A stretch of 64,000 nucleotides of DNA from the human T2T-CHM13v2.0 reference genome, Homo sapiens. Positions 1 through 64,000 of the stretch are shown in pieces. Numbering within the stretch: position 1 is the stretch's first letter; every line of letters begins with the position of its first letter. The notes below the pieces were generated by a model, which saw only the letters and a list, made by a program, of their open reading frames with translations, had not been told where the DNA came from and made no database searches. The position numbers and the translations under genes were made by a program. The DNA is taken from assembly GCF_009914755.1 (NCBI RefSeq), contig NC_060936.1. The stretch is one strand, 5' to 3'.

Positions 1-298
1 CTCTGTTTGTCTTGCTTGTTCTGTTTTTTCTTTCCTCCCTTCCTTGCCTTCTTTTGGGCCACCTTCTCTTTTTTTTTTTTTTTTATCAATTCTCCCCTCT
101 GCCAGTGAAAAATTATATATTTTCTTTCTGTTCTTTAAGTGGTTACCCTAAAATCTCCATGTGCACACTTCTGTATCAGAGTATGAAGTTAACGATGGCC
201 TCCACCCTCTTCTCCAGCAATGATCTTATCACACAGTAGCTCAGTTTATTCATCTCAAATGCTGCTGTTAGTGTGCGTTTTAATTCTGTCCCTTTTCC

Positions 299-589
299 TT
301 TTTTTTTTTTTTGACACAGTCTTGCTCCATCGCCTAGGCTGGAGTGCAGTGGCGCGATCTTGGCTCACTGCAACTTCCGCCTCCTGTGTTCAAGCGAGTC
401 TCCTGCCTCAGCCTCCTGAGTAGCTGGGATTACAGGCACATGCCACCAGGCCCAGCTAATTTTTGTATTTTTAGTAGAGATGGGTTTCACCATGTTGGCC
501 AGGCTAGTCTCGAACTCCTGACCTCGTGATGCACCTGCCTTGGCCTCCCAAAGTGTTGGGATTATAGGCGTGAGCCACCATGCCCAGCC
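299..589 (-). mobile_element. Alu (S)
   Basis: Poly-T followed by antisense Alu consensus. Confidence 0.92.
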
Positions 590-708
590 ATAATTCTGTC
601 CTTTTTCATCTTTGACTTTTTATGTGGAATTACTTTCCTTCCACTTGACCCATCCTTTGGAATTTCCTTTAGTGCTTGAAAATGCCTGTGTGTCACTCTT
701 GTTCCTGA

Positions 709-1527
<819 letters not shown>

Positions 1528-4240
1528 TGAGTCATGTCTTTCGCTCTGTCTCCTCAGTCACTCATTTTTCCCTTGGTTAAGTCAAATCTGCTTCAAAGCT
1601 TGTCTGTTGAATTTTTATCTTGATGATTTATTATTTTATTTTCAGAAGTTCCCAAATAATGCCTGGTCTTTGTTTATAGTCTCTTGTTTCCAGGCCTCGC
1701 AGAGTGAGTGAGGTGTTTTTCTGGATCTGGTGATTTCCCTGTCTGAAATGTGCTGCATCTGCGGGGACCCCTCGCAGCCTGGGGCAAAGGTGGAGTTTTG
1801 CTTCCGCGGGCACCTTCAGGTGCCACAGGAACACTGCTTGGTGTGTGGCTCAGGCTTTCACTCAGCTCTCAGGTGTTACCCACCTGGCCTCTGAATCTGT
1901 GTCTCCTCCTCTCTCCTCCCCGGCACTGAGGCTTAGGGCAGGTGCTTTTCTTACAGATGCCACTGGAGGAAGGGGATGCTTTCTTTGCAGCCTTTGGGTA
2001 CCTTTGTGGGTACAGTGTCTCCCTCCAGGATGGCAGCTGGCAGTAGCACGGGGCTCTTTTGCAAGCTCCCCACCGAGAACTGGCCTATACCTGGTGTCTG
2101 GTCAGCTGTGTCCTGTGCGACCCTGGAGATCACGGGGTGCGTCTCCATGTGGCCAGCGATCCCGGGCAGAGGTTGTGCAGCTTTTCTGCTCCGTGACTCG
2201 TGATGCCCGCCTGTGCTTAGGTTTGGAGACTGGCAGTTCCTGACTCTTTGCAGGTTTCTTGGTACATTTAAGATTTCTTGCTAGTGCTTTATTTAAGACG
2301 TCTCAGGATTTTCAGTGCTGTGCCAAGTAAGTCCTGGACCATTGTGGTCTTGAGATGGGCCCTGGAGCACCGGCTGCATCTTTGTTTCCCAGCAGTTCCA
2401 CAGGGGGCGCTCAGGGCACTTATCTTAGTGAATTTTATTTATAATTGTTTAAGTGACAGTAAACTAGTAAATGCCTTCTGATTGATTTTAATTTTAGTAA
2501 GGACTAACATTTATTTCGACCTTTGTTCATGTGTGAGTAAATCATGTAATTTCACATATTTCGCAGAATAATCTTGGGAAATATTATTTTCATCCGTTTT
2601 CTGTAAGTAACAGGACCCAGCAAGAGACCAGGGTCCGTGAGGGCCTTGTGCAGGGAGGGCCCTTGAAATCAGGGCCCCCAGCAGCTGCCCACGCTGGAGC
2701 CTCTCTTGTGTTCTGGGTGCACGCCATGACGGTGCTGATAGGACACACAGGTGGCCCAGAGCCTCTTACTACGTCAAGACAGCGGGAGATGCATGCAGTA
2801 GCAAGTGCACAGAAAGTGGGCACTGGGTGGAAAGTGTTGCTTTATAAATAGCCAGATCTCAATCATGACTAAGAAGAATGTAGAAAAATGATAAAATTAC
2901 CAGCCTCAAAACCTTGGTGCGTCACCGGGTTCCCCACTTCAGCTGGCTGCCCTAGCTGCACTGTACAGCTCATTACTGGAACGTCGTCCAGGCCTGTCAT
3001 ATGCAGAGCCCTTGGGACTCACAAGACGCTCAAATACTTACCATCCTCAGTCTGATTCTTTCATATAAACTTGCAGTCGTTTTTGTGAAAAGAAAAAATG
3101 TGTCTGAAATATGAGACCAAAAATAAGCTTAAATGATGAGTGATGGCAAATTGGGGAGGCAGTCAGTTGACTCACCATGCAGTGGAACGACTTGCTCTCT
3201 CACTGCTGCAGGTGGGCACACTACGAGAATTGCTCTTCTGTGTCACCTGGTCATTGTGTTTTTTGCATTAACTGAGGACAGAAAGGGAGGAAAAATCTCT
3301 TTTTGTGCACATACTCCTTTGAATTGTATGTTTGGCTTTTTTTGTTTTGTCAAAGGTTGCAAAACTTCCTCAAGTTGTTCAACAGCAAACACCCGTGGCC
3401 AGCATCCAGCAAGTTGCCTCTGCTTCCCAGCAGGTAGGACGCATAGACAAAGTGGAAACCTCACATTTCCCAGGTCAGAGAATGGGTTGTTTTCATCTGA
3501 GGTCATGATTAGGGAATCACTTTTGATTTTTGTGATACACACAAAAACATTAACTTCAGGGGAAAAACTAGATACACTTAATAATGAGAAGAGTGAACAA
3601 GCGTTTAGAGGTTGTGTCAGCCATACTGAGGGAGCCTCACCTTGGGCTCATTCCCAGGACCCTTCATTCACTGATCATCGCGGGTGTGTCCTGCAAGTCG
3701 CAGACACTGCCCTGTGGTTTTAGGGAGGCACAGGCCTCAGGCAAGCAGGCTCCGCTCGGGGCCCGCCCTTGAGCAGAGGCGCTGTGGGCACAGTGGCCTT
3801 GCCTCCCACAGAAGCCCTTCAGGCGCTTTCACTGTTGTCACTGATGCTCCACAATATGACTCTTTAGCACAGTGCTTTAAATGTAAAGCGGTGCTTTAAA
3901 CTTTCTAAATTTTGTTTAAAGTCACACTGGCATATAGATTTCAAGAAACCAAACTCTATTAAAAGCTTTACTACAACAACAAAATCAGTCCCTGACCCAG
4001 CTCTCACCCTTTTCCCAAGAGGCATCTGGTGTTAGTCTAAAAGCAACCATCTTTTAATTTTCCACTTGTGTTTAATTGGAAACCAGAGGTCATACTGTTG
4101 TGTGACTGGTCATTCTTCCGTGTCATAAAAGCATAGTCAGTGAAGTTTCTCGAGTCCTCCCCATCCCAAAGAACGTCCATTTTCCTGTCCCTGGACTGAG
4201 TTTCCTGGGCAATGTGTGTTTTCTGACTCTCTCGGCTCAG

Positions 4241-4513
4241 GCTTCTCCACAGACTGTGGCGCTCACGCAGGCGACGGCGGCCGGGCAGCAGGTGCAGATG
4301 ATCCCTGCAGTGACCGCGACTGCCCAGGTGGTTCAGCAGAAACTCATTCAGCAGCAGGTGGTGACCACGGCGTCGGCCCCGCTCCAGACTCCAGGCGCTC
4401 CCAACCCAGCCCAGGTGCCCGCCAGCTCCGACAGCCCAAGCCAGCAGCCCAAGTTACAGATGAGGGTCCCTGCTGTCAGGCTAAAGACACCTACTAAGCC
4501 TCCGTGCCAGTAG
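4241..4513 (+). CDS. EP400: EP400 (p400 chromatin remodeller) last coding exon
   Basis: Acceptor ...ctctcggctcag at 4240. Translates ASPQTVALTQATAAGQQVQMIPAVTATAQVVQQKLIQQ...RLKTPTKPPCQ then TAG (4511-4513), matching the recalled EP400 C-terminus. Confidence 0.95.
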   Translation, partial: ASPQTVALTQATAAGQQVQMIPAVTATAQVVQQKLIQQQVVTTASAPLQTPGAPNPAQVPASSDSPSQQPKLQMRVPAVRLKTPTKPPCQ

Positions 4514-7310
4514 TCAGGGCAGCAGGGCTGCCTCTCATCTAAAGCAAAACTACCTTCCTCACAGAAAACGCTTTATTAGTGAACCTTGGGACCATGTCAC
4601 GCAAGAGATTCAGCACTGGGAAAGATATAATTGAAACAAAATAGTGTAATCATTTTATTAAAATGCATCCCACACTGCAGGACAAATGGTCCTTATGGAG
4701 TGCCGCGTTCTCTGTACTACGTGGCTCATGGAAAAAGTGACAACATGGCTTCCTCTAAATCATTTCACCTTTCAGTCCCCACCCGCACCCGTCCCCTAGA
4801 GCCATAGTACTGTGTTCTGAAAGCCATTTAGAATTTCTTTGTGAGCATGTAGTGCTTTGCACGCCACAGAAGCCGTCTGCCGTGTGTGAGGAGCATACAA
4901 TGGACTTTCTAAAGATAAGGCGTGGGCTTCCACAGTGTCTGCCAGAGTTTAGTTCTTTATACCTTACTGAAAAATGCCTCGTGGTCTTCGCAGAGGGGAA
5001 GGCCTGTCTAAAGTCAATCATCCGAGATGGGTTTTCCATTCCAAAGAAAGGCAATATGGTTCCTTCCTTCCCTCCTAAAATATGACTTAACTTTTAAGAG
5101 AAATGTTCTGACACCCACCTAAACACACAAGGCACGTTCCTGGCCTGTGTTCAAGGGAAATGATCAGTCATTGCATTGTTATTCCAAAGAGCAGCCAACA
5201 GTGGCCTCCCCCAGGCCCTACCCTGCAATGGGATTCGCTTTCATTTAATGGAAACTTCTGGGACTGATGCCCAACTCAGTGCACTCAAGACGCATCTCCA
5301 GTTTTCGGGGGAAGCTGGTATTTGACATAGTGTGTTAAACAGCTCCTGAGAACCTTTGGGACACTCTGCCATGGCTGGCGTGAGGCCCAGAGGACCACGC
5401 AGAGGCAATGGTAGTACAGATGTCACAGCTGAGGGTACGATGAGGCCTGGGCTCAGTGAGCCAGGACGAATGTGACAGACACCCCTTGCTGCCACAGTCA
5501 GCCCTTTGACGAAGGTGGGCTGGTGATTCTGGAAGTATTGGCTATAGCGGTGGGCCCAGTCAACTCTTCCTTGTGGACTTACGACAGCAGATTTTCTCTA
5601 GGATAAGCTTGTGTGGTTCTGCCAGTGAAGCAGAGAACCACCTGTGCTGTTGTGGAAGGCGTGCCGTTGAGGGGGAAAACGAAGCCCAGTATTTGCTACT
5701 GTTTTTCCTTTTTTTACTATGACAGGAAAATAAATGCAATTTTAGTGGAATTGATTGACAGTGTCTCCTTACTTTGAAGTTTTCACCAAAGCAAAAAGGT
5801 CCATATCCAATAGTATCCTTTGTGCTGTGGCTTGATTTTGGCCTATTTTACATTATTTGGTCCAGGAAATTAGGTTATATTAGGTTTTTTGTATACTAAA
5901 AATCAGTTATGGCACAATAAAGATTTTCTGTTTTTAAATTGTATTTCATCTGCTTCCTCCCCATTCTCTCACTTTAAGTGACATTGAGGAAGGTATTCTG
6001 TCCCACAGGTTTCTGTGGACAGCGATACAGCAGGAGTCAGTGAAATCAACTGGGGAGCTCACTTGAGCTCTTGATAAGAAATGTGGAGAAAAGTAAAAAC
6101 CAAGCTTTGAAGAAACAGAAGAAATTAATCTTTTAGTTAGTTGAACATACCAAAGCAGAGGACTGGAATCTGTTTGTTCTAACCAACCCGTTCTCCCTGG
6201 CTTGGCACGTGCCGTGAGAGCGCAGCTTGCCGGAGGGAGGGCCGCTGTGTGCGCCTCACATCTGGCTCCCAGTGGAAACTTTTACTCCTCCTCATCCGCA
6301 GATGTGATAGAACTGAAGTATCTAGGAATTCTGCCTTTGTCATTTGTTTTAATTTGTGTGCCCTGTTCATTTTTTTTGTCTTTCCCAAATCTTGGTAGTC
6401 TCCTTATAGTTGAAGATAAAATGTTGAGTGCACTTATTTTAGAATATCCTAGACATAACTGTCTAAGTAAAAGCGCTCTATTAATCTAAAACACTACAAG
6501 AGAATTTAACACCATCTCTCAAATGCTTTTTTGGAGAGCTTAATGGGATTCTGAATATTTGCAATGTGGAGTTTCCGCCCCGATCTCACGTCAGTGAGGG
6601 TCTCCTGTCTCTCAAGTGTGTTTCCTTTGGCTGTTCCCTAATACAAAACACGGACATATTTTTACTCGTAGCACTCAATTTAGTAACTTCTAGATGCTAC
6701 CGTTGACCTGAGTTAAATTCATTTAGTCGTGTACGTAAAAACTCTCCTTTTAGTGTGTTATTTTCTTGGCCTTCCCTTTTAAAGGTTAAAGTTTCTAACC
6801 TAAGAATTAAGTACGCGTTCAGGAAGCTGTTGTCTAGGCCTTCCCCTTGTGAATCTGGGTTCATTCCAATACGGCAAGTAAGAGTTGGAAACTTTGAGAA
6901 CACAGACTATAAAGGCAGCAGCCCGAACACTGTCAGACTCTAATTGGCGACCCTGGGAAACAGTTGCCCTGCTATTCTTTAAAGAAAGACGTTTATTCTG
7001 ATGATAAAAACAGTTAGCCAGACTGTTTTTAAAGCACCTGGCGGGAAGCAGAAGGTTGGATCCAAGCCCTTGTTCAGATTTGGTGCCTGATAAGACAGGG
7101 GTTTCTCTTTTTGTGACCTTTATTATTATTATTTTGTTAACTGTTGTAACCAGTTAGCTGTTGTGTTTTAAGATAGAAAGGAACAAGACTAAAATTGTAA
7201 ATACTTTGTAAACATCAGCATTTGTACTTGAATAGTAGGATTTTAAAGGGCATTGATAGCATACCAAACAAAAGGCAAAATAAAGTGACCTTTTTATATA
7301 TTTTTTCATT
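4514..7310 (+). other. EP400: EP400 3'UTR with tandem poly(A) signals
   Basis: Repeat-free stretch after the stop. ATTAAA at 4657; AATAAA at 5729, 5916 and 7279, the last followed by a T-rich downstream element. 3' end approximate. Confidence 0.75.
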
Positions 7311-7586
7311 TTGTCTTTCATAGAAAACTGGTATTTAAGTTAAATGAGATGCTGAATTTTTCATTTGTGTGAAGAAAAAACCAACAAGTAATGTTGGAGC
7401 CAGAGGTGTTCCCCTCACCCACTCTTCCGTGGCCATAGAAGGACCTGGAAGGAACAGAAATCACATTCACCAAGTCCACCAGGCAGCCGCTTCCCAAAGC
7501 CGCACGTGGAGGAAAGAGCTGGCACCGCCCTGCCCCATGTGGCCTGCCACCCTCACAGCACCCGTCGTCAATGTCCTGGGGGCCAC

Positions 7587-7747
7587 ACTGGCACCAGTGT
7601 CCTTCCACACCCAGTCTGTGTGCCCAACTGGCACCAGTGTCCTTCCACACCCAGTCTGTGTGCCCAACTGGCACCAGTGTCCTTCCACACCCAGTCTGTG
7701 TGCCCAACTGGCACCAGTGTCCTTCCACACCCAGTCTGTGTGCCCAA
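7587..7747. repeat. 40-bp minisatellite x4 (perfect)
   Basis: ACTGGCACCAGTGTCCTTCCACACCCAGTCTGTGTGCCCA; GCACCAGTGT recurs at 7591, 7631, 7671 and 7711. Confidence 0.95.
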
Positions 7748-8879
7748 GTAAGGGCAGGGACACCGGCTCACAGGTGCTCACCACCGAAAACGCCTGTGAG
7801 CAGATGGCCTGCGAGTTGTTGCTTCTCTTTTTCTTCTGCTTTTAGACTTTTCTTCGTTTCGTTTTAAATCTGATTACAAAAATCAACGTACACTTTTAAT
7901 TGAAAACGCACACATTACGCAAAGTAAAGAAGCATCCCAGAAGCCCCTTAGTTTCTGTATCTTTTCTCCCACCACAAAAACGGGGGTGCACGGGCACTTG
8001 GCCCTGCAGCTTTGGGCTTCCACCTCCGGTCTTCCAGATTGAAAGCTCCCAGGGTCTGGTTGCACACTTCGTGTCTGCAGGTGATAGTGCAGATACCAGG
8101 GTGGGCGAGAAAGCCAGCTGCAAAGCCCGGCTGGTGCTCCCTGGCCTCTGGGGGTCTGTACTGCAGTGCCTGGTGCACCTGCGGCTCCATGCCTACCAGC
8201 CACATAACCAGGGGCAGGTGACTTCCTCCTTCAGGGCCTCTGTGTCCCCATGTCCCCTCTCCTAAGGTGGCTTGAGGATCCAGTCCAATGTTGGGTGCTG
8301 CACTTGGTGTCTGTCTTTTATACTCCCAACGAAGAGGACTGCAGGTTTTGCAAAGCCTACTGTTTCTGTCATCCTGACCCTACCATCACGTCTTTGCCAA
8401 GTGTGCCTGTGGCAGCAGGCCCTATGGCGGGCTTATCTGGCCTGGAAGCTGTGTTTCTGTTTGCTGTCCAGTAGCGACCAGGGGCCAGTGGGTGAAGCAA
8501 TTGTGCCTGCGCACAGCCGTCAAGACCTTAAGGTAGCTTCTGAGCCCGGAGTGTGTTGTGTCACCTCCTACTCGAGATGTCAGATCGTGTGACAGCTGCC
8601 CACCAACACCCCAGAGTTGGGCATTGTGATCCAGGGCAATGGGAGGGGAGATTCCTTTGCCATAGGGTGCCCTGCTATGCTGTTGCTGCAGCATCTATTC
8701 CCCTAATTTTTCTAAAGTTCCCATTTTATTGGGTAGATTATGCTATATACATTCGGTGGAATGCAGTGCAGCCTCTACAAAGTACAGCTGTGCTGGGGGA
8801 TGAGTTTGTGAAGTATGCTACCAGGATGGAACTGGTTGTATGCCTGGATGTGCATAGAATATCCTGGAAGTATTTGCCC

Positions 8880-9600
<721 letters not shown>

Positions 9601-10057
9601 TGAATTAATTTTTAAAATAAGGCCCTATCAGCTTTTTTGTCACATGGTCCCCTACTCGGGAACCTTTATTTCCGACCTCCTGCCTGATCTTGTGTAGCCA
9701 CCTACACTCCGACCAGCCCCCAGAGCAGCATCGTTCTGCCCCCTGTGCAGCCTTTCCTGTCTCCCTGACTTTGTGCTCGTCTCCTTTGTTGTAAAGTATT
9801 TCTCCTACTTTGAAGACTACTCCCACTTAACTAAGTGTGCATCCATTCATTCATTCATTTATTCATTTCTCCCCAGTGTTCTCCTCCAGTAGTATCTTGG
9901 GCTGAACAACAGTATTTGTCTTATTTCTCCAGCTGTAGTGTGGCTCTGTTTTATCCCTATTCAATGAATATTTAATGTAGCATATTTCATGCCAACTTTA
10001 CCACTAGTGCTGGAGTGGCGGAAGGACAACACTTGGCTGTTTAAGAAAATCAAAGCT

Positions 10058-10395
<338 letters not shown>

Positions 10396-10844
10396 TTATT
10401 CAGCTGTTTATAAAGTACATACTATGTGGCAGTTTAGACAACTAGGCTATACTTGCCAGCAAAATAAAAAAGGGGGTTGCATCCTAGCAGGTCAGATAAA
10501 ATAATTCAGGGGATAAGTACCATGAAGAAATGGACAGGTGGTAAGTGATACGGGTTTCACTCTTAAATAGATGGGCAGGTTATGCAGTGGAAGGCGCCTG
10601 ATGCACAGCTCCAAAGCTCACCCGTCTACAGTGGACACGACGAAACCAGGGACATGTCCCACCATTTCAGTGGTCACAGGCAAGAGTCTTGTGGATCTTC
10701 GGATCCCACGTAACATCTCATCTCCCTAGGCACCCCGACTCCCCTGCCCAATTTAAAACAGACCTCAGCCTGCCCCATCCCGGCTGCTTTGCCTGGTGCT
10801 CTTCTAACTGCATGTTTATCTATCCTCCCCGCCTAGACTGTAGG

Positions 10845-11850
10845 GCCCGCGAGGGGAGCCGCTAGCTGTGCTTGTCAGTGTGACCAGCGCTCAGCAGGTG
10901 TCCGGCGGGAGGGCGGGCAAATACAACTCAGTGCCCACGTGCGAATGAATGAACAAACTAGTTCCGGGCGGAGCCAGAGGCGCGCGCCGGCGCGGACCGA
11001 GGCCCGGCCCTATCCGCCCCGCCCCCTCCGCCCCGCCCCCTCCGCCACGTCCCTCCGGGTCCGCTGGGCGCTGATTGGTCCGAGCCTCGCCTGCGCAGTG
11101 CCGGGCCGGCTCCCGCGCTTGCGCACTGGCTCCGCGTCGGCCGGTCGGTTTGGTCGGTTGTAGTGGCCTCGCCGCCCGGTCCGCTGTCGCAGCGCTCATC
11201 CGCGCCGGGAGCCCTTGGCTGCGTCGCCCGGCAGCCGCGGTGAGTGACGGCCCGCGTATCCGCTGCCGGGGCTGTGGCGGGCGTGAGGGGTTGGCCCTAC
11301 CCTCGGCCCCCGACCGCCCACATCCGCCGGTTACCCTCGAGGCTCCCCGGCCGCGCGCTCCCCTCTCTCCGTCCCATCACCCGGTGACCCCGGCTGAGCG
11401 AACGCCCACCCCTCCCTCAGGGACCCCCTCCCCGTGACACGATCCCCCGTGAACGCCCACCTCCCTCAGTGAACACTCCCCCGTGACATGACCCCCCGCA
11501 AACGCCCACCCATCCCTCGGTGACCCTGCGCCCGTGAGCGCCCACCCCTCCCCCTGCGACCCCTCCCCCCGCCACCTGGCAACTGCCGTTTTCCCGCCTT
11601 CCCTCCTCCGCCCCCTCTCCCGCATCACCCCGTTTTCTGGTGACCGCTCCCCCCCATCCCGTGACACAAACCCCCGACCTCCCAGCCCTTCCCCGGTGAC
11701 ACGATCCCTGTGACCGTCTGGCCCGGTAACCGCCCCTCCCCTCATGACCCTTCACCCAGTCCCCTGGTGCCCACCCCCGTCACTGCCGCCCGCCTGGTTC
11801 CAGCCTCGCGAGACCGCTGTCTACGGCGCTGACGCCGCCTCTGCCTCTTG
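10845..11850 (+). promoter_or_regulatory. CpG-island promoter of EP400P1/EP400NL
   Basis: Dense CpG; GC boxes (CCGCCC cluster at ~11013-11040); inverted CCAAT box CTGATTGG at 11071; NRF1-like TGCGCA at 11093; no TATA box. Confidence 0.85.
11100..11239 (+). other. EP400P1: EP400P1 non-coding exon 1 (start approximate)
   Basis: Strong donor GCG|GTGAGT at 11240 just downstream of the promoter motifs; no ATG in the exon. Confidence 0.7.
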
Positions 11851-12398
11851 ACCCCTTGGCCCCGCTGTCCTGATCCCTGAGGTCGGGGCCTGGTCTGCAC
11901 TCCAGGAAAGACGAGTGCGCTTAGTGTGCGCTGCACGTGAGCAGTGAAGTTGATTCCACGCGCTGCGCTGCTCGGCAGCTGTCCCAGAACTGACCACGGA
12001 CCCCTCCGCGGGTCCTGCTCCTGACAAGGGCCTTCCGGCACTGGGAGTTTTGTGTTAGTGGAAAGGAAGAATCTAATAATACCACCACCTTTACAGTAAA
12101 GACGCTGCGAATTGACGCCTTTTATAATAAAGACACTTATCTTGCCCAAGAGCTGGGTGAGTATTTCCTCCTTACCAAAAAGTTGGTTTACTTACAGTTA
12201 ACTGGCTGAAAGTTTGAGTCTTAGGCTTATTTGTGCCGCTCCAGGCAGGCTGATTGGCGCTGGTTTCCATCTGTCAGATTGGACAGCAGTACCACTGGCT
12301 GTTGGGGGCTCACGACCAGATAGAGTCTTGTCTGGGAACCACAAGTGAGTGTTGTTACCACAGCTCTGCAGCAGTGAGGGCACCTCTCAATCCACGTG

Positions 12399-12718
12399 CA
12401 GTCGCCCCACCTTATCTTCAGGGGATACGGTCCAACACCCTCAATGGATGCCTGAAATCAAGGATAGTAGTGAACACTATATACACTGTTTTGTTATGCA
12501 TCCTTCCATATCTACGATAAAGTTTAATTCATAAACTAGGCACAGGAAGAGATTAATAACAGCTAATAATAAAATAGAACAGTCGTAACAATATACTGTA
12601 ATAAAAGTCATGTGAAAGTGATGTCTCTCTCCTAAAATATCTTACTGTATTGTACGCACATGTTTTTGAACTGCAGTTCACCGAGGGTTACTGAATCCAT
12701 GGATAAGGGGAGATTACA
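12399..12718. mobile_element. MER44-like Tigger MITE
   Basis: Terminal inverted repeats CAGTCGCCCCACCTTATC ... GGATAAGGGGAGATTA. Confidence 0.6.
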
Positions 12719-12880
12719 GCAGTTTCTTTTCTGACTATGTTATTGAGACTTCAAAACTAACTAAATTGTTCGTTGAATGGAATTGTCCAAGGTGTACAAA
12801 ATGACAGTTGTAACACAAAGGTGTTTCACTGACATCCCTGTCACGTTTTTGCTAAACTAATGCACTTTTAAAAATTATTA

Positions 12881-13183
<303 letters not shown>

Positions 13184-13965
13184 TTACTTATAAAAGTCTG
13201 TACTTCATGTTCAGTCACAGTAGAGACAAGTAGAAACTCCCTCCTTCAACAATACCTAGCACTCAAGGAGAGATGGCCTTACAGAGTCAGCATGTGGTGC
13301 AGAGGTCTCTTGGCCATGATTTTAGGTCCTCCTGGGTCCACATCGTCCCACCTGGCCATGGATACGTTGTCATCTGATCTGTTCACTGTTAAGGTAACAG
13401 TTGTCATAACTACTACAAAATGGTTAAGTGTTAGGACTTTAATGATGGTGATCATGTAATAAAGGGCCTGGAGGATAATGGCATGCTTACGAATTTTCTG
13501 GGTGGTATTCACATGTTTGAAAAAGCATTGAAATGTATGATTTTGGGTGATGACTCTGAGAAGTATGGAGCATGACCCATTTTGAATAGGAGAACAGAAT
13601 GTTGTAAAGTGATTCTTGGTCCCCTAAGAGTCCATTGACAACCACCATGTAGAGGAAAAATGGCAAAGAATGGGCTCTCTCCAAAGTCAGGTGCTGAGGC
13701 CCTTCTAAGGAGGAAAAGCCAACGCCCTTTCACTGTGGTTTCCAGCTGCTACAGGAACAAATAGTGTCTATCTGTGTCCAGCTTATTTTTTGACTTCTTT
13801 GAGTCTGAAGATACTTTGAAAAACTTTGATTTGCCAGAGTAATTTTTTGTACCTTGGAATGAGCCATATTTTTAATTTGCTTTTTGATGTTACAAAATGT
13901 ACCCTCATAAGAATTCAAACAATACAGAAAAATAAGTCCTTTTCAGTCCTTTTGTGCTGTAATAA

Positions 13966-14329
<364 letters not shown>

Positions 14330-14819
14330 AAAAATTTATTCTTTTTATGTTTACATAATAGTCCGTACTGAGGATACAACATATTTAGTCAACCATTCCC
14401 CATTGATGGATTTCATTTTGTGTCTGTTTTTTTGCCACAGTTTGTACTGAGAGACACATTCCTATGCATGGGTCCTGACACTTTCTTTCATTTCTACAGG
14501 CTAGATTCCCATGAAGGGGAGCTAAATGGTGTTAGTGGGTCAAAGGGTATGCATATTTAACATTTAAATTTCAATAGTTATTGAGAGATCTATTCCCAAA
14601 GTTATAGCAAAGTTACATTCCTGAAGCCATGAAGGGGAGGACGCTTTGCTCCCGTCTGACATACTGCCTGTTGAATGGGTGCTGCCATGTCCTGCTGGCG
14701 CCGTGTGCTGCACTTCGTGGACTGGCCCATTGGCAGTGCCTCTTCTGAAGTTTTCCATTGTGTTCTTCCCCATTTCCTGGAGAGGTTTCCTTTTCTTTTC
14801 TTTTCTTTTTTTTTTTTAA

Positions 14820-15126
<307 letters not shown>

Positions 15127-15344
15127 AACTCTTTGGATAACAGGGATATTTACCCTTTGAAGTAATAAAATATTGCATGTATTTTTCTGCTAATTATTTT
15201 TTGTCTTTTGATCTTGTTTAAAACATCTTTTATGTAGTCATGTATTTTTTCCTTTACAGCATCTGGGTTTCCTGCATTACTTATTAAGAAGCTTTCACCA
15301 CCTCGCAGTTGTAGAGATAGTCCCCGAAATATTATTCCAATAAA

Positions 15345-15611
15345 GTGTTTTCCTCCTTTCCTCCCTGCCTCCTCTTCCTTCCTTCCAGGATAACATTTAG
15401 TTCTTTATTCTGACTGAAATGGTATGAGGTAGGGGTGTTTTCCTCCTTTCCTCCCTGCCTCCTCTTCCTTCCTTCCAGGATAACATTTAGTTCTTTATTC
15501 TGACTGAAATGGTATGAGGTAGGGGTGTTTTCCTCCTTTCCTCCCTGCCTCCTCTTCCTTCCATGATAACATTTAGTTATTTATTCTGATTGAAATGGTG
15601 TAAGGTAGGGG
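15345..15611. repeat. 90-bp tandem repeat x3
   Basis: GTGTTTTCCTCCTTTCCTCCCTGCC... starts at 15345, 15435 and 15525. Confidence 0.92.
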
Positions 15612-15687
15612 ATAACCTTTTCCCCCCTAGATGCTACTACCATTTCTTTTTCTTATTTTAATGTAATTAAAAATTTTAAAGGAAAGT

Positions 15688-15963
<276 letters not shown>

Positions 15964-15964
15964 T

Positions 15965-17025
15965 AATTTTTAATTGATAAATAATTGTTGTATATATTAT
16001 ATATTTATGAAGAACGTGATGTCTTAATGTGTTTATATTACAGAATGATGAAATTGTGCTCATTAACAAACCCATCACCTCACACACCATTTTTATGTGG
16101 TGAAAATATTTAAAATCTACTCTTTCAGAAATTTTGAAATATACAATGCATTCGTATTTATTATAATTATCATCCTCTGCAATAGATCACTAAAACTTAC
16201 TCTTTCTATCTAACTGAAATTGATCCCTTTGATCAATATCCCCCTTCCCTTTTTCCCCCACCCCCCGGCCCCAGTAACCACTGTTCTCTCTGTTTCTATG
16301 AGTTCAACCTTTTTAGATTCCACGTGTAAGTGAGATCATGTGGTATTTATCTTTCTGAGCCTGCCTTATTTTACTCAGCACAGTGTCCTCCAGGCTCATC
16401 CATGTCCTTGCAAATGACAGAATTTCCTTATTTTTTTAATGGCTGTATACTATTCCTTTGTGTTGTATATATACCACACTTTTTAAAATCATTCATCTGA
16501 TGATGGGTACCCAGGCTACTGTGAATAATGCTGCCATCAACATGTGAGTACAGATAACTATTCAACATCCTGATTTTGTTTCCTTTGGCTGTGCACCCAG
16601 AAGTGGGATTGCTGGATCATATCTTCATTCTATTTTTATTTTTTTGAGGAAGCTTCGGACTGTTTTCTATAATGGCTGTACTAATTACATTCTTACCAAC
16701 AGTGCACAAGGGTTCCCCTTTCTCCATATCCTCGCCAACACTTAACTATCTTTTGTCTTTTTGGTAATAGCTATCCTAGCAGTTGTGAGGTGATAATCTC
16801 ATTGTGGTTTTGCTTTGCATCTCCCTGATGGTTAGTGATGATGAGCCTTTTTTCATGTATTTGTTGGCTATTTGTATATCTTCTTTTGAGATATGTCTAT
16901 TTAGGTCTTTTGCCCATTTTTAAATTAGGTTGTTTTCATGCTATGGAGTGGTTTCAGTTCCTTATATATTTTGGATATTAGCCCCTTATTAAATGTATGG
17001 TTTGCAGATATTTTCTCCCAATGCC
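15965..17025 (-). mobile_element. L1M 3'-end fragment
   Basis: Antisense L1 motifs CCCAGAAGTGGGATTGCTGGATCATA and CTCATTGTGGTTTTG. Confidence 0.85.
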
Positions 17026-17653
17026 ACTACCATTAAAGTATCTATACATTTTTAATCTTTTTCCTTTTTCTTTCCTCTTTTTCTTTTTTCCATAAAAACC
17101 TGTTGGCTTTTGTATGTTTATCTTGATTACAGACACTTCACCGAATTCGAAGTATTCTTATAAGTTTTTGTCTCGGATTTTGTAGGCATGGAATTATATC
17201 ATTTGCAAATAAAGATAATTTCAGGCTGGGCATGGTGGCTCACACCTGTAATCCTAGTACTTTGGGAGGCCAAGAGCATGCTACTTTTTTTTAGTTTAAA
17301 CTTTAAATTTTTATGGCTACACAATAGCTGTATATACCTACATTGCTTTTTTATTACAGAAGCTCTAGAATAAGTATGACTATTTTCCTAAGTCAGGAAT
17401 TCTACTATTTTGTTTTTCTTTTATTTTGTCAGTATTCTTATGTTTTTCAAAAAAGCACTGTCTCTTTAAAAACATATCACTTCATTGAGCTTTAAGCTAA
17501 TTTTTTTCTTATTTCTAAAGCAAAACAAAACCCAAACTCATTGTAATCCTCTTTGGAATTGCATTACATGTATATGTTCAGTTGTGAAGGCATGACATTT
17601 TATGATAGTAAATCTTATTCTGGAACATGGTATGTTGCTTCATTTTATTCGTG

Positions 17654-20702
<3,049 letters not shown>

Positions 20703-20988
20703 AAGTACAAAGTTTTATAACAAGCATATTACTTATTTTGTTGCGTTGTATTCCATTCTTTATTTTTGTCCGATTTGATCAATCAGGTTTTGAAAGAGGT
20801 GTTTTACAGTCGTTCATTCTAAGTGGGTTTTTTTCTTTTTTTTTTTGGTTTTGGTTTCAAAATCAGGTTGTCCTAGGAAATTTTGTTTTCATGCATTTGG
20901 TTGCTATAATGTTGGTTTATAAAGATTTATGTATGTCATGTATAATTTGTGAGTTTAAACTTTTTAAAATTGTATTAGTGTATTTTAG

Positions 20989-21144
<156 letters not shown>

Positions 21145-21639
21145 TAATCGGGACATAAGGCTTCTTTTTGTCCTGTTCTATGTGTTTGCCATGAATTTTG
21201 TTTTGCTTAATGTTGACTGTACTACTGTGGCTCTCGGAGAGAGGGGGCAGTTGAAAATCTTGCCAGGTGTCCTTGGGACTGGGTGTGCCTGGCTGGACGC
21301 AGAGCTGCTTGAGAGGGGCTGACTGTGGCCGGCGCTTCTGGGCCTGAGTGTGTCCTCTCCAGCTCCCCTGTGCCCACCTTTGTTTCACGCAGAACCTTCC
21401 TCAGCGGGTTCCACAGCTGAGGCTGGCCGCCTCCAAACGGGGTCCCCGCCAGTTGCAGGCTTTGAGCCATGCCTCTGCTGCTTGTCCTGGGTTCCCTTCT
21501 GCCATCACCCTCAGGAAGCCTCTTCTAGAGGAGTGTTCCAGCTGGCTCTGAGACTCTGTCTCCTGCCTCGCCGACCATCAGGCAGACTTGAGTGCATTCC
21601 CTTTACCTATTTTGTTTGGTGGCCCCGGTCTGCAAAAGA

Positions 21640-22289
21640 CCCTCCCCTCCCCCCTCCCCTCCCCCCTCCCCTCTCCCCTCCCCTCCCCTCTCCCCTCCCC
21701 TCCCCTCTCCCCTCCCCTCTCCCCTCCCCTCTCCCCTCCCCTCTCCCCTCCCCTCCCCTCTCCTCCACTCCCCTCCCCTCCCCCTCCCCTCCCCCTCCCC
21801 CTCTCCTCCCCTCCCCCTCTCCTCCCCCTCCCCCTCTCCCCTCTCCCCCTCTCCTCCCCCTCTCCCCCTCTCCCCCTCCCCCCTCCGTTCCCCTGCCTTC
21901 CCCCCTCCCCTCCCTTCCTCGCCACACCTCCCCCTCCCCCTTTCCCTCCTCCCTCCCCTCCCCCTCCCCCTCCCCTCCCTTCCCCGGCCCTCCCCCTGTC
22001 CTCTCCTCTCCTCCCCTCCCTTCTCCTCGCCTCATCCTCTCTCCTCCCCCTTCCCCCTCCCCTCCCCTCCCCCCCTCTTTGCCCCTCCTCCCTCCCCTCT
22101 CCTCCCCTCCTTTCCCCTTCCCCCTCCCTTCCCCTGCCCTCCCCCCTCCCCACTCCACCCCTCCCTTCCCCTCCCCTCCTCCCCTCTCCTTCCCCCCTCC
22201 CCTCCCTTCCCCTGCCCTCCCCACTCCCCTTCTCCCCTCCTCCCCTCTCCCCTCCCCCCTCCCCTCCCCTCTCCTCTCTTCTCTTCTTT

Positions 22290-22293
<4 letters not shown>
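21640..22293. repeat. (CCCCT)n-type polypyrimidine tract
   Basis: ~650 bp made almost entirely of C and T. Confidence 0.97.
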
Positions 22294-22964
<671 letters not shown>

Positions 22965-23182
22965 TTTGTTTTTCTTTTTCTATCCAACCTATCTTTTAAA
23001 AAATTTTATTCAGCCTTTCTCTTCAGGAAAAATCTCTTTTTATATTTCAATTGGTTTATATTCTGTTAGCCTCATCCTCCCTACCAATCCTGTTCTAACA
23101 GTGAGACAGAATCATAGTTTTCAGACTCTCCATTGCATCTTTGATTTTCTGAGCACACTTGATTCCTAGAAATAAAGAGTTC

Positions 23183-23752
23183 TGTTAAATAGAGTGAACC
23201 CCAAGTTTCTCTTCAAAGAATCAGTATGTCAGTCTGTTCAGCTTCCTGTTCTTTGATTCTCCATTTTAAAGTTTAACTTCCTGGTTCTCTTCACCCCCTT
23301 GCCTCTAGTTTCAGTAAACAACTTTCCCGCCAGTCCTAATCACTAGTTCACATCTGTTCCCCTGGTCACCTGCTCCATCCTGACTCATCTCGGTCACCTG
23401 CTTTGACCGGAGTCACCTTTAGTTACCTCTTCCTAACCGTCCTTCCCACCAAACTGCTCACCCCGCCACTCTGGCTCGTACTCCTGCTCTTTTTAAAATA
23501 GCCAGTCGGAATTAGCTTAGACTGTGTGGTCCAACCCTAGCCAATAAGGGAACGACACAGCAGTAGGGACTACCTGCCTCAGGGATAAGACCTCCTGTCC
23601 CTCCCGTGTCCAGGTATGCTCTTGCCATGGCTCCACCTGCGAGGGTCACCCTTTATGCAAAAAGTCAAAACTGCCTTGCTGAGAACATTAAATGGATGCT
23701 CGAGTGCTATTTCTCTGTGGCACTGGGGAACAAGCATTTTGCATTTCTAACA
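23183..23752 (+). mobile_element. Solo LTR, LTR10 family (ERV1/HERV-I)
   Basis: TG...CA ends; 5' TTTCTCTTCAAAGAATCAGTATGTCAG resembles the recalled LTR10 start; 4-bp TSD GTTC/GTCC. Confidence 0.75.
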
Positions 23753-23849
23753 GTCCAGGCACCAGCCTTTAAAAAAAAAATAGAAAAAAGATAGATAAAA
23801 TAGTCAATTAAAAATATAAATGCATATTTATCCACTATACTTTAAAAAT

Positions 23850-25940
23850 AGCTTTATTTAGGTATAAGTTACCTACCATAAAATTCACTCACTTTAAGTG
23901 TACTCTTCATTGAATCCTAGTAAGTATTCACCACGTGGTTGCAGAGCAGCCTTTTAGGGTGTTTTCCTCACTCTAGGGGGCCCTTGCATCCCTTTGCCAT
24001 CTTTCCCGCCTCAGGCCCAGCCCCAGGCAAGCGCTGATCTGCTGTCACGTAATTTGCCTTTTCTAGAATTCCTTATAATGGAATTAGGAGCAGTGTCCTC
24101 TTTTGTGTCTGGCTTCTTTCACTTAACTTTTTTTTAAAGATTCATTCGTCTTTTTGCATGTATCACCAGTTCATTCCTTTTTATTGCTGAATGATATTCC
24201 AAATATATTCCGTGTAGGGATAGATCGTAATTTTTTTATCCATTCACCTGTCAGTGGACATTCGGGTTGTTTCCAGTTTTTGACTCTCACATATAAGCCT
24301 AGGAGGAACACGCACTTACAAGACTTTGTGTGGACACATGCTGGCTCTTTTCCTAGGTAAGTACCTAGGAGTGGAACGGCTGGATTGTATGGCAGGTGTT
24401 TACCTTTTTAAGAAATTGCCAAACTGTTTCCCAAAGTGTGTGGACCATTTTATATTCCCCCTAGTAGTATATGAATAGGTTCCAGTTTCTCCACATCCTT
24501 AGCAGCCAGCACTTGGTATGATCGGTCTTTAGCCATCTTAGGAAGGCCTGTAGGAGCATCTCACTGTGGTTTTAATTGCATTCCCCTAATCACTAATGAA
24601 GTTGAGCATCTTTTCATGTGCTTATTTTCTATCCATTTTTCTTTGACAGTGTTTGTTGACATCTTTTGCCTGGTGAAATAAAAAAAAAAAAACCTGAGTT
24701 GGAGAATTCTAGATAGAAGTTCTGTATCAGATATGTGATTTGAAAATATTTTCTAGTCTGTGGTTATCTTAACAGTGTCTTTTCAGGAGCAGAAGTTTTA
24801 ATTTTCATGAAGCCTAATTTACCAGTTTCTTCTTGTATGAATCATGCTATTGTATCTGAAAAGTCTTTGCCTAACCCAGAATTACAAAGATCACACACAA
24901 AGATGTTTTTTCTATATTTCCTTCTAGGAAGTTTCTGGTTTTAGATTTCACATTTAGGTCTACAATCCATTTTGAAATTTTTTTGGTCTGTTGTACAAAT
25001 AATGGATGAGAGTTCATTTTTTTGCATATGGATGTCCAGCTGTTTCAGCATCATTTTTGAACACATTATCCTTTCTCCACTTTATGATCTTCGCCTCTGT
25101 TGAAAATTTATTAACCATGTATATGTGAATCTATTTCTGGCATTCTGTAAGATTGTTCCATTTCCACGCTGTCTTAATTGCTGTGGCTTTATAATACACG
25201 TTAAAGTCAGGAAATCTAAATCTTTTTGTCTTTTTCATAATTTTGGCTCTTCTAGGTTCTTTGCATTTCCTTATGAACTTTAAAATCTGCTTCTCAATTT
25301 CTGTTAAAAGCCTCTTGGGGTTTTGATTGACATTACATTCAATTTTTAGATCAATTTTGGGAGAACTGACATATTAACAATACTGAGTCTTCTGATTCAT
25401 GAGCACTATTAATGTCTTTAAAATTTTCTCTCTGCAGTGTTTTGTGGTTTTGATGTACAGGTCTTGCACATCTATCAGATTTATTCTTGAGTATTTTATA
25501 TTTTTTGAAATAATTTTTTTTTGAGACAGGGTCTTACTCTGTCTCCCAGGCTAAAGTACAGTGGCACAATTATAGCTCGCTGCAACCTCTATCTCCTGGG
25601 CTCAAGTGATCCTCCCACTATAGTCTCCCAAGTAGCTGGGACTACAGGTGTATACCACCACCCCCAGCTAATTTTTTTTTTTCTGTGGAGATGGGGTCTT
25701 ACTATGTTTCCCAGGCTGGTCTTGAATTCCTTGGTTCAAGTGATCCTTCTGCCTTGGCCTCCCAAAGTGCTGGGATTGCAGGCGTGAGCCATTGTGCCTG
25801 GCAGGATTTTCTCAGAGATGATTATTTTGCCTGAGAATGAAGGGCTTTAATCTTTTTCCCTTACAGTCTGTCTGTGTTTTATTTCTTTTTCTTGACTGAC
25901 TGTGCTGCTACAATCTCCATGTTGAGTCCAAGTACTGAGA
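23850..25940 (-). mobile_element. Old L1M fragment with an AluJ at 25515-25802
   Basis: Antisense L1 ORF2/3'UTR motifs, e.g. TTGAGCATCTTTTCATGTGCTTATT and TTTGCATATGGATGTCCAG. Confidence 0.8.
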
Positions 25941-25950
25941 GAGGATGTCC

Positions 25951-26660
25951 TGTATCAGTTCGTTCTCACACCGCTATAAAGAAATACCTGAGACTGGGTA
26001 ATTTATAAAGAAAACAGTTTTAATTGGCTCACGGTTCTGCAGGCTGTACAGAAAGCATGATGCTGGCATCTGCTCGGCTTCTGGGGAGGCCTCAGGAACT
26101 TACAATCTTGGCAGAAGGCAAAGGGGGAGTGAACACGATATGGCCAGAGCAGGAGTAAGAGAGAGAAGGGGAGGTGATGCACACTTTTTTTGTTTTAGAC
26201 AGAGTCTCACTCCATCACCCAGGCTGGAGTGCAGTGGTGTGATATTGGCTCACTACAACCTCCGCCTCCCAGGTTCAAGCGATTCTCCTGTCTCAACCTC
26301 CTGAGTAGCTAGGATTACAGGCGTGCGCCACCACGCCTGGCTAATTTTGTATTTTTAGTAGAGACGGGGTTTTGCCAAGTTGGCCAGGCTGGTCTCGAAC
26401 TCCTGACCTCAAGTGATCCACTTGCCTCGGCCTCCCAAACTGCTGGGATTACAGGCGTGAGCCACCACGCCTGGCTGGTGATACACACTTTTAAAATGAC
26501 CAGATCTCATGAGAATTCACTGTTGCGACCAAGGGGGATGGTGTAACACTATGAGAAACTGCCCCCATGATCCAGTCACCTCCCATCTGGCCCTTCCTCC
26601 AACACTGGGGATCACAATTCGACATGAGGTTTGGTGGGGACACAGATCCAAACTGTATTA
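25951..26660 (-). mobile_element. MaLR MST-type solo LTR interrupted by an Alu (26184-26476)
   Basis: GCTATAAAGAAATACCTGAGACTGGGTAATTTATAAAG signature; TSD TGTCC/CATCC, consistent with CpG decay of CGTCC. Confidence 0.85.
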
Positions 26661-26912
26661 CATCCCTTCCTTGTTTCTGTCTTAAGAGGGAAAGCTTTCA
26701 GGCTTTTACCATCGAGTATCATATTAGCTGTTGTAGCCACTGAGATTCTTTATCAGGTCGAGGAAGTTTTCTTCTTCCCAAGTTTACTATATAGAACCAG
26801 ATTTTCACCTTGGATCTGTTTTCCTTATTCCTAAAGTATGTCCTTCATTTCTTGTACTGCACATCTGCTGGTGGTGAATTCTTTCAGTTTTGTACATTTG
26901 GAAAAATCTTTG

Positions 26913-27200
26913 TCTTTTTTCTTTCTTTTTTTTTTTTTTTTAGACTAGAGTCTCACTCTGTCACTCAGGCTGGAGTGCAGTGGCCTGATCTCAGTTCACT
27001 ACAACCTCCGCCTCCCAGGGGTTCAAGCAATTCTCCTGCCTCAGCCTCCCAAGTAGCTGGGATTACAGGCGTGTGCCACCACGCCTGGCTAATTTTTGTA
27101 TTTTTAGTAGAGATGGGGTTTCGCCATGTTGGCCAGGCTGGTCTCAAACTCCCGACCTCAAGTGATCCGCCTGCTTCAGCCTCCCAAAGTGCTGGGATTC
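26913..27200 (-). mobile_element. Alu (S), 5'-truncated
   Basis: Antisense Alu ending at GCTGGGATT. Confidence 0.9.
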
Positions 27201-28354
27201 ACTCTAATACACTAAGTTCACTCTAATACGACGAATACGGATGAACTGCTGGTTGGCCTTCGCCTCCTCCAGCACGCGTTCTGATTGTTGCTGGCCTGCC
27301 TGCATGGCCCGGGGAGGGCTCCTCTTCCTTCTCCCTGCTGCAGCTCTGTTGTGCCCCCGGAGTATTCTGAGCCCGTTTTCTAGTTCCAGGCCTGCGTCAG
27401 TGTAGGGTGACAGGAAGGGTCCTCTGCTGCACTCCACCTCAGGAAAAGCACCGTCTGTGGAGGAGAATCTGAACTGAGGAGGAAGCCCTGCCCAGCAGCC
27501 TGGGGGCTCCCAGGGATGTCTGCTGCATGGAGACTGCAGAAACCTGTGGTGGGGCAGAGAGTTCCAGTTTGGCCGTGTGTTGACTGCCCTCATGCAGACT
27601 CTACCAGCGGCCAAAGCGGTGTCTGGAGACGACAGTGTGTGTGCCTAGGGCACACAGGCACGGAGACACCGCCAGCCCTTTGTGTTGTGATCAGGGCTGG
27701 CGGGAGGCTCTGACTAGGGCTGTGGGAAGGGGACGTGTGCACTGTCCTCTTTCTGAGCGTTGCTGTGGTGGGAGTCCTGTCACGGGGAGCAGTCATGGAA
27801 GAGGACCGGCCCCTCCTCCCAGGTACAAGCACAGGCTCCTGTGCACTCCGACTCGCTGTTCCCCTCATCTGGCCTCCCCAGAGCCCAGGCACTGCCTGCT
27901 AACCCCAGACCTTCTGTGGTCCACTTAGGACTCTTGCCCACCATTGGTCCTGCCGGCCGGCCCGCCCAGGCTGGGCTTTCTCAGGGGGACTCCAGCTGCC
28001 CTTCTGCCCCATGAGGAGACACTAGCTCCCTTGGCCTCATTCCCTTACTGGCAACTGAGGGTCTGGTTCTTAGAGTCCCTTATGTGTAAACATGTAAAGC
28101 TTGTGGCTGTGAGGTGTGTTTGGTAAGAACAGTCCACAGCTTTCACCAGATTCTCAGGAGTGTCAGTGGCCCCTTCCCGGTCAATAAGTTGAAGAGCCGG
28201 GGTCAGTCTGGCTGCCACTGAGGGCCAGGCTGCCTCCTTGTGTGCTTGGGTGGCCTGACTGCAAGGAGATGCTCTCACTCAGCCCTGGACACACGGTGCA
28301 GATGGTGTGGCGGGTCAGCCCCACAGGGCCACCTCCTCAGTCTTGGGTTCTCAG

Positions 28355-28558
28355 CCTCAGCTGGTTCACATTTGGGGCCAGAAGATTCCTCCTGGTGGGG
28401 CCGTGCTGTGTGTTGTAGGATGGTTAGAGACCTCCAGGCCTCTACCCACCAAATGCCAGCAGTTCTCCCACCCTTATCAGTTGTGACAACCAAAAATGCC
28501 TCCAGACATTGCCTGATGTCCCCTGCGGGCACAGTCTTCCGAAGTACAGAGCCACTGA
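28355..28558. mobile_element. MER20-like hAT fragment
   Basis: GTGACAACCAAAAATGCCTCCAGACATTGCC motif. Confidence 0.6.
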
Positions 28559-28688
28559 TCTATCTGATCTTAGAAAGAGACTGTAGTCATTGCATTTCCG
28601 TAGGAAAAGGTGTTCTGAGTTAGAAATAATGTACAAATAGTTTTTTGCCTTGTATCTTCTATGCACCTTCTAATTATTATTTTACTAG

Positions 28689-29052
<364 letters not shown>

Positions 29053-29994
29053 AGGAAAACCACTTTTTAAAAAGATGCCTTTTTTTCCGTGTGGATATAA
29101 AAATGCCACATAGTAATTAGAGAACATCTAGAAAGCATAAAAAAGTATAAAAAGGGAAAAAATCATTATAATCCACCTAACCCAGAGACCACCACCTGTG
29201 GACACATTTTGAGTCTTTTTATTACATCTTTAAAATTACATAATTTTGGATCTTGAATTTTTCCATTTAAAATCAAACATAAAGAGTGTGTTTATCAAGC
29301 ACTCTTTATAGTGGTTTTGCTGGCAAGCGTCGCTTCGTGCCTGCCTGGCTCGCCACACCTCGTGCTGGATGTGAGCTTGCACCGTTTTCACGTAAGCACT
29401 GTCTACTGTGTCCCTGAGCATCAGGCGTTAGGAGAGGCGGCTTCTGTAGTGGGTGGTATCTTTGCAGCTTTTTGAATGTTTCCCTTGAATTTCTATGAAG
29501 GTGATGATGGAAAAGACATCAGGTCTAAGCTGTCCATAAAATGCATTTGTCTGTAATACATGTCCTTCATTAAAAAACACGTGGCAGTTGGGGTCTACTG
29601 TCATGGTAGGAAGGTGGGAGCTGGACTCTCCTCCCAGCCGGGGTCAGGCCACACCTGGAGTGCCTCAGGTGCACTCTGTGCCCGTGTTTCCAGCCTGTCT
29701 CTGGAATGACTACTTCTGAACAGATTCCCTTTGCCTTTTTCTACCAGGCAGTATGCACTGAGTCCTTCAGGACAGATTAAATGATGAAAACCGTCCATCA
29801 AGTGTTCAGTCTTCATGCAGGATCACATCCGTGGAACTGATGTTTTAGCACTGGGGTTGATAGTGTCCAAGTCCCAGATTCAGGGGCAGGCTCAGGACCT
29901 GTCCACGGTGTTGGCCTATAGTGAGGCCCATGGGCCTCGGAGCCCGTGTGCCTGGAGCTGGACCATGGCTCCACCACTTCGTAGCTTGGCCCGA

Positions 29995-30953
29995 TGTGGG
30001 CAAAGGATTACCTAGGTGCCGAGGCAACAGACTGAAGGCACAAACTGTTTCAGTATAATAAAGAAAATAGTTAGAATAAGAATAGTCATAATACGAATCA
30101 GATACAGAGCTGATCATGGACAATTATCAATCATTAGTATAAACATTATTAATCATTAACTTTTAATATTACTCTGTTGCATTACTAATATAACCTAGGA
30201 ATAACCTGCGGGTATAGGGTCAGGTGCTGAAGCGACATTGTGAGAAGTGACCTAGAAGGCAAGAGGTGAGCCCTCTGTCATGCCCGCATAAGGGCCGCTT
30301 GAGGGCTCCTTGGTCAAGCGGTAACGCCAGTGTCTGGGAAGGCACCTGTTACTTAGCAGACTGTGGAAGGGAGTCTCCTTTCCTTGGAGGAGTCAGGGAA
30401 CACTCTGCTCCACCAGCTTCCTGTGGGAGGCTGGATATTCTCCAGGCCTGCCCGCAGTCATCCGGAGGCCTAAACCCCTCCCTGTGGTGCTTCAATGGTC
30501 ACACTCCTTGTCCACTTTCATGCTCCTCCTGCACTCCTGGTTCCTCTTTGGAGTTCTTAGTAGATAGCAGAAGAAGAAATAGTGGAAGTCTTAAAGTCTT
30601 TGATCTTTCTTATAAGTGCATAGAAGAAAACGCTGACATTTGCTGCCTTCCCTCTCTGCTTCAGCTACCTAAAAGGGAAGGGCCCCCTGTCGTGTGATCA
30701 CGTGACTTGCTTCACCTTGTCAATCACTTAGAAGATTCACCCTCCTTACCCTGCCCCCTCGTCCTGTATGCAATAAATATCAGCGCACCCAGCCGTTCGG
30801 GGCCACTACCGGTCTCCGCGTGTTGATGGTAGTGGTCCCCCGGGCACAGCTGCTTTCTCTTTATTTTTTTGTCTTGTGTCTTTATTTCTTACAATCTCTC
30901 GTCTCCGCACACGGGGAGAACACCCGCTAAGCCCTGTAGAGCTGGACCTTACA
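29995..30953 (+). mobile_element. Solo LTR13 (ERVK class)
   Basis: Starts TGTGGGCAAAGGATTACCTAGGTGCCGAGG and ends CTGGACCTTACA; AATAAA at 30772; degenerate TSD GCCCGA/GCCCAG. Confidence 0.85.
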
Positions 30954-31466
30954 GCCCAGGGAGCTCATTTCTCGCTGCCTCAGTGTCTCTCTGTGTAAAT
31001 GGGCTATCAATAGGAGTGACCCCATGGCATGACTGTGAAAACTAAATGAGATCACGTAAGGGGCGTAGAGAACCTTTGTGACCCTGAGCCACCGTCTGCC
31101 ACCCGCTGGGGATGCCCTGCTGTGCTGTACTTCTCTCCCTTCTCCCCCTCCCATGCTCTTCATCGCTAGCACTTTCAGCCCCTTGCGGTAGACTTGGATT
31201 AGGCAGGTATGAATACTTCAGTTCGAGAAAAGTGTGAGGCAGGGAAGCTTCCGAGCATCTCTTGCTGAGCAGATATTCTGATCTGAGCCTTTTTTGCCCT
31301 GGGTAGCAGTCTCGTGCCTGGGGTTTGCTGGGCCCGCATTGGCCCCTCCTGAGCCACCTTTCCAGACACCTGTGCAGGCTCCGAAAGGCGCCCGGGCATG
31401 GAGCTCACCTCACTCAACTCTAACTTTTCTGCATTTGTTTAGGGAGCATTTCCTGAAGACGTAGTC

Positions 31467-32750
31467 ATGCAGCACGTCAGCAGCTCCCAGAGCAGCCAGC
31501 GCCATGTCCAGTGGCCTGGGGCCTGCCCCGGCGCGGGCGAGGAGCAGCCAGCGTGCTCCCAGCCGTCCCTGCCCCTCACACTGCCATCCCCCAGCCACCA
31601 ACTACAGCAGCTGATGGTGAGAGGGGGCCCTGCGGGTGGGCAGAACATGAATGTTGACCTGCAGGGCGTGGGCCCTGGGCTCCAGGGAAGCCCACAGGTC
31701 ACGCTGGCCCCACTGCCGCTCCCCAGCCCCACCTCTCCAGGCTTCCAGTTCAGCGCTCAGCCTCGGCGGTTTGAGCATGGGTCTCCATCATACATTCAGG
31801 TCACGTCCCCCTTGTCCCAGCAGGTCCAGACCCAGAGTCCCACGCAGCCCAGTCCGGGGCCGGGGCAGGCCTTGCAGAATGTGCGTGCAGGTGCCCCTGG
31901 CCCTGGGCTGGGCCTCTGCAGCAGCAGCCCTACAGGGGACTTCGTGGATGCCAGCGTGCTGGTGAGGCAGATCAGCTTGAGCCCCTCCAGTGGTGGACAC
32001 TTTGTGTTTCAGGATGGGTCAGGGCTCACCCAGATCGCCCAGGGAGCCCAGGTTCAGCTCCAGCACCCGGGTACGCCCATCACAGTCCGAGAGCGGAGAC
32101 CCTCCCAGCCCCACACACAGTCAGGGGGCACCATCCACCACCTGGGACCCCAGAGCCCTGCAGCCGCGGGTGGGGCCGGCCTGCAGCCCCTGGCCAGCCC
32201 AAGCCACATCACCACGGCTAACTTGCCACCGCAGATCAGCAGCATCATCCAGGGCCAGCTGGTTCAGCAGCAGCAGGTGCTGCAGGGGCCGCCGCTGCCC
32301 CGGCCCCTGGGCTTCGAGAGGACGCCCGGCGTGCTGCTCCCCGGGGCTGGGGGCGCAGCGGGGTTTGGGATGACGTCCCCACCCCCGCCCACCAGCCCTT
32401 CCAGGACTGCCGTGCCCCCAGGCCTTTCCAGCCTCCCACTCACGTCTGTGGGGAACACGGGAATGAAGAAGGTTCCCAAGAAGTTAGAGGAGATTCCCCC
32501 AGCCTCTCCGGAGATGGCACAGATGAGGAAGCAGTGCCTGGACTATCATCACCAGGAGATGCAGGCTCTGAAGGAGGTCTTCAAGGAGTATTTGATTGAA
32601 CTGTTTTTCTTGCAACACTTTCAAGGGAACATGATGGATTTCTTAGCTTTCAAGGAGAGACTGTATGGACCATTACAAGCATATCTTAGGCAGAATGATT
32701 TGGACATTGAAGAAGAGGAAGAGGAGCACTTTGAAGTCATTAATGATGAG
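31467..32750 (+). CDS. EP400P1: EP400NL/EP400P1 coding exon 2 (EP400 N-terminal-like, 428 codons)
   Basis: Acceptor ttgtttag at 31442; ATG in GTCATGC context at 31467; open to donor GAG|GTAACA at 32751. Protein contains EP400 N-terminal motifs ([45 protein letters not shown]). Confidence 0.92.
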
Positions 32751-33259
32751 GTAACAGTTCTTTGTTTTGGTGCTTGTCATGGGAGGCAGAGCTCAGGGCT
32801 TATGCTGCGTGCAGGTGCAACGCAGAGCTTACCATCTCAGAGCATGCGTTCTAGGCACTTCACTTTAAAGACACACTGTGGCTGTGAATAGTGGTTTAAA
32901 GTCCCTCAGAGTCTCCCCACATTTACAGAGGGTGGTTCCAGGGATCCCAGCACATGGCTGAACCCCCAGCAGCATGGAAACTCCAGTGGTGTTCAGTCAG
33001 GCACCTCTGTGGCAGGTGCTCACGGCGGCAGCGTCCTGGCACCTTTCTTGGAATGCCACCACATTTGCCTGCTCCTAAACGGTTGTGCCGTGCAAGATGA
33101 GAACCCCAGAGTCCACCCTTGCCAGCTGCCTGCAGTCAGGGCTGGCTGGTCTCAAAGCCAAGATTCCAAGTTCCTGAACACACATCTCAATGTCAAGAGT
33201 TTCTGAACAAGTTACAGCTCTAACTTAGAATATACAGAGCAAAAATTTATAGAATTTCA

Positions 33260-35186
<1,927 letters not shown>

Positions 35187-36012
35187 TTACTGTCTATCTG
35201 ATTCATTATTTTTAAAGTTAATTTATTCCAGGGTACTGACAAATATTAAGGTTTGGTTTTGATTATTTATGATGATATGTGCTTGTTTATATTTAGCCTT
35301 CTGGACATATTTAGCCAGAAGAACCAGTTTCTTTTTCTTTTCCTTTTTCTTTTTTAGACCTGTCAGCCAGAAGTAAGAACCGGTTTCTATTTTCTTGTAT
35401 TTCTCTCTATGATTTCAAGCTGTAAAGTGCCATTTGACTTTGAGTTCATTTAATTTCCAGGGTATTCCCATTTGAATACCCTGGACTTGAAGCAGTTAAT
35501 GTATCTGGAAAGCTTCTTTGGTTTGCTTACTCTAAGAAGCTGTCATTATGGAGATGCAGATTAATTTGTCTTTCTGTTTTATCAGAGTGTGTTTTTAAGA
35601 AATGACACATTTTCAATGGGAGTGTTTTTTGTCATTCTTCCCCATGCCCCACCATGGCCTCCTCAGGCATCTGCAGCCCCTGCCGTGAGGGGTTGGCCAC
35701 CCTCTGACACTGCCCCTGGGCTCCTGCACGAAGCTGTGTGGACATGGCCTGTGTAGCCTGACCATGGCTACCTGCCGGCCACAGATCGAGGTTTCAACTG
35801 GACTTCAAACAAAGCTTCAGTGCCTAGGGCCAGATTTGTTCTTTCCAGCCCTGTGAGGCCTGAAATTGCATCAGCGAGCCAAGTGTCCCCGTGCCCCTCT
35901 GTTAGTGGCTGAGGCCGCCAGCTGCATGGGATGTGCAGGCGGTGATCAACTTTGCAAAGCTTAAACATTATTTTCCCTTCTTCCTCCCTTCCCTTTGAAT
36001 ATTCCCTCTCAG

Positions 36013-36195
36013 GTAAAGGTTGTGGCCAGAAAGCACGGGCAGCCTGGGACTCCTGTTGCCATAGCAACCCAGCTACCGCCGAGGACTTCTGCGGCTTTTC
36101 CAGCCCAGCAGCAGCCGCTCCAGGTACTTTCTGATGGCTCCACAGTGCAGCTCCCCAGACTTTCCTCACTCGGATTTGAGGACTCGATGTGCTGA
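36013..36195 (+). CDS. EP400P1: EP400NL exon 3 (terminal form ending ...GFEDSMC*; internal donor after 36123)
   Basis: Acceptor ccctctcag at 36012; [23 protein letters not shown] is in phase 0 with exon 2. Donor CAG|GTACTT at 36124, or read-through to TGA at 36195 with ATTAAA at 36319. Total 428+60=488 aa. Confidence 0.85.
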
Positions 36196-36572
36196 GGCAG
36201 GACCCAGAGGGGTCCCAAGAGCCTGTCCTCTTTTGTTCAAAATACATCTTGAAACGTCTTTGTGAAGGCTCTTAGTTTTAATGCATGGATGCTGTTATTT
36301 TTCCCTACTGTTACTGAAATTAAAAAGTGTTTGTCTCTGATCATTAGTTCTGTTAACTTTTCTGCTGGAATGTTTTTCATTTGCATTTGCTTTTCTGATA
36401 TATTTGCAGTTTTCATTGCTTCTGTACGATTGTGGCCTCTTTGGATGTTTCTCTTTTTTTTCCCCCTTTGTCTGCTTTTAAACAAACAGATTTTCTAAAT
36501 TGTTTTCTTGCTATAGGGAGTTGATTTTGTTCTTTAAACATATTCTAGGGGATGAGTAGCAAAAAACAATGA

Positions 36573-36991
<419 letters not shown>

Positions 36992-37024
36992 AACATTTCT
37001 ATATACTTAAAAACATGTTTTAAA

Positions 37025-37727
37025 AATTAGGTTAAAATATACATAAGAGTTCCCATTTTACCCATTTTTAAGTGTACAGTTCCGTGGCATGAAGCACATT
37101 CACATTGCTGTGTGGCCATCACCAGCATCCATCTCCAGAACATTTTCATCTTCTCAGACTGAAACTCTGCCCCTATGAAATGCTAACTCCCCATTCCCCC
37201 TCCCCCAGCCCCTGGCACCCACCACTGTACTGTCTGTCTCTGCGGATTGGAATGCACTTCTCCAGCGACCTAAGTAAGTGGAATCATACAGTATTTGTCC
37301 TTTTCTGTCTGTTGTTGTACTCAGCATCATGTCTTCGGAGTGCATCCACATTGTAGCCTGTAACAGAATTTCCTTCCTTTTGAAGGCTGAGTCACACGCC
37401 ACGGGATGGGTGGACTGCATGTGTTGATCCATCTCTTGGTGGACACTTGGGTTGCTTCCACATTTCAGCTGCTGTGAACAGTGCTGCCCTGAAGACGGGC
37501 GTACAGATATCTCTTCAAGGTCCTGCTTTCAGTTCTCTTGGGCATATACCCAGAGTGGAAGTGCTGGGTCACGCACTAACTCTGTGTTTAACTGTTTAGG
37601 AAAGTCCATGCCATTTTCATAGTAGCTGCACCATTTTCCATCCCACCAGCAAGAACGAGGGTTTTCTTTCTCCACATCCTTGTCAACGCTTGTACATTTT
37701 TTTAATAGTGGCCACCCTAATAGGTGT
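37025..37727 (-). mobile_element. L1MB-like 3' fragment
   Basis: AAGTGGAATCATACAGTATTTGTCCTTT and GGACACTTGGGTTGCTTCCAC motifs. Confidence 0.82.
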
Positions 37728-37761
37728 GCTGTATGCTTTATAATGTAATAGAAAAATATTA

Positions 37762-38100
<339 letters not shown>

Positions 38101-38512
38101 GGACATTTAGAGTTTTAATCTGTTAATCAGCTGGCACTGTTGATGGTTCAAAATTGACTAGTGAGGGAGACAGCATTTGAAAAAACAACTTTAACTCAGA
38201 GTAGCAAATGGCATTGGTGACATATGCAGAATCCCACAGGAAGAGTGTGGAGGGATGCATGGGCTCCTGGGAGCAGGATGCAGGCTGTGGGGTGGCCCAG
38301 TGTGCTGTACCTGTGGCCGGCAGGGCTGGCGCCTCTGGCCTGGCCCCAGCAAGCGTAAGGACCCAGACAGAACACAGGGCTGCTCTACCCTACTCTTCTC
38401 ATGTCATGTTCTTAATGTTGAGAACACAGGTTGAGTTCAGTGTGATTCTCCAAACAAACTGGCTGTGGGCAGTGTCAATTTTCTTTTCTCCAATTTCTTT
38501 ATTTATATATTC

Positions 38513-38797
38513 TTTTGAGACAGAGTCTCCCTCTCTCACCCATGCTGTAGCGTAGTGGTGTGATCTCGGCTCACTGCAATCTCCACCTCCTGGGTTCAAG
38601 CAATTCTCATGTCTCAGCCTCCTGAGTAGCTGAGATTATAGGTATGTGCCACCGTGCCTGGCTAATTTTTATATTTTTAGCAGAGAGGGGGTTTTACCAT
38701 GTTGGCCAGGCTAGTCTCGAACACCTGACCTCAAGTGATCCACCCGCCTCAGCCTCCCAAAGTGCTGGGATTACAGGTGTGAGCCACCACGCCTGGC
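38513..38797 (-). mobile_element. Alu (S)
   Basis: Antisense Alu consensus. Confidence 0.88.
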
Positions 38798-39705
38798 TCT
38801 TTTTTCCAATTTCTTATTGTGAAAAATTTGAATTATTGAAAATGTTGAAAGAGCAGTACAGTGAGTGGTAAACTCACCAGTTGTTAATAGTTTGCCGCAT
38901 GTATGTGTTCTACCTGTCTGTCTATCTCCACACATTTTAAAGTTGTCACAGTCGTGATTGTTTTTGTTTACCCCTGGATCCTTTGTTGTGTATCTCCCAA
39001 CAAGAGCATGTCCCACATGACCACAGCCCTCCGGTCACGCTCGCGGGCATCCACACCTCTCGAGGCATGTTCCTGCCTGGGTCTGCTTTTCTTTCTCTCC
39101 CGACGCTGATGTTTTGAAGGCCAGTTGCTCTGCAGAGGCCATCACAGCCTGGGTGTTCCGTTTCTCACTGCTGACTTAGGCTGAACATTTCTGGCAAGAA
39201 TACAATGGAGGCGGACCTCTGCATGCATTTACTTCTCAACCAAGCCGTGCAGGCCAGTTAGGGAGATGCAGATGCAGGTGGGCTGGGTGCCGTGCGTCTC
39301 ATGGGAGGGTGCCCTCCGGGGACACTCTGGACAGAGGCACTCTCTGTCATGTGCTCAGCTTGGCCCCAGACTGAGGCTTAGCAGTCCTCCAGTTGTTCAC
39401 CGTATGAAGAGCAGGAGAGGATAAACAACTGGACGACTGCTGAGGAGAGGCCAGCAGTAGGGAGTGGAAACCAAAAACTGAGCTTTTACACGAGGCCACA
39501 TGTGCAGCGCCCTGCGCCAGGCTGAAACCCCTGTGTGCAGCGCCCCATGCCGGGCTGAAACCCCTGTGCCGATGCCCCTGGAGAGCAGTCGTGGGGCAGG
39601 GCCTGCCCTTGTTCAGTAAGAGGATGAACCTGGCCGTCTGCCTGACTCAGCCTCGTATCTCCATGATGAGTTAACATATTGGCTCAAAAAAACAAATTTC
39701 CTTTA

Positions 39706-40873
<1,168 letters not shown>

Positions 40874-41898
40874 TAACATTTTGCTTGAGGAAGGGCTCAT
40901 ATACAAGGATATTGAAACAAATGTTGTTTTATATGATAATAATGCCTGAGGATCAACACATATACATTTCCTATCCCAATATCCCAAAAATAGCAATCAG
41001 TGTATTTACAGATGCTGCAGATCCCTCTGAGGAGTTGATTCTGAGGCTGTCCCTGAGGACCCATGCCAGGAGATGTGTCCCGGAAGTGACTGTCACAGAT
41101 GCAGTCCCCCAGATGATGAGGCAAGGCCTGAGGGTCTGCGCTTGTTGGGGGAAAGGTTTATTACAACTTCTCCCAAGCAAACAGATGGAAAGCAATACCT
41201 AGAGCAGCTCCAGTGCTTGTGTGTGGGACACCTCTGCAGGGGCCTTGTGTGGCTTTGTCCTCATTTCAGTTAGAGTTGAGAGTACAACCCATTTTCATGT
41301 ATGGTGGACTTTATAAAACCTAAGTCTGCTTTCTACTCAGTAAACGTTTAGACATTTTTCTTTTCACATTATTCTCCAGTTACTAAGATTTTGTCTGTTG
41401 TCAAATCCACATAAGCCTTCTGTTTTTTGGTGAAGACATATTATAGACTTAGAGTTTTATTTCTTTCCACAAATACTTTGACATTGTCATTTTTGCCTTA
41501 GTTTATACAACTATTTTTCTAAGCTCTAGATTTAGTTTTCACATGGATACCTCTGGTGTTTTAATTCTGGCTTCCGCTTTTGGTTAGCAGTTGTGACTTA
41601 GATTTCTTATCTACAAACTACTTCTGAAGCCTGGTTCTGTTGTGCTGCCTTTAGCAAGTGGTACACAGAAAAGTACTAAACGATGAAAAGATTATTTTTG
41701 TTCCTTTCTGTCAAATTCAAAGGCTAATATGGAGGGTTTTTTGAGTTTATTTATGATCACTGGCCAATAGCTCTAAGCTGTGATATCATGTTCTTTGTCA
41801 TAGAAATTGAAGAGACAGTGGAGAAATACTTATTTTAAAATCAGTGTGATATAAATTAACACACATTTCTACTTCCCATAATTTTTGTCTCCTAATAG

Positions 41899-41970
41899 CA
41901 AATACATATGGGGACTCCAGTACCTGGAGATGTGAATTCCATAAAAATGGAAGCATCTAAGAGGCAGTGA
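41899..41970 (+). CDS. EP400P1: EP400NL exon 4 coding part (QIHMGTPVPGDVNSIKMEASKRQ*); exon runs to 41986
   Basis: Acceptor cctaatag at 41898, in-frame TGA at 41968-41970, donor CAG|GTATGT at 41987. Weakly similar to the recalled EP400 segment ...FKRQQAMPSTG. Confidence 0.7.
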   Translation, partial: QIHMGTPVPGDVNSIKMEASKRQ

Positions 41971-42637
41971 ACACTGGCGCCCACAGGTATGTAGCAGTCA
42001 CCCAGCATGAAGCCAGCCTGCAAACAAAAAGGAAACCATGCAGGCCTTCTAGCAGTGTATTTTCCAACTTTTTTCATTTTAAGTAAGTCAACAAATAGCT
42101 ACCAAATGGCTTCTGTGGGCTCACGGGGTCACCCCTGTGCCTCCTCTCAGTTCTTGCTTGGAGCGAAGTGACTTTACACTCAGCCATCATTTTGGCCACT
42201 TAGTGCCTTGAGCTGGAGGCATGGGAGCGGGCCTGGGGAGGCCACGGGCACTCATGTAGTGGCAGGGCCTGGGCCTCAGCTCTGTGCCCAGGAGCTTCCC
42301 CATGCCGGCCAGGCACATCAGAATCTGGCATGTGAGTGTCCCCGAACTCACTGTCCAGCCACCCCCCTTGACAGCAGGATCCCTGGGAACAGGCCACTTG
42401 GCAGTGGGCATGGACTCAGAGCAAAGCAAGATGGGTGCCTCAAGAGCTTGGTCCCACCCAGGCCTGAGACTGCCTCCCTTCCTGGTGAGGATCAGAGAGA
42501 GGATGTCCTGCCCGCAGTGCGTTCTGTGCTATTTCCGTGTTCTGCACCAGGGACAGTGTAGCATGAACTTTGAAGGTGGAACCTGGCTCACTGTGCTGTG
42601 ATTGGATTTGATGTCACAGATTCTCCTTTGATGTCAG

Positions 42638-42733
42638 AGGCCTCACCTACAAGTGGGCCATCCTGGGATGGGTTTACAGCACCTGGAGGTGACATCAGGT
42701 GTTCCTCTCCAGCAGTTAATGCCAACAGCACAA
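42638..42733 (+). pseudogene. EP400P1: Decayed EP400-like exon (RPHLQVGHPGMGLQHLEVTSGVPLQQLMPTAQ)
   Basis: Matches recalled EP400 RPRLEVGHQG...GVPLQQLMPTAQ; no GT donor after CAA. Confidence 0.8.
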
Positions 42734-43364
42734 AGCATCTGTGTGCCGAAGAACCTGGCAGGTACTAGTCCAGGAGTAGGCTGTGGGAGCCGGGAGCCAA
42801 CAGCTCTGAAGCTCTGAGCTCTGAGGCTTTGAAGCTACCGCACACTCTGTCATCTGTTGATTGTTCCTGGGCAGAGTGGGCCCTTGCATCTGTTTATTGA
42901 CCCAGACCTGGGCACAGGCTGGTGGTGTCTGTGCAGACTCACAGTTTCCCCTACAGGTGATTAAAAACCAAACTATCAAGAGTTTTCATGTATTTTCCTA
43001 ACTTTTTCCAAGTAGAAGCATTCTCTTTTTCTCTATGATGATCTCAGGCTGTCTTCACATGCACTGTTGTTTGCTCTGTGGGGCCCGTGCTGTGACGCTT
43101 GGAGTGCGGGCTGCAGTGTGGTCAGCCGTGCCCTCGCTGGCTCTGGGGATGTGGCCAATGTGGTGTCACCTCACCCCTCTCAGTTGTCTCATCTGTAAAA
43201 TGGGAGCAACAGCGATAATTACACTTCTCAAGTGTGTTCTGGGGACTAACACTGTTACGTCTGTAAGGCGCTGAGCACAGCACCATGTTGTAAGCACGTG
43301 TCAGTTAATACCACACTAAAAAATTAATATTCTATAGATTTAATGGCAAGCTTTAATTTTTTTT

Positions 43365-44030
43365 AACATATCCAACTTTTTCGCTATAAACTTATGGGGT
43401 ACAGGAGCAGTTTTGTTGCATGGACATACTTCGTGGTGGCAAAGTCTGGGCTTTCAGTGCAGCCGTTATGGGAATAATGTAATCACACCCACTGAGCATC
43501 TACCCTCCCCTCACCCTGTACCCTTCCAAGTTTCCAGTGTCTCTCATTCCACACATCTGTGTGGACGTGTGAGTTAGCTCCCGCTTACGGGTGAGAATGT
43601 GCGGTGTTTGTCTTTCTGTGTCCGAGTTGTTTCGCTTAGGATGATGGCCTCTGTTTGCATCCATGTTGCTGCAAAGGACAGTTTCATTCTTTTTTATGGC
43701 TGGACAGTATTCCATTGTGTATATATGCACCACATCTTCTTATCCAACTGTCTGTTGATGGGCACTTAGGTTGATTCCGTGTCTTTGCTGTTGTGAACTG
43801 TGTTGCAGTAAACATGCGAGCGCAGGTATGACTTCAAGAGAATGATTTATTTCCCTCTGGATACACACCCAGGAGTGGGACTACTGGATTGGACGGTAGT
43901 TGTATTTTTAGTTTTCGGAGGAACCTCCATTCTATTTTCCATAGAGGCTATGCTAATTTACACTCCCCCCAACAGTGTGCAGTGTTCCCTGTTCTCCACG
44001 TCCTCGCCAGCATCTACTGTTTTTTGTCTT
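43365..44030 (-). mobile_element. L1MA-like 3' fragment
   Basis: GTGAGAATGTGCGGTGTTTG and CCATGTTGCTGCAAAGGACA motifs. Confidence 0.85.
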
Positions 44031-44883
44031 TCTTTAATTTTTGCAAGTTTGCATTGCTTATAGAGTACACCGTAGTTTTCAAGGAAAACACACCAGCAAA
44101 TACCGGTACTAGGATATGCATACGTACGTGCGCATCAGTGTGTGCCTAGAGACCCGGGAAACCGGTCCATGATGATAAGTCACATCGATGCGCTCCTTCA
44201 GCAGATATTTACAGAGACTGGCGAGTGGCGAGGCCCGAGTACGCAGAGATGCGTGACCGCCACCCCCTGCCTTTGCCCGGACCGGCTCCCGACTGCTCCC
44301 TTCTCTTTATTCAGGTCTTGGCTCCACGGCCCACCTTGGAGAGGCCTTTGCCGCCCCGGCGCCCGCCCTGCGCCGTCATGTTTGCTCTCCCTGGTCCTCA
44401 GAGCGCCCACTCCCGTCAGGTCGCCTGTGTCTGTGCCTCGCTGGGGAAGGCAGGGCCTGGCGTGCCCTGCGCTCCTCTCTGCCCTCGGGACAGGAGGTGG
44501 TCAGGGAAGGTGGTCCCGTGTCCTCAAGGCGGAGTCCCTCGCAGATGGTGCTGAGGTGGAGAAGCTGCGCTGCTGCTAGAACAGAGTGGGCGCTGCTGAC
44601 CGCGCCCGCCTGAGGAGGGTTGGTGGCAGAGGCTGCGCCACGTGCACGCCCCGAGGCAGGTGGTCGTCGAGGCCTTCAGGCTGCAGCTGCTGGGCAGGGT
44701 GTGAGCCAGGAGCGTTGCAGCTGCGGGGCGGGCAGGTGGGCCGGGCCTGGGGAGTCACCATCCAGGAGCACGGAGCCCCCGGAGCAGAGGGCACGGCCAT
44801 CGCCTTCTCCCAGCGTGGGGGCTGTGAGGCGAGTTGTGCGGTTGCAGATCACCAGAGGAGGAAAAGCGCGCCCAGAGGCGGGA

Positions 44884-45223
44884 GCCCTCCAATCACAGGG
44901 CAGTGCAGAGGCTGGCACCCTCCAGTCACAGGCCAGCGCAGGGGAGGGCGCCCTCCAGTCACAGGCTGACGCCCTCCAATCACAGGGCAGCTAGAGGCAG
45001 TCACCCTCCAATCACAGTCCAGCACAGGGGAGGGCACCCTCCAGTCACAGGCCAGCGCAGGGCAGGGCGCCCTCCAGTCACAGGCCGGCGCCCTCCAATC
45101 AAAGGCCAGCACAGAGGCGGGCACCCTCCAGTCACAGGCCAACGCCCTCCAATCACAGAGCAGCCAGGGGCTGGCGCCCTCCAATCACAGGGCAGCCAGA
45201 GGCTGGCACCCTCCAATCACAGG
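44884..45223. repeat. Degenerate minisatellite with core CCCTCCA(A/G)TCACAG, ~12 units
   Basis: 7 CCAATCA and 5 CCAGTCA cores at ~21-33-bp spacing. Confidence 0.9.
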
Positions 45224-45465
45224 CCGTGGCATTGGCCGCCCTCATCTGCTGCTGAGAGTTCTGTCGAGTAGGAGGAAGGAGGTCCCTTCAGGACCATGGG
45301 CCTGAAAAGGAATGATGGGGCCAAATTGATAGTTTAGCCACTGCCTAGATTCTAGAGATTTCCATCTTTTTTGGTTGTAAAATGTAAAATCAAATCTTTT
45401 ATATTGGCTATGTTTAGGACTGGAACAACTACTGTAAAAATGATTTTTTTAAAACCTGTGCTTGA

Positions 45466-45745
45466 AGGTTGCGGCGGCTCAGCCTGGAATCCCAGCACTT
45501 TGGGAGGCCGAGGTGGGCGGATCACCTGAGGTCAGGAGTTTGAGACCAGCCTGGCCAACATGCAGAAATCCCGTCTCTACAAAACATACAAAAATTAGCC
45601 GGGCGTGATGGCGCACGCCTGTGATCCCAGCTACTCGGGAGGCTGAGGCACAAGGATCGCTTTGAGCGCAGGGGTCAAGGCTGCAGAGACAAGGCTGTGA
45701 TTGCTCCACTGCATGCCAGCCTGGGTGACGGGGCGAGCCCTTATT
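45466..45745 (+). mobile_element. Alu (J-like)
   Basis: Diverged sense Alu. Confidence 0.85.
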
Positions 45746-45814
45746 TCGAAAATAATAATAACGATTCAAACGTTACTCCTTGGAGTTCTTCCGGTTGGCT
45801 TTTGTTTTACCATT

Positions 45815-46195
45815 TGAAGCCACAGCTCAGTGGCATGAAGCACGTTCACGTTGCTGTGCAGCTGTCACCTGCGTCCACCTACAGAAGATTTCCACCCTCC
45901 CAAACAGAAACGCTGCCCCCGTGAAACACGGATGCCCCGCCCCTCCCCTGGGCAGCCCCGCTCCGCTTGCTGTCCCCATGGCTTTGAGTGCTCTAGGGAC
46001 CCCATGTCAGTGGGACAGACAGGATCTGCCTGCCCCTCTGTGCCTGGCTCGTGTCACTCAGCGGAAGGTCCTCGGGGCTCATACACGCGGTGGCACGTGG
46101 CAGGATTTCCTTCCTCGCTAAGGCCTTATTCTCTTTACGCATCATCTGTCAATGGACACCTGGGACATTATTCGGTTTGGGGAGCAGTGGGCTCC
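45815..46195 (-). mobile_element. GC-shifted L1MB-like 3' fragment
   Basis: Alignable by eye to the 37080-37460 L1 copy (GTGGCATGAAGCAC.TTCAC.TTGCTGTG...). Confidence 0.65.
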
Positions 46196-46272
46196 CTAAT
46201 TTCTTAAGGTCGCGTCTCTGTTTTGCTGTCAGATACTGGGAGAGCTGGGCTTGACTTTCTTTGCGTTTGCGG

Positions 46273-46620
46273 GAGGAATGCCCCCCACGCCGCACGCCGC
46301 GCAGCTCGCTGGGCAGAGGCAGAGGCAGAGGCAGCAGCAGTACGACCCCTCCACGGGGCCTCCCGTGCAGAACGCCTCCAGCTTGCACACGCCGGGAGGC
46401 TGCCCCAGCCGGGGTCCGCGCTGCAGCGTCTTTGCAGGTCTCCCAGCAGCAGGCGACAGAGCCACAAGCACAGCTCTCAGTCCAGGGAAGGACCCAGCAG
46501 CCAATCGCAGCGCCGCCACCTTTCCTGCCAGGCCGGCGCTCGCCACCAGGCAGGCTGTTTAGCTTGCGCTCCACCTCCCCACCCAGGAGCAGGCAGCTCC
46601 CCAGGCCCGCCAGCCTCTGC
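46273..46620 (+). pseudogene. EP400P1: Decayed EP400-like exon (GGMPPTPHAAQLAGQRQ...QYDPSTGPPVQNA), frameshifted
   Basis: EP400-like peptides are spread over three frames; the acceptor AG appears as GG at 46271-46272. End approximate. Confidence 0.85.
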
Positions 46621-46909
46621 CTGCGGCACCATCCCAGGTACCCAAAGGGGCTGCCCTCCAAACCCGGGCACGGGATGAGTCCTGACCCACATGGGCTGCA
46701 GTACCAGAATATTCTCGGTGGTCTGTGCTTCCCCAGGAATCTGTGTTTCCAGTGAGTGTAAAGGACTAGGTCTAACTTGTTCAATGTTTTTCCCCTACTA
46801 AGCACTTCTGATGAAATGGTGAGGGCCGTAAGTCAGCGTTCCGGGTAAAGGTTTTAGTGGAATTGAGAACCGAATGCGTTAATGACGGGTTGCTTGCTGC
46901 CCTTGAGGG

Positions 46910-47503
<594 letters not shown>

Positions 47504-47857
47504 GTGAGAGAGCTCAGTTATCTGTGAAAGAAGTTGCTTTTGCTACAAGCTGTTTAAATTAGAAGTTGAAATGTTTCTCAATATAATATGGCAGACGGTA
47601 AAGGCATCTGAAAAACTGGCCATGGCTGCTTCTCTAGTGATTCTTTGGCACCAGCCTACTCAGATTCTAGAGCAGGGGGCATCTGGGGTGTGTGCACAGC
47701 ATCTGGGAACTGCAGGTTCCCCCACCAGCACCCAGTGTGGGCTGTACTGGGGACCGCCGGGAAACCGCCTTCCCTCATTCAGGTCCTTCATCTGAGCCTG
47801 TGACAAAGGGGCTGGAGTCTCTGTCTTCACAGTTGATGGGCTGCTCCTGTCTTTCAG

Positions 47858-48039
47858 GAGAACCAGGTGCATCAGCGCATTGCGGAGCTGAGGAAAGCAG
47901 GTCTGTGGTCCCAGAGGCGTCTGCTGAAGCTGCAGGAGGCCCACGACCCAAGTCCCACTGGGACTATCTGCTGGAGGAGATGCAGTGGATGGCCACAGAC
48001 TTTGCCCAGGAGAGGTGGAAGGTGGCCTCTGTGAAGAAG
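47858..48039 (+). pseudogene. EP400P1: EP400 HSA-domain exon remnant, 1-nt frameshift
   Basis: ctttcag|ENQVHQRIAELRKAGLWSQRRLLKLQEA / PRPKSHWDYLLEEMQWMATDFAQERWKVASVKK|GTGGGT; frameshift near 47940. Confidence 0.92.
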
Positions 48040-48190
48040 GTGGGTTGGAATAGTACTTTGTGGAAATCACATCGTGAAAGAGAATTGAAGAAGTAATTAT
48101 ATTATGTAAAAGAAAATTTCTAAATTTAATATGGCCAATTTAATGTTTGAGTTTTCATCACTAACTCTAAGACTTTACCTGACTGTAAGT

Positions 48191-48490
48191 CTTTTTTTTT
48201 TTTTTTGAGACGGAGTCTCACTCTGTCACTCAAGCTGGAGTTCAGTGGCTCAATCTCGGCTCACTACAACTTCCGCCTCCCAGGTTAAATGGACTCTCCT
48301 GCCTCAGCCTCCTGAGTAGTGAGGATTACCGGCACCTGCCACCATGCCCAGCTAATTTTTTGTATTTTTAGTAGAGATGGGGTTTTGCCATGTTGGCCAG
48401 GCTGATCTCGAACTTCTGACCTCAAAGTGATCCATCTGCCTCGGCCTCCCAAAGTGCTGGGATTACAGGCATGACCCACCACCCCCGGCC
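48191..48490 (-). mobile_element. Alu (S)
   Basis: Antisense Alu consensus. Confidence 0.9.
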
Positions 48491-48877
48491 ATGTGGACAA
48501 TTTCATACCAACTGGCATTTCATGTCTGGCCATGGCACCGTCTAAATTGAGAAGGATTATCTCGAATTATGTTTGCATAGAAAGCGCTGTGATAATTGTG
48601 GTTCATGTTTCATCTGGACTTTATTGCCCATTAACATAAGTGTCTTTGACTGACAGTAAAGGGATATTTTCTAGGGGAATATTCATTTTACTTTTTATTA
48701 TTGAATATTATTAGAATTGTTGCTTGAAGCAGTATCATGAATGGATACTAAAAATGGAAAAATAGACTTTCTTTGGAATTCTCCAGAATTAAATATGTAT
48801 ATCTAGTAAAAAACAAGATGTTTCCATATTACTGTGTGCGTGGAGACCCTCACAGACAATGTGGCGATTGTCTTCAG

Positions 48878-49017
48878 ATGGTCAGAGCTGTGGCCCGGCA
48901 GCTGCAGGACAGGACGCGCAGGGAGGCCGGGGCCAGGAGGGAGGAGCCGAGCAGGCTGAGGCAGACGTCACCTGTACTACCAGAGAAATCGAGCGTCCCT
49001 GGTCTAGTACTGCGCAG
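48878..49017 (+). pseudogene. EP400P1: EP400 HSA-domain second exon remnant, frameshifted
   Basis: tcttcag|MVRAVARQ...EEPSRLRQ / TREIERPWSSTAQ|GTAAAC versus recalled LVRTVVRH...EEQSRLRR...AREIECFWSNIEQ. Confidence 0.85.
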
Positions 49018-49123
49018 GTAAACACACGTTTCCTCTACAATTTGCCCTCAAGTTTTCACTCGGGAGCTAATGATTTTATATTTTAATTCATGATTTTCTT
49101 TTAGATCGTAGATTATCTTTTAG

Positions 49124-49202
49124 ATAGTAGAAATAAAGCTGCAAATTGAATTTCAAGAGAAACAAAAAAAGACATTAAATTTGAATAAATATTCAAAAAG
49201 AG
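49124..49202 (+). pseudogene. EP400P1: EP400-like exon remnant (IVEIKLQIEFQEKQKKTLNLNKYSKR)
   Basis: AG/GT intact; similar to recalled EP400 VVEIKLRVELEEKRKKALNLQKVSRR. Confidence 0.85.
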
Positions 49203-49362
49203 GTAACCAAGTAAGTTAATATAGTGTACTTATTCAAAGAGTCGTCATGTTATAGCCCACTGCCAAGGTGAACTGTGAGAATTCATTGTTATGCTCCTGT
49301 GCTTTGTGACATGGCATAATGAGGCTGAAGCCCTGAAAACATTATGAATTATGCCTTTGTAG

Positions 49363-49418
49363 GTAAAGATTCCAGCATCTTGGAAGCAAGTGCTCCACTG
49401 GAAAATAAAAGCCACGTG
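49363..49418 (+). pseudogene. EP400P1: Small exon remnant ((G)KDSSILEASAPLENKSHV)
   Basis: tttgtag acceptor and GTG|GTGAGT donor; phase fits the previous exon; weak protein similarity. Confidence 0.6.
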
Positions 49419-50144
49419 GTGAGTGTTTTCTTTGTGATATCAGAACTTCATGTTCCGGGTGAGGGGCTTCAGGGTGCCCGTGTCCTTGCCGGGGGGCTCC
49501 GGTCTCCAGTCTCCTCAGCATTTCCCTCTGGTCTCCCTCCAGAGAGGACAGATCTACTCACGATCTTTGGGACCACCCAGAAAGGGTCAATTTCAAAATC
49601 GAATTTTCTCAGGATGACTTCAAATCAAAACAGAAACGTGTGGTCTTGCCTTTGGTTTTTCCGCCCAAACTGCCTTTTGGCTTTGCCGTGTGGGGACCGG
49701 GCACCTCGACTGTCCTCTGTGTCCTGTGATGGGGCAGGTTACGCCATGTCTGATCAGTAGGACAGCGTCCCTTGGGTTCATACCCTTTATCTGCAGTTCT
49801 AAAACTCTGAAAGCTCAGACAGCAGAAAGGTTTTGCCCACTCAGTGTTGCTCACTCATTTTGCAGCAAACCTGACCCACACCGAGGCCAGGCCAGCCCCG
49901 CGGTCCTGGTGGGTGAGTGTGTCTGGGTGCTATTGCTGTGGAAACGTCGGCGTGTTTGGTCATGGCTGCCAGATGCCGTCCCTAACACTTTCCCATGCTT
50001 ATTTGACTTATGTCATTACCTTACTTCTCTGAAACAGTCTGAATTCCAAACCCTGTGTGGCCCTAAGGATTTTGGATAAGGGACTATGTACCTATAATAT
50101 AAATAAGCCATATTATTTACAATCATGAGTTTCTGAATGTTCAC

Positions 50145-50443
50145 TTTTTTTATTTTTGGAGACAGAGTCTTGTTCTGTCACCCAGGCTTTAGAGTACCAC
50201 AGTGTGATCTCGGCTCACCGCAGCCTCCGCCTCCTGGGTTCAAGCGATTCTCCTGCCTTAGCCTCCTCGGTAGCTGGGACTACGGGCATGAGCCACCAGA
50301 TCCAACTAATTTTTTGTATTTTTAGTAGAGACGGGGTTTCACCATGTTGGCCAGGCTGGTCTTGAGCTCCTGATCTCAGGTGATCTGCCCGTCTCACCCT
50401 CCCAAAGGGCTGGGATTACAGGTGTGAGCCACTGTGCCCAGCC
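50145..50443 (-). mobile_element. Alu (S)
   Basis: Antisense Alu; TSD GAAT(G/A)TTCACTT. Confidence 0.9.
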
Positions 50444-51137
50444 AGAATATTCACTTCTAAATGTGGGTGTGTATTCAGGTGACTTGGGATTAAAAAAAAA
50501 AGAAAAAACCCTTATGGGATTTTATATTTAGAAGTTCTGTTGTTGAAATATGAACCTGTATCTGTTGTTGCAGTGGCAGAAGGCTGCAGCACAATGAATG
50601 ATTATTGTGAAAGCTGGTAATTTTGTGCCCACAAATAATTGTCAAGAACTTTCTAATAATAAAATACAGAAATAGATTAATAGTTGCTACAAACATAAAG
50701 AGAGACTCCATGGTAGAACACTTTAGGAAGCACATTTTATCTTTTTTGAACCAACATGTATTTCCAAACATGTAAGTAATAATATCAAGCGTGGTGGGAA
50801 GATTGGATTGGAGGCTGATTCTGATCTGTGTGTTGGGATGAACTGTGGCATTCACAGCATTGAGCAAAATCATCTTCAAGGACAGCGTTTAATTCTGTTG
50901 TTGACAAGTCTTTTAAGAAAAAGTACTAGTTTGGGAATTTTTCACAGATACAAATAAGCTTGACCCCTAAATTTAAAATATTATTTAAAAAATAAAATGT
51001 CAGATTTATTCATCTGTCACAGAGTTTATTCTGTTGATGGTAATATTGGCTTTGGCTAATCAGAGATTTCGACATGCAGGCATCCAGCTGAAATGTGACT
51101 TGGTGCACCCCTATGATGTGAGTTTGTGCTGTATTTA

Positions 51138-51382
<245 letters not shown>

Positions 51383-51454
51383 TCAAATTTAATGGCTAAA
51401 TTTAAAATACATATACCGGGTGCAGTGGCTCATACCTATAGTCCCAGTGCTTTT

Positions 51455-51925
51455 CTACCCATTCACTCACCCACCCACCCATTCATCCATCCATCTACCC
51501 ACCTGTCTGTCCATCCATCCATCCATTCACCCACCTACCTGTCTACCTACTCATCTGTCCCTCCATTCATCCACTCACCCACCCATCCACTGATCCACCT
51601 ACCAACTTGTCTATCCACCCACCCACCTATCCATCCACTCATCCATCTATCCATTCATTTACCCATCTACTTTTCCATCCATCTATTCATTCATCCATCC
51701 ATCCACCTATCCTTCTGTCTACTCATCCATTCACCCACCGACCCACCCATCCATATATCCATCCATCCACCCACACACCCATCCACTCAGCCAGCCATCC
51801 CGTCCATTCATTCATCCATCCATCCACCCCATCCGGCCATCCATCTATCCATCTACTCATCTGTCCATCCATCTACCCATCCATCCACCCATCTTCTTAT
51901 CTACCCATCCATCCATCCGTCCATT
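51455..51925. repeat. Degenerate (CCAT)n tetranucleotide repeat
   Basis: CCAT/CCAC/CTAT units over ~470 bp. Confidence 0.95.
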
Positions 51926-52631
51926 TTTAATCACCTACTCAAAGTGGAAAACCAACACATGCCCCTAGGAACTCACAGTCCTGGTGGTGAGTATCGGAAA
52001 GCACAGGGAAAGGAGTGCCTGACCTGGGAGAACGGAGGTCATGCTGAGTCTTCAGAGCAAATAGGAAGTTCCTGGATGGTTACGGGGGAGGGAAAGTCAC
52101 GGCAGCAGGAGTAGCGCACACATCACATGCATGTGACAGGGAGCAGTGCAGTGCATTCAGGAAGCTCGGGGCTGTGTGGTGAGGACTCAGAACGCAGGGA
52201 GAAGGCGGCACAGGCCCAGAGGATGAGGGGCTGTGGGTCAGAGAATGGTGGGAACCTCCCCAAATCCCAAGTTCCCTGAGGCCAGCCCAGGGCCAGCCTT
52301 GTGTGCGGGTGTTTCTGAGGATGGCGCGTCTCTGCATGAGCCTTGTGTGTCATGTGCAAGAGTGTGTGTTGTGTCCTATGTGTGGGAGGGAGCTGCCGGC
52401 GGTGCATTTGTGGGGGCCGAGGGCCAGTCAGGATGTGCCATTAGAACCACGTGGCTCCTGAAAGCAAGCCCGTGATACCAGAGATACCTGGTAGTAGCAT
52501 CTATATCTGATTAGCTGTACATCTCTTGACAGTCTTTTTAAAAGCATGAGTGAAGAAAGACATAAACTTCCGGATTTGCGTAAGTGAGCTTGCCAACTAA
52601 GGAAACACATGAGTATTATCTGTATCTTCAG

Positions 52632-52846
52632 GAGCACTTGATTAGACTCCAGAAACAGAAACTGCAGCTGCTCCCACCACCCCCACCACCACAGGCCCTG
52701 CCCGGGGCACAGCCAACCACACAAGTGCAAGTGCAGCCGTCACCCGCCTACCACAGCAGAGCCCCCAGCTCACCACAGTCACGGCCCCGAGACCCAGAGC
52801 CCTGTTGATGGGCACCACCATGGCCAACCTCCAGGTAGCCCGGCTT
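52632..52846 (+). pseudogene. EP400P1: EP400 C-terminal-region exon remnant (EHLIRLQKQKLQ...GTTMANLQVARL)
   Basis: cttcag acceptor and CTT|GTAAGC donor; matches recalled EP400 EHLIKMQKQKLQ...GTTVANLQVARL; frameshifted. Confidence 0.85.
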
Positions 52847-52869
52847 GTAAGCGTTCGGTCATCATTGCT

Positions 52870-53195
<326 letters not shown>

Positions 53196-53291
53196 TAATA
53201 CCTGATGGGGGCTGATGATTTCAACCCCTGAGGAAGGATAACGCAGTGTGACAGGGCAGGGCATATGTGATCCTTGTTTCTTGTTATTTAG

Positions 53292-53485
53292 ACTCGAGTT
53301 TCCACCTCCCACCTGCAAGGCCCAAGACTGACGTCAGCGCTGACGTACCAGATGGCCCAGGTTGCTGTGGCCACGCCCCCTGTGGTGTCTGTCCTGGCAG
53401 TTGTGGTGCTGTCAGCCAGGGTCACAGTGCTTCCATCAACGCAACGGGATCAGTGTTGTGATAAGGCAGCTGCAAAAAGCGGCAG
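53292..53485 (+). pseudogene. EP400P1: EP400 C-terminal-region exon remnant (TRVSTSHLQ...PPVVSV...GISVVIRQLQKAA)
   Basis: atttag acceptor and CAG|GTAGGC donor; matches recalled TRVPTSQLQ...PPVVSVP...GISVAIGQPQKAAG. Confidence 0.82.
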
Positions 53486-53600
53486 GTAGGCAGCCACCTT
53501 CGCCTCACCAAACTCGAAACAACTCACTTGAGTGAGTTGCATCAAACCTTTCTAAATTTCTCATTCTAGAAGTTGCTGAGTTGTTCTGCCATGTGTTAAC

Positions 53601-54218
53601 TTTTTTTTCTTATCAGTAAAATCTTTTATTTGGTTTATATTTCAAATGTAATTTAAAAAGTCTATAAGACAGGAAATTCGATAATATGAAAGCAGGGAGA
53701 AACTAAGTCGCACCATTTAGCTAAGCTCAGGGACAACGTTCATTTATAATAAATCAAACATTTGATTTTTTTCATGCCATCAGTTGTACTTAAACATATC
53801 CATCATATTTCAGTTGCAAAAGATGGTGAAGAACTCAAGCTGAAGAGGTGTCTGCTGAATTTTGTTGCTTCGGTAGGAGCTTTTCACCATCAGTTTTTAG
53901 AAAGTACGCATGACTCTCCTGTTGATATCTCTCTTGATTTGGCAAAGAGTACAAGGAGGACCGCAAAGGGTTGCCATATAATCATCACAAATAGATCCAG
54001 GGATGCCATATCACGTCCTGTAGAGAGTCCTCATTGCGACGCTTGCTCCACACAGCATTCATTCATATCAGCTGCAACTTGACACCCAAGGCACGGGAAA
54101 CAAAACGTGCCACAGAGGCAGACTCCACAGTCGCTGAAGCAGTCACACATGCCTGTCTGCCAGTTGGAGTTCTGGGGTGCCGGACCGAGACCGACTCCCA
54201 CAACGACCATCGGCGCCT
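53601..54218 (-). pseudogene. Processed pseudogene of PLAC8
   Basis: Minus strand reads PAPQNSNWQTGMCDCFSDCGVCLCGTFCFPCLGCQVAADMNECC...YGIPGSICDDYMATLC...TLCQIKRDINRRVMRTF* with no introns. AATAAA (TTTATT at 53625), poly-A (T run at 53601-53608), TSD CATGTGTTAA at 53590 and 54219. Confidence 0.92.
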
Positions 54219-54513
54219 CATGTGTTAATTTTTTAAGACACCTAATTAGAGCCTCATTCCTTGCACCTCCCCCTTTTAAGCAAATGGAGCAGAGGCCGCT
54301 GTACCCCCCAGCAAGAGCTGCTTGCCTCTATTAAGGGGAGATGCGGCATGGGCGTTATTTCTCCTTTTTAAGGCAGCAGGCATTTCCTTTACCATCATTG
54401 CCAGGCAGGTTACTCCTCTGAGCAAATCAGCGGCAATGATGAGTGTGAGATGCAGATCCTTGTCCATGCGCACTTCGTGTGTCCTGCGTGCTGTCTCTCT
54501 GCTGTCACCACAG

Positions 54514-54632
54514 GGGGCCAGATTGGCTGTGCAGCCTCTGCACATGCAGCAGCTCCGAAAGCTGAAACACCACCAGCAGTAAAAAGCTGTGCAGCCCTCA
54601 GCCGCTCCAGGCCTGCTGCTGCACAGCGGAAG
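54514..54632 (+). pseudogene. EP400P1: EP400 C-terminal-region exon remnant (VQPLHMQQLRKLK...*KAVQP...AAAQRK)
   Basis: ccacag acceptor, AAG|GTAAGT donor, in-frame TAA at 54580; matches recalled AQPVHMQQLLKLK...KAIQP...PAAVQQK. Confidence 0.82.
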
Positions 54633-54929
54633 GTAAGTGGCCGCTGGGCTTTGTGGGAGCTGCATCTCACACTCATCATTCAGGGCCCTTAGGCCAGAGT
54701 GGGGCTGGACTGAGCCCCTTCCTTTTGGAGGCAGCCGTTAAACAGAGCTGAGGAGGCTCCCTGCATGGGCTTCTGGAGGTGGGGAGGGGCCGAGTGTCAA
54801 GGAACTCTGACCCTGTAATTTTTACATATATTTGCTCTCTAGGGGAGAGCTTGCTTTGCTGTATAGTATAATTTTTCAAAAATATTTACAATGATTTCTG
54901 TGAAAAATCACTCTGACAAGGACTTCTAT

Positions 54930-57900
54930 TTCTGGTAATATGGTAGATGAGAGAACCTGAAAATCTATCTCAACAAAACATCTAAAAATGCCAGATTTTC
55001 AAAAAGTGCCAGATAAAATATATAAAACCGTGAATGAGTCTGCAGGATAGTGAGTCTAGAAACCAGGCGAGGGCTGAAGTCTAAGGAGGTAGTTCTGTGC
55101 TAAAGACACTCTATGGCCTGGGTCCCCATGGACCCAGATGACCTAGAACTTTGAGGTAAGTTTGGGGAGCAGTCTGGAGAAGCCTTGGGCCCAGGGAGGG
55201 GCAGAACCAAATTGGAGACCCCCATATAAGGCTGGGCTCACAGAGGGATACAGCAAACACTACCAGGAAATGATGAAGTGGGCAAACTACTACTCTAAGC
55301 TTCACTGCAGAAACAGTATCTCACTTGGCCATGGCTGTGGATGGAACATCTTTAAAAAGTCTCTCCTATAAATTTATGGCCCCTGGCTAGCACTCTCCAT
55401 CACAGGTATAGGGCCAAAGTTCATATTATTTACATGTTCAAAAGAACTGCAAACTGTGACTTTTAATTGCAAGCATATCTGGAGCTATAGTGCCCCCAGG
55501 CCTCTGGTAGAAAGAAATGTATGTCCTTGCAGGAGGAACCCCCAACCCAGGCCTCAAGGAATTCCAGCCAGCAGGATCCCTAGACTATAAGCTCATAGTG
55601 GAAAATCACAGCACACACAAGAGAAGGGGCCTCAGAAGTTATGGCCAAAAGAAGCACACCTGCAAAGACTCAGATGTTAGAATAGGAAATGCAAATATGT
55701 TTAATGTGTTTGAAGAAACAAAGGAGAAGCTAAAAAGCATAAATAAGCAAGAGAGTATCAGAGGCTAAGCAGATAATAAATGAACCAAATAGAACCTCTA
55801 AAAATGAAAAATGTAATAATTGAAATTCAAAACTTAATGGAAGTAATCTTGATCCCTACCTCACACCCCATAGAAAATTAACTCAATGAATCATAGACCC
55901 AAACATGAAATTCAAAACTATGAAACATAGGAAAAAAGTTTTGTGACTATAGGTTAAGTAAACATTTCTTAGATATGACACCAAAAATAGAGCCTATAAA
56001 AGGAAAAAAATTGGCAAGTCATACTTTAATAAAATTAAACCTTCTTGCTATGTGAAAACCATTGTTTAGAGAATGAAAAGACAAGTTACCAGGAGAAAAC
56101 CTTTGCCAGTCATGTAGCTGATTAAGGACGTGTAACCAGAACATACAAAAAACTGTCAAAGCTCACTAATACAAAAACAACTTATTTTGTACAGTGGGCA
56201 ACAGATTTGAGCAGACACTCCACCAAAGAAGCTCTCTAGGTGGCAAATAAGCACTGTCCTCTGGGAAATGCAAATAAAAATCACAATGAGAAACTACTGC
56301 ACACCCGTGAGAATGCCTTAAAAAAAAAAAAGACAAGACCAAAACCAAGTGTTAGTGAGGGTGTGGAACAACAGAAATTCTCATACCTTGTTGGTGGGAC
56401 TACAAGATAGTGGAGCCCTCTGGAATCAGTTTGGCAGTTTCTTATAAAATAAAACAATCATTTACTGTATGACCCAGCAATCCTGCCCCTCATTCTTTAT
56501 ACCAGAGAAATGAAGACATATGTCCACACAATAACCAAATACTGTAACCACAATGAAAAATGATGCAAGTGTTCACAGAAGCTTTATTCATTTACCTAAA
56601 ACTGAAAGCAACCCAGACACTCTTCAACTGGCCAATGGGTAAACAAACGGCAGCCCACCGGTTCCATAAAACAGCACTCAGCAGGAGACAGGACTGGGCC
56701 ACTGATGCTGGGGGCAGCGGGGATAAGCCTGAAATGTCTTATGCAGAGTGAAAGAGGCCACACTTAGAAGGCTGCAGTTTTTGTTTTTATATGACATTCT
56801 GGAAAAGACAACACTATAGCAACAGAGAAGAGCTCTGCAGTCACGAGGGGCTGGGGCAGTGGAAGGACTGACTTTCAGAGGGACAAGAGGGAATTCTGGG
56901 GGGCTGTGGAAAGATTCTGTATCTTGATGCTGATGGTTGTTACATGGCTGTGTGCATTGATCAAAACTGAAGTATGCATCAGAAACAGCGACTTGGACTG
57001 TATGTAAATTATACTGCAGTTTTTTTGTTTGTTTGTTTGTTTGTTTGTTTGTTTTTGAGACGGAGTCTGGCTGTGTTGCCCAGGCTGGAGTGAAGTGATA
57101 TTGGCTCACTGCAAGCTCCGCCTCCCAGGTTCACATCATTTTCTTGCCTCAGCCTCCCAAGTAGCTGGGACCACAGGTGTCCACCACCATGCCTGGCTAA
57201 TTTTTTTGTATTTTTAATAGAGACAAGGTTTCACCATGTTAGCCAGGGTGGTCTCGATCTCCTGACCTTGTGATCTGCCCGCCTCGGCCTCCCAAAGTGC
57301 TGGGATTACAGGCGTGAGCCACCGTGCCCAGCCTATACTGCAGTTTTAAAAAAGTTAATGGAAGGGTTAAACAATACATTAGAGAATTTGCGAGCTACAG
57401 AGAGATCTGGAGAAATAATCATGATAGCATGAGACTAGCAAACAAGACAAAGAAGACAGGCTGGCTGCAGTGCTCAGGCCTGTAACCCCAGCACTTTGGG
57501 AGGCCAGTGTGGGTGGATTGTTTGAGCCAAGCAGTTCAAGACCAGTCTGAGCAACAGAGTGAGGCCCCGTCTCTGCAAAAAAAATAAGAAAAGAAGAGGG
57601 AGGGGTGAGAAGATCTCACATTCAACTGAGTTCCAGAAGAGAATGAAAAAAGAAAATATTCAAAGAGTGGATGGCTGAGAATTTTCCAGAATGGGTTTAA
57701 TTTACCAGTCTAAAGACTGAAGAAATACAACAAGTCCCTAGCAGGATACAGACAAAGATACCTGTGCCTGACACATCTGGGCAAACTGTGGCACTCAAAG
57801 CAGATGAGAAAACCATGAAAGAATCCAGGAGGAAAACAGATTTCTCACGAAGGAAAGGCGATTCCATGGACAGCTCCCTTCTTAGTAGGAACTGTGGAAA

Positions 57901-58020
57901 CCAGAAGTAGCTTTAAAGTGCTGGGATAAAACTGTCTTTCAAGGATAAGAGTGAAAACAAAGACATACTCAGACAAAAACTGAAAACATTTACCACAAAC
58001 AAACTCACCTTAAGCAGGCA
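54930..58020 (+). mobile_element. Old L1M fragments, with AluY at 57020-57333 (-) and a FLAM-like piece at 57458-57585
   Basis: A-rich sense L1 motifs, e.g. TTCTTAGATATGACACCAAAA, TATGACCCAGCAATCC and ATGGCTGAGAATTTTCCAGAA. Confidence 0.7.
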
Positions 58021-58651
58021 AATGGCCCTCGATGTGGAAAGCAAAGCTCAGGGGACAGAGGGTGTACTGAAGAGTTGGCGGTGATGATCCCTGGAGGGTC
58101 CCCCCAGGGCCAAGAAGGGGGCTGGGAGCCATGCATGGTGAGACTGGAGTGTGAGCTTGAGGACAGCAAGAATCAGACGACCACCCCAGGCTGCCAGGGT
58201 GTGGCTCAGCCTATCTGCCCCTCACGCTGAGCTGCACAGATGCAAACACCTTCCAAACACAGTCACGAGGCCTTAGGAACGTCTCCAGAGCTTCCGTCAT
58301 CATCCGGGTCTCCTCGTCAGCTGCTGCCTGGTGAGGGCTCTGCCAGAGGACAGCCCGCCATCAAGGCTGAGGAGGCCGCCCCCACGTGCCACCCACGAAG
58401 CTGCCTGCAGGCCGGGAGGCTTCTCTTTTGGCTTCAGCCACATGTGAAGGAGAACCTGTCAAGCTCCGGCTGATGAAGTCTTCAGAAGGGCTCAGAGTCA
58501 AGCGGCAGAACTCCTGGTGCCATCTGCTTAATTACAGGCGCGGGTTTTCCTCGGTGTTTTGATCTATAAATACGAAAAATAAGAACAGCACCGGTGCTGA
58601 ATCTATGTCATCCCATGAATGGATGAACTGGTTGAAAAAAAAATAGCCTGA

Positions 58652-59187
58652 TACTGGGAGCCAAAAAGGCCGAAGGGATCGTGACCAACTCAGCATTCCA
58701 CTGGAGGCTATATGATCAATCAGCAAACTGTTTATCCTGAATGTAGGATGTGAGTAAAACTCACAGCTGCGCCTGCTGCCAGAAGGTTTGCTGAGGGCGG
58801 TCACTCCCTGGCACTGGGGTCCTTGAAGTTATCTACTGGGAAATCTAGCGCCTGTTGTTCGAAGGATGCAGTCTCGCAAGCCTGCTGTGAACCAAACGGC
58901 GGACTGCCGATTACCCGACAATCACTGCACTTTGTCGCGATCTCTTTTACCAATAAATACGGAGGGCTGTGTAAAGCTCTATCTCTTTTACCAATAAATA
59001 TGGAGGGCTGTGTAAAGCTCAGGGCCCTTGTCCACTAGAGGCAAGGTGCCCCCTGACCCCTTCTTTCAAATATACTCTCTTGTCTCTTGTCTTTTATTCC
59101 CACGTTCGCCCCCTTTGTTCAGTCCACCAGGGATTGAGGGTGGTTACACGTGGCGCCCTGAACAGCGACAGAATCGGGCAGTTTACA
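58652..59187 (+). mobile_element. LTR3-like (HERV-K HML-6) LTR plus tRNA-Lys primer-binding site
   Basis: GGGAGCCAAAAAGGCCGAAGGGATCGTGACCAACTCAGCATTCC start; LTR ends TTACA at 59148; PBS-like TGGCGCCCTGAACAGCGAC at 59151-59169; TSD GCCTGA at 58646 and 59188. Confidence 0.75.
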
Positions 59188-60621
59188 GCCTGATCCATCT
59201 CACTGGGGTTAAATTTCACTTTTTGTATTTAGTTATTACCATAGTTTGTAATATGCTTATGTTATGTTGACTATTTGCATACCAATACTAATTGTAATGA
59301 TCTCTCAGTCGGGATCATTGTTTTTGAACGCCTAGAGCCTTGTGATCAATTTTCGTACACATTTCTGTTGCACAGAAGTCTGTGGGAGCTGTCAAAGGAT
59401 TCCAAGCATAAAATACATTAGGACTAAGTCTGCGGGAGAACGGAATGGAAATACAAAACCAGAATAAGGAGCGTTGTGGAACGTGGGTTGTTAAAGAGCA
59501 GCTTGGTTGTGTGGCATTGAGGCGAGGAGGCGGGGAGTGGCCGCCCACGGAGGGTCGGGCTCCTCGGAAGCAGTTTCCTGACTTGCATGGTAGTCCCTGC
59601 GGGCTCTGTTCTCATAGCCCAAGGCACAGTTTTGAACAGGAGGCACATGGTGTTCAAAAGCCACTGGTTCGGAATATGAGCAGGGCTTTCCCCTTTTGCC
59701 TGCTGGCCCCAGAGCTATGGGCTTGGTGGGCGGTGATTCTCTCCCACCTGATGGGAAGCGCTGTGACCTGGACCAGGAGCTGTAGGCCCCACCAAGAAGA
59801 GAACTGCGAGCAGCAGCAGGTGCATTTTAGAAGGTTCCTTGAGCGGGAGCAAGACCTCCTTTTCTGCCCAGTCACAGGACAGTGGTACAGAGGCCTTTTC
59901 CCTGTCATTTTTGCTGATGGTAGAGTCTCCAGGTGTGGTCCAGGGGAGCTGCTCCCCCAGGGCCGCAGCCCAGAGCAGCCGCCACCCCCGGATGCCTTCC
60001 ATGAGCCCCGCAACCCCCAGGCCTTCCTGGAGTGGGCGCCTGGTGTTGCCTCCCACCCCTGCCCGGCGCAGCCCCTGGGAGCAGGAGCCGTGGGGAGGGC
60101 TGGACTGCAGTAAGGACGCCTCGTGGGATGTGCCAAACCGCTGCGTGGAGCCTGGGCTGACTTCTCTGGATCTTGGTGCAACTGGCGTGGCCCTTCCAGG
60201 AAGCCGGGCCACCTGGCTCAGAGACGCCAGACCCTGGCCGGCAATGGGGCTGCCAGGGGCGGGGACGCTGGAGGAGCTAGGGGTGTGGGCCACTGTGCTG
60301 CCTGCCCCGGCCTGGCGGCCTCTCCGTAGCAGAGCTGAGGCTGGGACGCAGGTGGGGGAGCCTGGATGCGCCTCCTTCCTCAGCCACGGGAGGATGAGGT
60401 CCAGGAGCGCAGCGGGGCCCACGGGGGAGCGCCTTCGGGTGCGGCTCGTCGCTGCCACCCGTACAGTGGTTTCTTTTTATTTCCCACGCCTCCCCACAAT
60501 GATGTGGACGCCATCAGTGTCATTGGCAAGGGAGGGCCTTGTGCCACCCTCCAGAGACGTGGCTGCCACCCTGACCTGGGCGGAGTGTGGGGGTGGTTCT
60601 GCCCCCCTCCCCCCCGCCTGA

Positions 60622-61132
<511 letters not shown>

Positions 61133-62057
61133 TTGCTCTGCCTTCCTGACAGTGCAGACCTCGCTCCTGGAGGGCCAGACCCGTCCGACTCGCCCTAGAG
61201 TCTCTCAGCAACTAGAATGCACAGGGCCATGCGCAACACTCATGTCTGGAAAGGTGAAGGAGGGGTTGGCCGCCCCTCCATGGCTCTGCCGTCTTCCAGC
61301 TCTTTCTCTAAGGCCTGTCCTTTGAGTTCATAGATGAATACCCAGCAAGTCACAGTTCAGGCCTAGCAGCCAACCGGCCAACAGCCAAGAGCAGCCTACC
61401 ACTGCAGCCCGCCAGGAGAGTGGCCTAGCCTCCGTGGCCCACCGTCCGCGGCCCACCAGGAAAGCACTGTTTCTGCCATCCCCCATGTCTCAGGTTCCCA
61501 AGGCCACGGGGACCGCGCCAGTGCAGGCCTACATGCAGGTAGGGGCAGCTCACACTGTGCCCCTCCCACATGGCCACACGGGGTCAGGCCAGTGGCTGCT
61601 GTGCTCCTTGCTGTCATTATCCTACTTTCAAGACCTACCCCCTTCCTCCGTAGAGGTAAGGAGACGGGAATGTGTGGACAGCTCAGGCCCACACTGCACA
61701 TTGAAGGTCCCTCCTCCCTATTCTGTGCTCCGTGAAGGTCGCAAAGAGCCCTCGAGGCCCAGCCACGGACGCCTGCCTGAGCCCTCAGCAGCTGGTGGCC
61801 CAGCAGGTGAGTGCCCACCATCCTGCCGCCGGCATGGCCCCGGCACACCCCTCAGCCCCCACCCCACCCCCTCTCGCCTGGTCCCCACCGTCACCAACAG
61901 CTCTGTCCTCCTCTTGCCCCTCCCACCTCTTCCTTTGTGTGCTCAGCTGCTGTCCCTCCCGCTCCTCTCCCCTCTCACATCTCGAAACTCTGGGGAAGGA
62001 TCCAGGCCCCCGTGCCACTGTGGAAGGGCCGGGACGGGCCTGCCCAATGCACTGCAG

Positions 62058-63965
62058 ATGCCCCGGTGCCCACTCCTCCTACCTCCCCGAGTGTGCCCAC
62101 GGTGCCCGCTCCTCCCACCTCCCGAGTGTGCCCACGGTGCCCGCTCCTCCCACCTCCCGAGTGTGCCCACGGTGCCCACTCCTCCCACCTCCCCGAGTGT
62201 GCCCACGGTGCCCCTCCTCCCACCTCCCGAGTGTGCCCACGGTGCCCGCTCCTCCCACCTCCCCGAGTGTGCCCACGGTGCCCGCTCCTCCCACCTCCCC
62301 GAGTGTGCCCACGGTGCCCACTCCTCCCACCTCCCGAGTGTGCCCACGGTGCCCGCTCCTCCCACCTCCCGAGTGTGCCCCGGTGCCCGCTCCTCCCACC
62401 TCCCCGAGTGTGCCCACGGTGCCCGCTACCTCCCACCTCCCGAGTGTGCCCACGGTGCCCACTCCTCCCACCTCTCCGAGTGTGCCCACGGTGCCCACTC
62501 CTCCCACCTCCCCGAGTGTGCCCACGGTGCCCACTCCTCCCACCTCCCGAGTGTGCCCACGGTGCCCGCTCCTCCCACCTCCCGAGTGTGCCCACGGTGC
62601 CCGCTCCTCCCACCTCCCGAGTATGCCCCGGTGCCCGCTCCTCCCACCTCCCGAGTGTGCCCACGGTGCCCACTCCTCCCACCTCCCCGAGTGTGCCCAC
62701 GGTGCCCGCTACCTCCCACCTCCCGAGTGTGCCCACGGTGCCCGCTCCTCCCACCTCCCGAGTGTGCCCCGGTGCCCGCTCCTCCCACCTCCCGAGTGTG
62801 CCCACGGTGCCCGCTACCTCCCACCTCCCCGAGTGTGCCCACGGTGCCCGCTACCTCCCACCTCCCGAGTGTGCCCACGGTGCCCGCTACCTCCCACCTC
62901 CCGAGTGTGCCCACGGTGCCCACTCCTCCCACCTCCCCGAGTGTGCCCACGGTGCCCGCTCCTCCCACCTCCCGAGTGTGCCCCGGTGCCCGCTCCTCCC
63001 ACCTCCCGAGTGTGCCCACGGTGCCCGCTCCTCCCACCTCCCGAGTGTGCCCACGGTGCCCGCTCCTCCCACCTCCCCGAGTGTGCCCACGGTGCCCGCT
63101 CCTCCCACCTCCCCGAGTGTGCCCACGGTGCCCGCTCCTCCCACCTCCCCGAGTGTGCCCACGGTGCCCGCTCCTCCCACCTCCCGAGTGTGCCCCGGTG
63201 CCCGCTCCTCCCACCTCCCGAGTGTGCCCCGGTGCCCGCTCCTCCCACCTCCCGAGTGTGCCCCGGTGCCCGCTCCTCCCACCTCCCGAGTGTGCCCACG
63301 GTGCCCGCTCCTCCCACCTCCCGAGTGTGCCCCGGTGCCCGCTCCTCCCACCTCCCGAGTGTGCCCCGGTGCCCGCTCCTCCCACCTCCCGAGTGTGCCC
63401 ACGGTGCCCGCTCCTCCCACCTCCCCGAGTGTGCCCACGGTGCCCGCTCCTCCCACCTCCCGAGTGTGCCCCGGTGCCCGCTCCTCCCACCTCCCCGAGT
63501 GTGCCCACGGTGCCCGCTCCTCCCACCTCCCCGAGTGTGCCCACGGTGCCCGCTCCTCCCACCTCCCCGAGTGTGCCCACGGTGCCCGCTCCTCCCACCT
63601 CCCCGAGTGTGCCCACGGTGCCCGCTCCTCCCACCTCCCGAGTGTGCCCCGGTGCCCGCTCCTCCCACCTCCCGAGTGTGCCCCGGTGCCCGCTCCTCCC
63701 ACCTCCCCGAGTGTGCCCACGGTGCCCGCTCCTCCCACCTCCCCGAGTGTGCCCACGGTGCCCGCTCCTCCCACCTCCCGAGTGTGCCCACGGTGCCCGC
63801 TCCTCCCACCTCCCCGAGTGTGCCCACGGTGCCCGCTACCTCCCACCTCCTGAGTGTGCCCACGGTGCCCGCTCCTCCCACCTCCCGAGTGTGCCCACGG
63901 TGCCCGCTCCTCCCACCTCCCCGAGTGTGCCCACGGTGCCCGCTCCTCCCACCTCCCGAGTGTGT
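62058..63965. repeat. GC-rich VNTR, 34-36-bp unit, ~54 copies
   Basis: Unit GAGTGTGCCCACGGTGCCCGCTCCTCCCACCTCCC with +C, -A and CTAC variants. Confidence 0.98.
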
Positions 63966-64000
63966 GGCCAGGCCCACATCTTATGTCTGCGAACCCAGCA

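What the first reader, a model, noticed from the sequence alone, without database searches (positions are those of the whole stretch)
31701..32654. Probable gene-conversion tract: ~950 bp of exon 2 near-identical to EP400 inside a diverged paralog
Against the recalled EP400 protein, [10 protein letters not shown]...MMDFLAFK (~318 aa) appears nearly identical, even in low-complexity P/G/Q-rich stretches. The first ~78 aa, the acidic tail and all downstream exons are clearly diverged. Such sharp boundaries suggest interlocus gene conversion keeping the paralog's protein in step with EP400. It would also cause read mis-mapping and ambiguous peptide or antibody assignment between the two genes.
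Basis: partly seen in the sequence, partly recalled or inferred. Interest (0 to 1): 0.75.

Follow-up and report, generated by a model that had tools for sequence, protein, structure and literature searches.

The report
EP400 exon recopied into old paralog
A 951-base piece of the human EP400P1 (EP400NL) gene is 99.7% identical to the chromatin-remodeller gene EP400 145 kb away although the two genes are otherwise long diverged, most likely because gene conversion has recopied it again and again in several mammal lineages, which would keep the paralog's BRD8-binding segment matched to EP400's and would confuse reads, guides and peptides aimed at either gene.

Summary
Confirmed and extended. Window 31704-32654 differs from EP400's first large coding exon at 3 of 951 bases; 1 of 236 synonymous sites differs against 61 of 120 in flanking coding sequence (p 1e-33). 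Introns do not align. EP400P1 is an old whole-gene copy lacking the ATPase region; its exons 3-5 group by paralog and place the duplication before the elephant-human split, whereas the tract groups by species (human/capuchin sites 8:0 inside, 0:26 outside). That is recurrent interlocus gene conversion; the latest human event is probably a few million years old. The tract covers most of the published BRD8-binding fragment by which EP400NL competes with EP400. Selection for that match is unproven: the dead HSA exon, an alternative intron and predicted disordered sequence are homogenised too. No paper in the searched library reports conversion here; the low mappability is already tabulated. New member of a known kind.

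The parts
31443..32750 (+). Large coding exon of EP400P1/EP400NL, paralog of EP400's first large coding exon; ATG at 31467; absent from the RefSeq transcript listed in the task
   Evidence: Open frame, acceptor AG before 31443 and donor GT after 32750; Pfam EP400_N, E 5e-194
31467..31703 (+). Diverged 5' flank (residues 1-79); carries the paralog-specific internal splice donor at 31617
   Evidence: 38 of 77 residues differ from EP400; dS about 0.84, alignment-dependent; GT donor absent at the matching EP400 position; database isoforms jump from this point
31704..32654 (+). Main conversion tract, residues 80-396 (EP400 91-407)
   Evidence: 3 of 951 bases differ; 1 of 236 synonymous sites; groups by species
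31704..32012 (+). Part of the tract that is intron in the shorter isoform (acceptors before 31821/31824 and before 32013); 31704-31820 is intron in both spliced forms
   Evidence: 0 of 79 synonymous sites differ; splice sites; isoform proteins P0006, P0025
32508..32618 (+). Only confidently predicted helix of the exon product (residues 348-384), inside the tract; candidate BRD8 contact (inferred, not mapped)
   Evidence: AlphaFold2 on 32 sequences: mean pLDDT 44.5, block means 67-86 at residues 341-380, 335 of 428 residues under 50
32655..32669 (+). Unconverted 15-base patch (paralog-type KERLYGP against EP400 KKKHYAP)
   Evidence: 6 differences; paralog-type in 11 of 16 primate species, EP400-type in 5
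32670..32719 (+). Second short identical island
   Evidence: 50 of 50 bases identical
36013..36123 (+). Exon 3 paralog, unconverted
   Evidence: 83% identity, dS 0.46; 6 paralog-grouping and 0 species-grouping sites
41899..41986 (+). Exon 4 paralog with an in-frame stop; keeps the ancestral amniote form that placental EP400 has lost: dates the duplication
   Evidence: 67% to chicken EP400; scores 75-95 against opossum, birds, reptiles and mouse-lemur paralog, 29-41 against 9 placental EP400
42636..42733 (+). Exon 5 remnant
   Evidence: 74 of 98 bases identical
46256..46624 (+). Exon 6 remnant with indels
   Evidence: 284 of 352 aligned bases identical
47858..48051 (+). Second, older conversion island: HSA-domain exon plus 12 intron bases; 1-base and 3-base deletions break the HSA frame
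   Evidence: 95% over 201 columns; 3 of 38 synonymous sites, p 1e-6 against flanks; shares three simian-EP400 residues that pig and lynx EP400 lack
48878..49017 (+). Exon after HSA, unconverted
   Evidence: dS about 1.3
52621..54635 (+). Remnants of three C-terminal EP400 exons (52621-52854, 53287-53487, 54532-54635): the paralog is a whole-gene copy that lacks the ATPase/SANT middle
   Evidence: 69-79% to EP400's 3' exons; chicken EP400 hits jump from residue 871 to 2688

Best explanation
The tract is a near-perfect copy of EP400 sequence inside an otherwise diverged paralog, most likely made by recurrent ectopic (interlocus) gene conversion between the two direct-oriented copies 145 kb apart. 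Steps: (1) shown by trees on limited data: EP400 was duplicated before the placental radiation and the second copy lacks the ATPase region; (2) shown: introns and most exons have drifted apart; (3) inferred: the 1.3-kb exon, the longest homologous block and still coding in both genes, stayed similar enough to pair during recombinational repair, and each conversion reset its similarity, a self-sustaining loop whose edges stop where mismatches begin; (4) shown at protein level: the two copies changed together in apes, New World monkeys and probably horse; (5) inferred: flow is mostly EP400 to paralog; (6) from papers: the segment binds BRD8 and lets EP400NL form TINTIN apart from NuA4/TIP60, so conversion keeps the competitor's binding surface matched. 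Selection on the EP400NL protein likely keeps the loop alive by keeping the exon intact, but does not set the tract's extent.
For: 1 of 236 synonymous sites differ against 61 of 120 pooled flanks, Fisher p 1e-33. Human/capuchin four-sequence test: 8 species-grouping and 0 paralog-grouping sites in the tract; 0 and 26 outside (p 6e-8). Tract tree: human pair 97/81, simian clade of both genes 100/100, horse copy among laurasiatherian EP400; paralog monophyly rejected, p-AU 7e-6. Exon 3-5 tree: 9 placental EP400 100/99, two paralogs 95/88; duplication after the afrotherian split rejected, p-AU 1.5e-4. The tract is not ultraconserved: 117 of 318 columns vary among 9 placental EP400. A valine shared by both human copies is alanine in bonobo, gorilla and orangutan paralogs. 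Direction: at the 3' patch the paralog takes the state that all 8 EP400-type rows printed share. DNA rather than cDNA template: 12 identical intron bases after the HSA exon, 1-8 at six other junctions. BRD8 pull-down with EP400 194-446 and EP400NL 51-297 (10.1101/2021.08.11.456009, passages); EP400 residue 194 starts at window 32013's counterpart.
Against: Only two same-species pairs (human, capuchin); other species have one copy each, and all non-human data are database protein models that can be chimeric in exactly this region. No non-human DNA, so no cross-species dS. The third protein search listed only birds and unnamed rows among 120 of 855 hits. The dating segment is 105 columns with two paralog rows, one long. 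Orthology of the horse and golden-mole copies is inferred, not shown by synteny. No match to a recalled PRDM9 motif in the tract (0 of 15 window matches) and no GC3 excess over the exon's own 5' flank (0.76 against 0.75-0.81).
Confidence: 0.9

Rival explanations
1. Conversion as above, but its extent and persistence are actively selected: alleles that re-match the BRD8-binding surface are favoured, and conversions over the paralog's splice donor, patch or HSA exon are purged.
For: Tract covers 214 of the 253 residues of the BRD8-binding fragment and the only confident helix; this exon stays open across primates while exons 4, 6 and HSA are broken; the 5' edge spares the paralog-specific donor; deleting residues 246-260 of the 419-residue isoform, inside the tract by my numbering, removes coactivation (10.1101/2021.05.30.446361, passages).
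Against: A frameshifted exon (HSA) and alternative-intron sequence are homogenised too; most of the tract is predicted disordered; the 3' patch is EP400-type in 5 of 16 primate species, so its loss seems tolerated; all four tested deletions kept BRD8 binding; Old World monkey paralogs carry private changes in the tract.
Confidence: 0.3
2. Purifying selection alone keeps both copies alike.
For: The segment is functional in both proteins.
Against: Synonymous identity, joint change of both copies between species, 117 of 318 variable columns.
Confidence: 0.01
3. A recent duplication in humans or primates with fast decay of the flanks, or independent recent duplications in each lineage.
For: The tract alone looks a few million years old (0.1-12 My at an assumed 1e-9 per site per year). 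The horse exon is EP400-like from end to end (7 of 89 and 15 of 311 differences to pig EP400), so a separate horse duplication is not excluded.
Against: Introns do not align; flank dS 0.46-1.29; exon 4 of the human and mouse-lemur paralogs keeps a form older than placental EP400; the horse copy has the short ancestral-type acidic tail and a decayed HSA exon.
Confidence: 0.04
4. RNA- or cDNA-templated repair copies spliced EP400 sequence into the paralog, which would explain why both islands are exonic.
For: Both islands are confined to exons or nearly so.
Against: Identity runs 12 bases into the intron after the HSA exon; tract edges lie inside the exon, not at junctions; only exons retain homology, which explains the pattern without RNA.
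Confidence: 0.04
5. Assembly artefact in the reference.
For: Three unnamed-source proteins are mosaics of the two genes (P0002, P0005, P0097), so chimeras can arise here.
Against: Independent human proteins and PDB chains match each copy; the low mappability is also listed on another reference build.
Confidence: 0.01

Closest known systems
SIGLEC11/SIGLEC16 paired receptors (PMC5701461, abstract read); SIGLEC5/SIGLEC14 (search listing only)
   Same: Neighbouring paralogs whose ligand-binding exon is homogenised by repeated conversion in each primate lineage while the rest diverges; the partner was long called a pseudogene.
   Different: Here a nuclear chromatin-remodelling scaffold and its truncated competitor, not immune receptors; copies 145 kb apart in direct orientation; duplication older than the placental radiation; no intronic homology left.
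EP400NL / human TINTIN complex (10.1101/2021.08.11.456009; 10.1101/2021.05.30.446361; passages)
   Same: This is the gene; both papers note the high similarity to EP400's N-terminus and show protein function.
   Different: The word 'conversion' does not occur in the first, 'duplication' not in the second; neither passage set dates the gene, notes synonymous identity, the HSA island or the C-terminal remnants.
Interlocus gene conversion in human segmental duplications (PMC10172114, PMC4467073; listings and supplements searched)
   Same: Same presumed mechanism.
   Different: Those concern long, young, high-identity duplications; this is a sub-kilobase island in an ancient pair. EP400 was not found in the supplements that could be read (one file unreadable).

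Membership tests
Interlocus gene conversion / concerted evolution | Tract far more similar than flanks at synonymous sites | tested here: met
   1 of 236 against 61 of 120, p 1e-33
Interlocus gene conversion / concerted evolution | Clustered identity with sharp edges beyond chance | tested here: met
   Run of 384; 0 of 20,000 permutations reach it; windows
Interlocus gene conversion / concerted evolution | Paralogs group by species in the tract and by gene outside it | tested here: met
   Protein level; two same-species pairs only
Interlocus gene conversion / concerted evolution | Duplication older than the tract's similarity | tested here: met
   Exon 3-5 tree and AU tests, exon 4 scores
Interlocus gene conversion / concerted evolution | Non-reciprocal transfer with a known donor | tested here: inconclusive
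   EP400-to-paralog at the 3' patch; direction of shared simian changes unresolved; relative-rate counts show no consistent excess in capuchin EP400
Interlocus gene conversion / concerted evolution | Shared polymorphisms or converted haplotypes within a population | not testable with these tools
   No population data; mosaic unnamed proteins could be haplotypes or chimeras
Interlocus gene conversion / concerted evolution | GC-biased signature (common, not required) | tested here: not met
   GC3 0.76 in tract, 0.75-0.81 in 5' flank, 0.41-0.79 in six other EP400 exons
Paired/competitor paralogs kept matched by selected conversion (SIGLEC11/16 type) | Converted part encodes the shared binding surface | tested here: met
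   Overlap with the published BRD8-binding fragment; exact contact residues unmapped
Paired/competitor paralogs kept matched by selected conversion (SIGLEC11/16 type) | Conversion limited to functional sequence | tested here: not met
   Frameshifted HSA exon and alternative intron are homogenised too
Paired/competitor paralogs kept matched by selected conversion (SIGLEC11/16 type) | Matched binding shown across species | not testable with these tools
   Only human pull-down in the passages read
EP400_N family (PF15790) | Pfam score above cut-off | tested here: met
   646 bits against 27

The most novel reading that the evidence does not exclude
EP400NL is a self-updating decoy: for about 100 million years gene conversion has kept its BRD8-binding exon identical to that of the essential remodeller EP400, selection favouring the match so that the TINTIN-to-TIP60 ratio is set by expression alone, while occasional back-conversion has fed paralog-derived changes into EP400 itself (including its HSA exon) and may still move damaging alleles between the genes in people.
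Probability: 0.25. Interest if true: 0.78.

Novelty: new member of a known kind. Interest (0 to 1): 0.56.

Why it matters
Evolution: a case of exon-limited concerted evolution that outlasted all intronic homology, in a chromatin scaffold rather than an immune or tandem-array family, with a dead exon beside it as a built-in neutral control. Annotation: it supports coding status for a gene that RefSeq lists as a pseudogene and whose main coding exon is missing from the listed transcript (PeptideAtlas audits also call it likely coding), and warns that conservation scores for this exon partly reflect copying. Practice: 221 of 309 NGG sites and 898 of 1315 21-mers in EP400's exon have a perfect match in the paralog, and 4 of 11 to 6 of 13 tryptic peptides of the paralog forms are shared, so knock-out, knock-down, variant-calling and proteomic results for EP400 may be mixed with EP400NL; paired cuts or unequal crossover would be expected to delete or duplicate 145 kb (inferred; the three patient CNVs in the two papers read do not have that span).

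Tried and rejected
Third protein search meant to fetch full-length mammalian EP400 listed only birds and unnamed rows (120 of 855 shown), so Old World monkey, lemur and horse EP400 are missing. Relative-rate counts for back-flow into EP400 (12 species/outgroup combinations): no consistent excess in the tract; 5' flank 8:1, 8:1, 8:0 against mouse but not against pig or lynx. GC3 excess: none. Recalled PRDM9 13-mer: 15 matches in the window, none in the tract. Literature: EP400 + gene conversion 3 papers by word start, 13 by any match, none on this locus by title, and the one read had no link; EP400 + concerted evolution 0; EP400NL 28, EP400P1 12; EP400/paralog/duplication/mammals/homogenization nothing relevant among 15 listed of 550. 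Supplements of PMC10172114, PMC4467073, PMC12800076: no EP400. Whether opossum P0022 is EP400 or the paralog could not be decided (82/84). No complex was predicted: binding is already shown by experiment and no BRD8 sequence was at hand. One search stopped with an error after seven of nine HSA rows; only those are used.

Full report
Observation. The finding lies in a 1.3-kb exon of EP400P1 (EP400NL), window 31443-32750, with an open frame from ATG 31467. Searching the own genome gives one other copy, in EP400, 144,761 bases upstream on the same strand. Between 31704 and 32654 the copies differ at 3 of 951 bases. The 5' flank is about 70% identical, and intron sequence on both sides does not align. 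At the 3' end a 15-base patch with 6 differences is followed by 50 identical bases and then the diverged acidic tail.

Not selection alone. By codon counting 1 of 236 synonymous sites differs in the tract (dS 0.004). The 5' flank gives about 0.84 (alignment-dependent), exon 3 0.46, the exon after HSA 1.29; pooled with the tail, 61 of 120 differ (Fisher p 1e-33). The longest identical run, 384 bases, was not reached in 20,000 permutations. The segment is not ultraconserved: 117 of 318 columns vary among 9 placental EP400 proteins.

The gene is old and was a whole-gene copy. Homologues of EP400 exons 3-7, HSA and the two following exons lie in order at 36013-49205, then remnants of C-terminal exons at 52621-54635 and weakly 61371-61544; chicken EP400 hits jump from residue 871 to 2688, so the ATPase middle is missing. 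Exon 4 at 41899-41986 resembles chicken, opossum, reptile and mouse-lemur-paralog sequence (scores 75-95) more than 9 placental EP400 (29-41; frog 35). A tree of exons 3-5 (16 rows, 105 columns) gives placental EP400 including elephant 100/99 and the two paralogs 95/88; human-with-human is rejected (p-AU 2e-4), as is duplication after the afrotherian split (1.5e-4). The figure of about 100 million years for that split is recalled. Labels for truncated database models (rabbit, mouse, elephant as EP400; golden mole and horse as paralog) are my inference from exon 4, tail and HSA state; species names are the database's.

The tract follows species, not genes. For EP400 residues 194-407 (27 of 45 aligned rows; unnamed, redundant, partial and amphibian rows left out) the human pair is sister (97/81), both genes of simians form one clade (100/100), the horse copy sits among laurasiatherian EP400 and the golden-mole copy with elephant (99/97). 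With 17 rows, paralog monophyly is rejected (p-AU 7e-6; primate paralogs only 1e-10). For human and capuchin, the only same-species pairs, 8 sites group by species and 0 by gene inside the tract; outside it 0 and 26. A valine in both human copies is alanine in bonobo, gorilla and orangutan paralogs, which points to conversion after the human-chimpanzee split; one silent difference gives 0.1-12 million years at an assumed rate. The 3' patch is paralog-type in 11 of 16 primate species including mouse lemur and EP400-type in gorilla, orangutan, mangabey, capuchin and marmoset: at least four overwrites on the recalled primate tree, if those models are not chimeras. The diverged N-terminus is simian; in horse the whole exon is EP400-like.

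A second island. The HSA exon at 47858-48051 is 95% identical, 3 of 38 synonymous sites (p 1e-6 against flanks), with a 1-base and a 3-base deletion. Human and vervet paralogs share three residues with simian EP400 that pig and lynx EP400 lack; the horse paralog does not. Vervet has seven further differences to the human copy's one (p 0.07), suggesting but not showing a later ape event. Identity extends 12 bases into the intron (1-8 at six other junctions), which favours a DNA template.

Function. In passages of 10.1101/2021.08.11.456009 BRD8 binds EP400 194-446 and EP400NL 51-297, and EP400NL forms TINTIN by competing for BRD8; structural papers agree that EP400's unresolved N-terminus anchors TINTIN (PMC11330486, PMC11995519, passages). 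The tract covers 214 of those 253 EP400 residues. A predicted model is mostly low-confidence, with one confident helix at 348-384 inside the tract. The paralog has its own splice donor at 31617 and uses acceptors inside the tract, so 31704-32012 can be intron and is still identical at 79 of 79 synonymous sites. So conversion matches the binding segment, but it also homogenises sequence that needs no match. I favour a self-sustaining homology island kept open by selection on the EP400NL protein (0.9 for recurrent conversion), with direct selection on the match at about 0.3.

What is known. EP400NL protein and function are published; PeptideAtlas audits call it likely coding (PMC12679747, PMC11601488, passages). 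Low short-read mappability of this EP400 exon is a row in a supplement of PMC13076882. Ten searches of the open library turned up no report of conversion, age or whole-gene origin for this pair; subscription papers are mostly missing, and supplements of bioRxiv preprints (for instance the alignment figure of the TINTIN paper) and one file of PMC10172114 could not be seen. The closest analogue is SIGLEC11/16 (PMC5701461, abstract).

Verdict. Interest 0.56; 0.78 if selected matching and back-flow are shown.

Noticed in passing
window 47858-48051: Frameshifted HSA-domain exon 95% identical to EP400: second, older conversion island; in frame but more diverged in vervet.
   Followed up: yes
window 52621-54635 and 61371-61544: Remnants of EP400's C-terminal exons: the 'N-terminal-like' gene is a whole-gene duplicate lacking the ATPase middle.
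   Followed up: partly
window 41899-41986: Exon 4 paralog keeps the ancestral amniote sequence while placental EP400 changed markedly in this exon (long branch 0.24): possible episode of EP400 change after duplication.
   Followed up: partly
window 31443-32750: The main coding exon is not among the exons of the RefSeq transcript given in the task, so variants here would be labelled intronic in a pseudogene.
   Followed up: partly
P0002, P0005, P0097: Unnamed-source proteins that are mosaics of EP400 and paralog alleles; real converted haplotypes or short-read assembly chimeras.
   Followed up: no
P0041/P0048 and P0047: One frog species has two different EP400 N-terminal proteins in the database: possibly an independent amphibian duplication.
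   Followed up: no
window 62059-63964: 36-base tandem repeat, 54 copies, 96% matches, just before DDX51.
   Followed up: no
window 30000-30954: Interspersed repeat of about 950 bases with many 89-92% copies genome-wide and one 97% copy on the same contig at 132306002-132306826; family not identified.
   Followed up: no
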